A program made the position numbers and the translations under genes. Shown here one piece after another: positions 1 through 64,000 of a stretch of DNA of 64,000 bases. This DNA comes from an uncultured bacterium (GTDB lineage Bacteria; Zixibacteria; MSB-5A5; CAIYYT01): the NCBI GenBank assembly GCA_963726455.1, contig CAVSCK010000003.1, forward strand, positions 640,001 through 704,000, in the 5' to 3' direction. Every line of letters starts with the position of its first letter. Positions within the stretch are counted from its first letter, which is position 1. The notes beneath the pieces are model-generated. The model saw nothing but the letters and a program-made list of their open reading frames with translations. It searched no databases and was not told where the DNA came from.

Positions 1-879
1 ATCGACAAGAGCAAAGAGTTGGAGAAAGGCAATTTCTTCACTGCTGAGGAAGTCAACGACTTCAATCGCGCGTTCTTGATCGAGCGGCATCTGATTTCTC
101 CGGAGTTTATGCGCGATCATGACGCGGGAGCACTTTATGTGTCGCCCGACGAGAAGATCGCCATCATGATTAACGAGGAAGATCACATCCGCATCCAGGC
201 GATCAGCTCCGGCCTGTCGCTAATGGACACGCTGAGTCGCGCGATGAAGATTGATGACGACCTCGCAAACTCTCTGGAATTTGACTACGACACCGACTTC
301 GGTTTCCTGACATCCTGCCCGACCAACGTCGGCACCGGCCTGCGCGCATCGATACTCATTCATCTGGCCGGCCTGGTATTGACAAAGGAGATCGATTCGG
401 TTATCGATCACATAAACAAACTCGGGCTGGTCGTACGCGGCTTCTATGGGGAAGGCACCGATGTCTGGGGCAACCTGTTCCAGATTTCGAACCAGACGAC
501 TCTGGGACGTTCGGAAATGGACATCACGGAGTCACTGGAAAAGATCACCCGGCAGATAATTGAATTCGAAAACAAGTCTCGCGATCGCCTGCTCAGCGAA
601 GCGCGCGACGAAATTGCGGATAAAATCTGGAGAGCGTACGGCATTCTCAGGCATGCGCGCGTATTAACATCGGAAGAGGTCATGAATCTTCTGAGTGCAG
701 TACGGCTTGGCGTGGCGCTGGGAATATTGGACAAGGTGTCGATCGGTGTCGTCAACAAGCTCTTGATTCTCAGCCAACCGGCACACCTGCAGAAGTACAT
801 GGGCGTGGAATTGAGTCCCGGTGACCGTGATGTCGCCCGCGCCAAACTGGTCAGAGACACTCTGGCCGACTTGCCTTAG
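1..879 (+). CDS. mcsB: Protein arginine kinase McsB, 5' end outside window
   Basis: Phosphagen kinase motifs LIERHLIS, INEEDHIRIQ, LTSCPTNVGTGLRAS and FQISNQTTLG; directly upstream of clpC. Confidence 0.93.
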   Translation: MDKSKELEKGNFFTAEEVNDFNRAFLIERHLISPEFMRDHDAGALYVSPDEKIAIMINEEDHIRIQAISSGLSLMDTLSRAMKIDDDLANSLEFDYDTDFGFLTSCPTNVGTGLRASILIHLAGLVLTKEIDSVIDHINKLGLVVRGFYGEGTDVWGNLFQISNQTTLGRSEMDITESLEKITRQIIEFENKSRDRLLSEARDEIADKIWRAYGILRHARVLTSEEVMNLLSAVRLGVALGILDKVSIGVVNKLLILSQPAHLQKYMGVELSPGDRDVARAKLVRDTLADLP

Positions 880-904
880 GAGATTTGACTTAGCGGAGGT
901 ATAG

Positions 905-3361
905 ATGAACGAGATGTTTACAGAGCTCGCGCGCAAAGCAATCGAGTACGCGCGGGACGAAGCAGCGAGACTACGGCATGATTACATCGGTACCGAGCAT
1001 CTGCTGTTAGGTCTGATTCGCCTGGGGGAAGGACGGGCAATTGAGATTTTCCAAAACATCGGTTTGGATCTCAATGAGTTGGTGACTTCGGTTGAGGAAG
1101 TAGTGCAACCGGCGGGCGGAACGATGACCATGGGACAGCTTCCGCTAACCGCTCGCGCCAAGAAGACTCTCGAGGTCGCCGGACAGGAAGCGCGCGCCCT
1201 CAAGTCGAAAGAAATCGACACCGAACACATCCTCCTCGCCTTGTTGAAGGACGAAGAAGGCGTCGCCGCCCAGGTGATGTCGATGTTTGATGTCGACTAT
1301 AAAGACGTCTACGAGGAACTGAAAAATATCCAGAGCGGACAACCCTCCGCTTACGGAAAGAAGCGCAAGAAATCCAAAACGCCGGCGCTCGACCATTTCG
1401 GCAGAGACCTGACCGAGTTGGCGCGCCGTGGCAAGCTCGATCCTATCATCGGCCGTGACAACGAAATCGAACGCGTATCGCAGATTCTCTCGCGCCGTAA
1501 GAAGAACAACCCCGTTCTGATCGGCGAACCGGGCGTTGGCAAGACCGCGATTGTCGAGGGACTGGCTCAACGAGTCGTCAGCGGACAAGTCCCGCAAGTT
1601 CTGGAGAATCGTCGCATTGTCATGCTCGACATGGCTTCCCTGGTCGCCGGAACCAAGTACCGTGGCCAGTTCGAGGAACGCCTCAAGGCCGTAATGAATG
1701 AGATCACGAATTCACAGGATGTCATCATCTTTATCGATGAGCTGCATACCATCGTCGGCGCCGGTGGCGCCGAGGGTTCACTCGATGCGTCGAACATCTT
1801 CAAACCGGCGCTTTCGCGCGGCGAGTTGCAGTGCATCGGCGCAACGACCTTGAACGAGTATCGCAAATACATCGAGAAGGATGGCGCCCTCGATCGCCGT
1901 TTCCATACGGTGATGGTCGAGGAACCGTCGCAGGATGACACGATCCGAATCCTGCTGGGACTGCGCTCCAAGTACGAAGAGCATCATCAGATAGTGATTT
2001 CCGACGAAGCCATACGGGCCGCCGTGACTCTATCTGATCGTTACATCACCGGCAAATTCCAGCCCGATAAGGCCATCGACATCATTGACGAGGCCGGTTC
2101 GCGCGCTCATCTTTCGACTTATACCAAGCCGAAAGAGTTTACCGACATGGAGAACGAAATTGCCGGTATCGCGGTGCGCAAAGAGGATGCGGTCAAGAAC
2201 CAGGAATTCGAGAAAGCAGCCAAGCTGCGCGACGACCTCAAGTTGAAGAAGGAACAGTACGAGCAGATGAAGCGCGACTGGGAAGTAGCGCGACAGAACG
2301 AAAAGATCATTCTGCAGGAAGAGCACATCGCGGAGATCGTGGCCAAAATCACGGGCATTCCGCTGTTCCGCCTCGAGGAAAAAGAATCGAAGCGCCTGCT
2401 GAGGATGGAAGACGAACTAAAGAAGAAGATCATCGGCCAGAAGGAAGCCATCATGGCGCTCACGCAGTCAATTCGGCGCGCCCGCGCGGGACTCAAAGAT
2501 CCGCATCGCCCGATCGGTTCCTTCATCTTCCTCGGCCCCACCGGTGTCGGCAAGACCGAACTGGCGCGGGTGCTGGCGGAGTTCCTGTTTGAAAACGCCG
2601 ACGCGCTCGTCCGCATCGACATGTCCGAATACATGGAGAAGTTTGCGGTCAGCCGTCTGATCGGCGCGCCTCCGGGATACGTCGGTTACGAAGAGGGCGG
2701 ACAGCTTACCGAGAAAGTTCGCCGTCACCCCTATTCGGTGGTACTGCTCGACGAAATCGAGAAAGCGCATCCGGATGTGTTCAATATCCTGCTGCAACTA
2801 CTCGACGACGGCAATCTCACTGATTCGTTCGGACGCAAAGTTGATTTCCGCAACACGGTAATCATTATGACCTCCAACGCCGGCACGCGCGAAATCCGCT
2901 CGGGCAAGACGCTGGGGTTCGCCTCCGCGAGGATGGAAGAAGACTACGAAGAGATGAAGAAGTCGGTGCTCTCGGAAATGAAGCGCATCTTCAATCCCGA
3001 GTTGCTTAACCGCATTGACGAAGCCATCATCTTCCATCCGCTGGCGCTGGATCATATCGTTCAGATTATCGAAATCCAACTGGCAGAAATGGCCAAACGC
3101 CTGGCGGAACGCGGCTTGAGCATCCACGTCACCGACGAAGCCAAGAAGTTCATCGCCGAGAAGGGTTATGACCCGTTGTATGGTGCGCGTCACTTGAAGC
3201 GCGCCCTGCAGAAGCACCTGGATGATCCGCTTGCGGAAGAAATTCTGCGCGGCCAGTTCCATGGCGACTGCAACATTCTGGTCGACATGTCGGCGGAAAA
3301 GGACAAGTTGCATTTTTCGATCGATGTAACAGCGGAAACACCGAAGAAGGCGCCGGTTTAG
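905..3361 (+). CDS. clpC: ATP-dependent Clp protease ATPase subunit ClpC
   Basis: Two Clp-N repeats, Walker A motifs GEPGVGKT and GPTGVGKT, coiled-coil middle domain; GGAGG RBS. Confidence 0.96.
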
Positions 3362-3392
3362 ACTCGACTGACATTTCGAGATGCCCAAATAT

Positions 3393-3428
3393 CCGGGGCG
3401 GGTCCTTTGCCCGCCCCGGCTTGTTTTT
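3393..3428 (+). terminator. Rho-independent terminator after clpC
   Basis: 10-bp stem ccggggcggg/cccgccccgg followed by a T-rich tract. Confidence 0.8.
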
Positions 3429-3606
3429 GGGGTAGTCTGGATATCACTACACTACTGCACGAAAGTAATGTTGCTCGACAGTCTCGTCGTCTGAAAACGG
3501 AACGCCGGAGAAACCGCTTGTCGTGAAGGATCACGCGGATAACAACTTGACAATCAACATATTACGCTGGCATCGCCTTGTCGGCAGGCACGCCTCAAGA
3601 ATTTCC

Positions 3607-3634
3607 TTGACGATTTGGCGGCAGTGATTATAAT
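3607..3634 (+). promoter_or_regulatory. Sigma70-like promoter of rpmA
   Basis: TTGACG-N16-TATAAT about 60 nt upstream of the rpmA start. Confidence 0.65.
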
Positions 3635-3697
3635 AAGTGACTTGATTGGGATTCCGGCGCTCCGGAGCCCGCTGAACTTGATTGATCGGAGGAGATT

Positions 3698-3949
3698 TTG
3701 GCACATAAAAAAGGTTTAGGTTCATCGAAGAACGGACGGGACTCGAATTCCCAACGGCGTGGCGTTAAGCGTTACGGCGGCGAGGCGGTACTAGCCGGCT
3801 CGATCATCGTCCGCCAGTGTGGCACCAAAATGCTCCCGGGACGCAATGTCGGTATCGGTCGTGACAACACGCTCTTCGCCATGATCACCGGCGTCATCGA
3901 GTACGCCGACAAGGGCCGCCACAAGAAGGTCGTCCATGTCGTTCCCTAG
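3698..3949 (+). CDS. rpmA: 50S ribosomal protein L27
   Basis: [15 protein letters not shown] and [10 protein letters not shown]; TTG start after GGAGGAG. Confidence 0.97.
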
Positions 3950-3974
3950 CGATTGCCATTAGCGATGAATTGTG

Positions 3975-4002
3975 AAACCGGCCCGCTTGCGGGCCGGTTT
4001 TT
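3975..4002 (+). terminator. Rho-independent terminator after rpmA
   Basis: aaaccggcccg-cttg-cgggccggttt followed by T's. Confidence 0.85.
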
Positions 4003-4146
4003 GTGTTTGTGCGACGTGGTTAGCTAGAGAATTCATAGGATCGGGTATTTAGTAATCGTTACCCCCTCACGTATTCAGATAATACGGGATAACTCTTGAC
4101 TTGGCCCACTACCGTCTTGATCTTACGCCTTACTATGGAGCATCAC

Positions 4147-5317
4147 GTGGAACACATCTACCTCGACTATAACGCAACCACCCCGATTCATCCGGAAGTT
4201 GCCGATGCCATGACTCCCTTATCTGCGGCAGCACTTCGGCAATCCCTCCAGTTCGCATTGGTTTGGTGTGCAAACGCGCAAAGCGGTCGAAAATGCGCGC
4301 GCCCAGGTAGCGGATATGCTGAAGTGCGAACTCGACGAAGTGGTTTTCACTTCGGGTGGCAGCGAGTCGAACAACTTCGCCATCAAGGGTTATGCACTTA
4401 AGCATCGCGACAAAGGTAATCACATCATTACCTCGCAGGTCGAACATCCGGCGGTGCTGGAGGTCTGCGAGTATTTCGAGACTCTCGGTTTTGAGATCAC
4501 TTATCTGCCGGTTGATGAATTCGGCCTGGTTCATGTTGACGATGTCGCCAGGCGCAATTCGCCCCGACACGATTCTGATCTCGATCATGCAGGCCAACAA
4601 TGAAGTCGGCACGATTCAGCCGATTGCGGAAATCGCGGACTTGGCGCACAAACGTGGAATTGTGATGCACACCGACGCCGCTCAGGCCGTCGGCAAGATT
4701 CCCGTGAACGTACCCGCGACTTGCGCGTGGACATGATCAGCATCGCCGGACACAAACTGTATGCTCCCAAAGGCATCGGTGCACTCTATATCAAACGCGG
4801 CATTCAACTGCAAAAAATCATCCACGGCGCATCACACGAAAGAAACCTGCGCGCCGGTACTGAGAATGTCCTCGAAATCGTGGGGCTTGGCAAGGCCTGC
4901 GAGATCGTCGCACGTGATCTCGAACTCAATCATCGCCACACGAAAACGATGCGCGATCTGCTGGAAAGTAGGTTGAAAGAACTCCTCCCCTTCTGCCGCA
5001 CAAATGGTCATCCCGAAAAGCGGCTGCCAAATACACTGTCGATTTCTTTTCCCGGCATTGAGGCCAACACGATCATCTCAGAACTGGAGCAGGTCGCCTG
5101 CTCGCCGGGTGCTGCATGTCATTCCGACAAAGTCATCATGTCCCATGTTCTGAAAGCTATGGGCATACCGGTCGAATTTGCGATGGGCACGATTCGTTTT
5201 TCCACCGGCGCCATGACCACGGAAGCCGAAATCGAGCAGGCGGCGGATGCGATTGTATCAACCGTCAGTCGTCTTTCCCCGACTGCCAAGAAGATTGTCC
5301 GTCAAGACCGACGCTGA
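4147..5317 (+). CDS. NifS/IscS-like cysteine desulfurase or selenocysteine lyase; split by apparent frameshifts; probably the N-terminal part of a fusion with SelD
   Basis: [49 protein letters not shown] and SPGAACHS lie in successive frames. Confidence 0.88.
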
Positions 5318-6359
5318 CGAAGACAGTCCGCTTGACCAAATACACTCATGGACTCGGCTGCGCGTGCAAACTTCGACCTCAGGAGCTGGAGAAAGATTCT
5401 GGCGTCTCTGCCGCGTTCGACTGATGCGAATGTTCTGGTCGGCGCCGAATCCTCCGATGATGCCGCCGTCTATCGAATAAGCGACACGCTCGCCATTGTG
5501 CAAACCGTCGATTTCTTTACGCCGATCGTTGACGATCCCTATCACTTCGGTGCTATCGCTGCCGCCAATTCCTTGAGTGACATCTATGCGATGGGTGGCA
5601 AGCCGCTCTTTGCGTTGAGTATCGTCGGCTTTCCGTCCAATCGCTTGCCGATGAGCGTGCTCCAGCGAATCCTCGCAAGGCGCTGCCGACAAGGCAAAGG
5701 AGGCCGGTATCAGCATCATCGGCGGCCACACCGTCGATGACACCGAACCCAAATACGGACTGGCTGTGTCCGGCGTGATCGATCCCAAACGAATTCTGAC
5801 CAACAACAAGGCACGTGTCGGCGACAAGCTGATTCTGACCAAACCGATCGGAACCGGAATCATAAGTACCGCCATCAAACGTCAGATGGCTGATACCACA
5901 CTTTCCAAGACTGTGATCGAAATTATGAGCCGTTTGAACAACACCGCCGCGGAAACGATGCTGAACTACGATGTTTCCGCAGTGACCGACGTCACCGGAT
6001 TCGGGCTGCTGGGACACCTCAAGGAGATGTCTGTCGGCAGTAAGGTCGATGCGCAAATTGACTCACAGCAGGTACCCCTGATACCGGGTGTTGCTAATTT
6101 TGCCTCATCGGGCGCAATCCCCGGTGGTACCGAAAACAACCTCGATTACGTTAGCCCGTACGTTCAATGGCGTGAAGATATTCCCAAAGTCACGCGACTT
6201 ATCCTCTGCGATGCTCAGACCTCAGGCGGATTACTAATTGCTGTGAATCCCCGCGATGCCGAAAAGCTTCTTGCGGAACTGAAGGCAAAAGGCATAGCCG
6301 AGGCGGCCATCATCGGCGAGATTACGCAGACAGGCACAGGTAAAATCGAGGTCGTCTAG
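5318..6359 (+). CDS. selD: Selenide, water dikinase (selenophosphate synthetase), Cys form, frameshifted
   Basis: [45 protein letters not shown] and DAQTSGGLL. Confidence 0.92.
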
Positions 6360-6402
6360 TTCGGCTCGTTACCTCTCTTTGCAAGCCAATCATCAAAGCA
6401 AA

Positions 6403-6430
6403 CGGCCGCCGGATTTTCACCCGGCGGCCG
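6403..6430. terminator. Hairpin between convergent selD and the M28 peptidase gene
   Basis: 10-bp perfect stem cggccgccgg/ccggcggccg. Confidence 0.6.
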
Positions 6431-6465
6431 CTGTATTATTGGTCGCACAATTTCGCTTGACTGAG

Positions 6466-8390
6466 CTAGGGACAACTTGCACAGGGAGCCGGACCGCCCG
6501 AGAAGATGTAGCTGATGAGATAGACGACGTCCGAAATATCAACTCCGCCGGCACAATTCGCATCGGCTCTCGCGATCGGATTCGGCGCCGGGCCGCCCGA
6601 GAAGATGTACGCAATTAGAAACACACCGTCCGAAATATCGACCGCACCGGAAGCATCGGCATCACCACAGGTGTAAGGCGGCGGCGGCGCATCGGTAATC
6701 TTCATACTGCAACTCATTGTATCGACCTTGGACGGCACGCTGGCATCAGCGGTGGCGATTGTGAAGTAATAGGTCGCTTTGTAAGTCGGCGTGCCGGTGA
6801 TTGTTCCTTCGGTGCCGCCGGTAAAGGTCAGACCGTACGGCAGATCGCCGCCGACAAACGACCATTCATACGGCGCTGCGCCCCCGACTACCTGTAACTG
6901 GTAGGAATAGGGAACTTCTTTGTACCCATCGGGAATCTGATATGAGATGATATGCACTTCACCGTCGCAGTGGTCACCAATGCCGTTGTCATCTTCGTCT
7001 TCCTGGAGTGGGTTATAAACGTACGGACAGTTGTCGCATGCATCTCCCAGACTGTCATTGTCGCTATCCGATCTGCGAGGCATTACTCGCAAGCAGGCAG
7101 TTATCAACCGTATTCGGGATGCCGTCGCCGTCGAAATCATTCGTGTTGGCAATCGTCATCAACCATGCCACTGACGCCTTTACCATCCGCGTCATATACT
7201 CGAAATTCATGTGGGTCGTGCTGTCGCGTGGGCCGTGATAGTAAGTTGAAAAAGTGTACTCTGCCAGGAAAATGCCGTCATATCCCAACTGCGTGAACGG
7301 GAAATGATCGGAACCACTTGACCATCCCGCCAGATGACCGGTTATGCCGACCAGCGGCTGCGCAATGTTGATCCATGTTTGCGCGTAGCGGCTGCTGCTG
7401 CCATAGTAAAGATTGGAGTGCGCATTGTTGGACTCATGCGCGATCATATCCATATTGAACACCACCAGAATCTTGTCATGCCGGCCAGCGGCTTCCTGGG
7501 CAAAATGCGTCGAGCCGTTCAATCCCGTCTCTTCGGCATCGAATGCGACAAACAACACGGTCACGTTCAGAGTGGAATCCTTGAGCACGCGCGCCATTTC
7601 CAACACTCCCGCCGTTCCGGAGCCGTTATCGTCCGCGGCCGGACTGGCTGACACGCCGTCATAGTGACCGCAGACTACTACATAGACATCCGGGAGATAC
7701 TGCTCCGACTTTTTTCGCGACGACATTGAAGCCCGGCTTGGTCGTGCTCCCGACCTGAAAATCGAACGCATCCAGCGTCACGTCGTCATAACCGAAGCGA
7801 TGGAAACGCTGTACGATCGTGTCACGCGCGGCGTAAATGTTCGGCGTTCCGGCAGCGCGGCGATAAAACGCCTGCAATTGCTGCACGTAGTGCGTCAATG
7901 AATCCTGGTTGACCTGCTCCATGACGCCCTTCAGTCTTGCCAAATCGATACTGATCTTCTCCTGAACCACTGACGGCCGGTACGTGATAGCAATCGGCAA
8001 TCGCGGCACCGGCATAACATCCGTGGCTTCGGTGCCCTGTGCCAACACACCCGGGTCGACTTTGAACAGCCGCAATTGTTCCTCAGAAAACACGAGCTGG
8101 TATCGACTCACATTGAATTGATCCATTCGATGATCCAGGGCGAGTTCGTCACGACGGACATTCGCCGCCAGCAATTGCGTCGCCAGCCCGGACTGATTGA
8201 GCTTGGTAACCGCTGTCGGATCGGCTAGTACCAAATACCCGTCGCGCACCGCCACAATCGGCTCGGCGCCGACACTCACCAGCTTTTCGGCGTCAATTTG
8301 GCTTTGAACAGTAACCTTATAAAGATCGGCGGCCCCCGCAGAGGATACAAAGAGAAGAAAGAACGACAGAATCAGTAGAAATTGTCTCAT
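6466..8390 (-). CDS. Secreted M28-family metallopeptidase with TSP3-like Ca-binding repeats, Ig-like domain and C-terminal dockerin-like domain (frameshifted)
   Basis: Signal peptide; GHYD, ADDNGSG, AEETGL, NMDMI, SDHFPF and YHGPRD; DxDxDG..DNC repeats; tail [29 protein letters not shown] present twice. Confidence 0.85.
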
Positions 8391-8568
8391 ATGTTGATGC
8401 TCCAACAAAGGATGACGTGCTTTGGGCAAGTACCATTTTTCACAATATATCATAAAATTCTCGGTCTGTAAAGCTCATATATTGGCACGGTATGCCTTTT
8501 CGGATGTCGTACTGATTAGGTCGGCATTTGCGATCAGAAACTGACAGCTCTTGAAAGCGAGATGACTC

Positions 8569-8910
8569 ATGAACTCGTTCGATTGGACAAACGGATTCCC
8601 GGCGGCCATCACGGTCTGCGATAACGAAGGCATCATTCTCTCGATGAATGCCCGGTCTATTGAGACGTTCGCGAAGGATGGTGGCGCCGCGCTCATTGGA
8701 AAGAGTATTCTCGATTGTCACCCCGAACCGTCGCGCACTAAACTTCGCGAGCTCCTCGCCGCCGAGCGCAGCAACTGCTACACGATTGAGAAGAACGGCG
8801 TACACAAATTGATCTACCAGTCGCCCTGGTATCAGGATGGCAAGTACGCCGGCCTCGTCGAAATCTCGATGGAGATTCCGCACCCTATGCCGCATTTCGT
8901 CCGCACCTGA
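8569..8910 (+). CDS. Small stand-alone PAS-domain protein
   Basis: ITVCDNEGIILSMN...LIGKSILDCHP...YTIEKNG...GLVEIS. Confidence 0.8.
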   Translation: MNSFDWTNGFPAAITVCDNEGIILSMNARSIETFAKDGGAALIGKSILDCHPEPSRTKLRELLAAERSNCYTIEKNGVHKLIYQSPWYQDGKYAGLVEISMEIPHPMPHFVRT

Positions 8911-8951
8911 TTCTGCGGCTTGCGAATCGCGCCACTAGTTCGGTGCCGGAA

Positions 8952-9026
8952 CGTAACTTGCGCAGAAATCTATCCGCTTCTTCAGCGGCGGATGGTTGTA
9001 CTCCCAGAACTCGATAAACGCCGACG
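8952..9026. repeat. Direct repeat copy 1 (75 bp): displaced 3' end of the M48 peptidase gene
   Basis: Matches 11655-11729 at 73 of 75 positions; the minus strand reads SAFIEFWEYNHPPLKKRIDFCASY then VPAPN-stop. Confidence 0.93.
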
Positions 9027-9068
9027 ACATTTTGTTGGAATGGTTGCTCGTCTTCACAAAGAAAGGGC

Positions 9069-9097
9069 TTGACAAACAACGTACGGCATTATATGAT
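9069..9097 (+). promoter_or_regulatory. Sigma70 promoter of the radical SAM cassette
   Basis: TTGACA-N17-TATGAT, then GGAGG at 9111-9115 and ATG at 9125. Confidence 0.75.
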
Positions 9098-9124
9098 TTA
9101 TGGGGCTAGGGGAGGCAGAGTGGT

Positions 9125-10516
9125 ATGACGACAAATCGGTGGGCTGTTTCTTCCTTCAATTTCATTGTTCCCGTTTCTGACGAGAAGCACGTGGCGTACA
9201 ACGCGTTTTCGGGTGCACTCGCGGAGTTGGACGCCAAACAACTCGCCACTTTCAAAGACATATTGCAGGACCCAGAGGAGTATCTTCAACGTGCCGACGC
9301 GGACACATCCCTCTTTGCATCGATCGTCACTGCAGGATTCATCCATGATGCCGCAGTAAATGAACTCGATCTTATCAAGACAAAATCCGCACTCAATAGA
9401 TTCAATACCGAGCAATTTCATCTCACGATAATGCCGACTTTGGCCTGCAATTTCGAATGCCCATATTGTTACGAGAAGCAGGAACCAATCCTGATGTCAG
9501 ACAGCACTGAAGACGCCCTGGTGAGTTGGGTACAAAAGCGTGCAGAAGTTGCCCGAATCTTCACAGTCGCTTGGTTCGGTGGAGAACCATTATTGGCCTT
9601 AGACCGCATAGAGAGCACATCAAACCGCTTTCGAGCAATTTGTGAACGGCGAGGCATAAACTATTGTGCTAGCTTAACAACTAATGGCTACTTGCTCAAT
9701 GATCACGTGTGTGATAGACTCGCAGAACTTGGTATAGTGGGCGTACAAGTGACTATAGATGGCCCCAGGCATATTCACGATGTTCGCCGATATCTTCGCG
9801 GACGGGGTCCCACATTTGATCGCATTGTCAAAAATGTAGAGCACTTAGTCATCACACGACCTGAAATCGCCGTCTGGATACGAGTCAATTGCGATGAGAG
9901 CAACATTGACGAAGTCGGCCAAATCTTTGACCAGCTACCGTCACTGCTGGTGCAGCGAACAGATATCTATTTTGCCTTTGTATATTCCTGCCAGAGCTTT
10001 CTGGGCAACGCGGAGGATGTTGACGCAGCATCAACATGTGATCCTCATGGGAGCGCTGACTTGGAATTTAGGAAGAAACTTCGCGCCCTCCAATTGGAGA
10101 GTGTGAGAAGGAGGCGGGCCGTGAATCCATCGCCCGTCACGAAATTTGTGTTCAGGCCTCGCTGGGCCTATTGCGAAGCCGACTATGCGAACAAGTTCGT
10201 GGTTGATCCCAGGGGAGACTTGCATAAGTGCACTGTCTCATTCAGCCCGGAGTTGCGTGTTGGTAGGCTACTTCCGAACGGCGACGCGTTGTTTGACTTG
10301 CCCAAGCTTTCGATTTGGCTATCAAAGGACGCCTTCTCCTCTCCAAAATGCACCTCCTGCAAAGTACTTCCACTTTGCCTCGGTGGATGCCGCTCCGCGA
10401 CCTTACAGAATATTTCGGAAGGTAGATGCGCGACCTTACTCACGCCGGAGGAAGTTGAAAGGAGTCTGGGCTCCCTTTACGAACTTGTGAAATGCAGTTC
10501 CGGGGGGTCTGTATAG
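9125..10516 (+). CDS. Radical SAM/SPASM-domain enzyme, probable peptide maturase
   Basis: CNFECPYC, WFGGEPLL, TTNGYLL and VTIDG..HD; SPASM cysteines YCEA..DPRGDLHKC and CTSCKVLPLCLGGC..C; ~90-aa N-terminal extension. Confidence 0.93.
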   Translation: MTTNRWAVSSFNFIVPVSDEKHVAYNAFSGALAELDAKQLATFKDILQDPEEYLQRADADTSLFASIVTAGFIHDAAVNELDLIKTKSALNRFNTEQFHLTIMPTLACNFECPYCYEKQEPILMSDSTEDALVSWVQKRAEVARIFTVAWFGGEPLLALDRIESTSNRFRAICERRGINYCASLTTNGYLLNDHVCDRLAELGIVGVQVTIDGPRHIHDVRRYLRGRGPTFDRIVKNVEHLVITRPEIAVWIRVNCDESNIDEVGQIFDQLPSLLVQRTDIYFAFVYSCQSFLGNAEDVDAASTCDPHGSADLEFRKKLRALQLESVRRRRAVNPSPVTKFVFRPRWAYCEADYANKFVVDPRGDLHKCTVSFSPELRVGRLLPNGDALFDLPKLSIWLSKDAFSSPKCTSCKVLPLCLGGCRSATLQNISEGRCATLLTPEEVERSLGSLYELVKCSSGGSV

Positions 10517-10627
10517 CAGCAACCGCCCCCTTGGAACCAATTCGGCAGAAGCAATGCAAGACTATGTGGGTGGAACAAGATGTTCCGCCTGATTCTAGAC
10601 TCCTAAACACCGAGGGAGGTGAAACAC

Positions 10628-10741
10628 ATGAATCTCATGTTGCGTCCTCAATCATTGGAAGTGTGCGAACTCGTTGAGTTGCAGCCCATCATGGCACTCA
10701 ATATCTTGCTCTGTGGGCTGTGCTGCGTTAGAGTGACTTAG
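10628..10741 (+). CDS. Putative RiPP precursor, 37 aa: MNLMLRPQSLEVCELVELQPIMALNILLCGLCCVRVT
   Basis: Strong RBS GGGAGGTGA with ATG 5 nt after it; ATG to TAG; 4 Cys; directly downstream of the rSAM gene; below the ORF-track size cutoff. Confidence 0.8.
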   Translation: MNLMLRPQSLEVCELVELQPIMALNILLCGLCCVRVT

Positions 10742-10773
10742 CGATTCGGCACACACTCCGAAGCCGAGTGACA

Positions 10774-10799
10774 GCGGCGCAGCTGTGGGGCTGCGCCGC
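10774..10799 (+). terminator. Stem-loop after the precursor gene (mRNA-stabilising or attenuating)
   Basis: Perfect 10-bp stem gcggcgcagc/gctgcgccgc with no long U-tract. Confidence 0.55.
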
Positions 10800-10902
10800 G
10801 TACTAAAGAGAGAGATCAGGTGATGTCATCGCGAGCCCGTAGTACAGTCGCAAATAGGTCTTGCCTCAGTTGCTCTAATCACGGGACATTGGGGAATTGT
10901 CA

Positions 10903-11550
10903 GTGAAAACTCAGGTTGTCATAATCGGAACTATCCATCTCAGCGCATCCCTCTTTCCTCATTACGGTTCTTGGGTCCGGCAATCCGTAAAGAGATTGCA
11001 CCCCGACATAGTCTGTGTGGAACTCTCCCCTGAGCAGCTTGCAGGCGAAACAAGCATGGATTCGAAACCTGAATACTCTTCAGCCATTTTGCCGTCTGCG
11101 CGTGAAATAGGCGCAATCTTGGTTCCCATACAGCCTGTTACATCAGTAGGAGAGGAGTTTGAGCGGGTTAAGCTTGAATTTCTGGAGTACATAGCGTCCG
11201 ACAATCTTGAGCGGGAGCGGTGGGAAGTGTTCTGCCAATTAGAATCTGCCTGGCTGACGGGACTTACGGTTTGGCTGCAAGACGTACCGTCTATAATTGA
11301 TTTGCAGGACATCCGGCTAGACACGCTACTCTTTGAGCCGTGGTACTCCACGTTGTCAAGATTCTTTCCGGGCTTCGAGGCATTCTGGCGACCATGGAAT
11401 CAAGAATTACTTGGAGCTACTATCCAGGCCGTGCGAAGTCATCCTGGAAGACTCATACTCATAACAGTGGGAATGGCACACAGGTATTGGTTGCGCAAAG
11501 GTCTGCGAGCTCAGGAAGAGGTCGAGTTGCGTGATCTAAGGGAGTTTTGA
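10903..11550 (+). CDS. TraB/GumN/Tiki-like (EreA/ChaN superfamily) putative metallohydrolase
   Basis: VVIIGTIH, PDIVCVE and C-terminal LITVGMAH motifs; GTG start at 10903 (TTG at 10897 is an alternative). Confidence 0.6.
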   Translation: MKTQVVIIGTIHLSASLFPHYGSWVRQSVKRLHPDIVCVELSPEQLAGETSMDSKPEYSSAILPSAREIGAILVPIQPVTSVGEEFERVKLEFLEYIASDNLERERWEVFCQLESAWLTGLTVWLQDVPSIIDLQDIRLDTLLFEPWYSTLSRFFPGFEAFWRPWNQELLGATIQAVRSHPGRLILITVGMAHRYWLRKGLRAQEEVELRDLREF

Positions 11551-11631
11551 GCCAGCACAATCGCTTCTTGATTTACTCAGTGGAGGCGGCTTAGAAATGT
11601 GTCGGATTCTCTCGAAACAACACTCTCCCCA

Positions 11632-13053
11632 TCAAGGTTTGCTATTGATAGTCTCGTAACTTGCGCAGAAATCTATCCGCTTCTTCAGCGGCGGATGGCT
11701 GTACTCCCAGAACTCGACAAACGCCGACGGTTGCGGATTGGACAGATTCTCATTCGCCATCTTGACGAACGCCGAAATTCCGCTCGCCGGATCGTGTGTT
11801 AGGTCGAGCGCAAATCTGTCGGCATCATGTTCGATCTTGCGGGAAAAGCCGTTTATCACCGGATCCAGAAGGAACAGCATCAATCCCAACATGAGCATCA
11901 ACAACGGCAGACTGGCGATGTCCCCGACCGCTGAAAATCCGAAACTCGCTCCGAATTTCGCCATTACCCATCCGATCGTCTTGAAGACAATGAACAACAA
12001 AATCAGAAATATGACACTGAACAGCGCGATGCCGATCCAGATATGGTTGAGAACGTAGTGCCCCATCTCATGGGCCATCACAAACGCAACCTCATCAGGG
12101 GTCAACTTCTTGATCGTTGTGTCCCATAACACAATTCGCTTGGAGCCAAACAGCCCCGTCACATAGGCATTTATCTTCTGCGTCTGCGAGCTCATATCGA
12201 CTTGATAGACACGGCCGCCCGAAATTCCGGCTTTTTCCGCCATGCCGAGAATTCTGGCTGACAGCACCTGATCCTGCAGAGGTTCGAACTTGTTGAACAT
12301 CGGTTCGATGAACACCGGCAGAATTACCATGACGATTATCATGATCGGAATCGCGGCCACACCGATCCAGAGCCACCAATCACGCGCGCGCCTGCGAATG
12401 CCCCAGTAGGCGAACGTCACCAGCACCGTCAATGAAAGCGTCATTAGGTAGCTCGATTTGATCGTGTCGGCCAGCCAGTTCCCGAATGTTTGCGTCGACA
12501 GATTGAAATGGTGTTCGATCACGAAATCGCGATAGTACGACAGCGGCAGCCCCACCACTTGCAAAATCAACGTCAGTATGACGATGAAGAACACTTGCAC
12601 AGCAAGACCGCGATGCCGCCCGGCAAGCATCCCCACGACGCCCCAGGCGACTGCTATGAAAATCCCCCCCGCCCCTACCGGCTGCTTGTCGGTCGCGCTC
12701 ATGAATGCCAACAGCAACGCAATCAGCAGCGCCAGACCTCCTCCGAGCCACATCGGCGCCGATTGTTGGTGCAATTTGTCCGTCAGCTTCTCGGAGACGC
12801 TCCGTATTCTGCGCGAAAAACCAAACCAGAGAATACCCGCCAACACCAGCAGACTAAACGCAGTCGAGAAGAAATACCAACCGTCCCTGAAGTTCGAAAA
12901 TATAATTGCCTGCTCGACCTTGTCGGGTGTCAGCACCGACGTAATCTCGCCTGGAACTGTGCTCAGGTCGACGCTCTTGTCAATCCCGATCGTGCTGATG
13001 CCAAAGATCAGAAACAGCAGCATCAAAAGTACTGGCCAAATAACCTTCTTCAT
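11632..13053 (-). CDS. M48 (Ste24/HtpX-like) membrane zinc metallopeptidase
   Basis: NAYVTG, AHEMGH, EHDADRFA and SHPPL..RI; multiple TM helices. Confidence 0.92.
   Translation of the reverse strand: MKKVIWPVLLMLLFLIFGISTIGIDKSVDLSTVPGEITSVLTPDKVEQAIIFSNFRDGWYFFSTAFSLLVLAGILWFGFSRRIRSVSEKLTDKLHQQSAPMWLGGGLALLIALLLAFMSATDKQPVGAGGIFIAVAWGVVGMLAGRHRGLAVQVFFIVILTLILQVVGLPLSYYRDFVIEHHFNLSTQTFGNWLADTIKSSYLMTLSLTVLVTFAYWGIRRRARDWWLWIGVAAIPIMIIVMVILPVFIEPMFNKFEPLQDQVLSARILGMAEKAGISGGRVYQVDMSSQTQKINAYVTGLFGSKRIVLWDTTIKKLTPDEVAFVMAHEMGHYVLNHIWIGIALFSVIFLILLFIVFKTIGWVMAKFGASFGFSAVGDIASLPLLMLMLGLMLFLLDPVINGFSRKIEHDADRFALDLTHDPASGISAFVKMANENLSNPQPSAFVEFWEYSHPPLKKRIDFCASYETINSKP
11655..11729. repeat. Direct repeat copy 2 (75 bp), inside the 3' end of the M48 peptidase gene
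   Basis: 73/75 identical to 8952-9026. Confidence 0.93.
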
Positions 13054-13219
13054 ACAATATCCTCGATTCGCATTTTCGCGCCTTTTCGCATATCTAAACT
13101 ACGCATTGAAACCGCTCGCCGCAAGAATCCGTGTGCCCGCCGCGTAGTATTTTCGTCCAGGAACGTTTGCGCGTGCAATGCGTTAAAACGTGCGTATCTT
13201 ACTTTTGGAGGTATGCGAC

Positions 13220-15664
13220 TTGACCAATCACAACACGACCATTACTGACAAGGGGATTCGCCGTGTAACAGTGCCGATTGCGGGAATGACCTGCGCCGGC
13301 TGCGTGGCGCGCGTCGAAAGCGTGCTGAATAACATTGACGGCGTCGCCGAGAGTCGGGCCAACCTTGCCAACCATCAGGTCAGCATCGCGTACAATCCAA
13401 ATCGCGTCGATATTTCCAAGATCGCTCACGAAATGGAAATCGTCGGCTATCCGATTAGTTTCCAGGAGACCCATATTAACATTACCGGCATGCACTGTGC
13501 CTCTTGTGTCCTCAACGTCGAAAAGCACATCTCCTCCATCGCCGGAGTGGCCGAAGTCGAAATCAACTTTGCCGCCGGTACCGGGGTAATCAAACATGTT
13601 GACGTCGATGATCTGCCCGGGCAATTACAGACGTTGTTCGCCGGTAGCGGCTACGATGTCGCCGTCGAAGGAGAAACGTCACAGGCAATTGACCCGCTGC
13701 TCGTCGAGATCAACCAACTCAAGCGCCCGCTTATCTTCAGTATATTTGCGTCCGTCATCGCCCTGGCAATCATGATTGGTGATTATGTTCATTTCGCCGG
13801 CATTGATATGGCAAGCTCGGCCTACATCCAGTTCGCCTTGGCTACGGCGGTCTATTTCTGGGGCGGGCTGAGATTCCACAAAGGCCTCTGGCATTCTATC
13901 AAACGGCGCTCCGCCGACATGGACACTTTGATTTCGCTCGGCACTTCGGCTGCGTACTGGTACAGTGTGATCATGCTTTTCGCCCCCAGCTTCTTCCACA
14001 GTGCCGGCGAGATGCCCGAATACTACTTCGACAGCGCCATTATGATCATCGCGCTAATCTTGCTGGGACGGTATATCGAGACCCGTGCCAAGTCACGAAG
14101 CTCCTCGGCGATCACCGGGCTCTTGAAGGCGCGTCCTGATAAGGCCTCCGTAATACGAGACGAAGTTGAGACATCTGTCGCTTCAATGTCACTTGCACCC
14201 GGTGATATCGTCCGCGTTCGTCCCGGTGAGCGCGTGCCTGCAGACGGAAAGATCATCAAAGGCAGCGGTTCCGTCGATGAATCCATGTTAACCGGCGAAG
14301 CCCTCCCTGTCGAAAAAGAGATCGGCAGTGAAGTGACCGGCGGCACGATTAACGTCAGTGGCAGTTTCGACTTTGAGGTCACCAGTTCACAGAAAGACTC
14401 GCGACTCTCCAAAATTGCCGACATGGTTTCGGCGGCGCTCAGCTCCAAGCCGGCTATTCAAAAGATGGTTGATCGTATCGCCTCCGTTTTTGTTCCGATC
14501 GTTATTGGTCTCGCAATTCTCACCCTGGCCGTCTGGCTTATTGTAGGCGCACAATTCGCCTTCGCCCTCAAGAGTTTCATCGCCATCATGATCATTGCCT
14601 GCCCATGCGCACTTGGGCTGGCTACACCGATGGCGGTAATGGTCGGTGTCGGCAAGGCCGCATCACTCGGAATTTTGTTCAAGAGTGGCGACACGTTCGA
14701 GCAGATCGCCGGATTGAAAACGCTCTTCTTCGACAAGACCGGCACGCTTACTCAGGGACGATTCGAAGTCGTGGAAGTTAAGCCGTTCGGCAATGCTGAC
14801 ACATCATTCCTCCGCCTAGCCGGAGCGGTCGAGAAACTCTCCGAACATCCACTTGCCAAGGCCGTGGTCTCTTACGCCGAATCTCAACAGGTAGCTCTTC
14901 CTCAGTGCGATGACTTCATGTCGCTCGCCGGAGCTGGCGCCTCCGGTATTGTGGAAGGCAAGAATATCCTGCTGGGCACTCTGAAATTGATGCAGGCGCG
15001 CAAAGTCGACATAACCGCACTCGGGCCGGAATCCGCAATCAAGAACAATGACGGTCGAACTTTGATCTACGTGGCAGTCACCGGAATTCTGAACGGCTAC
15101 ATCGCACTCGCAGATACAGTCAAACCCGAAGCTGCGAGTACGATTTCGCAAGTTCGAGCGCTTGGTATCGATCCCGCCATCATCACCGGCGACAGCATGT
15201 CAGCCGCCCGGCGGGTCGGAAACGAACTGGGGATTGATCAGATCAGCGCCGAGTTACTGCCGCAACAAAAACTGACCGCCATTCGCGAACGCAAAGCTTC
15301 GGGCGAAAGAGTCGGCATGGTCGGCGATGGCATTAACGATGCGCCGGCACTCGCGCTCGCCGATGTCGGTATCGCTTTATCCTCAGGCACCGAAATCGCC
15401 GTTGAGTCGGCGTCGGTCACCCTGACCGGCCACCAAATCGACCGCGTGCCGACCGTGATTCGGTTGGCGCGCGCAACTCTGCGCAACATCAGGCAGAATC
15501 TTTTCTGGGCGTTCTTCTATAACGTCGCCGCCATTCCACTAGCTGCAGGATTGTTCTACCCCCTCTATCACGTTCAATTGTCGCCGATCATCGCCGCCGG
15601 GGCGATGTCTTTCTCTTCGCTGTTTGTCGTGATGAATGCGCTGCGATTGCGCCGATTTCGCTAG
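13220..15664 (+). CDS. copA: Cu(I)-exporting P1B-type ATPase
   Basis: Two HMA domains (GMTCAGC, GMHCASC), [30 protein letters not shown] and FYN; probable TTG start after GGAGG. Confidence 0.93.
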
Positions 15665-15674
15665 TGGAAGGTAA

Positions 15675-16946
15675 CTAAACTTTATTGGTGTGATGCAGCG
15701 TGATTCTGACCTTCTCGATACGCTGCCCCGAAACTTCCTCGACTACATAATCAATTCCATCGACACTGACTCGCTGGCCCACCTGTGGCAGTGAACCGAC
15801 CAGGTCGTAGATGTAGCCGCCGACGGTTTCGAAATCCTTTTCCTCAAGATTAAGATTCAGCTTCTCGGAAAGATTCTCCATCGATAGGTTGGCAGACACG
15901 ATATATTCCCTCTCGGACACCTGAACCACATCAGTTTCCTCAACATCATGTTCATCCTGAATATCGCCAACTATCAGTTCGAGCAAGTCTTCGAGTGTCA
16001 CCAATCCCGCCGTGCCGCCGTACTCATCGACAACTATGGCAATGTGAATCTTCTTCGACCGAAATTCCTGCAACAGACTGTCGAGTTGCTTCGATTCGGG
16101 GACGAAGTACGCCTGCCGAGCCAGCAGCGTCAGATCAGCTTCGGTATCAGCAATTGGAAACTTCTGGAACAGATCTTTGACGTATAGCACGCCTTTAATG
16201 TTGTCCAGATCGTCGTCATAAATCGGATAGCGCGAATGGCCGGTTTCGCTCAAGAGTCTTTGTACGTCGGCCAAAGTCGCACCTTTTTCCAGCGCCACTA
16301 TTTTGATTCGCGGCACCATTACTTCGCGAACTTCTGAATCGGCGAGATCAAATATGTTGCCGATCATTTCCTTGACGCCATCTTCCATCAGTGGTTCGTC
16401 GATACCGGCTGAATCGGCCAGCGATTCTATCGCGCGCTCGACGATTTCTTCTTTCTTCTCTTCCAGATCCTTCTTGTCGATCATCCTTTCCTTCTGGGGC
16501 ATCAGGAAAATGACCAGCGGACTTGTCACAAGCATGATCAGCCGCACCAGCCACCAGCGCGACTGCACGACCATAAGCGCTTTCTCTTGCTTGACATTAG
16601 GCGCAAACACCTCGATCAACGACAGAAAGATGAACCAGCCGAACAGCATCAATATGACCTGCAGCGTAAATCTGCGGATGACCGGCAATTCCAAATGCTG
16701 CGCCAGCAGGAACCAGCCGATCGTCGTCAAGATCAGCGCCGCCGACTGCACTACCGTGGCGGTGGCAGCAACGCGACGCGGATTCTTTAGCAGGTACGTG
16801 AGGTATTCTTTCTTGCGGTGCGACAACGAGTTGATGAATTTCTCTTCGTCGTGATCGGACAGATACAGACCGCCCGCCGTGATACTTAGCAGGTAGGAGA
16901 TATAGTATGCCAATCCGATGGCAACCAGCAACGCCAGTTCAATCAT
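15675..16946 (-). CDS. Hemolysin/CorC (CNNM-like) CBS-domain membrane protein
   Basis: VREVMVPR, HSRYPIY, VVDEYGGTAGLVTLEDLLE and C-terminal ETVGG. Confidence 0.88.
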   Translation of the reverse strand: MIELALLVAIGLAYYISYLLSITAGGLYLSDHDEEKFINSLSHRKKEYLTYLLKNPRRVAATATVVQSAALILTTIGWFLLAQHLELPVIRRFTLQVILMLFGWFIFLSLIEVFAPNVKQEKALMVVQSRWWLVRLIMLVTSPLVIFLMPQKERMIDKKDLEEKKEEIVERAIESLADSAGIDEPLMEDGVKEMIGNIFDLADSEVREVMVPRIKIVALEKGATLADVQRLLSETGHSRYPIYDDDLDNIKGVLYVKDLFQKFPIADTEADLTLLARQAYFVPESKQLDSLLQEFRSKKIHIAIVVDEYGGTAGLVTLEDLLELIVGDIQDEHDVEETDVVQVSEREYIVSANLSMENLSEKLNLNLEEKDFETVGGYIYDLVGSLPQVGQRVSVDGIDYVVEEVSGQRIEKVRITLHHTNKV

Positions 16947-17374
16947 CGTTTCCTGCTCTTTTCCAATTTGCTGAGGTATTGATCCTCCAACCGGTTCATA
17001 TACGAACGTGCCCTGGCGTTCGCATGGTGAATCCCGCACAGATGCAAGAGTCCGTGCGAGACAAGTTGCAGGATTTCCTGGTTTACTGTTCGTCCGAAGC
17101 GTGTGGCATTTCGCGCCGCTTCGTTCACGGAAATATAGATCTCACCGAGCAGAGGGTCAGCGTCTTCCTCCATCGCAAACGACAACACGTCGGTAGTCCT
17201 GTCTTTGCGGCGGAATTTATGATTCAGTTGCCGCATCGTCGTATCTTCAACCAGCACCAGATTCACAGTTCGCGATTCTTTCTGCGACCGCAAAATAATC
17301 TCCGCTAACTTTGTCATGCGCGATCTCGGCACGCGATAACCGGCGACGCTGTTGAACAATCTCACCTGCGTCAT
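16943..17374 (-). CDS. ybeY: rRNA maturation endoribonuclease YbeY
   Basis: TDVLSF, LGEIYIS and HGLLHLCGIHH. Confidence 0.92.
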   Translation of the reverse strand: MTQVRLFNSVAGYRVPRSRMTKLAEIILRSQKESRTVNLVLVEDTTMRQLNHKFRRKDRTTDVLSFAMEEDADPLLGEIYISVNEAARNATRFGRTVNQEILQLVSHGLLHLCGIHHANARARSYMNRLEDQYLSKLEKSRKR

Positions 17375-19622
17375 CAACCGGCGACCTCTTGCTCGGGCTG
17401 AGGATAGTCAATGCGATTGTGAAATGCGCCGATCAACACCATCACGAACGCGTCTTCGATCTTCTGCAAATCCGCCAGGGTCAGCGTCGATTCGGAAAGC
17501 TGCTCGGCTTGATATTTGTCATTGATGATGCGTTTGATCAGACTACGAATGCGCGACGGTTTGGGATCATCCAGTGTGCGTGAGGCCGCCTCGACCGAAT
17601 CGGCGATCATCAGGATCGCGGTTTCTTTCGATCGCGGCTTCGGCCCCGGATAGCGGAACTCCGCCTCCGACATGTCGCCGTTGAGGTTCTGCTCCTTGGC
17701 CTTGTTATAGAAGTAACTTATCAGCGACGTGCCATGATGCTCTTCAATGAACTCGATGATCCGATCCGGCAGGTCGTATTCTTCGGCCATCTCACGTCCT
17801 CGCTTGATGTGCGACACAATTACTAAGCGCCGACATCGACGGCGCCAATTCATCATGCTTGCTCTTGACTCCGAACTGATTCTCGACGAAGTATTCGGAG
17901 ATTTCCATCTTCCCGATGTCGTGATAATACGTCCCGACTCTGGCCAGCAGCGGATTGGCGCCGATCGCCTTGGCGGCCGCTTCGGTCAGACTGAACTCAG
18001 CACCAGCGAATGATGATAAGTGCCCGGAGCTTCAATCGCCAGCCGTTTCAGCAAGCGGATGATTCAGGTCGGACAGTTCCAAAAGCGTAATATTCGTCGT
18101 GAACGAGAAAAATGATTCGAACAACGGCAGCAGCGCCATGGCAATGAAGGTCGAGCCGACGGCATTGACAACACCATAGCCGCATTGCCTCATAACCAGA
18201 TTAGTGCTCTGATAGCTTCAGCGATCTCCAACAGCAAATTACTCGACAGCCAGCGCAATCGACAGATGACAGCGCACAGCGATAAAAGTCCGTTCGTTTC
18301 TGTACGACTCGCATCGCTACTGCCGCCATAACTCCGGCGATAATCGCCCGAAAACCGGTCTCAAAATCGAATTCAAATACGATGCCAAGCAGCAGCGCCA
18401 CCGCCACCGTTGTTAAAGTCGCCACCTGCAAATCATAGAGTATCGCCACGAGAATAATGCCCGCGGCAATCGGAATCAGGGTCGTACGGCAGATGCCCCT
18501 GCTCGGTGACCAGATATGCCGCCAGCATTACCATCATGATGATCAACAGCAGCGGCACTATGCGGCTGAAACAGAATTCACTTCTGGGTCGCAGATGATA
18601 CAGAGCATAGAGAAAGCTGAAGAATACGAACGACACGAACGCGACGCGCGCCACTATCGGCAACAGGAACTGCCAGGCGCCTTTTTCGGTACCGAGTGTC
18701 GAGCGATACTGAGCCATTGCCGTCAGCCATTCGATGTGAGTCCGGTGATCGGCTCATTGCGCGCCACCATTCGCTGTCCCGCTTTGATAATCAGCTTTTC
18801 CCGCGGAATCGCCGCCAGCGTCTTCTCGCGGCGCTGCTCCGTCTCCGTCAGGGAGAAAACGTCAGATTTGGCAGCCAGAAACTCGCTGCGCGATGGCATA
18901 CAGATCGTGGACATCATCAATGAAGTCTCCCGAATGAATCTGAATGTCATCCAGCAATCGTTGTCGCGCCGCTGCAAACTCAGCACCTGATCGGCAGCAT
19001 AGACTGCTTCCTTGCTCGGGTGAACCACCACTACCTCGTGATAATTCGATGGAACAACGCTGTCGGCGCGGGCAATTCCCACGATGTAACGATCCCTCAG
19101 TGCATTATCAATCACCATCTTTCGGTTAGACAAGACTGTCCCAGCCGGCCAGCTTCATCAGCACTTCAAGTTTGATCTGCGGGAAGAAGAGTCGCAACCG
19201 ATCGGCGACGCGACTGCGATTGCCGATGACTGATTTCAGACTATCGGTCAGATAAAACAATCGATCGATCGACCGAAGAACGAGTATCGACCATATCTTC
19301 TGATTGTATAACAGTACCGCCGGCAATGCCGCCAGCACTGCTGCGCGTCTCGTTGTCCAGTTCGGCCTGGCTCTTGTAAACCGGAAAATCAAACGGCGCA
19401 ATGACATCCTCAGTGGCAACTTCGCCGACATCCGGCGTCGAAATCGGCGCAAACAATTGTGCCATCGGGAACAGAAACGACGAAAACAGAATCGCAAAGA
19501 TGACGACCACATCCCATCCAGAATCGGTTGTAGCTCGGTTTGTCCTGCTCCAGTCGACGCGCGCTGTACTTGCGGACCCGCCGTCTGATCGCCCTCTTGA
19601 TATTGCGTAGCAATTCGTACAT
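17374..19622 (-). CDS. 7TM-HD family phosphohydrolase (PgpH/YqfF-like), multiple frameshifts
   Basis: [32 protein letters not shown] and ADSVEAASR in shifting frames; classic position between phoH and ybeY. Confidence 0.82.
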
Positions 19623-19625
19623 CGG

Positions 19626-20592
19626 CTACCGTCGCCCCTCTTCGTAACGCTCAAACGCGCGAATAATATCCTTTGACCAGCCGATGTCGCACGACATCCT
19701 TGTCGCGTCAGGTAACAGAACTTGATCTCCGGTATATTCCGCAGGATCTTCTGAATCGCGATCAGTCCCGACAGCCGTTTGCGGTCAAGATCGATCTGCG
19801 TGACGTCTCCCGTAATGACCGCCTTGGATCCCTCGCCGATGCGCGTGAGGAACATCTTCATCTGCGGCACCGTCGTGTTTTGCGCTTCGTCAAGAATGAC
19901 GAATGAGTTGTTCAGCGTCCGACCGCGCATAAACGCCAACGGCACGATTTCGATTACACCCAGTTCCATCAGCTTCTTGATCTTGTCGGCCGGCAACATA
20001 TCATGCAGCGCATCATAAACCGGCCGCAAGTATGGATCGACTTTGGCGCGAATGTCACCCGGCAGGAATCCGAGCGATTCGCCTGCTTCTACCGCCGGCC
20101 GCACCAGGATGATGCGATTGTAATAGCTTTGTTCTTCAGTCCGGCAACTGCCTCGGCAACTGCCAGATAGGTCTTGCCGGTACCGGCCGGCCCGATGCCG
20201 AAGACGATATCGATATTTCTCGATCGCCTCAATGTATGCCTTCTGCCCTACCGTCTTGCGGCCGGACATCCAGCTTGACGACCGTCGACAGCTCGGATGA
20301 CAATTCCAACTCTGTCGCCGGTCCGCGACCTGATTCCTTGATGAACGAAATCGCATAAGGACAGATACTGCTCGGAGATTTCACCGTGCAGTCGCAACCG
20401 CTCGAACAGGTCATAGAACAACGTTTCGACCAGCGCCGATTCGTCGCCGGTAATCAAGATTGTGTCGCCGCGCGCTACAATCTGCGCATCGAAGCTGGAC
20501 TCTATGCTTTTGAGGAGATTGTGGTTGCTGCCGAATAAGAGTCGCGGGTCAATATTCTTGAGTTCGATCTTTTTGCTGTTTTGATCACTCAA
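19626..20592 (-). CDS. phoH: PhoH-family ATPase (frameshifted)
   Basis: [31 protein letters not shown] and TGDVTQIDL. Confidence 0.9.
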
Positions 20593-20609
20593 TTAGTTGT
20601 GTCGACACC

Positions 20610-22501
20610 TCATCTTAAGAAACAAGCGGCACGAGTCAACGTGCCGCGATACATCAAAGCTAAGACAGTTACTTCGCTCTTGTCAATATTTATCGACAAA
20701 TGCAGCTCCGCCAATTGCCCCGGTTCGATCTCTGTGGGCGAACCGTCCATAAGCGATTGTGCGGCAGTGGTTTTCGGGAACGCGATTACGTCACGGATCG
20801 AATCCGAATCGGTCAAAATCGACATGATTCGGTCAAGTCCGAGCGCAATTCCGCCGTGTGGCGGTGCGCCGTACTTTAGCGCCGTCAGCAGAAATCCAAA
20901 CATTCGTTCGGCGCGGGCATCGTCCATACCCAGAATGTTGAGGATTTTCTTCTGCATATCGGAACGATGATTGCGGATTCCACCTGATGCCAACTCAAAT
21001 CCGTTGCAGACCAGATCGTATTGATTGGCGCGCACCTTCGCCCACGGATGTTCGGGATCGGAATTGGCGAGCTTGCTCGTGAAACCGGCCTCCAGTAATT
21101 CGACGATCGGTCTCCTTCGGTGAAGTGACGATATTGTGCATCGCGTCAAAACGATCGCGTCTCCGGATGATACTCAAATAGCGGGAATTCGCGTCACCCA
21201 CAGAAATGCCCATTTCGACTTGTCAATCAGTCCGAATTTCTTGCCGCAGTATGATCGCACCCGACCGAGTATTCCTTCGGTAGCGAGTTTCTTGCCGGCA
21301 GCCAACAAGAGCAGATCGCCCTTCTTGATGCTGCCGGTTTCGCGCAGGCGAGAGATGTTGCATCATCAAGGAACTTCTTGATGGACGATCTGATCTTCGT
21401 CGCCAAACGCCACCCATGCCAATCCAGACGCTCCGGCAAGTTTGGCTTCCTGCTCGATCTCGTCAAGCTGTTTACGCGACAACCCGGCCTGACCGACGGC
21501 CACCAGCCCCTTGATCACGCCCCCGATCTGGCGGCCTCGGCAAATGGCTTGAATTCGCTCGTTGCCAACACGCCGAGTGAAATCTATCAGCTTCATTTCA
21601 AAGCGGAGGTCAGGTTTGTCGGAACCGTAGTTGCTCATGATCTCTTGATACGGATGGCTGCGGAAACGGAGTCGGCAACCGTAACCCCCAGGACTTTCTT
21701 GAGCATATGTGCCATCATCCCCTCGACCACCGTGAATACGTCATCCTGGGTAACAAATGACATCTCGATATCGATTTGAGTATGCTCCGGTTGACGGTCA
21801 GCGCGCAGGTCCTCGTCGCGCAGGCAGCGGGCAAGCTGATAGTAGCGGTCAAACCCGGAGATCATCAGAATCTGTTTGAACAATTGCGGTGATTGCGGCA
21901 GTGCATAGAACTTTCCCGGATGCACGCGCGACGGTACCACATAGTCACGCGCGCCTTCCGGAGTCGAACGCATCATCAGCGGCGTTTCGATTTCGAGGAA
22001 CTTCTGCCTGTCAAGATACTCCCGAACCGCCCCGGCGACATGATGACGCATAATGATCTTGTCCTTGAGCACCTTCCGCCGCAAGTCCAGATAGCGATAG
22101 GTCAGTCGCAGATCTTCGCTGGCCGTGGTTTCATCTTCGATTTCAAACGGTGGCGTCTCGGATTCGGCCAGCACCTCGAAATCATGTGCCTCGACTTCAA
22201 TCTCGCCGGTCTTCATATTCTTGTTGATCATTCCGTCGGGACGGCGGTTCACTTTGCCGGTGACACTGATCACGAACTCGGCGCGCAGATGCGCTGCGAT
22301 TTCCATCTTTTCGGGCGCAAAATTCTCGGGATGAAAAACCACTTGGGTAATGCCATAACGATCGCGCAAGTCGACAAACAAAATGCCGCCATGATTGCGA
22401 TAACGTTTGACCCATCCGTTAAGTGTGACCGTCTGGTCTGCCTGCGCGGCATTCAATTCACCGCAAGTATGTGTGCGACGCAATTGCGAAAAAGGTCTCA
22501 T
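20610..22501 (-). CDS. aspS: Aspartate--tRNA ligase (several apparent frameshifts; 3' end approximate)
   Basis: [56 protein letters not shown] and [12 protein letters not shown]. Confidence 0.95.
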
Positions 22502-22643
22502 CTGTCTCCCTTGCCGCTCACTCGCGAGGTTCACCTTGCGACGGCCGGCAAAGGTGCAAATATAACCTCCCCCTCGATGATTTCAAGAGAATAGTTGGCT
22601 TTCTCGCGGCGTTCCGTAGAGCGACTCGTGGCCTCCCGGCCTG

Positions 22644-23306
22644 TTACTTGCGCATACAGGGCAGCGGACCGTTCGCAAAAATATACCTGACGAGATAGAC
22701 GGCATCACCGACAGTCACCTGGTTGTCGCAATCTACATCCGCCGCCGACAGTGGATCAGGTGCGGTGCCGGAAGCGAATATGTATGAGATCAGGTAAGTC
22801 GCATCGGCGATATTGACTATGCCGTCGTTGTTGGCGTCTCCGGATTTATGGCCGATGATAGTGACCGTACCCGGCACAGAAAAAGGGACGGCGTCGGCGA
22901 ATTGTCCGGCAACAGTGTACAGCAGGTCATTGCTGTCCCAGAGCACACCATAGCCCTGGATAAACCCCTTGACCGGGAAATGCACTTGCAGCACCTCACC
23001 GGAAAAGTCGCCATAGGACGGCAATAAGCTGACGGAAGTTGGCACGATCGTATCATTAACTACGATCGAAGCATTATTGATATCGGTGAGCACGTGCCCG
23101 TCCAACAGAAAATTGCCCAGGTAGATGTCAACAAACATGGGGTTTATCTGATTGGCAAAGTAGACGTACAGTGTTTCCGGCTGAATCTCGATCTTCGCAT
23201 TCAAAACGGATAGCGCTGACCCCAGCGCCGTAGTTTGTTGAATACCCGTCACTGGCAGTATCAGTAGTATTATCCCAATCAATGATCCGAGTAACACGTT
23301 CTTCAT
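22644..23306 (-). CDS. Secreted protein with C-terminal dockerin-like domain
   Basis: Signal peptide; tail GDANNDGIVNIADATYLISYIFASGTAP..ADVDCDNQVTVGDAVYLVRYIFANGPLPC. Confidence 0.8.
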   Translation of the reverse strand: MKNVLLGSLIGIILLILPVTGIQQTTALGSALSVLNAKIEIQPETLYVYFANQINPMFVDIYLGNFLLDGHVLTDINNASIVVNDTIVPTSVSLLPSYGDFSGEVLQVHFPVKGFIQGYGVLWDSNDLLYTVAGQFADAVPFSVPGTVTIIGHKSGDANNDGIVNIADATYLISYIFASGTAPDPLSAADVDCDNQVTVGDAVYLVRYIFANGPLPCMRK

Positions 23307-23875
23307 ACTTCCTCCTGGTCTGAAAACATGTGGCAGTACATCGGCGGTCAAGACACACAAAGCGGCTGCGCTGGAGAAGGCAGTCGGGTTCATAATCTTC
23401 TGTTGGATTGTCTTGACTCTACTTGGTACAATATAGCTCGGATTGGCGCCCAGTCAAGCGAGAAAACGGGCGAGTCTGCGGGGTTACTGCCAGGGGCTTT
23501 GTGTAAGTTCACGCTTTTGTCAGGTCTGGCGCACGGCAAAGTCGGGCATATGACCTGACTCAACAGATTGATAGTCGAATTGAAACCCGGACGAACGTCC
23601 GGGCCACCCGTACGAAAAATGATTGCCACCGCTCAAACTGTATCTTAACTTTCAGCACTCAAAGTCCAAATTCATTTGACGATATGCATTCGCATTTCAT
23701 GCCAAACGAGTTGACAAGTCGGTGATTGACCGAGTAATACAGAGCTTTCTAGCTGGAGTCGAATGAAGGAAGTGACGGAATCCCACTTGAGACTGATGTT
23801 GCAGCCATCGAGAGAAGAACCCACACGCAGAAAGGTTCTGGGTGGGATACAAACTTCTGAGGAATCGTACAACTG

Positions 23876-25132
23876 ATGAATCATAGACTCTGGATCCTGA
23901 CCTTGCTTTCGATTCTCTGCCTTGTTTTGCCGCAGGGCTGCGGATCTCGATCCGATGACGAATGGAAACGGATGGTGGAAGCGGGCAACAAATGCTATCA
24001 CGAGGGCGATTATGCAGGAGCTGAGCGCTGGGCAAATGAGTCTTTGGTCTATGCCGAAAGTCAGTTCGGTCCCGTAAGCTCGGAGGTCGCATTTGCACTC
24101 ACTGATCTGGCTAGAGTCGCCGACAAACAACGTCAATCGCTTCGAGCCGATAGTCTTTACGCCAGTGCCGCGGATGTCTACAAACAACTAAAGCTGCCGC
24201 CAGATATCGTTTTTGCGAATTTCTGCTACAGCCGCGCTGAGCATTATCGGGTCCTGGCAAAGTGGAGCGAGGCTGAAGATTGCTTTGCCTTAGCACTGAA
24301 GCTGCAACTCGAGTTCCTCGGAAGAGATGATCATTTCGTTGCGTTGACGTATGCCGGATTGGCAGAAGCAGAAACACGAAACGGCAACCTGAAGGAATCG
24401 GTGCGCAACTATTCAGAGGCGATACGAATCAACAGGAATCTGGCCACCCCTCAAGCCACGAGCAATCTGGCGACATGTCTCAGTCAGTTAGCCGACAATT
24501 ATTCTCGATTGGGAGACTCAACCAAAGCGTTTAAATGCTTTCGTGAGTCACTTTCGCTTACAGAGGCAGTGAATGGCTTAGAGCCCGCCTTCGTCTTTTC
24601 ACTTCGAAATCTCGCAGCCTACTATCTAAGACTCGGCAGGATGCGCGAAGCAGACTCCTGTTACATCGTAGCGAACGCAATCGCCGAAAAGCATCTGAAC
24701 CGAGGTGATCCATCTCTTGTAATCGTCCACATCGGCGCTGCTCGAGCATTATTGCGGCAAGAAAAGTACGCGGAGGCAGAGACACTCATTGGCCGGGCTA
24801 TGAGTCTGAGCGAGTCTCGGCCGGGAAGTGATCCTGGCGATCACAGCTTAGCATTGGCGTGGCAAGCGCAGATATTCTACAAGACTGGTAGGTATGCTCT
24901 GGCGCTGGAGACAATTAAGAGAGCTATAGCCGGCATTGAAGAGGCGGGGCCGACGCAAAAGGAATTCATGCTCCCTGATCTCGGTTTAGCTGCTAAATGC
25001 GCCGATAGCCTCGGGCGTCGGGAGGACGCTCGCGAGTACGCTCGAGATGCTTGGGAGCTTGCGAAAGGTCTATACGGGGAAAAGGACAAGCGGACTCTCG
25101 AATACAAGAAGACGTGCGACATGCTTAGGTAG
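23876..25132 (+). CDS. TPR-repeat protein (kinesin-light-chain-like repeats), probable lipoprotein
   Basis: Hydrophobic N-terminus ending in QGC; repeated helical TPR units such as ALKLQLEFLGRDDHFVALTYAGLA. Confidence 0.75.
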   Translation: MNHRLWILTLLSILCLVLPQGCGSRSDDEWKRMVEAGNKCYHEGDYAGAERWANESLVYAESQFGPVSSEVAFALTDLARVADKQRQSLRADSLYASAADVYKQLKLPPDIVFANFCYSRAEHYRVLAKWSEAEDCFALALKLQLEFLGRDDHFVALTYAGLAEAETRNGNLKESVRNYSEAIRINRNLATPQATSNLATCLSQLADNYSRLGDSTKAFKCFRESLSLTEAVNGLEPAFVFSLRNLAAYYLRLGRMREADSCYIVANAIAEKHLNRGDPSLVIVHIGAARALLRQEKYAEAETLIGRAMSLSESRPGSDPGDHSLALAWQAQIFYKTGRYALALETIKRAIAGIEEAGPTQKEFMLPDLGLAAKCADSLGRREDAREYARDAWELAKGLYGEKDKRTLEYKKTCDMLR

Positions 25133-25318
25133 TCAAGCTGGCAGGGTGGCCGGGGGGCTTTCTCTTGGCCTGCAAATTCGCCATTCTCAATCGGCGCAAT
25201 GTCATCACATCAAAGAATTAGCTCGAGATAGACACTATGTGGTGTTGTCAAAACGACTGCCGGTAATCGCGTGCGGTTTCATCTTGGCGGAATGTGGGCA
25301 GTTAGTATATTTCGCACA

Positions 25319-27472
25319 ATGAAATCGCTGGCAGGTTCGAAACGGTTCTGGATGATCTTGGCTGCGGCGGTGCCGTTGCTTGTCTACCTGATAACACTGT
25401 GTCCATCTGTATTTCCCGGCGACGGCGGCGAATTGGGGTTGGCAGCGACTAATCTGGAGATATCACATCCTCCCGGATATCCGCTCTTGACTAACGTGGG
25501 GCATGTCTGGACCGTGCTGTTGTTCTTCCTCAGGCCGATCCTGGCGTTGAACTTCTTGTCGGCGTTGTTTGCGGCGCTGGCTTCTGCGGTACTGTTTGTC
25601 ATCCTGATGTCACTAAGCGGCGGCGAATCGCGAGCCAATTACCTGATCAATTTCACGTTGTCGGTGGCGTTTGCGTTTGGGCAGACACTCTGGAGCGTCG
25701 CCACCAACTACGAAGTCTATTCACTGGCGGCGCTGATGGCCACCATGTGCATTGTCATCATGTTGAAGTTTCTTTGGACCGGCGACAGGCGATGGTTTCT
25801 CGCGGGCTGGTTCGTGTTCGGGCTGGCGCTCTGCAATCATCTGTCGGTTGGTTCGGTGGGACTGATGATGGTGCTGGTCACGTGGTATCGAAGAAAGGAT
25901 CTGGCGATTGGCGACTACCTGTCCGGGTTGCTGCTATTCGGATTGGCATTGACATTCTACTTCTACATTTATATCCGAGGGGGACAGAACATCGTGCTGC
26001 ACTGGTACGACCCGCGCACGACACAAGGGTTCGAGGGTCACATCCTGGCGCAAAGCTACCGGCATTATGTCGGCACGCCGCGTCTGGTAGATATCGTCCC
26101 TTATTTCGTCGAATTGTGGCGGCTGTTCTCGCATGAGTTTGTGATTCCCGCTACCTTGCTGGCACTACCGGGAGCGGTCGTTCAGTGGCAACGGAATTCC
26201 AAAGTTGCAGCTCTGATGTTGTCGATTGTCCTTCTCAATTGGGTGGTCAATTTCGACTATCTCATTCCCGATATCATGCCCTATTTCCTGCCGTCGATGC
26301 TGGTGTTCGTGATTTGGATGGCGGAGTTTCTCAATTGGATGACAAAGAAATCGCGGGCATGGTTGATTGTCGCGGTATCGATCGCCGTGGGAATCGTCAT
26401 CACGACCGCGGTCGGAAATTACGCAAAATCTGACCTGAGTAAACGTCGTAGTGCGGAGCTGTATGCCAAGGATTTGTTCGAGCGAGTTCCGCAGGGCGGA
26501 ACGATCTTCTGCAGCAGCGACTACTCGATGTTTCCGACACTGTACTTTCATTATGCCGAGAATTACCGGCCGGACTGCAAGGTATATGGTGACCGGCCGA
26601 CCCTTGCGCGGTTGAAAACTGATCTTGGACTTAGCGCGGCGCCGGGCTACACAGATTTTTCCCAAATACTTAAGTACGTCATCGAACGTGAAGGAAAACG
26701 AGTCGTATTTGCGCGCGAAACGTGGCAGACCTTTGACTATTTCAAGACGTTGATTCCAACTCTCTACCCCAGCGGCCTGGTATGGTACACTGATTCGGCA
26801 TCACAAATAGCGGTCGGTCGTCAGAATTTGGACTGGAGAAATCCACCAAGACTTTATGACGTAAAAGAGGCGCGGTTATACGTCATGTATGACTTACTGT
26901 ACGGTGAAGCGCTGAACAAGGTTGGCGATCCCGAGGGTAAGCAACTCTGGCGGGAGGCAGCAAAGATTGTTCAGCAGCAGGAGAATTACGCGTTGACGAG
27001 TGAGTTGGGGGCCTACCTTCTCGGCTTCGATCAAAGACTGGCTCGCAAGGCGCTCGAAGACGGTTTGAAGTCACCCGGCCTTCGACTAGAGCAACGGATG
27101 AAATTGCTGACTCTGCTGGGAAGTGTGGCGATCGAATCTGGAGACCTGAATCAGGCCAAGGAAATACTTGGAAAGGTCATCGCGGTGGAGCCGGACAACT
27201 CTGTCGCGAAGTATGATCTCCTGAGCATTTCCGCGCGTGAGGCCGAGGACGCAAAGCAGTTTCCGAAAGCCATCGCGATATATCATGATATGCTGAAATC
27301 ATTTCCTGATCAAAGGGATGCCAATCTGCAGCTTGGTCGGCTCCTGCTTGCGACCGGCGATACAGCCGTTGCGCGGGAGATGCTGGAGACGTGTATCAGA
27401 GACGGTTATCAAGCAGATTATGCGCGCCAGCTTCTGTTGCAGTTTGCGGGTCAAGAAAAGCGCTCTCCCTGA
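25319..27472 (+). CDS. DUF2723/TMEM260-like GT-C membrane glycosyltransferase with C-terminal TPRs
   Basis: Y..TLCPSV..GDGGE, HPPGYPL, WS.A..YEVY and LALCNH; TM helices followed by TPRs. Confidence 0.8.
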   Translation: MKSLAGSKRFWMILAAAVPLLVYLITLCPSVFPGDGGELGLAATNLEISHPPGYPLLTNVGHVWTVLLFFLRPILALNFLSALFAALASAVLFVILMSLSGGESRANYLINFTLSVAFAFGQTLWSVATNYEVYSLAALMATMCIVIMLKFLWTGDRRWFLAGWFVFGLALCNHLSVGSVGLMMVLVTWYRRKDLAIGDYLSGLLLFGLALTFYFYIYIRGGQNIVLHWYDPRTTQGFEGHILAQSYRHYVGTPRLVDIVPYFVELWRLFSHEFVIPATLLALPGAVVQWQRNSKVAALMLSIVLLNWVVNFDYLIPDIMPYFLPSMLVFVIWMAEFLNWMTKKSRAWLIVAVSIAVGIVITTAVGNYAKSDLSKRRSAELYAKDLFERVPQGGTIFCSSDYSMFPTLYFHYAENYRPDCKVYGDRPTLARLKTDLGLSAAPGYTDFSQILKYVIEREGKRVVFARETWQTFDYFKTLIPTLYPSGLVWYTDSASQIAVGRQNLDWRNPPRLYDVKEARLYVMYDLLYGEALNKVGDPEGKQLWREAAKIVQQQENYALTSELGAYLLGFDQRLARKALEDGLKSPGLRLEQRMKLLTLLGSVAIESGDLNQAKEILGKVIAVEPDNSVAKYDLLSISAREAEDAKQFPKAIAIYHDMLKSFPDQRDANLQLGRLLLATGDTAVAREMLETCIRDGYQADYARQLLLQFAGQEKRSP

Positions 27473-27661
27473 CAGCAGGCGATAATAGCTGCGGCGTAAT
27501 GCCACGTTGGTAGATTAGCTCCAGACAAACTGTCCTCAGTGCGTTCTTTTCCTCTTCCTTAGGCCAATCACATAAAGCATTCTTGACAAATCGAAACTGA
27601 GCAGGCAATGTTTCGTATTCATGGCATGGGATATGAGTTCCAAACGGACGCGGGTGAGCGA

Positions 27662-28135
27662 ATGGAATTGAAACAAGTATTCAGCGACAGCGAAATCGAG
27701 ACCGCTCGCACCCTATTTCTTGAATATGCGGCGTCGCTCGGGTTCGATCTCTGCTTCCAGAACTTCGATCAGGAATTGCGGGACTTGCCGGGAGATTATG
27801 CCCCACCAGCGGGGCGGCTTCTGATAGCAATGGACGGCGACCAAGTTCTGGGCTGCATTGCGCTAAGACGAATCGATGCTGAAACGTGCGAAATGAAGCG
27901 ACTCTACGTGCGGCCCGCAGCGCGAGGTCGCAGGCTGGGACGGACCTTGTCACAGGAGATAATTACGGAAGCACGTAGTATTGGATATCTTCGCATGCGG
28001 CTTGACACAATGCCAACCATGACGGAGGCAATCTCTTTGTATCAGTCACTCGGCTTCAAGGATATTACCCCCTATCGATATAATCCCATGCCGGGGGCAA
28101 TCTATATGGAGTTGGACCTCACAGTGGGAAGTTGA
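27662..28135 (+). CDS. GNAT acetyltransferase
   Basis: CEMKRLYVRPAARGRRLG, MRLDT and A..LYQSLGF. Confidence 0.88.
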   Translation: MELKQVFSDSEIETARTLFLEYAASLGFDLCFQNFDQELRDLPGDYAPPAGRLLIAMDGDQVLGCIALRRIDAETCEMKRLYVRPAARGRRLGRTLSQEIITEARSIGYLRMRLDTMPTMTEAISLYQSLGFKDITPYRYNPMPGAIYMELDLTVGS

Positions 28136-28161
28136 TCAGTATTTCATTCCAGGAGAACTTT

Positions 28162-29049
28162 ATGAGCAGACCGACATTCTATATTCTTGATGTATTTGCC
28201 CAGCAGCGTTACGCCGGCAATCAACTGGCGGTATTCCGAAACGTGGCTGGAGTATCGGACACGGAAATGCAGCAGATTGCCAGAGAGGTCAATTTCTCCG
28301 AGACGACATTTATTCTGTCGGAACAACCGGAATCCGGGGGCTATCCGGTGCGCATCTTCACGCCCGGCCAGGAAGTACCGTTTGCCGGACATCCCACAAT
28401 TGGCACGGCCTTTGTCATACAGCAGGAGATCATCGGCAGACAGGTCGAGACAGTGCCATTGAACTTGAAGGTCGGCCAGATTCCGGTGTCGTTTAGCTAC
28501 TCCGGTGCTGACGTCGAGCTGATGAGGATGAAGCAAAACCAACCGACGTTCGGAGAGACGCACTCGGCATCTGACCTTGCTCCCATGCTCGGCCTGAGTG
28601 AGCAGGAACTTGACTCACGATATCCGATTCAGGAAGTCTCGACCGGACTGCCGGCGTTGATCGTGCCGTTGAAGAACCTGAAAGCATTGCAGAAAGCACG
28701 TGTTGACCGGCAGAAGTATTTCGAATTGGTGAACAACACTGAAGCAAAGGCCGTATTGGTCTTCTGCACGGAAACACGGAGCAACACAAATCAGGTCAGC
28801 GTGCGCGTCTTTGTCGACTATTTCGGTATTCCGGAAGACCCGGCGACCGGAAGTGGCAACGGTTGTTTGGCGGGGTATTTGGCGAAATACCGAATCTTCG
28901 AGAGCAATAAGATCAGCGTCCGCGTCGAACAGGGATACGATATGGGCAGGCCGTCATTATTATTCCTGGAGGCAGAGGATCGCGGACACGAGATAGACGT
29001 CAACGTCGGCGGCAATGCGATTCTGATTGCGAGAGGAGAATGGAAGTAG
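28162..29049 (+). CDS. PhzF-family isomerase
   Basis: DVF..YAGNQLAV, FSETTF, RIFTP..EVPFAGHPT and EDPATGS. Confidence 0.92.
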   Translation: MSRPTFYILDVFAQQRYAGNQLAVFRNVAGVSDTEMQQIAREVNFSETTFILSEQPESGGYPVRIFTPGQEVPFAGHPTIGTAFVIQQEIIGRQVETVPLNLKVGQIPVSFSYSGADVELMRMKQNQPTFGETHSASDLAPMLGLSEQELDSRYPIQEVSTGLPALIVPLKNLKALQKARVDRQKYFELVNNTEAKAVLVFCTETRSNTNQVSVRVFVDYFGIPEDPATGSGNGCLAGYLAKYRIFESNKISVRVEQGYDMGRPSLLFLEAEDRGHEIDVNVGGNAILIARGEWK

Positions 29050-29127
29050 ATTCGCAGCTATTCGGAGCTGCCGCGATCTGCTTGACTTTCAACGGCTAAG
29101 ACAGTATCGTAGCGGTTCGATATCGCT

Positions 29128-30042
29128 ATGACCAAAAGGCAATTCTTCAACCGCTTCCTGCAACTGGCGCTGCTGGCGCTGATATGTTACTTCTTTGCGC
29201 CGAGCTTTATTGACAGCTTCAAAACCTTCAATCCATCAGCATGGAAGATCAACTATCCCCTGTTGATTGCGTCGCTGCTGTTAATGCAGGTTGTGCTTTA
29301 CGCACAGTCGGCGATCTGGTCAACGATCATTACCTTCTTTGACAAGAAGGTAAGCTGGAACAAGGCGTTCAAGATCGCCTATTTGTCGCAATTGGGGCGC
29401 TACCTGCCGGGTCGAATCTGGCAGCTATTCGGGATGATATATCTGGCTGCGAAAGAGGGCATAACCAAGGAAGAAGCGACGGTGTCGTTTATCCTGAGTC
29501 AGATCTTTACAACACCGCCGGGATTGTTGATCGTGGTCGTATACCTTTTCCTGCTGGAAACAGCCGAGAAATACCATCACTATTCTGCGTTTGCCTGGAT
29601 CGGTGGGGCAATCTGTATCGTGTTTTTGGTGATCTATTTCATGCCCCGATTGTTCAAGCAGATGATTAATCTGGCTACGCGCCTGCTGCGACAACCGCAA
29701 GTGGAATTCCGATTGGAAAAAAAGGTGGGATTGCAGGTGCTGTTGTTTTATTTTGTCACCTGGAATTTGTACGGCGTCAGTTTCTACCTCTTTCTGAAGT
29801 CGATTCTACCAGGGGTCGAATTCAATTTGGTTGAGATCATAGGCGCCTGGACACTGGCCTATCTGGTCGGCTATTGGGCGATCGTGTTGCCCGCCGGGAT
29901 AGGCGCGCGCGAAGCCGCGTTGATTGTTTTGTTGGCGCCAATTGTCGGGAATGATCGTGCCGGGGTGGCTGTAATCGGCGCCAGAGTCTGGTCGATGCTG
30001 GGCGAGTTGATTTGCACGGTGCTGGCATGGAGAGTTAAATAG
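29128..30042 (+). CDS. Lysylphosphatidylglycerol-synthase-TM / flippase-like membrane protein
   Basis: SQLGRYLPG.IW and PAGIGARE; about 8 TM helices. Confidence 0.75.
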   Translation: MTKRQFFNRFLQLALLALICYFFAPSFIDSFKTFNPSAWKINYPLLIASLLLMQVVLYAQSAIWSTIITFFDKKVSWNKAFKIAYLSQLGRYLPGRIWQLFGMIYLAAKEGITKEEATVSFILSQIFTTPPGLLIVVVYLFLLETAEKYHHYSAFAWIGGAICIVFLVIYFMPRLFKQMINLATRLLRQPQVEFRLEKKVGLQVLLFYFVTWNLYGVSFYLFLKSILPGVEFNLVEIIGAWTLAYLVGYWAIVLPAGIGAREAALIVLLAPIVGNDRAGVAVIGARVWSMLGELICTVLAWRVK

Positions 30043-30055
30043 AAATGGACATATC

Positions 30056-32499
30056 ATGGTAAAGCGCAAACCACAAGTTGCCTCGTCTGCTGCGAAAGCG
30101 TACGATTTCTTCAAGGAGTTGGAAGAGAATCAGAATTTCTACCTCTACTACGCCGCGGCCACACTGATATTCGTGATCGTGCTGTTCAACAAATTCATCT
30201 TCTCCAGCCAGATGCTGTATGGCTCGGATACGATACAGGCCGGCATCTTCTTCCGCGAATTGATGGTAAGCTATTTCAAGGCACACGGCAGCGTACCGCC
30301 CTGGGATCCTTACATCTTCTGCGGAATGCCGTTTGTCGACTCGTTCCACGGCGATATTTTCTATCTGCCAACGTTTATCATCAAGATGATTTTCCCGCTG
30401 CAGCGAGCGCTGGGTTGGGGATTGATTCTGCATATCTATCTGGCGGGTCTGTTCGGCTACATGTGTGCGCGGGGCTTTGGGGTTTCAAAAGTGGCGTCAG
30501 CGTTCGCCGGTGTGTCATACATGTTTGCCGGCTACTCGTATCGTTTGTCGCTCCCGGCCATGACGGCAAGATGTTTGTGACGGCGCTATTCCCGTTGGCG
30601 TTCCATTTTCTGAATCGCGGGACCCAGACGTTCAAGCTCAAGTGTTTTATCATGCTCGGCCTCACGATCACGCTGATCATCCTGACGCCCCATCCACAAA
30701 TGGCCTATTTCACGCTTTGGGGTCTTGGCGCTTTCTTCCTGTATCGGGTCGTGTTCATGTGGCGCGACAAGGTTGACAAGGTCAAGATGGCCCTGACGGC
30801 AGGCATGTTTGTGCTGGCGGTAATCATCGGGCTTTTCGGTTCAGCCATACAGTTCTATCCGGGCTACAAATACATTCAGGAATTTTCACCGCGAGCCGGT
30901 GAAGGCGCCGAGGGCCGAGGCGGCTATGAGTGGGCGACGTCCTGGTCGTTGCATCTGGAGGAATTGGTCGGACAGGTAGTGCCGTTCTTTGCCGGCGTCG
31001 ATGACCAGAAGGCAGAAGGCGGGTACTGGGGACGCAACGCGTTCAAGGACAACACCGAGTATACCGGCTTCGTGCCGTTATTGATCGGTATCGTGGGATT
31101 GGCGCTGTGGCGACGGCGAGAGAGCTGGTTCTTTGCCGGAATGGCGGCGCTGGCGTTGATCTATGCTCTTGGCGGTACGACACCCCTGTTCTATATCTTC
31201 TATGCCGTCGTTCCAAACGTGAGCAAGATGCGCGGACCGTCGATGATCATGTTCTTGTTTAGTTTCTCATTCGCCATGCTGTCGGCCTTCGGAATTGACG
31301 CGCTGATCAAGTTGCACAATGAATCCAAAGCAAGAATCACGGGGAAGTTGAGCAAGGCCTTGATGATCACCGCTGCCGTCTTGACGGTGTTGGCGGTGCT
31401 GTTTACGGTCGCCGGCAAATCCCTGATGTCGGTATACACTTCGATTTTTTATTCCGGAATCGGCGCCGACAATGTCCGCATGATGGACGGAAACTTGCCG
31501 ACGGTGATCATAAGCTTCTGGCTCATTGCCATGATCACGTGGCTCGCCACGTTTCTGATACGCGGGTATGTTACGGGCAAAGTCGGTAGAATCGCGCTTT
31601 ACACCTTGATATTCTTGAGTCTGGTGGATCTCTGGCGCGTCGATTTCCGCTTTATCAGCACGGTTGATTACAACCGCACGTTCCCGAACTTGCCGATTGT
31701 AGAAAAACTGAAGTCGGAGAAGGAACCGTTTCGCGTGATGGATTTGACAAGGCAGAGCTGGCAAGGCAAGGATTTCCTGGCGCTCAACGATATCGAGATG
31801 CTGACCGGTTACCACGGGGCACAGTTGAAAACTTTCGATGAGTTCCTCGGCGGTCTGACATTCTCACGACTGCGAAAAGGCCAGGGTCTTAATCTCAGGC
31901 CGTTTCATCTCACCGGCACCAAGTACCTTATACTAGACCGCGGTTCGCAATTTCCGGATGAATTGGGATTGAAAAAAGTGTACGACCAGGAAGTGGTAGT
32001 CTATGAGACCCCGCGTCCGATGCGGCGAGCGTCGATCTATCACGCCTATCAACTGGCCAGTAATGCACCGTCGGATCTCGACCTCCTTTACAGCGAAGAT
32101 TTCCCGTATATGAAGTTGCTCCTGCTGTCAGAGGCGCCTGAGTATCAGCCGGCACTGCCTGATTCGGGCGCGGCCGAAAAGGTCGAGATTGTGCAGCATG
32201 AAATCGCCCGTCAGCGCTATGAAGTTGAATTGGTGACGCCGGGCCTGTTGTTCGTGTCGGAGAATTACTTCCCGGGATGGAAAGTCAAAGTCGATGGCGT
32301 CGAAAAGAAGCTCTTGAAGGCACACTATACGTTCCGGGCAGTGTCATTGGACAAGGGTTCGCATGATGTCGAATTCTATTGGGACTGGCCGCGCTATGAC
32401 GACAGCCGCCTGGTGACTATTCTGACGGTCATCTTCTCCTGCGTTGGTTTGGCGGCCTGCATCTGGATTGAACGCAAACCGAAAGGACCTGCTGCTTGA
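30056..32499 (+). CDS. YfhO-like GT-C membrane glycosyltransferase (frameshift near 30540)
   Basis: PPWDPYIFCGMPF, many TM helices, C-terminal SENYFPGWKVKVDG..FRAVSL..GSHDVEF. Confidence 0.78.
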
Positions 32500-33242
32500 C
32501 CGAACGTGCTCTGGTGCTGTTGCCGACATATAATGAGAAAGATAATGTTGAGAAGATCTCGCGGCAGATTCTGGCGGTTGATCCGCGACTGGAGATTCTG
32601 ATTGTTGATGACAACTCTCCGGATGGCACCGGTCAAATTGCCGACCGATTGGCCGAGGAGAGCCCACGTATCAAGGTCTTGCATCGCGCCGGCAAGCAGG
32701 GGCTCGGCAGGGCGTACATCGCAGGGTTCCACTACGGTATTGAACACAAGTATGACTATATCTTCGAAATGGACGCGGATTTCTCGCATCAGCCGAAGTA
32801 CTTGGCGGATCATCTGGTAAATATCCAGAACTGTGACATCAGTTTGGGGTCGCGTTATATCAAGGGTGGCGGAGTTGAGAATTGGCCCAAGACCCGCTGG
32901 GCGATTTCATATTATGCCAACGTCTACTCACGGGTGGTCACCGGTCTGCCGGTTCGCGACGCTACCGGCGGTTTCAAGTGCTTCCGCCGCCAGGTCTTGG
33001 AGACAATCAATCTTGACCGAGTTCGTTCGAATGGATATTCGTTCCAAATCGAGGTTAGCTTTCGCGCCTGGTTGCAGAATTTTAGAATCAAGGAAATCCC
33101 CATTATTTTCGTCGAGCGCGAAGCCGGACACTCGAAGTTCTCCCGCAAGATCATTTACGAGGCGGTCTTTATGGTGCTCTACCTCGGTTTGAAATCGATT
33201 CCTTTCCGTATGAAACGGCTTGTTGGTCTCGGTAAGAAATGA
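32496..33242 (+). CDS. Polyprenol-phosphate mannose synthase (Dpm1/Ppm1-like GT2)
   Basis: PTYNEKDN, VDDNSPDGTG, GLGRAY, EMDADFSH, DATGGFKC and GYSFQIE. Confidence 0.88.
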   Translation: MTERALVLLPTYNEKDNVEKISRQILAVDPRLEILIVDDNSPDGTGQIADRLAEESPRIKVLHRAGKQGLGRAYIAGFHYGIEHKYDYIFEMDADFSHQPKYLADHLVNIQNCDISLGSRYIKGGGVENWPKTRWAISYYANVYSRVVTGLPVRDATGGFKCFRRQVLETINLDRVRSNGYSFQIEVSFRAWLQNFRIKEIPIIFVEREAGHSKFSRKIIYEAVFMVLYLGLKSIPFRMKRLVGLGKK

Positions 33243-34090
33243 GCGAGACGCGTAGTTCAGTCTCCGTAATAATCATAAACTACAACACGCCAGAGCTAGT
33301 GACCGACCTGATTGCGTCGATTCGCAAGCACACTGCCGGGATATCCTATGACATCACGGTTGTGGACAACGGCTCCCGGCCCGAACGCAGGTTCAGGGAT
33401 GACACCTGCGATACGGCCATAAGGGTGATTCAGTCGGAGGCCAATCTTGGATTCGCGACGGCGGCGAATCTTGGGGCACGGAATGGCCACTCGACTTATC
33501 TTCTGTTTGCCAACTCGGACTGCCGGTTGACCGCCAACATTATCCCGCTCATGTCAATCTATCTGGATCGGAATCCGGACTGCGCTGCCTGTGGGCCGCA
33601 AACAGTGGATGAAAAAGGAAAAGTGCATTCCTCGATTCGTTTACTGCCCACATACAGCAATCTTCGTCATTCGCGTGCCTCGATACTGGGAGGCGGCTCG
33701 GATTACACACTAGTCGCCGATTCCACACGCAAGCCGGTGGAAGCGATGTCAGCAACATTCATGATGGTCCGGCGCAGCATTTTCGAGCAGGTCGGTGGTT
33801 TTGATGAGCGATATTTCATGTATGTGGAGGATACAGATCTCTGCAAGAGATTCCAGGATCTCGGCAAGCAAGTGGTCTATTTGGGCGATCTCAGTGTCAT
33901 TCATATCTGGGGGGCCTCAACGAGAGCGAAGCCGTGGCGAATGAGATTCGAACACCACCGGTCGATGAGGTATTACTTCCGCAAGCATTTTCCCAAAAAG
34001 CAGTTTGCCAATTTTCTATTGACGCTGCAATTGATGGCCAACTTCTTTCTACTGGCAATCAAGATAGCGCTTTCGCGGAGCGTGAGGTAG
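33239..34090 (+). CDS. GT2-family glycosyltransferase (WbbL/rhamnosyltransferase-like)
   Basis: IIINYN, VVDNGS, NLGFA..AN and GGFDERYFMYVEDTDLC. Confidence 0.85.
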   Translation: MSETRSSVSVIIINYNTPELVTDLIASIRKHTAGISYDITVVDNGSRPERRFRDDTCDTAIRVIQSEANLGFATAANLGARNGHSTYLLFANSDCRLTANIIPLMSIYLDRNPDCAACGPQTVDEKGKVHSSIRLLPTYSNLRHSRASILGGGSDYTLVADSTRKPVEAMSATFMMVRRSIFEQVGGFDERYFMYVEDTDLCKRFQDLGKQVVYLGDLSVIHIWGASTRAKPWRMRFEHHRSMRYYFRKHFPKKQFANFLLTLQLMANFFLLAIKIALSRSVR

Positions 34091-34093
34091 CGA

Positions 34094-35134
34094 GTGACGA
34101 CATTGCTGATCGCAGTTGCAGGGATGGCCCTGGTGGTCTCCTATCTGACTATGCCGCTCCTAATCAAAATATCGCATCGATTTGGATTGCTGGACGAGCC
34201 GCATGGCCACAAACGCCATGAGGTACCGACACCGTTTACCGGTGGTTGGGCGGTATTCGTGTTCTTCTGGTTGGGGATTCTGGCCTGCATCAAATTCTCC
34301 CCTGAACTGCAAGGCGAGTTGAGGCATTATCTGCCAGCCTTGTTTGGCGCCCATGCTCTCATCTTTGCAGGAGGGGTGGTCGACGACCTGGTCAATCTGC
34401 GAGCGCCTTTCAAGCTGTTGATTCAGATCACTGCCGCCACCGTGCTATTTCTATCCGGCTTGAAGATTGACACGATCTACGTGCCCTTCGTCGGTTCATT
34501 CCTGCTCGGAAATCTGAGTTTTCCGGCAACAGTATTATGGGTGCTCTTAATCGTAAATGCGCTCAACATAGTGGACGGCATGGACGGTCTGGCTGCCGGT
34601 TTGTCGATAATCGGCGCTGTCGGGCTTCTATACACGGCCATCAGTCTGCACGTCCTGCCGGTAGCGGTTTTCATGGTCGTGTTGATAGCTGTGCTACTGG
34701 GATTCCTCCGTTTCAACTTTCCGAAAGCGCGGGTTTTCCTTGGAGATTCGGGGGCACAGTCGATCGGATTGATCTTTGCCGTCGCTGCCATTTACTGCCC
34801 AATCAAGAGCTACACGGTGGCGGCAATGTTCATTCCCCTCCTGGCACTGGGGGTTCCGCTGCTCGAATTGGGGATCAGTTTCCTGCGCCGGCTGATTTCC
34901 GGGAAGTCAATAGTAAGGGGCGATTCGGGTCATCTGTTCCATCTGCTGCCCCGTCGTGGCATCAGTAAACTCAAGACTGTGTTGGTGTTCTGGGGAATTG
35001 CGGCGGCGCTACAAATCTTTGTATTTACTCTTTTTCTATTTGACCGAGCTATCGTATTCTCTATATTGGTTGTGTTTATGGCAGTCGTAGCCGGGCGGTT
35101 TCTGTTTCTTCTGAGACAGGAGGAGCAAAACTAA
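34094..35134 (+). CDS. WecA/TagO-like undecaprenyl-phosphate GlcNAc-1-phosphate transferase
   Basis: P..GG, DD, NALNIVDGMDGLA and NFPKARVFLGDSG. Confidence 0.88.
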   Translation: MTTLLIAVAGMALVVSYLTMPLLIKISHRFGLLDEPHGHKRHEVPTPFTGGWAVFVFFWLGILACIKFSPELQGELRHYLPALFGAHALIFAGGVVDDLVNLRAPFKLLIQITAATVLFLSGLKIDTIYVPFVGSFLLGNLSFPATVLWVLLIVNALNIVDGMDGLAAGLSIIGAVGLLYTAISLHVLPVAVFMVVLIAVLLGFLRFNFPKARVFLGDSGAQSIGLIFAVAAIYCPIKSYTVAAMFIPLLALGVPLLELGISFLRRLISGKSIVRGDSGHLFHLLPRRGISKLKTVLVFWGIAAALQIFVFTLFLFDRAIVFSILVVFMAVVAGRFLFLLRQEEQN

Positions 35135-36096
35135 TGGCAGCGGGCGGGTACTTGGATTTCGAAAAGCCAATACTGGAGCTTGAGAAAAAGATCAAAGAGA
35201 TGAAGGAGTTCGCCTCCGGCGAGGAGATCGAGCTCTCTTCTGAAATTGTTTCTCTCGAGCGTAAACTACAGAAGCTTCAGGACGAGATATTCTCGAAGCT
35301 GTCGCGCTGGCAGCGAGTTCAGTTGGCGCGCCATCCAAATCGTCCCTACACGCTCGACTATATTGGCCATATCTTCACTGATTTCATTGAGTTACACGGC
35401 GATCGGTCATTTGCCGATGACAAGGCCGTTATCTGCGGTTTTGCCAAGCTGGACGGTCAGAAGGCATTTATCGTAGGCCAGCAGAAAGGCCGTGATACCA
35501 AGGCCAAGTTGATGCGGAACTTCGGTATGATGCATCCGGAGGGGTACCGTAAAGCGCTGCGCCTGATGAAGACTGCCGCCAGATTCAACACGCCGATCTT
35601 TATCTTTATCGATACTCCGGGCGCCTACCCGGGATTGCAGGCCGAAGAACGTGGACAGGCAGAGGCAATCGCACGCAATATTCGCGAGATGTCGGTGATG
35701 CCGGTTCCGATAATTATCACGATTATCGGCGAGGGTGCTTCGGGCGGCGCGCTGGGAATCGGCGTTGGTGACACTCTCCTGATGTTGGAGAATGCCTGGT
35801 ATTCGGTCATCTCGCCCGAGGGCTGCGCTGCCATTTTGTGGCGCGATCAGGCCAAGGCGCCGGACGCAGCCGAGGCGCTGAAACTGTCGGCGCCGGATCT
35901 ACTGGAGCTGAAAGTCATCGACAAGATTCTTCCCGAGCCGACCGGCGGTGCACATCGCAACCATCAATTGGCGGCACAGATCGTTAAAGGTGAGCTGGTG
36001 GCATCCTTGGAACAACTCAAGCAACTTTCAACCCCCGAGTTGCTGCAGCGACGCCTCAATAAATTCCGGTCTATTGGCATTTATGACGAAATCTGA
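35134..36096 (+). CDS. accA: Acetyl-CoA carboxylase carboxyltransferase alpha subunit
   Basis: LDFEKPI, ARHPNRP, ELHGDR, PEGYRKA and GEGASGGALG. Confidence 0.96.
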   Translation: MAAGGYLDFEKPILELEKKIKEMKEFASGEEIELSSEIVSLERKLQKLQDEIFSKLSRWQRVQLARHPNRPYTLDYIGHIFTDFIELHGDRSFADDKAVICGFAKLDGQKAFIVGQQKGRDTKAKLMRNFGMMHPEGYRKALRLMKTAARFNTPIFIFIDTPGAYPGLQAEERGQAEAIARNIREMSVMPVPIIITIIGEGASGGALGIGVGDTLLMLENAWYSVISPEGCAAILWRDQAKAPDAAEALKLSAPDLLELKVIDKILPEPTGGAHRNHQLAAQIVKGELVASLEQLKQLSTPELLQRRLNKFRSIGIYDEI

Positions 36097-36277
36097 CAAG
36101 AGTGGGAGTAACGGAATTGATCCTGAACTCCTGCGTGTCCTGGCATGCCCCCGTTGTAAAGGGGAGTTGAACTACAATTCTCAGACTGAATCTTTAGATT
36201 GCAATGCCTGCAAATTGCGTTATCTTGTGCGATCAGGCATCCCTAACTTATTGATTGAGGATGCCGAGACCTTTTGA
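36083..36277 (+). CDS. Trm112/YcaR-family small protein
   Basis: LLRVLACPRCKGEL..C..C..Y.VRSGIPNLL. Confidence 0.85.
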   Translation: MTKSDKSGSNGIDPELLRVLACPRCKGELNYNSQTESLDCNACKLRYLVRSGIPNLLIEDAETF

Positions 36278-36303
36278 CAGGAATATTAAGGAGCGACCAT
36301 TAA

Positions 36304-36759
36304 ATGAAATTATCGAAGTTTTGCGAGGAACATCTTATCAATTTCAACCTCGCCGGCACGACCAAGAATGAAGTGATCGAAGAATTGGTGGAGCTTGCCG
36401 CCAAGTCGAAACTCGTTAAGGACAAAGCCCTGTTACTGAAAGATATTGTCACCCGCGAAAATCTTGTTACCACCGGCGTTGGCTATGGTGTGGCCTTTCC
36501 CCATGCCAAGACCAAAGCCACGCGCGGCATTGTCATAGCGTTTGGCCGCTCCGATAGAGGAGTGGATTTTAACGCCATGGACCGCAAGCCGGTTAATCTT
36601 TTCTTCCTGATAGCCGCCCCTGAGGATGCTATCGGCGCTCACCTCAAAGTAATGGCGCATTTGTCATTCCTCATGAAATCGGAGAAGAACCGCGAGAAAC
36701 TGATGACAGTCAAGAGCCCGGGGGAATTGCTGCAGATTCTCGACACCATCAATGACTGA
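36304..36759 (+). CDS. PTS IIA-like protein (PtsN/fructose type)
   Basis: RE..TTGVGYGVAFPHA, GVDF.AMD.KPV.LFFL and HL. Confidence 0.88.
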   Translation: MKLSKFCEEHLINFNLAGTTKNEVIEELVELAAKSKLVKDKALLLKDIVTRENLVTTGVGYGVAFPHAKTKATRGIVIAFGRSDRGVDFNAMDRKPVNLFFLIAAPEDAIGAHLKVMAHLSFLMKSEKNREKLMTVKSPGELLQILDTIND

Positions 36760-36764
36760 CCCAG

Positions 36765-37562
36765 ATGAAATGGGCGACCGGCCGATTATATAAAAACAGA
36801 AAGCTATTCATGATTGTAGCGGGATTGATTATCCCGCTGCTTCTCTATGCCTTGCAGTCTGGGCAAAAGACGTTCGCCGCCCGTCCGATACAGCAGATCT
36901 TCTACGGCCCTTTCTGGTCGATCTCAAATCAGTTGACCTCGCTCCTGTACGTGTATAAAAACAATGTGGCACTGAAAGCAGAGAACGTGCGGCTTAAGTT
37001 TGAGCGGATGAGCTTCGAACAAAGTCGCGTCCAGAATGAACATTACCGCGAGATGCTGCTGTTGCTGCCGCGACCAGACTACAAGCTGATTCCTGCCGAT
37101 GTAATTGCCCACGACCAGGGAAGGCGCTGGTCGGCGGTTATGATCAGAGGAGCGGAAACGATCGATCCGTTTCTGCCGGTGGTAGACGAGGACGGACTAG
37201 TCGGAAAAGTTGCCAGCACTACCGGCTCGGTGGCAACGGTATCGCTTTTGATCGGCCCGAACTGCCGGGTAGCGGCCCGCGACCTTCAGACACGGACGCT
37301 GGGAATCGTCAAATGGAACTCCGGCCGCGGACTCTTGTTCGACGGCGTGGCTATAGAGACCGATGTCTACCCCGGGGACACGTTGATTTCCTCCGGCATG
37401 GGAGGGGTATTTCCCGAGGGCTTGACAATCGGCATCGTCGCCGAGGTTGACACTGTGGCGACGGCAGTCTTCAAGAAGATTGTGGTCGAGCCGACGGTCG
37501 ATTTCAGCTCCCTTGATAACGTAATGGTGCTTAAGCCGTTGAGTGGAAGCTTTGGCAACTAA
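36765..37562 (+). CDS. mreC: Rod shape-determining protein MreC
   Basis: N-terminal TM plus coiled coil, GLVGKV and GD.L.SSG.GGVFPEGL.IG; operon position. Confidence 0.88.
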   Translation: MKWATGRLYKNRKLFMIVAGLIIPLLLYALQSGQKTFAARPIQQIFYGPFWSISNQLTSLLYVYKNNVALKAENVRLKFERMSFEQSRVQNEHYREMLLLLPRPDYKLIPADVIAHDQGRRWSAVMIRGAETIDPFLPVVDEDGLVGKVASTTGSVATVSLLIGPNCRVAARDLQTRTLGIVKWNSGRGLLFDGVAIETDVYPGDTLISSGMGGVFPEGLTIGIVAEVDTVATAVFKKIVVEPTVDFSSLDNVMVLKPLSGSFGN

Positions 37563-38055
37563 GATCCTCAAATTCCTGCTGCTCGCCTATCTGGTGACTT
37601 TCTGCCAGACGGTACTGTCGAACGCGACATCGGTAGTCGGTATTTCGCCGAACTTCGGCACAATAATCATCCTGTTGATAGTCTTGCGAACGGAATGGAC
37701 AGTAGCGTTCCCGACCTCCTTCATGGTGGCGCTGATCATCGACGCTCTCAATCCCGACCTCTTCGGGCTGGGTACGGCGGTACGGTTCGCCATCGCGGTA
37801 GCGGTAAGTGAGATCAGGCAGCATCTCGACATTGAGCAATTACCGGCACAACTATATTTGCTGATTGGCTCGGAGATCGTGTTCCAGGTTCTCTACCAGG
37901 CGCTGGCCAATTCGTTTGATTTTGCGACGCTTTCCAGAATATACGTTGAAGTTTCCCTCCCCACTCTCGTTTATACAGCAGTTGTGGGGTTTGTTGTACT
38001 AGTCATGTCGGATATGCAATTCAAACTGGAAATCAAGAGGCGCGGCATTGGTTGA
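37543..38055 (+). CDS. mreD: Rod shape-determining protein MreD
   Basis: Hydrophobic 170-aa protein between mreC and mrdA. Confidence 0.72.
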   Translation: MEALATKILKFLLLAYLVTFCQTVLSNATSVVGISPNFGTIIILLIVLRTEWTVAFPTSFMVALIIDALNPDLFGLGTAVRFAIAVAVSEIRQHLDIEQLPAQLYLLIGSEIVFQVLYQALANSFDFATLSRIYVEVSLPTLVYTAVVGFVVLVMSDMQFKLEIKRRGIG

Positions 38056-39880
38056 TCAGGTTCCCAAAAGCTCGCGTGGCTGGATATTGACCGGTGGACT
38101 GGTCGCGGCAATCGTGCTGATTTTGGCCAAACTGGTCTTCTTGCAGGTATTCCAGTACAAATACTACTTCCAGATGTCGGAGGAAAATCGAATCCGCGTG
38201 CTCCCTCGGGCGGCGACGCGCGGCAAGATTGTCGATCGCGAGGGACGATTGCTGGCATCTGACCGTCCGGCGTACACTGTTTCGATCATTCCTTCAGAGG
38301 TTTCCAAGATCGATTATCTGGCGTCTGAACTGTCGCCGCTTCTGGAGATGGATAAACAGGCGATTGTCCGCAAGGTTGCCGACCGTCGGACTCGCAAGTA
38401 CGAGCCGGTGGCAATTCGGAAAGATTTGTCGTTCCCGGCGGTGTGCATTATCGAAGAATCCAGTGAGTTGTTTCCGGGTGTAATCTATCAACTCGACCAG
38501 ACGCGAACATATTATTTCGGCAACGCGCTCTGTCACATGATCGGCTATACCGGAGAGGTTGACGAACGTGAGTCGAAAGATCAGCAATATCGCATCGGTT
38601 CGGTCATTGGCCGCGCCGGCGTGGAGCGGCAATATGATCAGGCGCTGCGAGGCATTGATGGAATAGATTATCTCGAAGTCTCTGCAACGGGACGCATAAT
38701 TGGTCCCCTTGAGGATCGCCCAAGTAAAGATCCGATCCTCGGCGACGAATTGGGTTTAACCATCGATATGGATCTGCAAATGTGTATCGACTCCTGTTTT
38801 GGCGATACACTTGCGGGCGCCGCAGTATTTCTCGATCCCAAGACCGGCGAGATACTGGCATTGATTTCCAAGCCGGATTATGACCCGAATTTATTTGCCG
38901 GTTTCGTGTCACGCTCGGATTATCAGTCTCTGGCCGGCGACGAACGCCAGCCCCTCTTCGATCGCACTATACGAGGAACTTATCCCCCCGGGTCGACATC
39001 CAAGTTGCTCACGGCGGGAGCGGCGCTGGAAGAGGGTGTCATAACGCCCGACAGCCATTTCGGCGCCTGTCACGGCGGCTATCAGTTTGGCAACAGATAC
39101 TTTCGATGCCATCTGAAGGGCGGGCACGGCAGTCTCGACTTATATGGCGCCATCGAGCAATCGTGCGACGTTTACTTCTACCAGCTCGGGTTGAAACTGG
39201 GACTTGAGAAATGGTCCAAGTATGCGAAGGCGTGTGGATTCAATCAGATAACAGGCATCGACATACCGGCAGAGAAGTACGGATTTGTTCCGGACGAAAA
39301 GTGGTATGAAAAAACATACGGCAAGTATGGCTGGACTAAATCAGTGATGCTGAATCTTGCGATTGGACAGGGTGAATTTCTGGTGACGCCCATGGAATTG
39401 GCGCAGTTCTTTGCCGGCATGGTCAATCACGGTGTTGTAATGAAGCCGCACCTGATGCACTATCTGCGCTCGTCAAAAGGCGAAACAAATTACTACCACG
39501 CCGAAATCGCACGGGTGTTGCCTTTCTCCGAAGAGACGATGAATGTACTGATGCAGGGCTGTTTCCGAGTTGTCCAGAGTGGTACTGCTGCGAGATCGAA
39601 AATACCTGAAGTCACGATGGGTGGAAAGACAGGAACCGCACAGAATCCCCATGGAGAGGATCACGCCTGGTTCGTGGGCTATGCACCGGCGATTGATCCG
39701 CAGATTCTCGGTTGTGTAATCGTTGAGAATGCCGGCCATGGGTCAACTATTTCAGCGCCGATTGTCAAAGCCGTGTTTACGAAGTTTTTCCAGAAGAAGG
39801 GCATTATCAAGATGCCGACGCCTCCACCGATGCCGCCGTTAGTGGCCGCCGGAAACGGATATCGGGGAAATGCAAACTAG
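38048..39880 (+). CDS. mrdA: Penicillin-binding protein 2
   Basis: RGKIVDREG, YPPGSTSK (SxxK), SCDVYFY and GKTGTAQ. Confidence 0.93.
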   Translation: MVDQVPKSSRGWILTGGLVAAIVLILAKLVFLQVFQYKYYFQMSEENRIRVLPRAATRGKIVDREGRLLASDRPAYTVSIIPSEVSKIDYLASELSPLLEMDKQAIVRKVADRRTRKYEPVAIRKDLSFPAVCIIEESSELFPGVIYQLDQTRTYYFGNALCHMIGYTGEVDERESKDQQYRIGSVIGRAGVERQYDQALRGIDGIDYLEVSATGRIIGPLEDRPSKDPILGDELGLTIDMDLQMCIDSCFGDTLAGAAVFLDPKTGEILALISKPDYDPNLFAGFVSRSDYQSLAGDERQPLFDRTIRGTYPPGSTSKLLTAGAALEEGVITPDSHFGACHGGYQFGNRYFRCHLKGGHGSLDLYGAIEQSCDVYFYQLGLKLGLEKWSKYAKACGFNQITGIDIPAEKYGFVPDEKWYEKTYGKYGWTKSVMLNLAIGQGEFLVTPMELAQFFAGMVNHGVVMKPHLMHYLRSSKGETNYYHAEIARVLPFSEETMNVLMQGCFRVVQSGTAARSKIPEVTMGGKTGTAQNPHGEDHAWFVGYAPAIDPQILGCVIVENAGHGSTISAPIVKAVFTKFFQKKGIIKMPTPPPMPPLVAAGNGYRGNAN

Positions 39881-41102
39881 GAATCCCTTCGCTTCAGGCG
39901 GTTGGTCGATGTTTGTCGCCGGCGCGCTGCTGACGATCATCTCGATCATGCTGGTATATTCGGCAAATCATGATTCTCCTGATCCACGGCTGAGCGATGA
40001 CTGGGTCAAGCAGATTATTTGGTTCGGACTGGCGGCAATAGCGTTCTTTGTAACCACAGCCATTCCCCTGCGGATTCATGAGATATTCGCGCCGGTCTAT
40101 TACGGTGTCGCCGTCATCATGCTCCTGGGGCTGATACTTTTCGGCGCTTCCATGTTCGGCGCGCAACGTTGGTATAGTCTAGGCGCGTTCAGCATACAGC
40201 CGGCAGAAATCGGGAAGGTGGCTTTCATCTTCACCCTGGCGCGCTATCTAACATATAGCAGGCGTCCGATCACGAGCATCAAGAAGATAGCCGTGGCAAG
40301 TTCGATTTGCGCGGTGATTACGATACTGGTCTTGCGGCAGCCCGATTTGGGTTCGGCAGTGATTTTCGCCGTGGTCTTTCTGGTGATGATGTTCTGGGAA
40401 GGCATGGAAGTCAAGTACCTGCTATTGTTCATCACGCCCGTCGCCAGTATGATTGCGTCATCGAGTACAATTGCCTGGGTCGTCTTCTTTGCGCTATTGA
40501 TATTTGCGGTATTGCCGCTGGTAAGGTCGTCACTGGCGTTCACGCTGAGTTTGGTAACTATCAACTTAGCGGTGGGCGCATTAAGTTCAATTGTTTGGAA
40601 TCGGTTGCACGACTACCAGCAGATGCGAATTAAGATTTTTCTCGATCCGGGACAGGATCCGCTGGGAGCAGGATACCAGATTATCCAGTCGAAGGTTGCC
40701 ATTGGATCGGGGGGATTACTGGGCAAGGGATACCTGGCCGGCAGCCAGAACAAGCTCGACTTTCTGCCGTTGCGGCATACGGATTTCATATTCTCTGTGG
40801 CCGCTGAGGAATTCGGGATGATCGGCGCGGTGATTATAATTGCGCTGTTCGCTTACATATTTTATCGCGGAATTCGGGCGGCGATGAAGAGCCGCAACAC
40901 TTACAATGCGCTGGTGGCGATTGGAGCGACCTCGGCGCTGGCGTTTCAGATGTTTGTGAACATCGGGATGGTGCTGGGATTACTGCCGGTCGCGGGAGTG
41001 CCCCTGCCCTTCGTCAGTTATGGGGGGTCATCGCTTATAGTGAGCTGGATATTCCTGGGGCTGGTGGTGAATGCGGAGAGGAACTGGCAGGAGTATGCCT
41101 GA
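39870..41102 (+). CDS. rodA: SEDS peptidoglycan polymerase RodA
   Basis: GAQRW, QPAE..K, QPDLG, GYQIIQS..AIGSGG, HTDFIF and PFVSYGGSS. Confidence 0.94.
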   Translation: MQTRNPFASGGWSMFVAGALLTIISIMLVYSANHDSPDPRLSDDWVKQIIWFGLAAIAFFVTTAIPLRIHEIFAPVYYGVAVIMLLGLILFGASMFGAQRWYSLGAFSIQPAEIGKVAFIFTLARYLTYSRRPITSIKKIAVASSICAVITILVLRQPDLGSAVIFAVVFLVMMFWEGMEVKYLLLFITPVASMIASSSTIAWVVFFALLIFAVLPLVRSSLAFTLSLVTINLAVGALSSIVWNRLHDYQQMRIKIFLDPGQDPLGAGYQIIQSKVAIGSGGLLGKGYLAGSQNKLDFLPLRHTDFIFSVAAEEFGMIGAVIIIALFAYIFYRGIRAAMKSRNTYNALVAIGATSALAFQMFVNIGMVLGLLPVAGVPLPFVSYGGSSLIVSWIFLGLVVNAERNWQEYA

Positions 41103-41158
41103 TGGTGAATGATTTTGGGCCAACATGCCCGTGACAGAATGATATCGCTGAGGGAATC

Positions 41159-42118
41159 ATGACCAAGAACTTTGCAATGACCGGCGTGGCGGGATACATC
41201 GCGCCGAGACACCTGAAAGCTATCAAAGAAACCGGCAACCGGCTGCTGGCGGCCTGCGATCCGCATGATTCAGTAGGATTGCTGGACAGTTATTTCGAGG
41301 ACTGCAAATTCTTTACCGAATTCGAAAGGTTCGACCGGCACGTCGAGAAGATTCGCCGATTAGGTGATGAGCAGCGGGTGCATTACGTCACCGTCTGTTC
41401 ACCGAATTATCTTCACGACGCACACGTACGCTTTGCGCTGCGGATCGGCGCGGATGCCATCTGCGAAAAACCGGTGGTGCTGAATCCGTGGAATATCGAT
41501 GCATTGCAGGAGTTGGAGCAGGAGTCAGGCCGGCGCGTCTTTACGATTCTGCAACTGCGTGTGCATCCGTCTTTGGTGGCATTGCACGAAAAGCTGCAGA
41601 AAGAACGCGCAAACCACAAGCATGAGATCAACCTGACTTATATCACTTCGCGCGGCGCCTGGTATCTGGCATCCTGGAAAGGACAGCCGGAGCGTTCCGG
41701 CGGATTGCCGACCAACATCGGGATTCACTTTTTCGACCTGCTGATCTGGTTGTTCGGCTCCGTTCAGAATAGCCAGGTGCACCACGCTTCCGCCAAACGC
41801 GCTTGCGGATACCTCGAACTGGCGAACGCGAATGTGAAGTGGTTTTTGTCCATCGATCAGGATGATTTGCCTGAGGGTATCAAACTGAAGAAACAGCGGA
41901 CGTATCGTTCGATCACTATCGACGGACAGGAAATCGAGTTTTCCGAAGGGTTCACCGACTTACACACAGTCGTGTATCGCGAAACTTTGGCCGGACGTGG
42001 TTTCGGGCTGGATGACGCCAGGGCGTCGGTGATACTGGCGCACGACATTCGCGAATCGAAACCGACCGGCGTAGGGGTGCATTCGCATCCGTTGGCGTTA
42101 CAACTGAAATTGACTTAG
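41159..42118 (+). CDS. Gfo/Idh/MocA oxidoreductase, WbpB-like UDP-GlcNAcA 3-dehydrogenase
   Basis: GVAGYIAPRH, CEKP, NIGIHFFD and EFSEGFTDLH. Confidence 0.85.
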   Translation: MTKNFAMTGVAGYIAPRHLKAIKETGNRLLAACDPHDSVGLLDSYFEDCKFFTEFERFDRHVEKIRRLGDEQRVHYVTVCSPNYLHDAHVRFALRIGADAICEKPVVLNPWNIDALQELEQESGRRVFTILQLRVHPSLVALHEKLQKERANHKHEINLTYITSRGAWYLASWKGQPERSGGLPTNIGIHFFDLLIWLFGSVQNSQVHHASAKRACGYLELANANVKWFLSIDQDDLPEGIKLKKQRTYRSITIDGQEIEFSEGFTDLHTVVYRETLAGRGFGLDDARASVILAHDIRESKPTGVGVHSHPLALQLKLT

Positions 42119-42248
42119 GGTAACTGACGAATAGAATCTGACCTGCAGATCACACGAGGAAATTCTGTGATAGAGCACGGGTGCGAGTCTTTTTGCCTTC
42201 GGATCGTTGTAAGCCCCTGCCTCGCTGTTGGATATCACTAAATAACGA

Positions 42249-42746
42249 TCAGAATTTGAGACTCAGTTTGATTGATGCGCCGCCTTGCGGCTCCTGAAAA
42301 TCAGGGGTCACGTCAACATCGAAGCCGGCCAAATGGGCATCAACGTAGGCGTCGAACATGCTGACAAAGACGGTGATTCCGGCAGCCCAAAGATAGTCAT
42401 CGCGGCGCGTTCGATAGGATTTGTAAGTATTGAAACGTTGAAACTGGAGTGCCGGGTCGGTGGTTGCAAGTACCTGACTGTATTGATTTTCGGTCCGCTG
42501 CCACCAGTCAACGGCCTTGACAATAAAGAAGGTTTCGGCAGTGAACACAACCGCACTCTTGACGTATTTGTGGTTGTAAAGCTGCCCCCAGCCGGGGACG
42601 GCTACCGAGCGCAACAGCGCGCCCATGGGAGAACGTTTCGGCTTTGTGCGCAACCGGGGCGGAGTTGTTGACAGACTGTCGGCGGCCAGGACGGAGCCGG
42701 CAAAAAAAGCTGTCAATAGGAACGTTAAAAGGACAATCCGACGCAT
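42249..42746 (-). CDS. DUF5683-like exported or membrane protein
   Basis: A..RS..VPGWGQLYN and DAYVDAHL..F motifs. Confidence 0.7.
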   Translation of the reverse strand: MRRIVLLTFLLTAFFAGSVLAADSLSTTPPRLRTKPKRSPMGALLRSVAVPGWGQLYNHKYVKSAVVFTAETFFIVKAVDWWQRTENQYSQVLATTDPALQFQRFNTYKSYRTRRDDYLWAAGITVFVSMFDAYVDAHLAGFDVDVTPDFQEPQGGASIKLSLKF

Positions 42747-42836
42747 TGGATGGTATAATAAACAAGAGCCATGAGAGTAGCAAGGCCTTTACCAACTTGA
42801 CCTTGACAGGGTAGACGATTTCGGTATATTTTGACG

Positions 42837-43586
42837 ATGCCCTTTTCGACGAAATTGATCGAACTGCTACGGGCCAATGTACGCACAGTCGCGCTGACCG
42901 GCGCGGGTGTTTCGGCGGAATCGGGCATACCTACTTTCCGTGGCGACGACGGACTGTGGAGCAAGTTCAGTCCCTCCGAGCTTGCGTCCATGGAAGCGTT
43001 TATGCGTAACCCCAAATTGGTCTGGGAATGGTACCTTTACCGCCGCGACATTGTCGGCAGGGCCGAACCGAATCCGGGACATGAAACGCTCGCAAACATG
43101 GAGCGCCAATTGAGGGACTTTGTCCTCATCACACAGAATGTTGACAACCTTCATCGCAAGGCCGGTTCAGTGAATGTGATCGAGTTGCACGGTAACATAC
43201 AGCGCAACAAATGCATGACGTGTGGGATGCAAATCGGCGACATAATGATCGATTCGGACAACCTTCCGCGCTGTAGCTGCGGCGGACAAGTTCGTCCCGA
43301 TGTTGTCTGGTTCGGTGAGATGCTTCCGCAAGACGCTTTGATTAGCGCCACTGACAAGGCCGAACAGGCGAAGCTATTCTTTTCGATCGGAACGTCGGCG
43401 GTTGTGTATCCGGCGGCCGATCTGCCGTTGATCGCCAAGGATGCGGGCGCGTATCTGGTGGAGATCAACCCGGAACCGACACCGATTACTTGCTTTGCCG
43501 ATGAAGTGTTCACCGGCAAGTCGGGCGACATCTTGCCGGCGTTATGGGATGCAGTCGGCGAGAAAACGTCGGATGCCAGATCGTAA
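42837..43586 (+). CDS. cobB: NAD-dependent deacylase (sirtuin)
   Basis: GAGVSAESGIPTFRG, TQNVDNLH, ELHG, RPDVVWFGE and GTS..VYPAA. Confidence 0.93.
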   Translation: MPFSTKLIELLRANVRTVALTGAGVSAESGIPTFRGDDGLWSKFSPSELASMEAFMRNPKLVWEWYLYRRDIVGRAEPNPGHETLANMERQLRDFVLITQNVDNLHRKAGSVNVIELHGNIQRNKCMTCGMQIGDIMIDSDNLPRCSCGGQVRPDVVWFGEMLPQDALISATDKAEQAKLFFSIGTSAVVYPAADLPLIAKDAGAYLVEINPEPTPITCFADEVFTGKSGDILPALWDAVGEKTSDARS

Positions 43587-43619
43587 TAGCCGCAAGCAAA
43601 TGCCGAAGCGATAGAAACT

Positions 43620-45788
43620 TTGAACTACCAAGAGCTACATCATAGCGAGGATCATCTGGATACTAATTCGACATACAAACCGAAGCTGAGCTTGACGCTG
43701 CTGATGGCAATTGCCGTGTTGATCTTACTGGGCACCGGTTGCGTCTATTTCAACACGTTCTATCATGCTCGGCAGTGGTTCAATCAGGCCGAGAAAACGA
43801 GAGAGAGAGATGATCGCGACGAGGCCAAGGGTGGCGAGGTCAAGCTTTATCAGGACGCAATCAAGAAATCATCCAAGGTAATCAGCGAACACCCAAAGTC
43901 CAGCTACGTCGACGACGCTTTGTTCATGATAGGCAAGTCGTTTTATTATCTCGGCGATTTCCCGAAAGCTGAACGCAAATTCCGTGAATTGTTGTCATCG
44001 TACCCGAATTCCAAATATGCTGAAGAATCGAAGTTCTTCCTCGGGAAGTCCCGCTTTCAACTGGAGAATTACATTCTGGCAAGAGAAACATTCAAGGAAT
44101 TCCTGGACAAGGACAAGGGACATCAGTTCCGTGCGGAAGCAATGTACCTGATGGGCGAGACATCGCTTTTGGAGAATGATTCCAACACCGCCGTCGAGTA
44201 TTACCAGAAATATATCAGTGAATACAAATCGAACAATAAGTCCGGCGAGATTCAATTCAAGATCGGGCAGATTCAGTTTGCGCAGCAGAAGTTTGCGGAT
44301 GCCGAGAAATCCTTTGCGATGGCCGAAAAGCTTGCGCGCGACCGGAAGGCAGGCGATCAGGCGCTGTACCAGCAAGGTCGATCGCTCTACATGATCGACA
44401 GCGTCCGAACCGGGCTGGAGATATTCCAGAAATTGGCTGATAGCGCGCCGGACTCTGTGTTCTTACCTGACTATCTTCTGCGAATTGCCGAGGGGAACTA
44501 TTTGCTCGGCAACGAGCGCGAGGCAATTTTGCAGTATGACGACATCACCACAAGTTTCGCCAAACGGTCACAGGCCGCCGAAGCTTACTATCGGATGGGG
44601 TTGATTGCGCAGGATGGCTGGGGTGACCTGGAGCTCGCCAAAGGCATGTACGATCTTGCAGCCAAGCTCTCGACCGGAGGCAGTTGGACGCAAATGGCGT
44701 TGTCAAGATCGGCGGACATCACGAAGGTTGAAAAGTATCGCGCCGAACTGTCCGACTCCGCGATTGATATCGCAGATGATAACCGCTTTATGTTGGCGGA
44801 ACTTTATCGCACTGCCATCAATCAACCGGACTCGGCAATGAACGAGTACAAAAGTCTGGTGGATAATTTTCCGGGCAGTGAATTAGCGCCCAAGGCACTG
44901 ATGTCCATCGGTTGGCTCTATGAGAACCACTATCACGACACGACGGCGGGAAGGGAATACTATCAGAAGGTTTTGGACAATTATCCGCAGTCTGATGAAT
45001 ACAGTCAGGCGTTGAAAGTGCTGGGCCTGCATGATTCTCAATATGATTCGATCTATGCTGATAAGCTCTATATAATGGCGGAATCGCAATATTTCGACAG
45101 CAGCAATTCCGATTCGGCGATAGCGTTGTTCCGGCGGCTGGCCAGCGAATTTCCAAATTCGCGTCTGGTGCCACAAGCGGAATTTGCTGTTGCAAAGATC
45201 CGGCTCAGGAATTTTGTTCCGGAGGAACATCCGGAAGATTCCTCTTATGTTGATTCGACCATGATCAATGAATTCAAGTTGTTGGCCGAGAAGTATCCGC
45301 AGTCGCCGATCGGTATCGAATCCGGGCGATTGGCATCAGGCGAAGTTCTGACAAAGCAGGGAAAAGCCGAGGCGCCGGGAAAGCAGGCGGCAGATACAAG
45401 CGGCGCCGCCAAAGACTCAACCACTTTGGCACAGGCGGCTGACACTCTGACAGAAGCTCAGAGAGCCCAGACGAAACTGAATCAGGATATCGACAGCACG
45501 ATGTTGATTACGACTCAGGAGCCGGTGATTAAAGGAGAATTCCAATATCCTATCAGCGCGTCCGGATCAAAGTTTGAGGGCAAGCTGATGTTGAAGATCA
45601 AGATTGAATATGACGGCAAGGTCAGCGAATGCGAATTCCTTAAGAGTTCAGGCATTCCCGATATCGATCGCGAAGTCAAGAAGGCCATGCTCGATACATA
45701 TTTCGACCCAATCCAATTTGATCCTTTGAAGATCGGCGGCTATTTTATATATAACTACACGGTAGTGCTGCCGGAGGTTTACAAATAG
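43620..45788 (+). CDS. TPR-repeat lipoprotein with C-terminal TonB-C-like domain (start approximate)
   Basis: Lipobox GTGC followed by YFNTFY; BamD/CpoB-type TPRs (YP.S); C-terminal YP..EGK..KI..DGKV..SSG..D. Confidence 0.72.
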   Translation: MNYQELHHSEDHLDTNSTYKPKLSLTLLMAIAVLILLGTGCVYFNTFYHARQWFNQAEKTRERDDRDEAKGGEVKLYQDAIKKSSKVISEHPKSSYVDDALFMIGKSFYYLGDFPKAERKFRELLSSYPNSKYAEESKFFLGKSRFQLENYILARETFKEFLDKDKGHQFRAEAMYLMGETSLLENDSNTAVEYYQKYISEYKSNNKSGEIQFKIGQIQFAQQKFADAEKSFAMAEKLARDRKAGDQALYQQGRSLYMIDSVRTGLEIFQKLADSAPDSVFLPDYLLRIAEGNYLLGNEREAILQYDDITTSFAKRSQAAEAYYRMGLIAQDGWGDLELAKGMYDLAAKLSTGGSWTQMALSRSADITKVEKYRAELSDSAIDIADDNRFMLAELYRTAINQPDSAMNEYKSLVDNFPGSELAPKALMSIGWLYENHYHDTTAGREYYQKVLDNYPQSDEYSQALKVLGLHDSQYDSIYADKLYIMAESQYFDSSNSDSAIALFRRLASEFPNSRLVPQAEFAVAKIRLRNFVPEEHPEDSSYVDSTMINEFKLLAEKYPQSPIGIESGRLASGEVLTKQGKAEAPGKQAADTSGAAKDSTTLAQAADTLTEAQRAQTKLNQDIDSTMLITTQEPVIKGEFQYPISASGSKFEGKLMLKIKIEYDGKVSECEFLKSSGIPDIDREVKKAMLDTYFDPIQFDPLKIGGYFIYNYTVVLPEVYK

Positions 45789-46591
45789 AGAAGAAGAACA
45801 TATTTCATCATTGCGAGGTCACCAGCAATCAGGAGCTTGGGGCGGGAGTCTTTCTTCTCTCCATCAAATTGACATTCGATCGTTTTCCAATTCCGGGAAC
45901 TTTCCTGCACATAAAGCCGTGGTCGGCCGGCACTGATCCGCTGTTGCGGCGCGCCTTTTCCATTTATGACTATGACGAGGCCACCGGGATAGCCGACGTT
46001 CTCTACAAAGTTTTCGGGCGCGGATCGCAGCTTCTCTCCAAAGTCAAAGCAGGAGAGATTCTGGATGTGTTGGGGCCGCTGGGGAACGGTTTCGAATTGC
46101 CGCGCGAAGTCGAACATCTGGCTCTTGTTGCCGGCGGGGTCGGCATACCTCCGATCTACCTCCTGGCAAAATGGCAGTTGCGGCAGGGATTCGACCGTAA
46201 ACGAATCACCTTCTTCTGCGGATTTACGAATGCCGGCGAGCGGCCGATGGCCGAACGACTTGACAAGCTGCCGATTGAGAAGAAATATTCCACCGACGAT
46301 GGATCGTTCGCCTTCAAAGGATATATCAGCGATTTGTTGCAGGTTCATCTCAATGACGGTTCCCTCGGCGCCAATCCGATTATCTGCGCCTGTGGGCCGG
46401 ACGGCATGCTCAAAGCGGTGCAACGAATTTCCAGGGAATCCGGCAAACGTTGTTACCTATCACTCGAATCGATCATGCCCTGCGGTGTCGGAACCTGCCT
46501 TGGCTGCGTAGTCAAGCAGGATGGCGAAGACAAGTTCCTGCGCGTCTGTCGTGAAGGGCCGGTATTTGACGCCAATGAGGTGGAATTGTGA
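45785..46591 (+). CDS. pyrK: Dihydroorotate dehydrogenase electron-transfer subunit (possible ATA start)
   Basis: LRRAFS, GPLGNGF, GGVGIPP, TDDGS, CGP..M and M.CGVG.CLGC..VC.EGPVF. Confidence 0.9.
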   Translation: MEKKNIFHHCEVTSNQELGAGVFLLSIKLTFDRFPIPGTFLHIKPWSAGTDPLLRRAFSIYDYDEATGIADVLYKVFGRGSQLLSKVKAGEILDVLGPLGNGFELPREVEHLALVAGGVGIPPIYLLAKWQLRQGFDRKRITFFCGFTNAGERPMAERLDKLPIEKKYSTDDGSFAFKGYISDLLQVHLNDGSLGANPIICACGPDGMLKAVQRISRESGKRCYLSLESIMPCGVGTCLGCVVKQDGEDKFLRVCREGPVFDANEVEL

Positions 46592-46609
46592 GCATCGCCG
46601 AATCTCAAA

Positions 46610-47509
46610 GTGGTTGTCGGCGGTGTCGAGTTCAAGAATCCGATACTAACGGCGTCAGGCACGTTCGGGTATGGCGAGGAATTCAATGAATTCATCGACC
46701 TGTCGCGGCTCGGCGGTATCGTCACCAAATCGATCACTCGCTATGAACGAAAGGGCCATCCGCCGCCGCGTACCGCGGAGACGGCCTCCGGAATGCTGAA
46801 CGCAATCGGTTTGGCAAACGTGGGTGTCGATGCCTATGTGCGTGACAAGCTGCCATTTCTGCGTAACCTTGGCACCCGTATCGTTGTGAATGTCGCGGGA
46901 TTCGATGTCGAGGAATACCTCTACGTCATCGACAAGCTCAACGGCCACGACGAGATTGATATGATTGAACTCAATATTTCCTGCCCGAATGTCAAAGGCG
47001 ACGGGATGGAGTTCTCCTCGACTCCGGATGTCGCCTATAACATTGTCAAGAAGGTTCGGGGAATCTGTTCCTTCCCCTTAATGCCGAAATTGTCGCCGAA
47101 TGTTGCCGATATCAAACCGATTGCCAAGGCCTGTGAAGAGGCGGGCGCCGACGCGTTGGCGCTGATCAATACTTTGTACGGCATGGCAATCGATCCGCTG
47201 TCATGGAAGATCAAACTCACGAATGTCACCGGCGGTTTGTCGGGACCGGCGATCAAGCCGGTGGCGATTGCCGCCGTCTGGAAAGCCGCGAGTGTGGTGA
47301 AAATTCCGGTGGTCGGAATCGGCGGCATCATGGATTATCGCGACGTAGTGGAATTCATGCTGGCGGGAGCCACGGCGGTACAATTTGGCACGGCGAACTT
47401 TATTCAACCCGATTGTACAATTCGTGCCATTGACGGGCTAACGGATTATCTCCGGAGCCGTAACATACTAGATGTCAACGAACTGATTGGAAAGGCCAAG
47501 AAATCATGA
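46610..47509 (+). CDS. pyrD: Dihydroorotate dehydrogenase type 1B
   Basis: NP..TASGTFG, NAIGL.N, ELNISCPN, KLSPNV and GGLSGPAIKP. Confidence 0.95.
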   Translation: MVVGGVEFKNPILTASGTFGYGEEFNEFIDLSRLGGIVTKSITRYERKGHPPPRTAETASGMLNAIGLANVGVDAYVRDKLPFLRNLGTRIVVNVAGFDVEEYLYVIDKLNGHDEIDMIELNISCPNVKGDGMEFSSTPDVAYNIVKKVRGICSFPLMPKLSPNVADIKPIAKACEEAGADALALINTLYGMAIDPLSWKIKLTNVTGGLSGPAIKPVAIAAVWKAASVVKIPVVGIGGIMDYRDVVEFMLAGATAVQFGTANFIQPDCTIRAIDGLTDYLRSRNILDVNELIGKAKKS

Positions 47510-48312
47510 ATCCGTTCCTGGATAAATTGACGAAAGCACAACAGAAGAATAACAGTCTTATCTGTGTCGGACTTGATTCCGACATCAACGTCCTGCCCGC
47601 ACATCTGCAAGGAGCTGAAGATTCGGTATTCGAATTTAACAAGGCGATTATCGATGCCACCTGCAACGCTTGTTGCGCCTATAAACCGAATCTCGCCTTT
47701 TATGAATCGCTCGGACCGCGCGGGATGGAGACGCTCAAGAAGACGATCATGCACATCCCGGCTGATATCCCCGTGATCCTCGATGCGAAGCGCGGAGACA
47801 TCGGCAACACGGCACAGAAATATGCCGAGGCGATCTTTGATGATCTCGAAGGTGATGCAGTAACCGTGTCGCCTTACATGGGATATGATTCGCTGGAGCC
47901 ATTCCTTAAGTATGAAGACAGCTTCGTTTTCGTGCTGGCGGTGACTTCGAACGCGGGCGCCAAAGATTTCCAGTACTTGAATTGCGACGGCAAGCCGCTG
48001 TATATGCATGTTGTCGAGAAAGTCGCGTCGTGGAATAGCGACGGCAATCTCGGGCTGGTGGTCGGCGCATCGGAGCCGGAACAGATTCGCGAAATCAGAG
48101 TCGCGGCGCCGCAACTCCCCTTTCTGATTCCTGGTGTAGGCGCTCAGGGAGGTGATTTGGCGAAGGCAGTCGAATACGGCACGATGATGGACGGCAAGAT
48201 TGTGATCAACATATCACGCGGCGTGATATTCGCTTCGAAAGGCGAAGACTTTGCCGTTGCTGCAGCCGACGCCTTGAAGGCGTTCAATTTCAGGATCAGC
48301 CAATTACGATAG
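47506..48312 (+). CDS. pyrF: Orotidine-5'-phosphate decarboxylase
   Basis: CVGLD, YKPNLAFYE, DAKRGDIGNT and PGVGAQGG. Confidence 0.95.
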   Translation: MNPFLDKLTKAQQKNNSLICVGLDSDINVLPAHLQGAEDSVFEFNKAIIDATCNACCAYKPNLAFYESLGPRGMETLKKTIMHIPADIPVILDAKRGDIGNTAQKYAEAIFDDLEGDAVTVSPYMGYDSLEPFLKYEDSFVFVLAVTSNAGAKDFQYLNCDGKPLYMHVVEKVASWNSDGNLGLVVGASEPEQIREIRVAAPQLPFLIPGVGAQGGDLAKAVEYGTMMDGKIVINISRGVIFASKGEDFAVAAADALKAFNFRISQLR

Positions 48313-48341
48313 ACCGATTCACGGACGCTGCTACCGCCTGA

Positions 48342-48641
48342 CTACGGCTCGAGCGCGCCGATTCGTTTGGCCAACTCGAAATCAAAGTCAGTGATTCCGC
48401 CGACATCGTGCGTGTAGATTTCCACGGCAACGCGAGGATAGGTCAGAATGACGTCGGGATGGTGATTAAGCTGATCGGCGATGCCACTGATCTTAACTAC
48501 CAGCTGCACACCCTTGTTGAAGTTGCCGGTCGAAAATTCGCGACGGAGTTTGCCGTTTGCGTATCTCCAACCGGGCGCTTCGCTGAGCCGCTGGTTGATG
48601 TCGGCGTCACTCAGTTTCTTGCGGTTTAGTACGGTAACCAT
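48342..48641 (-). CDS. Pterin-4-alpha-carbinolamine dehydratase
   Basis: HHPD, THDVGGIT..D..LA. Confidence 0.9.
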   Translation of the reverse strand: MVTVLNRKKLSDADINQRLSEAPGWRYANGKLRREFSTGNFNKGVQLVVKISGIADQLNHHPDVILTYPRVAVEIYTHDVGGITDFDFELAKRIGALEP

Positions 48642-48785
48642 GAATTGCCTTTCTTCGGAACAGCAGTCTAATCAATTCCATGCTCGGGGAACGTCCCGCT
48701 CGGATTCTCCCGGGAGCCAACTTCTTGTCGAACTTGATACGTAAGTGGAGAGCTAAACCGACGAAGTCATTGATTCCGGCGGGGC

Positions 48786-48814
48786 TTGACACCTCTCTAC
48801 GCCGCCGATATATT
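48786..48814 (+). promoter_or_regulatory. Sigma70 promoter of the pyrE operon
   Basis: TTGACA-N17-TATATT, then AGGAG RBS. Confidence 0.65.
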
Positions 48815-48836
48815 GCGGCATCGAAAAGGAGTACTC

Positions 48837-49391
48837 GTGACAACTGATCTTAACTCGCTCAAGTCCAGACTGTTGAAACTGGTTAATGAAAATGCCGTAG
48901 TGCATGGGGATTTCGTGCTGACCTCCGGTCAACGTTCAACCTATTATATCGATGGCAAACTCTTGTCGCTCATGCCCGAGGGGCTTAATGTGCTCGCTCA
49001 CCTGATATTGGAAATGATTAAAGACGATGGAGTGGATGCGATAGGCGGACTGACTTTGGGTGCTGATCCAATTATCGGCGCAGTGGCAGCGATGTCGCAC
49101 GAGGCCGGCAAGCCATTGGCGGGACTCATCGTGCGGAAAGAGAAGTCATCGCATGGCAGGGAGAAACGAATCGAAGGCCCCCTGAAGCAAGGCATGCGCG
49201 TCGTAGTCATAGAAGATGTCGTCACAACCGGGTCATCATCGTTCAAAGCAATTGAGGCGTTGGAAGAAGCTGACTGCAAAATTGTGAAGGTAATTGCCAT
49301 TGTCGACCGGCTTGCCGGTGGTAAAGAGGCGTTTGCCGCCGAGGGCTACAAATTTGAACCGATCTTCACGCTGAGAGACCTCGCGATCTGA
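48837..49391 (+). CDS. pyrE: Orotate phosphoribosyltransferase
   Basis: GDFVLTSG..S.YYID, GADP, VRK and EDVVTTG. Confidence 0.93.
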   Translation: MTTDLNSLKSRLLKLVNENAVVHGDFVLTSGQRSTYYIDGKLLSLMPEGLNVLAHLILEMIKDDGVDAIGGLTLGADPIIGAVAAMSHEAGKPLAGLIVRKEKSSHGREKRIEGPLKQGMRVVVIEDVVTTGSSSFKAIEALEEADCKIVKVIAIVDRLAGGKEAFAAEGYKFEPIFTLRDLAI

Positions 49392-50381
49392 TGCCACAAC
49401 TGCGAATCTACCATAGCGAAGATTGCGACCCGAAGTTCATTCTCAAGTCGCAGATCACGGTGGTTGGCTATGGCTCCCAGGGCCGTGCTCTAGCGCTGAA
49501 TCTGCGCGATTCCGGATGCAATGTCCAGGTGGCGTTACGCGAGGCCAGCCCTTCCCGCCAGCAGGTACTCAGCGAACGATTGCCGCTGCGGTCAATTGAG
49601 TCGGTCTCCAAGAGCGATGTTATTATTTTCGCGATACCCGATCAGGAACAACCAGAGTTCTATCGGCGCTATTTCCCCGAGAAGGACACGGCCAAGCGTT
49701 CGCTCGTGTTTCTGCACGGGCTCAACATCCATTTCCGAAACATCATTCCAAGTCCTTCCTACGACGTAATCCTTGTTGGCGCCGCACGGACCGGGAAATG
49801 ACCTGCGCGAGAAGTTCGTGTCCGGCGAAGGAATGTCGTGTTTTCTGGCGGTTGACGCTGACTCATCCGGGAACGCCAGGGAGATCGGATTGTCACTGGC
49901 GTCGGCGATTGGCGCTGACAAGGCGGGAATCTACGAAACGACGTTTGCTGACGAAACAATGGGCGATCTATTCGGTGAGCAGATCCTGCTGGTCGGCGGA
50001 CTCGCCGGTTTGACGATGGCTGTATTTCAGACAATGATCGATCATAAGATTCCGCCGGAAAATGCGTATCTCGAGACCATACACCAGCTCAGTCTGCTGG
50101 CGTCGATGATAGAGGAGTTCGGTCCGGAAGGAATGATTGAGCGGGTTTCCAAGACCGCGGCGTTTGGTTCTCTGAAGGCGATGGACAAACTATTTGACGC
50201 CGATTTTCGGGCCAAGTTGACTAAGGCTTATGCTAATATTGAGTCGGGCGAATTCAATCGAGAGCTGATGTCGGACGCAGCTCTGGGATTCCCGACATTG
50301 CAGGAGCTATTGAAGAAGGCACGTGAACATCAAAGCCAGATGATTTCGACTCAATTCAGCCGGAGAAGGAAATCTACATGA
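49391..50381 (+). CDS. ilvC: Divergent ketol-acid reductoisomerase-like protein (frameshift near 49780)
   Basis: GYGSQG..ALNLRDSG, PD..Q, HG.NIH, AP.GPG, DLFGEQ and S.TA.FG. Confidence 0.75.
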
Positions 50382-50821
50382 GTCTGGCAGTCGAATACCG
50401 TAATCTCAAACCGACAGATTATGACGAAATAATCCGCTTGTGGACGGAGGCCGGTCTTGGCCATAAGCCCAAGGGCCGCGATAGCCGGGAGCGCATGATG
50501 GATGAGATCAAGAATTCGCCGAATCTGTTCATCGGAGCATTCAATGACGGCAAGATGATTGGCACCGTGATCGGTACGTATGACGGGAGGCGCGGCTGCG
50601 TCAATCGATTGGCGGTGGCGCCGCCGTATCGTCATCAACAAATCGCTGAGAAGCTAGTGGCGATATGCGAGGAACGTCTGAAGAGTCTTGGTGCGCTCGT
50701 AATCTACTGCTTGATCGATAAGGAGAATGATGCATCGCTAGCACTGTTCTCCAAGCGGCTCGGCTACCGCATTCACGACGGCATTGTATATTTATCGAAA
50801 CGCGATAATCAAGACTTGTAA
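50378..50821 (+). CDS. GNAT acetyltransferase
   Basis: DGRRG.VNRLAV.P.YR.Q.IA. Confidence 0.85.
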   Translation: MSLAVEYRNLKPTDYDEIIRLWTEAGLGHKPKGRDSRERMMDEIKNSPNLFIGAFNDGKMIGTVIGTYDGRRGCVNRLAVAPPYRHQQIAEKLVAICEERLKSLGALVIYCLIDKENDASLALFSKRLGYRIHDGIVYLSKRDNQDL

Positions 50822-50902
50822 GCGGAAGCGAAACTTCACCGCGCCCGCAGCGTATCACATTACAAGTATCCAGGACCAGAACGGAATGACCAAGAGGAAC
50901 AC

Positions 50903-51685
50903 GTGATCAAAGTTGATAACCTGTCGCGACAATACGGCACCCTCTGGGCGGTAAAGGATCTCAGTTTCGAGATCAAGGACGGCGAAATATACGGCCTGCT
51001 TGGACCAAACGGCGCAGGCAAGAGCACGACGGTCAAGATCATGGTTGGAATGCTGGCGCCGTCGTCCGGTGATGTGGTCATAAATGGTCACAATATCAGG
51101 GACGATGGCAACGCGATCAAAGCAAGTCTGGGATATGTGCCGGAATCGTGCGCACTCTACGAGAACCTTACCGGACGCGAACACCTGGAGATGGTTTGCA
51201 ACTTGCACCATCTGGCAATTGAGGGCATCGAGTCGCAAGTGAACAAGCTGATTGAATTGCTTGATCTCAAGGATGCTGCGGACAAACGAATTGCAGGTTA
51301 TTCCAAGGGAATGAAGCAGAAATTGCTGCTAGCGGGTGGGATCATTCATAATCCGCGAGTATTGATCCTCGATGAGCCGCTGTCGGGACTTGACGCCAAC
51401 GCGCAATCGCTGTTTCGCGAACTCATCAAGGAATTTGCGCGTGACGGCCGCGTAGTGATTTTCTGTTCACACGTACTAGAAGTTGTTGAGCGCCTGTGCG
51501 ATCGGCTGTTGATTATGGACCACGGCAAGAAACTTACCGAAGGCACACCGCAGGAAATAATCGCGAACCTCAGCGTTGCTACGCTGGGTGAGGCCTTCAA
51601 TCGTTTGACCGGCGCAACGGACATCGACGATCAGGCGCGCGGTATCCTGCGTGCGATCGAAAGCAATGAACAAGATGGCAAGTAG
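50903..51685 (+). CDS. ABC transporter ATP-binding protein (exporter type)
   Basis: GPNGAGKST, YSKGMKQK, LDEP..GLD and SH. Confidence 0.93.
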   Translation: MIKVDNLSRQYGTLWAVKDLSFEIKDGEIYGLLGPNGAGKSTTVKIMVGMLAPSSGDVVINGHNIRDDGNAIKASLGYVPESCALYENLTGREHLEMVCNLHHLAIEGIESQVNKLIELLDLKDAADKRIAGYSKGMKQKLLLAGGIIHNPRVLILDEPLSGLDANAQSLFRELIKEFARDGRVVIFCSHVLEVVERLCDRLLIMDHGKKLTEGTPQEIIANLSVATLGEAFNRLTGATDIDDQARGILRAIESNEQDGK

Positions 51686-53318
51686 AGAACCAATCGACAA
51701 GCGGCAGCTTTGGACGCTGCTCAAGATCAGTCTCAAGACCGACCTGAGAGCATCTTCGTCTCGAGTCGGCGGCGAAAGACGCAGCGGGTTGGCGCTTCCG
51801 CCGATACTATTGCTGGTACTGATGTACGGTATTCTTTCGGCTTTCCTGTCGGCTGCCGTGATAAAGACCGACGACGTCTTTCTCGGCAACTTCATTGTCA
51901 TCACGGTGCAGATGGTATTCATGGCTGTCACGATATTGCTGGAGTTCTCGAATCTGATTCTGTCACCCGAGGATTTCCCGATCCTGTCGCCGCATCCTGT
52001 CAATTCACGGACATTTTTTGTCGCGAAATTGCTGCACATGATGATCTATGTCATGTTGCTCGCTGTGTTACTGGGCCTGGCGCCTGCGGTTGTAACCGCG
52101 GTTCACTTCAAACAGCCGCTCCTCTTTGTTCCGAGCTTTCTTGGCTGTTGGGCGGCGGCGACGGCGACGGCCTTCTTCTTCGCAGTGTTCTATACCGTCA
52201 TGCTGCGTCTGACCAATCGCGACCGTATGCATCGCTACCTGAGTTACTTGCAACTTATCATGATATTCATGTTGTTTGGCGGCTACAATTTCCTACCGGG
52301 TCTATTCCGAAAGATCATTTTGCTCATGAAGTCGGGTATCAATCTCACGTATCTTTATATGACCCCACCAGGTTGGTTCGCGTCCTGGGCGGAATTAGCT
52401 CACGGGAGCTTTAGCGCTTCACAGATCTGGGCCACTGCTGCAGGCTTGATTGTCTTGGTCACCCTCTATTTTCTGGCAGTTAACAAACTCTCATTTGGAT
52501 ACGCCAAGACGCTGAACGATATCGTGGAGCAACAGCAAGATAGAGGCGAGTCACGAAATCGGAGCGGATTGTTCGAGCGGCTGCTGTCGACGTTTAGCAC
52601 ACCGGAGGATCGTGTGGTCTGGCGTCTGATGCAGAAGCAATTCAAATATGACAATCGCTACAAAATGTCGCTCTTGATGATCTTCCCGCTTACGGTGCTT
52701 TATCTATACTTGGGACTGAAAGATGGCAAAACGTTTGTCGATCCGTTCGTGCCGGCAGGCGGGCTCTCCGTCGAATCGGCTTCCTTTCTAGTCTACATGG
52801 CGCTTTCGTTCGTGCCGTTCATGGTAGTGACAAATTCGTCTTACAGCGCATCCTGGCAAGCTTCGTGGCTATTTTATGCGTCGCCTGCCAATCGGACAAG
52901 ACTCGTGAACGCCACCAACCGATTCGCCCTGATCTTCTTCTGTCTCCCCTACTTGTTGTTCCTCTGCGCGATCCTGGCTTACTTCTTTGGAAACATTCTG
53001 CATGCCATCCTGCATTGCATCGTCTTATACCTTTTTCTACTTGCATTAGTTGGGGCCACTTCATTGATACTCCCGCGACTACCGTTTGCCCTGCCGCAGA
53101 AATCGGGCCAACGCGCCGGCGCTATGATGGCCGCGATGCTGGTTCCGACCACTATCTTGATCGTTGCCATGACTATACTGTCGCATACCGGATACGGCGG
53201 CGTGATCGGCTACAGCACTATCGTCATCGCTCTGATTCTGGCTTCTCTCTTGATGTCCTATTTACAGAGACGCTTCACTCCCCGACGTATGGCGAAGCTG
53301 GAATTTCTCGAATCCTAA
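51666..53318 (+). CDS. Large ABC-2-type permease
   Basis: About 13 TM helices; overlaps the ATPase gene. Confidence 0.7.
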   Translation: MNKMASREPIDKRQLWTLLKISLKTDLRASSSRVGGERRSGLALPPILLLVLMYGILSAFLSAAVIKTDDVFLGNFIVITVQMVFMAVTILLEFSNLILSPEDFPILSPHPVNSRTFFVAKLLHMMIYVMLLAVLLGLAPAVVTAVHFKQPLLFVPSFLGCWAAATATAFFFAVFYTVMLRLTNRDRMHRYLSYLQLIMIFMLFGGYNFLPGLFRKIILLMKSGINLTYLYMTPPGWFASWAELAHGSFSASQIWATAAGLIVLVTLYFLAVNKLSFGYAKTLNDIVEQQQDRGESRNRSGLFERLLSTFSTPEDRVVWRLMQKQFKYDNRYKMSLLMIFPLTVLYLYLGLKDGKTFVDPFVPAGGLSVESASFLVYMALSFVPFMVVTNSSYSASWQASWLFYASPANRTRLVNATNRFALIFFCLPYLLFLCAILAYFFGNILHAILHCIVLYLFLLALVGATSLILPRLPFALPQKSGQRAGAMMAAMLVPTTILIVAMTILSHTGYGGVIGYSTIVIALILASLLMSYLQRRFTPRRMAKLEFLES

Positions 53319-53341
53319 CTAAGCGGTCTGCCTCACGGGAC

Positions 53342-53986
53342 TCAAAAGTAAAGCGACATTCCGAGGCGCGCGCCGCGGGATTGAATTGCGTAGGATTTGG
53401 CCTCAGTTCTTGCTGTTGTTCCAATTCCACCACTAAATGATTCGTTTTCGGAAGAACTGTATCCCAGGAATAGGCCGTACTCCCCGAACAGCGAAATTCC
53501 GCTAGTTACAAACCATTCACCGCCGATCAGAAGGTCGGCACCCAGTCCCCATTCTGACTGCTCAGTGTGAGCTAATCCGTGGTCGAGTTCCTGACTACCT
53601 GACGTGTAGGCGAAGCGGGGCCCGGTTCCCACAAAAGCGCCTAGTCGATTGGATGGCGAATAGTAGTAGAGGTATTGGAGACTTATCTCGGAGCGGAATT
53701 GCTTGGTGGTCGTAGTTCGGGCTTGTTGATAATTGTTGGTTCTTTCCTTATCAAAGAATACCGTCACTCCGGCTCGGATTGCCGAACTGGGTGAATAGTG
53801 GCGTTTGGCTGCGACCGTAGCTCCGCCGAAACTGGTCAGACTGGCGTTCTGTGCGATGCCGAACTGCAGCGACCACGAGCCCTTCTTCAATGATTCGCGG
53901 GCATACTCGGAGTCCGCGGCAACCAGACATGATGCGGTAAGCAGCAGTGCTGAAACGACCGTGACGAGGATTTTGTTCGCACTCAT
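53342..53986 (-). CDS. Outer-membrane beta-barrel protein
   Basis: Signal peptide, alternating beta-strands, G.EWF..ISL..EY and terminal SLYF. Confidence 0.75.
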   Translation of the reverse strand: MSANKILVTVVSALLLTASCLVAADSEYARESLKKGSWSLQFGIAQNASLTSFGGATVAAKRHYSPSSAIRAGVTVFFDKERTNNYQQARTTTTKQFRSEISLQYLYYYSPSNRLGAFVGTGPRFAYTSGSQELDHGLAHTEQSEWGLGADLLIGGEWFVTSGISLFGEYGLFLGYSSSENESFSGGIGTTARTEAKSYAIQSRGARLGMSLYF

Positions 53987-54268
53987 GGGAGTCTCCCTTT
54001 CTGTTGGGCAGTTATCTGTTTAGTTCTTTCTGTCTCTGGCCTCGGGCTTTGACAGCAAAGCTCAACTAAGTCCATTCTAGGGCAAACGGACCCGATTACC
54101 AAAACATCTGTGAACCAGACTTCTACATCTTCGACATTTAGATATACAACCAGCTTGTGGCAATATGCCCATCTTTTTCGAAAATCGTGCCTCCCGGCGA
54201 ACCCGAGGTTTGTATATTATTACAGATTACTTCAGCGTGGGGGCGTCGACCATAACTGTGAGGATTTC

Positions 54269-54859
54269 ATGATTACGCCCAAGGTTCGCGACATCGTGAC
54301 TATGATTGCCATGCTTACATTATTTGTTCTGTTGTCAAATCCTGCCGACGTGGTTGCTCAATCGGTCGCGCCCGCCGACAGTGTGCACTGGGTCGATCTG
54401 GAATCGGGATTTGCAACTGCCCGGTCAGCAAATAAGCCCGTCTTTCTCTGGTTCTATGGCGACGACTGCCCCTACTGCCAGAAAATGCGGGAGAAGGTTT
54501 ACACCGACACCGGAGTAGTCCGGCGCCTCAACGCCAGTTTCGTGCCGATCAAAATCGAGGGCTCATCCCAGAAGCGGATCACTTACGACAGCGTCAGCAT
54601 GACCGAAGCAGATTTCGCGAGACAGAAGTTCAACGCCCGCCGCATTCCGTCAACCTGGTTCGTCGAACCGAACGGCTGCCGCATCCGGCATCTCAGTGGG
54701 TACAGACCAGTTGGCGATATGATAATTAATCTCGATTCCGTCGCGACCAAGCTGTATGGCGAATGCCAGAACGTGTCCCTCGCCAATCCGCCACGAAAAC
54801 CGACCCTGCTGCCTGATTCGCTCTGGAAACCGCCGGCTGCGGACTCGACGAAGAAATAA
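54269..54859 (+). CDS. Exported thioredoxin-fold protein
   Basis: Signal peptide; KPVFLWFYGDDCPYCQKM; cis-Pro region RIPST. Confidence 0.8.
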   Translation: MITPKVRDIVTMIAMLTLFVLLSNPADVVAQSVAPADSVHWVDLESGFATARSANKPVFLWFYGDDCPYCQKMREKVYTDTGVVRRLNASFVPIKIEGSSQKRITYDSVSMTEADFARQKFNARRIPSTWFVEPNGCRIRHLSGYRPVGDMIINLDSVATKLYGECQNVSLANPPRKPTLLPDSLWKPPAADSTKK

Positions 54860-54900
54860 GCAGGAGTAAGTCGAGCGCCAACGTCGTGAGTTGCGCTTGG

Positions 54901-57723
54901 CTAGGCCTTCAATTCCTCTTTCAGAAACTGTCCCGTATAAGATTCCTTAACCCGTGCGACGTCTTCGGGAGTGCCGATGGCAATGACTCTGCCACCATCA
55001 TCGCCACCTTCGGGGCCAAGGTCAATGATATAGTCTGCTGTCTTGATGACGTCAAGATTGTGCTCGATCACGACCACCGTGTTGCCACGATTTACCAATT
55101 CATTCAGAACCAATAACAGCATCTTGATGTCTTCGAAGTGCAGGCCGGTCGTCGGCTCATCAAGGATATAGAGCGTGTTGCCGGTGGCAGTCTTGGAAAG
55201 CTCGGTCGCCAGCTTGACACGTTGGGCTTCACCACCGGAAAGCGTGGTGGCCTGCTGGCCCAGATGGATATATCCCAGGCCCACTTGCTCCAGAACTTCG
55301 AGCTTCTTTCTCAGTGGAGGAATGCTGGCAAAAAACGGCGATGCCTCCGACACGGTCATGTCGAGAACTTCGGCGATTGACTTCCCTTTGTATTTCACTT
55401 CCAGAGTCTCGCGATTGTAGCGCTGTCCATGACAGACCTCGCATGGCACATAGACATCCGGCAGGAAATGCATTTCGATCTTGATGATGCCGTCCCCTTC
55501 GCAGGCCTCACATCGTCCGCCCTTGACATTAAAACTGAATCGTCCCGGCTGATAACCGCGGAGTTTCGATTCGGGCAGCTGAGCATAGAGATCGCGAATG
55601 AAGGTAAAGGTGCCGGTGTACGTCGCCGGATTGGATCGCGGAGTGCGGCCGATCGGCGACTGATCGATATCAATTACCTTATCTAGCAAATCCAGACCGA
55701 CGATCTTGTCGTATCCCAACGGCTCCTGGCGTGAATCCCAGAAGTGTTTGGAGAGTATTCGATAGAGTGTCTCATTGATCAAAGTTGATTTGCCCGAACC
55801 GGATACGCCGGTCACGCAGGTGAGCACGCCGATGGGAATGTCGATATCGACCTTCTTGAGATTGTTCCCGCGTGCGCCTTTGATGGCCAGCCATTTGCCG
55901 TTGCCGTTGCGGCGCCGCGCTGGAATCGGAATCGTCTTCTTGTGCGAAAGATACTGACCGGTGATTGACTTAGGATTGCGCATAATCTGGGCCGGCGTAC
56001 CTGCGGCGACTATCTTGCCGCCATTAATTCCGGCGCCGGGTCCAAGGTCAACGACATAGTCGGCGCGCTGAATGGTTTCGCGATCATGTTCGACCACGAG
56101 CACCGTATTGCCCAGGTCGCGCAGCTCCATCAAGGTGTTAAGCAATCGGCCGTTATCTCGCTGGTGCAGACCGATCGACGGCTCATCGAGAATGTAGAGC
56201 ACACCTACTAGCCGCGAACCGATCTGAGTTGCCAGGCGAATGCGCTGCGCTTCACCGCCGGACAACGTCGAGGCCACACGGTCGAGGGTCAGATAATCGA
56301 GCCCGACGTTGACGAGAAAGCCGAGGCGCTCCTTAACTTCTTTCAAAATCTGCCGGGCAATGGTTGCCTGTTTGTCAGTCAGCGACAATTTCTGAAAGAA
56401 CTTATGCGCATCCTTCACCGACATACCCGTTACACCGTTGATTGGCTGACTGCCCACGTATACCGACATTGCCTCACGCTTGAGACGCGAGCCCTTGCAG
56501 ATTTGACAAGGCGACATCGACATGTACTGCTCGATCCAACTGCGCACTCCGGCCGATTCGGTCTGTTTGTAGCGCCTTTCCAGATGCGGGATCACGCCTT
56601 CGAATTTGCTCTTGAATTGGCCTTTGTGGCGGCCCTCGCGCGATTCGTACTTGAACAGCAATTCGGCAGTAGATCCGTACAGGACTGCATGCTGTTGCTC
56701 TTTGGTAAGGTCAGCAAAGGGAGTCGTGAACTTGAAGCCAAAATGATCGGCAACTGCGCGCAACATCGTGCGATACCAGTTGGCCATATCAGAACGCCAG
56801 GGATGGATGGCGCCATCATTGATGGACAACATAGGATCGGGAACCACGCGCTCGGGGTCGATCTCCATCTTATGTCCGAGTCCGAGGCAGCCGGTACAGG
56901 CGCCGTAAGGCGAGTTGAACGAAAACATGCGCGGCGACAACTCTTCGAAAGAGATGTCGCAATTCGGGCAGGCGTATTGCGTCGAGAAGGCGCGCGCCGG
57001 TTCGTTGCCCTGCACGATCGATACCATGCCGCCGGACAACTTGATGGCGGTTTCAATTGAGTCCGCCAACCGTGTCGTAATCGTCGGCTTGACAACAAGG
57101 CGGTCTACCACTACCTCGATCGTGTGCTTCTTATTCTTGTCAAGTTTGATCTCGCTGTCGAGATCTTTCGGCTCGCCGTCAATCCGCACCCTCACAAAGC
57201 CATCTTTTCTGATGTCGTCCAATACATCGCGATGTTCGCCCTTGCGACCACGCACCATCGGCGACAGCACCTGGATACGGCTGTTTTCGGGGTATTCCAT
57301 CACGGCATCAACGATCTGAGAAACGGTCTGCTGTGCTATCAGTGCGCCGCACTGATAGCAATGCGGCTCACCGACGCGGGCATAGAGAAGCCGGAGATAG
57401 TCGTAAATCTCCGTTACCGTGGCGACGGTCGATCGTGGATTTTTGCTAGCCGAACGTTGCTCGATACTGATTGCCGGCGACAGTCCGTCGATGAAATCAA
57501 CATCCGGTTTTTCCATCAGGCCGAGGAATTGACGGGCATACGCCGACAGCGACTCGACATAGCGGCGTTGCCCCTCGGCGTAAATAGTGTCAAAGGCGAG
57601 TGATGACTTTCCCGAACCCGACAAACCGGTGATAACCACCAGTTGGTCGCGCGGGATGTTCACATCGATATTCTTGAGGTTATGTTCGCGAGCCCCCTTA
57701 ATTCGTATATATTCAGCCGACAT
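54901..57723 (-). CDS. uvrA: Excinuclease ABC subunit A
   Basis: [32 protein letters not shown], two ABC domains and zinc fingers. Confidence 0.98.
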
Positions 57724-57868
57724 CAATTACCTCCAAAACAAGCGCAACCTTGGAATATAGATACGCAGAGTAGCACGCGCAATCACTATTAGGTGTTCTC
57801 TGGCAAACTGGTGAAGAGTGATTGCCAAATGGTGTGGAAGCGGCTGAGAAAACCCACTGCGGGCTTGG

Positions 57869-58294
57869 CTAGCCGGTGGCGCGCAATCGGTTGTAATACA
57901 ATATGCTGGACAAGACCATGCCAAGGCCGATCGCGAGATAGATCGGCGCCAGATAAGTTCTGGGCAGGCCCGAATGACGGAGCCCATAACCCATAGCCAT
58001 CATGACTACGATGATGATGTAGCTGCGCGTGTTCTGGAAGGCGAAGATACAGACTCTGTCTTTTTGTGGCGCTTGTTCATATATACGAACGAGGTTCTTT
58101 CTTACCAGTCCGGCGAAACCGAAGCGATACACGATGTATCCTCCGCAGACACCAATCGAACTCACTACGAGGACGGAGTGGTTCTCGGTCAGCAGCCAGT
58201 GTACGGCTACGGAGATCAAGGCGAGACCTACCAGTGACCACACCAAACCGGCCATAAGTACGAGCGTTTCTCTGCGTGCTGCGGGAGCGTTCAT
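57869..58294 (-). CDS. Hypothetical membrane protein (about 4 TM)
   Basis: Hydrophobic ORF with CIFAFQ..RSY...MM.MG..LR. Confidence 0.6.
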   Translation of the reverse strand: MNAPAARRETLVLMAGLVWSLVGLALISVAVHWLLTENHSVLVVSSIGVCGGYIVYRFGFAGLVRKNLVRIYEQAPQKDRVCIFAFQNTRSYIIIVVMMAMGYGLRHSGLPRTYLAPIYLAIGLGMVLSSILYYNRLRATG

Positions 58295-58436
58295 GCCGAA
58301 AAATAATATCTGGTTCAATTTGCGGGTACTAGAAAACGAGCACCGGTACTCCATGGCTGAATAATTGTCGCCTGCGTGCGTCGATTACCTGCGAGGCAAT
58401 TTGAAATGAGTATGTCTCCGGGGAAATCCAGCCAAC

Positions 58437-58463
58437 AAAAAAGGCAGCCAAAACGGCTGCCTT
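58437..58463 (-). terminator. Terminator of the PEP-CTERM gene
   Basis: aaggcagcc/ggctgcctt stem preceded by an A-tract on the plus strand (U-tract on minus). Confidence 0.8.
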
Positions 58464-58489
58464 CTACATCAGCTTAACTGACGCTACAA

Positions 58490-59122
58490 TTACTTGGTGC
58501 GTCTGCGCAGGGTGCCGATTCCGGCCAGTCCCAGACCAAGCAGCATCAGAGTGCCCGGTTCCGGAACTACGTTCTGATCCTGCTCTTGACAGTAATCAAG
58601 CATTAGGATGGAGCGGTCAAGGCGGAACCTACGCTCGCCGGCCGTGATTCTGCAGTCGATCGTACCGTCGTTCCAGAATCCCGGTTCGTCTACGTGAGCC
58701 AGGTTGTACGTGGTATTATCCTGCAGGTGATCGTTCAACGGATCCCAGTCGAAGGTGCCTTCGATGCGAATCTCGTTTTCATTATTATCGATTTCATAAC
58801 CGTCGATCCAGAGACGCGCTCTGAGAATGTGATCCGGCGGTACTGAGAGGCCGTTCGGAAGCGTGTGGGCCCAGTTCATGTCGTCCGGATAGCCATGCTG
58901 AGTGCCAATCCACTCACCAAGTGGACCTGAGGCCGAGCTGCCGTCGTAGAAGTTGACCAGCGACGCATAATCATAGGTATGATTGTCACCGCTGAACCCA
59001 TACGCGGCTCCGCCAGCGAAGTCCCAGTTCGAGTAGATGAATTCGGCCGAGGCGAATGCCATTAGCTGCGCAGGCACCAACATGAGTGCGAGTACAACTA
59101 GACCATAGACTAGAAATTTCAT
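58490..59122 (-). CDS. PEP-CTERM sorting-domain surface protein
   Basis: Signal peptide; C-terminal VPEPGTLMLLGLGLAGIGTLRRRTK; GGAGG RBS. Confidence 0.92.
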   Translation of the reverse strand: MKFLVYGLVVLALMLVPAQLMAFASAEFIYSNWDFAGGAAYGFSGDNHTYDYASLVNFYDGSSASGPLGEWIGTQHGYPDDMNWAHTLPNGLSVPPDHILRARLWIDGYEIDNNENEIRIEGTFDWDPLNDHLQDNTTYNLAHVDEPGFWNDGTIDCRITAGERRFRLDRSILMLDYCQEQDQNVVPEPGTLMLLGLGLAGIGTLRRRTK

Positions 59123-59170
59123 TTGTCCTCCTGAATAAAACCAAAGTTTTATGTTGTCGCGCACGTCAAA

Positions 59171-59186
59171 AGCAATTGACGTGCCA
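59171..59186 (-). promoter_or_regulatory. Sigma54 (-24/-12) promoter of the PEP-CTERM gene
   Basis: Minus strand reads TGGCACGTCAATTGCT, matching the TGGCAC-N5-TTGCW consensus. Confidence 0.85.
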
Positions 59187-59272
59187 ATTCGCGATTGCGC
59201 GCATAACGCACGGTGTTTCAATGCGATACACATAGGAGAGGCACTAAGTCCCATCTTACCAAACATGCCAAA

Positions 59273-59389
59273 TGTCCAATAATGCGACAGTTTGGCTTAA
59301 AAAATCGAGTCCGGACAGAACTATTGCGCTATGTAACAAGAAGTTACGATTCACGCAGGCGAAACAAAACCGTGTCGGAATTGTTGACA
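59273..59389. promoter_or_regulatory. Putative enhancer (bEBP) sites
   Basis: TGTC-N9-GACA at 59273-59289 and 59373-59389, exactly 100 bp apart; GTAAC-N5-GTTAC at 59333-59347. Confidence 0.55.
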
Positions 59390-59463
59390 AAATCGCACGA
59401 GAATTGGCCTATTTGCTGTGAAATCAGCAAGGCAGACAGTTGTGCGCCTCATACGGTGGAAAT

Positions 59464-60051
59464 TCAGAGTTTTTTGCGCACAATCGCCCGACTAGCTGAC
59501 GGGCGCTTGGCTTCCTTGAATCCGGCCTTGATATAGGCGGGCAAAACGCCGGTCCAGACCCAGGGGTCGGGCAGCTTCTTGGTAGTTATTGATGGATAGC
59601 CCTCGATCACAATGCCACCCTGCGAACGAGCGTAGTCTTGAGCCGCCCTTAACATGGCGACCGAGACCCCGGCTCTGCGGTACGCCGGGTTTACGAATAA
59701 GCAGCTGACTGACCAAACCGGCTGGTCATCAAGGGGAGCAAATGACCGCGATTTCTCCAATCGCACGAAGGTCTCGCGGGGCGCCACAGAACACCAGCCA
59801 ATCGGAATTGCGCCGTCGTAAGCCAGGATCCCGGGGACTTGGCCTGACTTGATCAGCTTCCTGAAGGCCTTCTTGTTACCGTCGCCTTTTCCTGCCACGA
59901 ATTCTTTGCGGGAGCAGCGCCAATACATGCACCAACAACCGGCGCAAGCGCCCCGCTCACCGAACAGCTTCGCGAGATCGTCCCAGCGATCTTTGGTCAC
60001 CGGTTCGAAGTGCAGCTTGGCACCCGCTTTAGAAGCGGCCGTCTTCTTCAT
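59464..60051 (-). CDS. GNAT acetyltransferase (CWC-type)
   Basis: GCWCMYWR, GWCSVAPR, WSVSCLFV...RR.GV and EGYP. Confidence 0.85.
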   Translation of the reverse strand: MKKTAASKAGAKLHFEPVTKDRWDDLAKLFGERGACAGCWCMYWRCSRKEFVAGKGDGNKKAFRKLIKSGQVPGILAYDGAIPIGWCSVAPRETFVRLEKSRSFAPLDDQPVWSVSCLFVNPAYRRAGVSVAMLRAAQDYARSQGGIVIEGYPSITTKKLPDPWVWTGVLPAYIKAGFKEAKRPSASRAIVRKKL

Positions 60052-60120
60052 CTCTCGTTACCTCCGCTCTCGGAATACGCCGTCTTCCTCAAGATGTTGT
60101 CCCATTCCTGCGAGAGCAAC

Positions 60121-60146
60121 AAAAAGGGCAGCCAAATGGCTGCCCT
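60121..60146 (-). terminator. Terminator after maeB
   Basis: agggcagcca/tggctgccct stem with an adjacent A-tract. Confidence 0.75.
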
Positions 60147-60177
60147 CGATAATCGCGTTAAGAATTGCCTGACTGTA

Positions 60178-62433
60178 CTAATGCTTCCGGCAATCACTCG
60201 CTTCAACAGTGGCCAGCGCCGCCATCGTTACGACCTGCTCGACATCATTCTGGCGATGCAGGACGTGCACTGATTTCTTCATACCCATCAGGATCGGGCC
60301 GATGATTTCGGCGTTGCCGAGTTTGTTCATCAGCTTGTAGGCGATATTCCCCGAAGCCAATTCCGGGAAGATAAATACGTTCGCTTGTTCCTGTAATTTA
60401 CTGAAAGGATACATCGACTTGAGCATCTCGGGATCGGCTGCAGTATCGGCCTGCATGTCGCCATCGACAACCAGTTCCGGATGTTCGCGATGAAGTATTT
60501 CGACGGCCTTCTGCACCTTCTTGACCAACGGATGCTTGACCGATCCGAAGTTGGAGAAGGACAGCAGCGCGATCCGCGGTTCGACACCGAAGCGCCTGGC
60601 AGTCTCAGCACAGCAGAGCGTGATTTCCACCAGTTGCTCCGCCGTCGGATCGATATTCACGGTAGTATCTCCGAAGAAGTACAGCTTGTTCTTGATCATC
60701 AGCACAAACATCCCGCTCACGACCGAAAGGTCTTCACGCTTGCCAATGACTTCCAGCGCCGGACGGATGGTCTCTGGATAGTGCTGCGTCACGCCGGCCA
60801 GGAACGCATCGGCGTCCCCCATGTGTACCATCATCGTGCCGAAGTAGTTTGGATTGTGCATCAGCGCGCGGGATTCGTCCAGTGCTACGCCTTTCTTCTG
60901 GCGCAGCCGGAACAGCTCATTGACATACTTTTCGTAGAATTGGCTAGTGCGCGGCCTAATGATCTCGATACCGGAAAGATCGATATCATTCTGTTGCGCG
61001 ATCTCTTTGATTTCATCCTCGCGGCCCAACAGCATCGGCTTGGCAAATCCTTCGTCAACAATGATGCGCGCGGCGCGCATAATCTGAGTCGAAGAACCTT
61101 CGCTGAAGACGATGCGTTTCGGGGCCTTCTTGGCGCGGTCAATCATCATGCTGCGAATCTCGCGTCCCATGCCGAGGCGGTGTTCGAGTTGACGCTTGTA
61201 TTCCTCGATATCAACTTTCGAGCGAGCTACTCCGCATTCCATCGCGGCCTGCGCCACGGCGGACGCTTCCCAAATCAACACGCGCGGATCGAACGGTTTG
61301 GGGATAATGTACTCGCGGCTGAACTTGAAACTGGAGACGCCATAAGCGCGCGCCACAATATCGGGAACGTCTTCCTTGGCCAATCTTGACAACGCCATCG
61401 AAGCCGCGATCTTCATCGGTTCGGTGATCGCGCTGGCGTGAACGTCGAGGGCGCCGCGGAATATGAACGGAAATCCCAGCACGTTGTTGACCTGGTTGGG
61501 ATAGTCGGAGCGCCCGGTCGCCATGATGACGTCCTTGCGGGCGTCTTTTGCGTCCGGGTAGGTGATTTCGGGGTCGGGATTTGCCATCGCGAAAATGATT
61601 GGATCTTTCGCCATCGACTTGACCATTTCTTTGGTCACCAGATCTTTGGCCGACACACCGACAAATACATCGGCCTCTTTAAGAGCATCTCCGATTGTCT
61701 TGCAGTCGGTCTTGCGCACGAATTCCTGTTTGTATTTGTTCCAGTTTGGTTCACGTCCTTCGTACAAGACGCCTTTGCTGTCGCACATCATGATGTTCTC
61801 AGTCTTGACGCCCAATGCGAGATACAGTTTGGCACAAGCAATGCCTGCGGCGCCGGCGCCGGAAAAGACTACGCGTATTTTGGAGATATCTTTGCCATTA
61901 AGTTCCAAAGCGTTCATCAGCGCAGCTCCAGAAATGATCGCGGTGCCGTGCTGGTCATCATGGAAGACGGGAATTGACATTGTCTTCTTGAGAGTCTCTT
62001 CGATCAAGAAGCATTCGGGTGCCTTGATGTCTTCCAGATTGATTCCGCCGAAAGTCGGTTCCAGGAGCTGAACGACCTTGATTACGTCCTCGGGATTTTC
62101 CGAGGCCACTTCGATGTCGAAAACATCCACGTCGGCAAATCTTTTGAAAAGAACGGCCTTGCCTTCCATGACCGGTTTGCCGGCCAATGCCCCGATGTTT
62201 CCGAGTCCGAGAACGGCTGTGCCGTTGCTGACTACGGCAACGAGGTTCCCCTTGGCAGTATACAAGTAAGCATCGGCAGGATTTTTCTCGATTTCCAAGC
62301 AAGGCACCGCAACACCCGGTGTATATGCGAGAGACAGGTCGCGCTGAGTGGCACACGGCTTGGTCGCGACCACTTCGATCTTGCCCCTGCGTCCCATGGA
62401 ATGATAATCTAGAGCTTCTTCTTTCTTAATCAC
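60178..62433 (-). CDS. maeB: NADP-dependent malic enzyme with phosphotransacetylase-like domain
   Basis: [41 protein letters not shown] and a C-terminal PTA domain. Confidence 0.96.
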
Positions 62434-62747
62434 TTTTTCCTCTCCTCCGTTATAAGAGCAGTCGCCGGAATATAGTCTTTCTCCTATCGGTCGCCACTAT
62501 ATTTTGCGACTTTCTTGCACAGGTTTGTGCCTATTTTCACAATCTCCCCTGCCAAACCCGATAATTCCTGACTTCTATCATACGTCTGGATACCATGTTC
62601 TGAGGGCTGGGAAATGGGACTATTTTTTTATTTGACACCAATCGGTCTGACAATTACCAAGTGGTGGATTAGGTCATGTCATCTAATCCACCAATGTCGC
62701 GTATTATCGCTGAATATCAGTTTCCATACTGGAGGTAAATCAGGGCT

Positions 62748-63284
62748 ATGAAGAGAATGTTTGGGTATCTGCTCGCACTGCTGCTGGTATTTCTCAGCAG
62801 CATTTTTCTGTTGAAGACAACGGCTCAGGCAGCGTCAAAGGGTGAATCCTTGCTCAACAAGGGTGATTCGATTGCCGTCTACATCGACGCTGAGGATTTC
62901 GACGCGATCAAGGCCTCCAAGGCCGGCGCCAAAGTAAAGATCAAGGTCTTGGACAACGTCGTACGATCCGGAGAAAAGCTGATCAACAAAGGTGAGCCGG
63001 TCTATGCGACACTCACTAAGAGGAGTCGTGGAGGCGGTTACGGTGGCGGAGGAAATATCACATTAGCCATCGACTCAACGCACTCCAGTGCCAAAACGAA
63101 GGTGCCTCTCAAGGGCCAGGTGACGCTCAAAGGGAAAGGCGCGGGCTTCATAAAGATATTCTACTATGTCCCGTTGTTCCCAATCGGCTGGCTTTTCAAG
63201 GGCTCGGATGTCGAATTTCCGGAGGGTAAGAACGTTTTCAAGCCGGTAGTCGCCGACGACACGCCCGTTTATTACGAACGGTAG
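62748..63284 (+). CDS. Hypothetical exported protein
   Basis: GGAGG RBS, signal peptide ending AQA, beta-rich mature region. Confidence 0.65.
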   Translation: MKRMFGYLLALLLVFLSSIFLLKTTAQAASKGESLLNKGDSIAVYIDAEDFDAIKASKAGAKVKIKVLDNVVRSGEKLINKGEPVYATLTKRSRGGGYGGGGNITLAIDSTHSSAKTKVPLKGQVTLKGKGAGFIKIFYYVPLFPIGWLFKGSDVEFPEGKNVFKPVVADDTPVYYER

Positions 63285-63349
63285 AGGTCTTTGGAGCCCG
63301 GTAGGAGCGTTGTCTCCATGTCGGCCTAGTGACATGAAGCCACAATATA

Positions 63350-63380
63350 AGCGCCGTCAGGAATCTTTCCTGACGGCGCT
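63350..63380. terminator. Hairpin between convergent genes
   Basis: 14-bp perfect stem agcgccgtcaggaa/ttcctgacggcgct. Confidence 0.7.
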
Positions 63381-63397
63381 ACTATTCGTTGTTTAAT

Positions 63398-64000
63398 TCA
63401 GACTTCCGGGGACAGCAAGGTTTCCAGCACTGCCACATCCTTGTTCTCAATCGCTGAAGCCAATGCCTGAAGATAGGCGTCGATATCGTTCGCTTGCATA
63501 CAACATACCTTGATGTGGTTCTCACCAACAGCGGCGAACTCAAGCGCGCCTGCTTCCGGCGCTTCATATCTTGAAGAATATGCCAGTGACAAATCGAGAT
63601 CTTCTGACGGCTTGAAAACAAATTCCGACCAATTGATGAGCTTGCGGCTGGCAGATGGCAGAAGTCTGATTAGCCGCAGGAGATATCCATTTGAATAGGG
63701 CGTATTCCTGTCGGCATACAGCACCAGCCGTTGACCGCTTAGCAAGGCAGCGAGATTCCTTCGATAGTCGTCGAGATCGATGTCAACCAACTCCGACAAC
63801 CAGACATCATCGCCGACCGGGTTCTCGATTTCGAGTTCACCAAAATTCGCCAACTGTTCGGCGGTTCCTCCCGAAATCAGAAAAGATTCCAGTTTGTGAG
63901 GGGAGTAGTTGAACGACTGATACTGATCGGAAAACAAAATTGCAGAATGCCTCAGTAACGCTCCCCAGCGGCCGGAGAAATCTCTGCCGACATGGCTAAC
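63398..64000 (-). CDS. Partial protein, possibly with a GAP1-N2-like domain; 5' end outside window
   Basis: Frame is open to the window edge and reads VSHVGRDFSGRWGALLRHSAIL...LLRLIRLLPSASRKLINWSEF. Confidence 0.55.
   Translation of the reverse strand, partial: VSHVGRDFSGRWGALLRHSAILFSDQYQSFNYSPHKLESFLISGGTAEQLANFGELEIENPVGDDVWLSELVDIDLDDYRRNLAALLSGQRLVLYADRNTPYSNGYLLRLIRLLPSASRKLINWSEFVFKPSEDLDLSLAYSSRYEAPEAGALEFAAVGENHIKVCCMQANDIDAYLQALASAIENKDVAVLETLLSPEV

Follow-up and report, generated by a model that had tools for sequence, protein, structure and literature searches.

The DNA analysed here, a 64,000-nt stretch that we refer to as the window, contains a horizontally acquired, minimal three-gene cassette that probably constitutes a RiPP system composed of a radical SAM (rSAM) enzyme, a 37-aa precursor and a TraB/Tiki-like hydrolase that acts on the peptide. 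The product is most likely a cross-linked cysteine-rich peptide; we infer that the cross-links are thioethers and that the TraB-like protein functions as a peptidase. The general kind of system is known, and its new elements are the precursor family and the atypical accessory enzyme. An earlier note on this DNA had proposed a precursor-maturase-peptidase cassette: the precursor and the maturase are borne out by comparison with other genomes (nine of nine homologues for the neighbouring peptides, four of four genomes for gene adjacency), and the peptidase role stays a proposal.

The cassette is foreign DNA that was recently inserted into the 3' end of an M48 peptidase gene, assigned by its Pfam domains Peptidase_M48 and Peptidase_M48_N (Table 1). 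It is bounded by a 75-nt direct repeat whose two copies are 97% identical and correspond to the 3' end of the M48 gene. Beyond the left copy, the orphaned native tail of this gene and its stop codon run on to position 8935; the tail (..YVPAPN-stop) resembles those of the same-genus genomes G002 (..YTPKTN-stop) and G003 (..YTPKSN-stop), and it is contiguous with a PAS gene, an arrangement also found in relatives. In G002 and G003 the site is empty, as both flanks abut and have a single repeat copy in common, and to the right of the insert homology to the relatives begins only at ~11665. Both hallmarks of a site-specific integrative element are seen, namely flanking direct repeats and an unoccupied site in related genomes. 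The GC content is 0.47-0.48 across positions 9000-9999 as compared to 0.53-0.56 in the flanks, and the TraB-like gene occurs in none of the 20 other genomes of the window's family. The rSAM, peptide and TraB-like genes are, small ORFs aside, the entire gene content of the 2,628-bp insert; it has no recombinase or integrase gene, and its ORF list agrees with the earlier observation that the cassette has no transporter gene. All of the elements described previously lie where they had been placed, save for one start that differs by 1 nt.

Table 1. Positions of the cassette, its genes and its flanking features in the window
Feature	Position	Strand	Basis or remark
Inserted cassette, 2,628 bp	9027..11654	+	not in same-genus G002, G003
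Left copy, 75-nt direct repeat	8952..9026	-	orphaned native 3' end of M48 gene
Right copy, 75-nt direct repeat	11655..11729	-	within functional M48 gene (11632-13053)
New C-terminal tail of M48 gene, ETINSKP-stop	11632..11654	-	donated by right end of insert
Sigma-70-type promoter-like site, TTGACA-N17-TATGAT	9069..9097	+	consensus match, 11/12
Putative peptide maturase (predicted RRE, radical SAM, SPASM), 463 aa	9125..10516	+	Pfam, NCBIfam, fold match
Shine-Dalgarno of precursor gene, GGGAGGTG	10613..10620	+	sequence
Putative 37-aa precursor peptide, start M-x5-P, end G-x-C-C-x-x-V-T	10628..10741	+	motif, position
GC-rich 11-bp hairpin	10774..10799	+	between precursor and TraB-like genes
Second small ORF, 28 aa, 3 Cys	10820..10906	+	TGA overlaps GTG start of TraB-like gene
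TraB/Tiki-superfamily hydrolase-like protein, 215 aa	10903..11550	+	motifs, family, fold

Judged by its sequence features, the 37-aa peptide belongs to a small, conserved and uncatalogued family of putative precursors (the 'G-x-C-C' type). The tiny Cys-rich ORF with a strong ribosome-binding site that had been read from the DNA is indeed present, with GGAGGTG located 7 nt upstream of it, and GGAGGTGA-type Shine-Dalgarno sites occur at equal spacing before the related peptides of genomes G161, G159 and G192. Cys-rich small ORFs lie directly downstream of the maturase gene, on the same strand, in all nine of the closest phylum homologues found (L069-L077), and in seven of the nine the peptide begins with M-x-hydrophobic-hydrophobic-x-x-P. 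Peptides of G161, G155 and G159 combine the M-x5-P start with the C-terminal motif G-x-C-C-x-x-[ILV]-[TS], which is common to all nine related peptides from other genomes. The family of ten peptides from four genomes, 37-41 aa in length, can be described by the start M-x-[FL]-[MIL]-x-x-P and the C-terminal motif, both defined after inspection of all ten sequences; M1, P7, G30, C32 and C33 are invariant and the Thr/Ser at the end of the motif is nearly so. Among the 102,695 stop-to-stop ORFs of at least 20 aa in the window's genome, the C-terminal motif occurs once, in the 37-aa ORF, and because of this uniqueness we regard the ORF as more than a chance occurrence. Against a profile HMM made from the nine relatives, the window peptide scored 1.7 bits, which is not significant, and it ranked below the 20 best ORFs of its genome, so that its homology rests on position, length and motifs. 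The peptide is without the middle motif of the family, P-x-P-[DE]-L, and its first core cysteine is shifted (C-G-L-C-C as compared to C-x5-C-C in the relatives). An NCBIfam search with seven of the peptides matched no model at E <= 1. A CAAX box, which would tie the peptide to the M48 (Ste24-like) protease next door, was considered and rejected: the last cysteine is found 4-8 residues before the C-terminus, where a CAAX box would need 3, and the M48 gene was already in place when the cassette arrived.

The enzyme encoded upstream of the peptide contains a radical SAM domain (Pfam PF04055, 62.8 bits; cut-off 29.5) and, at residues 350-429, a SPASM domain (TIGR04085, 46.4 bits; cut-off 27). Its CX3CX2C cluster cysteines C108, C112 and C115 are invariant across 26 sequences, and six of the seven SPASM cysteines, arranged as C350-x13-G-x4-C369 ... 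C409-x2-C412-x5-C418-x3-C422 ... C434, are invariant or nearly so. In the AF2 model (pLDDT 83.1), residues 1-92 form a beta-strand/helix domain with four strands followed by helices, which is a predicted peptide-recognition (RRE) domain expected to bind the leader. The model matches the fold of CteB over its full length (5WHY and 5WGG, E = 1.8e-18; best match 5WHY, TM 0.66/0.72 over 467 columns), CteB is also its best PDB sequence match (E = 1.1e-9), and SuiB and TigE are among the other fold matches. CteB, which acts on the SCIFF peptide CteA, combines an RRE, a radical SAM domain and a SPASM domain with two auxiliary clusters, the architecture predicted for the window enzyme, and its substrate is Cys-rich and its product a thioether. 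However, the window enzyme is only 17-18% identical to CteB in the fold alignment and scores 71.8 bits against the SCIFF maturase model (TIGR03974, cut-off 425), and its precursor is unrelated to SCIFF and encoded downstream, with different partner genes. Complex predictions with the full-length enzyme and the 37-aa peptide, run without controls, scored 0.03 and 0.05 as compared to a mark of 0.32 and count neither for nor against an interaction.

Comparison with curated families places the enzyme among maturases of peptide or protein thioethers or of Cys-rich substrates. Its best match is TIGR04463 (268.8 bits over residues 11-426), and since this is about half of the 525-bit cut-off, we do not consider the enzyme a member; with this model, the G161, G155 and G192 sister enzymes reach 218-228 bits. 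The scores against Clo7bot (TIGR04334, 246.1 bits; cut-off 600), CefB (NF038107, 186; cut-off 600) and PapB (NF047865, 104.5; cut-off 340), which fall with the window enzyme in one broad clade of SPASM maturases for short Cys-rich peptides, are also below the respective cut-offs. TIGR04463 includes CrpC of Methanococcus voltae, which according to the accessible part of PMC13692751 installs ranthionines. CrpC has the RRE-rSAM-SPASM architecture that is predicted for the window enzyme, and its Cys-rich substrates carry an N-terminal recognition region; however, that source describes large repeat proteins as its substrates in contrast to the 37-41-aa peptides found here, and the accessible portion lists CrpA, CrpB and CrpC without a TraB-like partner. 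In the tree the window enzyme falls in a clade of 10 with 99% support, in which G161 and G155 are nearest, and relatives at E <= 1e-40 are present in 96 of the 285 genomes of the phylum surveyed. The earlier note had asked whether homologues of the enzyme lack a neighbouring peptide or cluster with protein-modifying enzymes; the Cys-rich ORFs downstream of nine of nine homologues answer this in favour of a peptide maturase. An anSME-like protein maturase was rejected in view of the predicted RRE domain and the conserved neighbouring peptides; the structural model matches not just anSME, a sulfatase maturase with no RRE, but also CteB, which has one, and the CteB alignment spans the entire model. 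A search of genome contigs with the rSAM sequence returned at least 44 loci, whose best segments are mostly ~22-34% identical (a few short ones 36-39%) and which are too distant for testing the 37-aa peptide; the TraB-like gene is absent from the 44 loci listed, save for a weak match in L026 (E = 0.009). At some of these distant loci Cys-rich precursors lie upstream (e.g. L009, L032 and L034).

The 215-aa protein belongs to the TraB/Tiki group at the superfamily level, as claimed earlier and as indicated by motifs, family models and fold. The superfamily is defined by two G-x-x-H motifs plus conserved acidic residues, and both occur in the window protein: GTIH (residues 9-12), VCVE (37-40), GMAH (190-193) and the end at 11550 are as previously described, whereas the GTG start lies at 10903 and not at 10904. 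The paired G-x-x-H motifs and conserved Glu resemble those of the TraB/PrgY/GumN, Tiki, ChaN and erythromycin-esterase superfamily, from which the protein differs by being short, apparently soluble and below the cut-off of PF01963 (TraB_PrgY_gumN, 15 bits, E = 0.023; cut-off 26.8). An initial homologue search returned the protein itself and one relative at 34% only; an exhaustive search of representatives yielded a family of 143 representative sequences. In an alignment of 41 sequences E57 and G190 are invariant, T10, H12, E40 and H193 nearly so, and W165 and N166 conserved; at E <= 1, DUF5694 matches 22 of the 41 relatives and TraB (PF01963) 16, and ChaN was also matched.

The TraB-like gene adjoins peptides in all four genomes that have the G-x-C-C type (the window's, G161, G155 and G159). 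Elsewhere the family occurs in unrelated contexts, so that the peptidase role is offered here as a proposal: among 27 other phylum genomes with such genes, 23 have no rSAM gene within 1.5 kb, and a metagenome search with a 10-row TraB-like alignment found rSAM in none of nine loci listed, including the four with at least 1.5 kb upstream (L063, L066, L067 and L068). It is possible, though somewhat unlikely, that the protein is not a leader peptidase: it could protect the producer or assist export by hydrolysing or sequestering the peptide inside the cell, or it could be an Ere-like esterase with a different target bond. The rSAM-precursor pair would be the same in either case. A comparable role has been proposed for PrgY/TraB in enterococcal pheromone shutdown, and an accessory function would agree with the overlap of the TraB-like gene and an ABC ATPase gene in G161 and G155, where an ABC-2 permease gene follows, and with ABC pairing in the absence of rSAM in G062, G063 and metagenome locus L062. 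Six family members are located directly behind sodium:solute symporter (SSF) genes, which suggests a general transport link rather than leader removal. However, PrgY/TraB is membrane-spanning, unlike the window protein, in which neither a membrane-spanning stretch nor a signal-like or long hydrophobic N-terminal stretch is evident by eye, and the window keeps the gene without any exporter, which makes better sense if the protein catalyses a biosynthetic step than if it assists export. The esterase reading draws on the fold search, in which the model (pLDDT 95.9) has the esterase EreC as its top match and the Ere-like BcR135 also at the top, but the EreC match is weak (probability 0.96, TM 0.36) and the search returned 0 matches at E <= 0.001.

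The literature also bears on the role of the TraB-like protein. The accessible part of Makarova et al. 2022 (PMC8939145) notes that graspetide 'branch 2' RiPP loci co-encode Tiki/TraB-family peptidases and SPASM rSAM maturases, and proposes leader cleavage for these peptidases; graspetide loci are built around ATP-grasp ligases (PMC8939145), whereas the window cassette has no ATP-grasp gene because the insert holds only three sizeable ORFs. That graspetide observation apart, the literature searched, supplementary files aside, yielded no link between TraB/Tiki proteins and radical SAM thioether RiPPs. TraB and Tiki are absent from the text of a review of leader proteases (PMC10885120), and no mention of DUF5694 was found in the literature searched.

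In the mechanism that we favour, the leader start MNLMLRP... would dock on the predicted N-terminal RRE of the rSAM enzyme, and the SAM cluster (C108, C112, C115) would generate a 5'-deoxyadenosyl radical, to which a core residue would lose a hydrogen. With the help of the two SPASM clusters, one of the thiols of C32 and C33 would then form a thioether, either a ranthionine or a sactionine. Given the C33-x3-T37 spacing, which resembles the C-x3-acceptor spacing of PapB linkages, the Thr/Ser at the end of the motif is the most attractive acceptor. The cytoplasmic TraB/Tiki-like metallohydrolase would subsequently remove the leader or trim the peptide, and in the sister cassettes the ABC-2 pump would export the product; the window copy is without this pump. 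A modification other than a Cys thioether, such as a C-C or C-O cross-link, epimerisation or other Cys chemistry, appears unlikely. Such chemistry would be compatible with the fact that the maturase falls short of the cut-off in all named curated families, and it is performed by SuiB and TigE, which are of similar SPASM architecture. However, invariance in the core is confined to G30, C32 and C33, accompanied by the near-invariant Thr/Ser, and the four best-scoring curated families all work on Cys-rich substrates. Moreover, thioethers are made by CrpC (in the part of PMC13692751 available), by CteB, as its PDB titles state, and by PapB, which links Cys to Asp or Glu (in the part of PMC9413430 available).

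The window cassette may be a minimal or a decaying copy. The G161 and G155 cassettes additionally carry a sigma-54 activator and an ABC-2 exporter, both missing here, and the window's genome has no close homologue of their ABC-2 permease (best match 25% identical). Together with the single divergent peptide, as compared to two to six in the relatives, its failure in the family HMM and the long branches of the enzyme and the TraB-like protein (1.09 and 1.64, respectively), this could indicate an orphan remnant that was acquired without its regulator and pump and is drifting with no functional product now. We consider such decay distinctly unlikely, as all three ORFs are intact, no cluster cysteine or conserved TraB-family residue has been lost, and a near-consensus promoter-like site and strong Shine-Dalgarno sites are present. 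The G159 rSAM gene, by contrast, carries an in-frame TAA and illustrates what decay looks like in the maturase family. The site ahead of the rSAM gene that had been called a promoter was located and is promoter-like by consensus match only; it is the best of five sites in positions 8500-12000, where shuffled sequences give 2.7 +/- 1.8. The GC-rich hairpin noted after the tiny ORF was likewise recovered with its 11-bp stem; the 96-nt stretch that contains it folds with -38.4 kcal/mol (z = -2.57; 5 of 200 shuffles fold equally well), no T-run follows the stem, and a terminator scan found 0 sites. In G161 and G159, similar hairpins separate the TraB-like gene from the last peptide (45-nt windows, -21 to -27 kcal/mol, without a shuffle control). 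The 28-aa ORF that follows lacks the M-x5-P start, and no counterpart was found in the sister cassettes.

That the 37-aa ORF is a chance ORF, with the true substrate a protein or peptide encoded elsewhere, is highly improbable: the insignificant HMM score and the second small Cys-containing ORF in the cassette would allow it, but the ORF has a genome-unique motif, lies exactly between two conserved genes, agrees with its relatives in length and M1-to-P7 spacing, and follows a conserved strong Shine-Dalgarno site, and downstream peptides accompany every one of the nine homologues.

Much new peptide chemistry comes from radical SAM/SPASM RiPPs. The maturase clade described here is without a curated model for enzyme or peptide and is widespread in one uncultured phylum (relatives in 96 of 285 genomes). 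With three genes in 2.5 kb, the version in the window is the smallest and lends itself to heterologous expression. We tentatively suggest, as a bolder reading, that small soluble TraB/Tiki-fold hydrolases may be an unrecognised RiPP processing class (leader peptidases or C-terminal trimmers) strictly coupled to a new family of radical-SAM-modified G-x-C-C-x-x-[ILV]-[TS] peptides, and that the rSAM-peptide-hydrolase unit may be disseminated as a ~2.7-kb module with no recombinase of its own, which inserts at the 3' end of an M48 gene via the 75-nt homology. The repeat-flanked insertion and the empty sites in sister species provide a clean natural example of cassette gain. If the TraB/Tiki-like protein proves to be a leader peptidase, the RiPP toolbox would gain a further protease superfamily, and the TraB-like family of 143 representatives would obtain its first biochemical handle.

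The radical SAM (rSAM) maturase gene, the 37-aa precursor ORF and the TraB/Tiki-like gene form a cassette that is an insertion at the 3' end of an M48 peptidase gene. The parts named in the earlier note, namely a promoter, a SPASM rSAM gene, a small ORF with a strong ribosome-binding site, a hairpin and a 215-aa protein with three motifs, are all present in the region. The promoter-like site ranks first of five between 8500 and 12000, where shuffled sequences yield 2.7 +/- 1.8 sites. The hairpin lies within a 96-nt stretch of -38.4 kcal/mol (z = -2.57; equalled by 5 of 200 shuffles), no T-run follows it and a terminator scan found none; strong hairpins also separate the last peptide from the TraB-like gene in genomes G161 and G159 of the phylum, the shuffle control applying to the window only. 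The second small ORF has no M-x5-P start, no counterpart of it was seen in the sister cassettes, and it may serve translational coupling or be a chance ORF.

Features of the cassette and its surroundings (window positions)
Feature	Position	Strand	Remarks
Dockerin-like-repeat ORF (from ORF list)	6466-7152	minus	two C-terminal D-x-D-x-x-G-x-V-D-I-S-D repeats; adjoins the next ORF
Peptidase-like ORF (from ORF list)	7064-7771		
Direct repeat, left copy	8952-9026		75 nt, 97% identity between copies
Insert	9027-11654		
Sigma-70-like site	9069-9097		TTGACA-N17-TATGAT; 11/12 positions match consensus
rSAM maturase ORF	9125-10516		463 aa
Precursor ORF	10628-10741		37 aa; GGAGGTG seven bases upstream
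Hairpin	10774-10799		GC-rich, 11 bp
Second small ORF	10820-10906	plus	28 aa, three Cys; TGA overlaps GTG of TraB-like gene (GTGA)
TraB-like ORF	from 10903		215 aa; start GTG; motifs GTIH, VCVE, GMAH
M48 peptidase gene	11632-13053	minus	Pfam Peptidase_M48 and Peptidase_M48_N
Direct repeat, right copy	11655-11729		

The direct repeat corresponds to the 3'-terminal part of the M48 gene. In two genomes of the same genus (G002 and G003), the PAS-domain gene that is the cassette's upstream neighbour in the window abuts the M48 gene directly, and both window flanks align to a single shared repeat copy. The native M48 C-terminal tail (YVPAPN-stop; YTPKTN-stop and YTPKSN-stop in relatives) is retained in the left copy, and the present end of the working gene (ETINSKP-stop) is encoded by the insert's right end; the shared repeat copy and the exchanged tail therefore delimit the insert. 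Its rSAM gene has a GC content of 0.47-0.48 versus 0.53-0.56 outside the insert, no recombinase gene lies within it, and a search of 20 further genomes from the family found the TraB-like gene in none. The geometry fits either a single crossover of a ~2.7-kb circle carrying the 75-nt segment or homology-facilitated illegitimate recombination. A TraB-like gene also divergently adjoins an M48 gene at two mutually syntenic loci, metagenome locus L063 (1842-4053) and L111/L130 of genome G153 (G153:C100, 2198-4757), with LepA downstream and M48 peptidases 43-47% identical to that of the window; counting the window insertion, TraB-like and M48 genes are thus neighbours in two arrangements independent of each other.

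By sequence comparison, the maturase is outside every curated family yet placed among the maturases of Cys-rich peptides. Pfam detects Radical_SAM, and NCBIfam the C-terminal auxiliary-cluster (SPASM) domain above cut-off; among the best full-length NCBIfam families, the enzyme falls below cut-off for TIGR04463 (268.8 of 525 bits), Clo7bot (246.1 of 600), CefB (186 of 600), the geopeptide maturase family (159.7 of 400) and PapB (104.5 of 340). CrpC, a TIGR04463 member, is described as installing ranthionine cross-links (PMC13692751). In an alignment of 26 sequences, C108, C112, C115 and the SPASM residue C369 are invariant and C350, C409, C412, C418 and C422 nearly so; a seventh SPASM cysteine, C434, was read from the maturase sequence. 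In the AlphaFold model (pLDDT 83.1), the N-terminal domain (residues 1-92) consists of four strands and then helices, and the best fold match of the whole model is CteB (5WHY; E = 1.8e-18, TM 0.66/0.72, 467 columns). Clustering with sulfatase maturases, for which the earlier note had allowed, is not what we find: CteB matches over the full length, whereas anSME has no N-terminal domain and aligns over only ~397 columns. A tree of 26 enzymes places the maturase in a ten-member clade (support 99%), nearest to those of G161 and G155, and the genome's two own paralogues in other clades. Relatives at E <= 1e-40 occur in 96 of 285 phylum genomes, the window's included, and nine of them stand out (L069-L077; 35-38% identity, 300-384 bits). 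Two further clusters were seen in the window genome. In the RiPP-like L002 (G000:C1:33977-38203, ~1468-4082), a 453-aa rSAM paralogue (33% identity) precedes a 33-aa ORF with two Cys, which starts M-R-F-I-E-Q-P and whose ATG overlaps the paralogue stop; a 344-aa second rSAM/SPASM-like ORF comes next. In L003 (G000:C4:936869-941035, minus strand 214-3675), a 34-aa and a 39-aa ORF, both with Cys and with the common start M-I-Y-L-I-D-P-Q, lie upstream of a 416-aa paralogue (29% identity) and a second, 370-aa rSAM.

Neighbouring peptides of the sort that the earlier note proposed to look for beside rSAM homologues were found: at all nine closest loci in the phylum, between one and six small Cys-rich ORFs come immediately after the rSAM gene in the same orientation. 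Seven of these loci show an M-x-hydrophobic-hydrophobic-x-x-P start; the near-identical pair L073 and L074 starts differently. Peptides of the window's 'G-x-C-C' type number two in G161, six in G155 and one in G159. Across these and the window peptide, M1, P7, G30, C32 and C33 are invariant, and the first core Cys and a Thr/Ser four residues past the Cys pair nearly so; GGAGGTGA-type ribosome-binding sites precede the G161, G159 and G192 peptides at the window's spacing. All nine other peptides carry G-x-C-C-x-x-[ILV]-[TS] at most four residues from the stop, and the pattern, which was written after all ten peptides were known (a point that counts against homology), occurs in one of 102,695 ORFs of the window genome (stop-to-stop, at least 20 aa), the 37-aa ORF itself. 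Two results likewise count against homology: on a profile HMM built from the nine, the window peptide scores 1.7 bits and is not among the 20 best genome ORFs; and it has no P-x-P-[DE]-L middle motif such as the family has, with its Cys spaced more closely by three residues. Taken together, position, length, spacing and motif nevertheless make a chance ORF unlikely. The precursor family, which the earlier note did not recognise, is without a curated model, and seven peptides scanned matched no NCBIfam model at E <= 1.

In G161 and G155, the gene order is a sigma-54 activator with TPR repeats, rSAM, peptides, the TraB-like gene, a DrrA-like ABC ATPase gene overlapping it, and an ABC-2 permease. 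Both regulator and pump are absent from the window, bearing out the earlier claim of no dedicated transporter, and the best match to this permease in the window genome has 25% identity. Export would need a pump, which the window copy is without. A less likely reading is that the window copy is decaying; the missing pump and regulator speak for it, the retained promoter-like site and strong ribosome-binding site against it. In G159, the rSAM gene is split in two by an in-frame TAA (L128, G159:C321, ~1908-3592), which points to a pseudogene or else to a fault of the assembly, although the peptide and TraB-like genes of this cassette seem to be whole. Five poly-Cys sister cassettes (L070, L071, L075, L076, L077) have a conserved ~280-aa DUF4097 ('toastrack') protein upstream of rSAM, and L070 and L073-L076 have a downstream 588-aa fused ABC exporter in place of the TraB-like and ABC-2 pair.

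Assignment of the 215-aa protein to the TraB/Tiki superfamily, as the earlier note proposed, is reasonable at that level. A word-indexed search returned a single relative, and an exhaustive search 143 representatives at E <= 0.001 (48 at E <= 1e-10). Scanned singly, 41 members matched DUF5694 (22), TraB_PrgY_gumN (16) and the ChaN family (4); the window protein scores 15 bits on the TraB model (cut-off 26.8). P34, E57, P64 and G190 are invariant in the 41 aligned members, and T10, H12, E40, W165, N166, H193 and W196 nearly so. The structure model is confident (pLDDT 95.9); its PDB matches are weak, with EreC first (probability 0.96, TM 0.36) and none at E <= 0.001. In the family tree, the window protein occupies a long, unresolved branch, and the G161, G155 and G159 proteins form a supported clade together with loci lacking the cassette.

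The TraB-like gene occurs in 28 of 285 phylum genomes, the window's included. It directly follows the peptides in all four 'G-x-C-C' genomes, the adjacency that the earlier note had looked for, lies 1.7 kb upstream of a poly-Cys cassette in G192, and has no rSAM within 1.5 kb in the remaining 23 of 27 genomes. At six loci (L098, L113, L118-L121) it stands directly behind a sodium:solute symporter gene, overlapping or immediately adjoining it (Pfam SSF confirmed for two of the six), a linkage that hints that the family acts on transported small molecules or peptides. In G062, G063 and metagenome locus L062 it accompanies an ABC ATPase, in some cases an ABC-2 permease as well, and no rSAM; none of nine metagenome TraB-like loci has an rSAM, with at least 1.5 kb of upstream flank in only four. 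These varied contexts, mostly without rSAM, show that the family is not restricted to RiPP loci, yet no 'G-x-C-C' cassette is without the gene, which speaks for a function in these cassettes. The earlier note knew of no TraB/Tiki-fold partner as a standard RiPP component, and literature searches of main texts turned up no link between such a protein and a radical SAM thioether cluster; the sole precedent concerns branch 2 graspetide loci, in which Tiki/TraB peptidases have been noted (PMC8939145).

The data show the architecture, the conservation of synteny and of peptide motifs, and the insertion; the pathway inferred would run as follows. The first residues of the peptide would bind the maturase's N-terminal leader-recognition domain (RRE), and the maturase would use the invariant Cys pair to make at least one thioether. 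PapB uses a C-x3-acceptor spacing and thermocellin contains a Cys-Thr link, so C33-x3-T37 would be the most attractive donor/acceptor pair. The TraB/Tiki-like hydrolase would then process the peptide; a less likely alternative, for which its symporter and ABC contexts speak, is that it serves immunity or export instead of removing the leader. Maturase chemistry other than thioether formation is a further, less likely alternative, favoured by the below-cut-off family scores and disfavoured by the thioether products of CrpC, PapB and CteB. With thioether formation as the preferred reading, the cassette would work like the SPASM thioether RiPP pathways of the CteB, PapB and CrpC type, yet as a member of no curated family.

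Follow-up and report, generated by a model that had tools for sequence, protein, structure and literature searches.

In the CteB/CteA (SCIFF) and PapB ranthipeptide systems, a cysteine is joined to a residue three to five positions further towards the C-terminus, as Cys-Thr in CteA and as Cys-x3-Asp in PapA. CrpC from Methanococcus voltae (family TIGR04463) comprises an RRE, a radical SAM (rSAM) domain, a SPASM domain and three 4Fe-4S clusters, and is described in the available text of PMC13692751 as installing ranthionine (non-alpha thioether) cross-links on cysteines within short motifs. A literature search for 'Clo7bot' (TIGR04333/TIGR04334) returned no paper, so that in the literature searched this family, although curated, seems to be uncharacterised; TIGR04463 is named there in a single paper, and no literature was found that treats Zixibacteria, radical SAM enzymes and RiPPs together.

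EreA, ChaN, Tiki and TraB form one superfamily of (metallo)hydrolases, within which Tiki removes N-terminal residues of Wnt and PrgY/TraB damps a hydrophobic peptide pheromone in enterococci. For some graspetide loci, Tiki/TraB proteins have been put forward as enzymes that may remove the leader (PMC8939145, in the text available), and the words TraB, Tiki and PrgY are absent, by term search, from the available text of a 2023 review of RiPP leader proteases (PMC10885120).

The window analysed here is a stretch of 64,000 nucleotides from the genome of an uncultured bacterium of the Zixibacteria. A reading frame of 37 codons within it (10628-10741, + strand), which lies under the usual annotation limits, is very likely to encode the precursor peptide (RiPP) of the adjoining radical SAM/SPASM enzyme, which would be an orphan without this probable substrate.

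The maturase and the adjoining 37-codon reading frame

The maturase gene (9125-10516, + strand) encodes a protein of 463 amino acids with an N-terminal extension in an RRE-like position. The protein scores 62.8 bits against the Pfam Radical_SAM model PF04055 (cut-off 29.5) and 46.4 bits against the SPASM domain model TIGR04085 (cut-off 27). Its CxxxCxxC motif (C108/C112/C115) and seven-Cys SPASM pattern (C350, C369, C409, C412, C418, C422 and C435) identify it as a radical SAM protein with a SPASM domain; in an alignment with 20 relatives, C108, C112, C115, C409 and C412 are invariant, and C350, C369, C418, C422 and C435 nearly so. A promoter-like site (9069-9097, + strand; TTGACA, 17 nt, TATGAT; 11 of 12 matches) is found 28 nt 5' of the maturase start, although with six such sites in the region against 3.2 expected it represents a consensus match only.

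Comparison with NCBIfam returned the highest scores for TIGR04463 (268.8 bits), the Clo7bot maturase TIGR04334 (246.1) and CefB NF038107 (186), followed by the geopeptide maturase (159.7), FlmE/OhkG (150), PapB family (104.5) and SCIFF-maturase (71.8) models. The five top-scoring families all act on Cys-rich peptides. The scores lie below every equivalog cut-off (600 bits for TIGR04334, 525 for TIGR04463 and 600 for NF038107); judged by its sequence, the enzyme is related to these three families but is a member of no curated equivalog. Among solved structures CteB (5wgg/5why) comes nearest, with a match at E 1.1e-9 over the rSAM core. The closest maturases in a large protein collection (P0002-P0006) share 43-57% identity with the window enzyme, while scans of metagenome and genome collections gave no maturase above 35% identity among the matches listed. 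Among 60 relatives the closest match is likewise 35% identical and no close ortholog was seen; 24 of 61 genomes (own included) match the enzyme at E 1e-40, mostly via paralogous families.

The peptide frame starts 111 nt 3' of the maturase on the same strand, with its ATG at 10628 and a TAG at 10739-10741. The segment directly 5' of the ATG, GAGGGAGGTGAAACAC (10612-10627), contains the Shine-Dalgarno (SD) sequence GGAGG (10615-10619, + strand; extended form GGAGGTGA) at a spacing of 8 nt, and the same extended context is also found 5' of the relatives' peptides. An alternative GTG start at 10619 is situated within the SD and would shift a conserved proline from residue 7 to residue 10, and for these reasons the ATG is the better start. 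In the 37-residue translation, MNLMLRPQSLEVCELVELQPIMALNILLCGLCCVRVT, residues 1-7 (MNLMLRP, with LMLRP at 3-7) correspond to a predicted recognition motif and residues 8-20 to an acidic stretch (E11, E14 and E17, with C13 among them), followed by a hydrophobic C-terminal core that carries C29, C32, C33 and T37. The frame, its SD and the positions of the Cys, Glu and LMLRP residues agree with the original prediction, which had proposed a hidden precursor with leader/core architecture. The same frame had already been called as a 37-aa gene in a large protein collection (P0063), and it was therefore hidden only from the list of reading frames on which that prediction drew. No NCBIfam or Pfam model matches the peptide, including TIGR04333 at E up to 10 and any SCIFF or PapA-like model.

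A G+C-rich hairpin with an 11-bp stem and without a T tract (10774-10799, + strand) is found 33 nt 3' of the peptide stop. The fold over an 89-nt stretch amounts to -37.9 kcal/mol (z -3.28; one of 200 shuffles was equally stable), and no canonical terminator was found 3' of the frame. A sigma-54 promoter 5' of the peptide, which the activator genes of related clusters had suggested, was considered and rejected, the best sites matching 8 of 12 positions, a score met by 4160 sites in the genome; no such promoter was found 5' of the peptides in two fuller clusters (in genomes G175 and G169, described below). The sequence GGAGGTGA was also discarded as a special mark, as its 117 genomic sites, 16 of which stand 5' of ORFs of 20-60 aa, compare with about 111 expected and are thus not enriched.

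Prediction of a complex between enzyme and peptide, which had been suggested as a check, gave a score of 0.39 (runs of 0.39, 0.35 and 0.45, with at least 47% of contacts in common and a partner pLDDT of at least 43) against 0.02 for the best control, a weak result in favour of the pairing, with the partner at a pLDDT of about 45. In the calibration of this score, 116 of 157 solved complexes and two of 215 mismatched pairs attained the mark, but those that did so with scores of 0.60 or below comprise just 18 of the 157 solved complexes and both passing mismatches.

Related peptides and the distribution of their motifs

Orthologs of the maturase (E 1e-80) were found in 9 of the 284 other genomes of the phylum, with 300-384 bits and 35-38% identity (285 genomes were searched, including the window's own, G000). 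In each of the nine loci, between one and six Cys-rich ORFs of 33-52 aa, every one with an SD, come immediately after the enzyme gene and on its strand. Across the 18 peptides so encoded, Pro7 is present and residue 4 is hydrophobic in every one, and residue 3 is hydrophobic in 16; a public record, L115, carries the same peptides as G169 and was counted once. The leader/core reading of the window peptide holds up in this comparison: the N-terminal hydrophobic-x-x-Pro is the single feature common to the small ORFs beside this maturase clade. The cores are of GCGC/CxC repeat type in five loci (G207, G167, G055, G219 and G206), of CTDTNC... type in G214 and G205, and of CC type in G175 and G169.

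The CC-type peptides, two in G175 and six in G169, end in [GW/GF/GC]CC-x-x-[LI]-T, which takes the form GCCCxxLT in all six from G169. Both ends of the window peptide are found in them, with M-x-[FL]-[LMI]-x-x-P at the N-terminus and CC-x-x-[LIV]-T at the C-terminus. One of the G175 peptides, MEFMTSPFVVTQSTSLPMPELESWCGLQGWCCIKITP, is also 37 aa in length and has CGL...CC[IV][KR][IV]T in common with the window peptide. The MAFFT alignment of the window peptide and the eight CC peptides is nearly gapless, and M1, P7, G30, C32, C33 and T37 are invariant throughout. Identity to these relatives is 16-30%, and the upstream Cys spacing differs, being C-x2-CC in the window and C-x5-CC(C) in the relatives. 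The C-terminal Cys cluster noted at the outset is thus kept in the two closest cassettes, and the check set with the original prediction, whether the ORF and its Cys pattern are conserved beside rSAM homologs, did not refute it.

Hidden Markov models of the eight CC-type peptides or of all 18 clade peptides gave the window ORF 1.5-1.6 bits, corresponding to ranks 5236 and 5714 of 139,307 small ORFs in the genome, and a model built from the six L115 peptides listed 1911 rows at E up to 1000 without the window ORF. As these scores are non-significant, kinship to the relatives rests on the end motifs, on length and position, and on the order of the genes. When 5.8 billion protein clusters were searched by word index with the 40-aa GTG form as query, the peptide itself was the only match. 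An exhaustive profile search of 1.84 billion representatives returned seven proteins. Two of these are longer and unrelated; the others are three L115 peptides, the window peptide itself and an additional CC peptide (P0067). With no close homolog in these searches, the window peptide is a divergent singleton. The L115 paralogs differ from one another mostly at third codon positions (9, 4, 22 or 13, 5, 23 by codon position; dN 0.19-0.28, dS about 2), which indicates that the CC peptide family evolves as coding sequence.

The window's own genome contains two paralogous maturases, with 33% and 29% identity to the window enzyme, and small SD-preceded ORFs adjoin both: next to one of them MIYLIDPQ... 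is present twice, and the second is accompanied by MRFIEQP... / MKFIEQP.... A census of this genome (3.64 Mb; 84,475 ORF/start combinations of 25-60 aa) found 477 that match ^M.[LIVMFYW][LIVMFYW]..P, of which 27 also have an SD and four also have at least two cysteines in the C-terminal half. Three of these four, the window ORF among them, adjoin the three rSAM/SPASM maturase loci; the fourth has a weak SD. The two parts of the pattern M.[FL][LMI]..P plus CC..[LIV]T (the latter no more than 4 residues from the C-terminus) occur separately in 101 and 14 ORFs, for a joint expectation of 0.017 against one observed, the window ORF; like the census counts, this figure is only indicative, because the patterns were written after viewing the window peptide and Val was added to the relatives' [LI].

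These observations bear on whether the ORF could be a chance frame in an intergenic or 3' untranslated region, with the true substrate elsewhere or the enzyme an orphan. Such a frame would account for the failure of the relatives' models to separate the window ORF from thousands of random small ORFs, for the lack of a close homolog in protein searches, and for an GGAGGTGA element that is not enriched and stands before small ORFs at 16 sites. It would not account for the rarity and placement of ORFs that unite the N-terminal motif with an SD and C-terminal Cys, of which there are just four in 3.64 Mb, three of them beside rSAM/SPASM genes, nor for the low joint expectation of the two-part motif, and the position, strand, length and ends of the ORF are those of the peptides in orthologous cassettes. 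Moreover, the 2.7-kb cassette in which the gene lies offers no second Cys-containing candidate. We therefore regard a chance frame as very improbable, and take the ORF as the likely precursor gene in what follows.

The N-terminal motif extends well beyond the phylum's CC peptides. In 190 loci (194 minus four overlapping loci of the window's own genome; 962,734 bases), ^M.[LIVMFYW][LIVMFYW]..P with an SD and at least one Cys was found in 121 ORFs from 67 loci. When the 159 public loci were set with the maturase on the + strand, 84 of the 86 motif ORFs (in 39 loci) fell on the + strand and 2 on the - strand, where the background of the own genome (27 per 3.64 Mb, double-stranded) predicts about 3 per strand. 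Clostridial peptides of the MKFIKKP / MKYIVKP type, from loci L118, L119 and L039, pass TIGR04333 with 35.8-56.1 bits against a cut-off of 31, whereas the CC type and the window peptide do not, so that the hydrophobic-x-x-Pro, first proposed as a recognition sequence, is common to a large superfamily of precursors with one curated branch. It provides a rule for finding precursors throughout the enzyme clade, in many phyla, namely an N-terminal M-x-hydrophobic-hydrophobic-x-x-P with Pro7 and a strong SD, on the strand of the enzyme.

The TraB/Tiki-like neighbour and the inserted cassette

The gene that follows the peptide (10897-11550, + strand) encodes a 217-aa TraB/PrgY/Tiki-like protein of EreA/ChaN-like fold, which is a candidate peptidase. 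No membrane segment was detected in it, and it has no Pfam or NCBIfam match at E 0.01. A tblastn search over all loci examined gave matches in G175 (E 1e-29 to 1e-31) and G169/L115 (E 5e-27) only, directly after the peptides and with 29% identity over 212-216 aa. A homolog is absent from two 12-kb loci with other core types (G207 and G205), while the flanks of the other five orthologous loci, at just 1.5 kb, are too short to judge. Against PF01963 (TraB_PrgY_gumN) the window protein scores 15.1 bits (E 0.021) and its two relatives 26.6 and 21.2 bits (E 6.6e-6 and 2.9e-4), so that none of the three reaches the gathering score of 26.8. A language-model atlas places the protein near DUF5694/TraB clusters (0.87-0.94), and two of its four database homologs carry the JGI name 'pheromone shutdown protein TraB'.

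In an alignment of seven sequences, G11, H14, C40, E42, S56-K-P-E59, W167-N168, G192 and H195 are invariant, amounting to two G-x-x-H motifs and a Glu. The structure predicted with this alignment has a pLDDT of 91.6, whereas the single-sequence fold (pLDDT 46) was unusable. Structural comparison of the model returned a Tetrahymena respiratory supercomplex subunit (8bqs_DQ; Z 11.3, 194 residues at rmsd 4.3), ChaN (Z 8.1, 153 at 4.3) and EreC (Z 7.8, 134 at 3.1), for which the Z values are middling; further fold matches were the BcR135/136 proteins and HopBA1. Foldseek gave EreC as the best match (E 2.2e-3), and a sequence search of the PDB with the 217-aa profile gave nothing meaningful. Paired G-x-x-H motifs with a Glu are the hallmark of the EreA/ChaN/Tiki/TraB superfamily, and their presence together with the shared fold assigns the protein as EreA/ChaN/Tiki/TraB-like. 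In comparison to PrgY it is shorter, and a membrane anchor is not seen.

The maturase, peptide and TraB-like genes are flanked by two direct repeats of 75 nt. The right copy (11655-11729) belongs to an M48 peptidase gene that is intact (11632-13053, - strand), within its 3' end; the left copy (8952-9026), which marks the left edge of the cassette, is the original M48 3' end, now a fragment beside a gene for a small PAS protein (8569-8910, + strand). The repeats are 97% identical with a spacing of 2703, consist of copies of the last M48 codons, and their homology is sharply bounded. Two genomes of the same genus have the M48 gene (71% identity), and in one of them (L203/G003) it directly adjoins the PAS gene, at a distance of about 40 bp; the orthologous maturase is absent from the same-genus genomes. 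The bounded repeats and this M48-PAS adjacency show the cassette to be a 2.7-kb insertion in the M48 3' end. It brings a replacement M48 3' end, as integrative elements do, and no integrase was found in it.

The fuller clusters of G175 and G169 run from a sigma-54 activator through maturase, peptides and TraB-like gene to an ABC ATPase and an ABC-2 permease. The window cassette corresponds to the middle three genes and lacks the activator, the ABC ATPase and the permease; an ABC-2 ortholog was not found anywhere in the window's genome at E 1e-8. Without exporter genes, the cassette could be what is left of a larger cluster, brought in by the insertion and now inactive or decaying, in which the peptide gene is real but no longer gives a mature exported product. 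The single peptide copy (two in G175, six in G169) and the missing upstream activator and downstream transporter genes fit this explanation, as do the recent-looking insertion, given repeats that are 97% identical, and the presence of genes split by frameshifts elsewhere in the window. However, all three cassette genes are intact, the maturase has every cluster-binding Cys, the TraB-like protein has all invariant residues, and a promoter-like site stands 5' of the maturase. A remnant seems quite improbable.

Proposed pathway and relation to described systems

The first seven residues of the peptide (M-x-hydrophobic-hydrophobic-x-x-P) and the acidic stretch would form a short leader, to which the enzyme would bind through its N-terminal recognition domain. 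The enzyme would then cross-link the core cysteines C29, C32 and C33, of the motif CC-x-x-[LIV]-T, and thioether bridges that join Cys to a carbon in a neighbouring residue are the likeliest chemistry. A candidate acceptor, by analogy with CteA and PapA, is Thr37, situated 4 and 5 residues past the Cys pair. The soluble TraB/Tiki-like protein, a putative metallopeptidase, would most likely trim the leader, or may otherwise control or limit the cell's own peptide. For a signal or a membrane-active agent, the roles named in the original prediction, a hydrophobic, bridged product of about 15-17 residues would be suitable.

Conceivably the substrate is right but the chemistry is not thioether formation (carbon-carbon or ether bonds, or epimerisation, being the alternatives), or the TraB-like protein is a self-protection or signal-shutdown factor and not a leader peptidase. 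A shutdown factor would fit the JGI name given to the homologs, and the hydrophobic core is like that of pheromone peptides. Another chemistry would be compatible with an enzyme that misses all equivalog cut-offs and matches CteB at just E 1.1e-9, and rSAM/SPASM maturases carry out many chemistries (available text of PMC13692751). Yet the conserved feature of the cores is a Cys pair or triplet, the five top maturase families act on Cys-rich peptides, and the characterised TIGR04463 member makes thioethers according to the same text. To these variants we assign a small but real chance, and thioether bridging with leader removal by the TraB-like protein is kept as the working model.

A broader and more speculative proposal, which we put forward tentatively and which may well not hold, is that the locus represents a new RiPP subfamily. 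Its parts would be an rSAM/SPASM enzyme, a peptide whose 7-10-residue N-terminal tag (M-x-F/L-M/I/L-x-x-P) accompanies a CC-x-x-[LIV]-T core, and a Tiki/TraB-like metallopeptidase of the cytoplasm that removes the leader; together they would yield a small thioether-bridged hydrophobic signal, on the analogy of the TraB/PrgY pheromones. The unit would be mobile, a minimal cassette of 2.7 kb whose integration site is the 3' end of a housekeeping gene. If so, a Tiki-type N-terminal peptidase would bring to RiPP leader removal a protease class so far uncounted there. At its small size the three-gene cassette lends itself to direct expression, which would reveal the cross-link chemistry and test whether a Tiki-type protease can act as a RiPP leader peptidase. 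Peptides of the CC-x-x-[LIV]-T type with a TraB/Tiki-like partner are rare and uncurated, with five family peptides returned by the profile search of 1.84 billion representatives.

One of the closest described families is Clo7bot (TIGR04333/TIGR04334), in which Cys-rich peptides of about 35-55 aa, often in tandem, stand beside an RRE-rSAM-SPASM enzyme. The extreme N-terminal M-x-hydrophobic-hydrophobic-x-x-P is common to both, and TIGR04334 is the second-best family of the window maturase. Unlike Clo7bot, however, the window peptide and its CC relatives are without a TIGR04333 match (cut-off 31 bits; the relatives at E up to 1). Where Clo7bot peptides have many spaced cysteines, the hydrophobic core of the window peptide ends in CC-x-x-[LIV]-T, and the window peptide lies downstream of the enzyme and not upstream, with a TraB-like gene to follow.

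The family of CrpC, TIGR04463, is the best-scoring one for the window maturase, at 268.8 bits and below its cut-off of 525. CrpA, by contrast with the 37-aa window peptide, is a large archaeal protein made of repeats, with an N-terminal region of 47 residues, and the CrpC system is without a TraB-like partner in the available text of PMC13692751. The CteB/CteA (SCIFF) and PapB ranthipeptide systems have the same enzyme architecture as the window maturase, although its scores of 104.5 (PapB) and 71.8 bits (SCIFF) are far from the respective cut-offs of 340 and 425. The CC-x-x-V-T end of the window peptide resembles the Cys-to-acceptor spacing of CteA and PapA. Taken by its sequence features, the window peptide, encoded on a small inserted cassette, is very probably an rSAM/SPASM-modified, Cys-rich peptide of a Clo7bot-like superfamily, with a core type that is rare and uncurated and an unusual TraB/Tiki-like partner.

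The cassette and its flanking repeats

The genes for the maturase, the precursor peptide and the TraB-like protein lie together in a cassette (9027–11654) that is bounded by two direct repeats of 75 nt. The left copy (8952–9026) is 97% identical to the right copy (11655–11729), and both correspond to the 3'-terminal stretch of the M48 peptidase gene that flanks the cassette on the right. In one genome of the same genus, the small PAS gene found on the left of the cassette directly adjoins the M48 gene. Judged from this arrangement, the cassette looks like the product of site-specific integration at the 3' end of a gene, but no integrase is present.

Elsewhere in the window, two genes appear broken. 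An AIR-synthase-related (SelD-like) gene is split into two forward-strand ORFs in different frames (5348–5740 and 5766–6359), which separately carry the N-terminal and C-terminal AIRS domains according to Pfam, with a possible third piece upstream (5116–5424). The gene is either a pseudogene or the result of an indel error in the assembly. On the reverse strand, three overlapping ORFs in different frames (6466–8453) encode 264 amino acids without an assigned family, 235 with Peptidase_M28 and TSP_3 domains, and 228 with TSP_3, He_PIG and dockerin domains; they look like a single long surface peptidase gene with two frameshifts.

Related clusters and peptide families

Fuller clusters of the CC type are seen in two genomes of the same phylum, G175 (locus L205, 3059–10578) and G169 (locus L206, 3262–11978). 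Upstream, both encode a sigma-54 activator whose sensor domains are of the TPR or GAF type; downstream, both encode an ABC ATPase and an ABC-2 permease. The permeases of the two genomes are 70% identical, a far stronger conservation than that of the maturase or the TraB-like protein.

The genome of the window contains two additional rSAM/SPASM clusters, on contigs C4 (about 938.3–940.6 kb; L003) and C1 (about 35.4–38.7 kb; L002 and L004). Besides a second rSAM gene, each cluster has small precursors of its own: in one, a pair of MIYLIDPQ... peptides is encoded upstream of the enzyme, and in the other MRFIEQP/MKFIEQP... peptides lie between the enzymes and after them. Both kinds of peptide are found again across many genomes of the family, as exemplified by MKFIE[ST]P...KPCPCYKKLFLILPPLQD and MIYLIDP...PLYGVP.

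Tandem arrays of 4–7 peptides with the Pro-7 start (M-x-hydrophobic-hydrophobic-x-x-P) occur in many public loci of unrelated phyla, including L133, L134, L041, L118–L120 and L039. Most array peptides match no curated precursor model; they share the start (for example MKWIEKPE..., MTFLVEP... and MKFIKEPE...), and their Cys-rich cores differ widely.

A hairpin behind the peptide gene

A perfect G+C hairpin of 10–11 bp, lacking a T tract, lies 3' of the peptide gene (10774–10799). It may stabilise the precursor transcript or partially terminate it, and hairpins of such kinds are frequent 3' of RiPP precursor genes.
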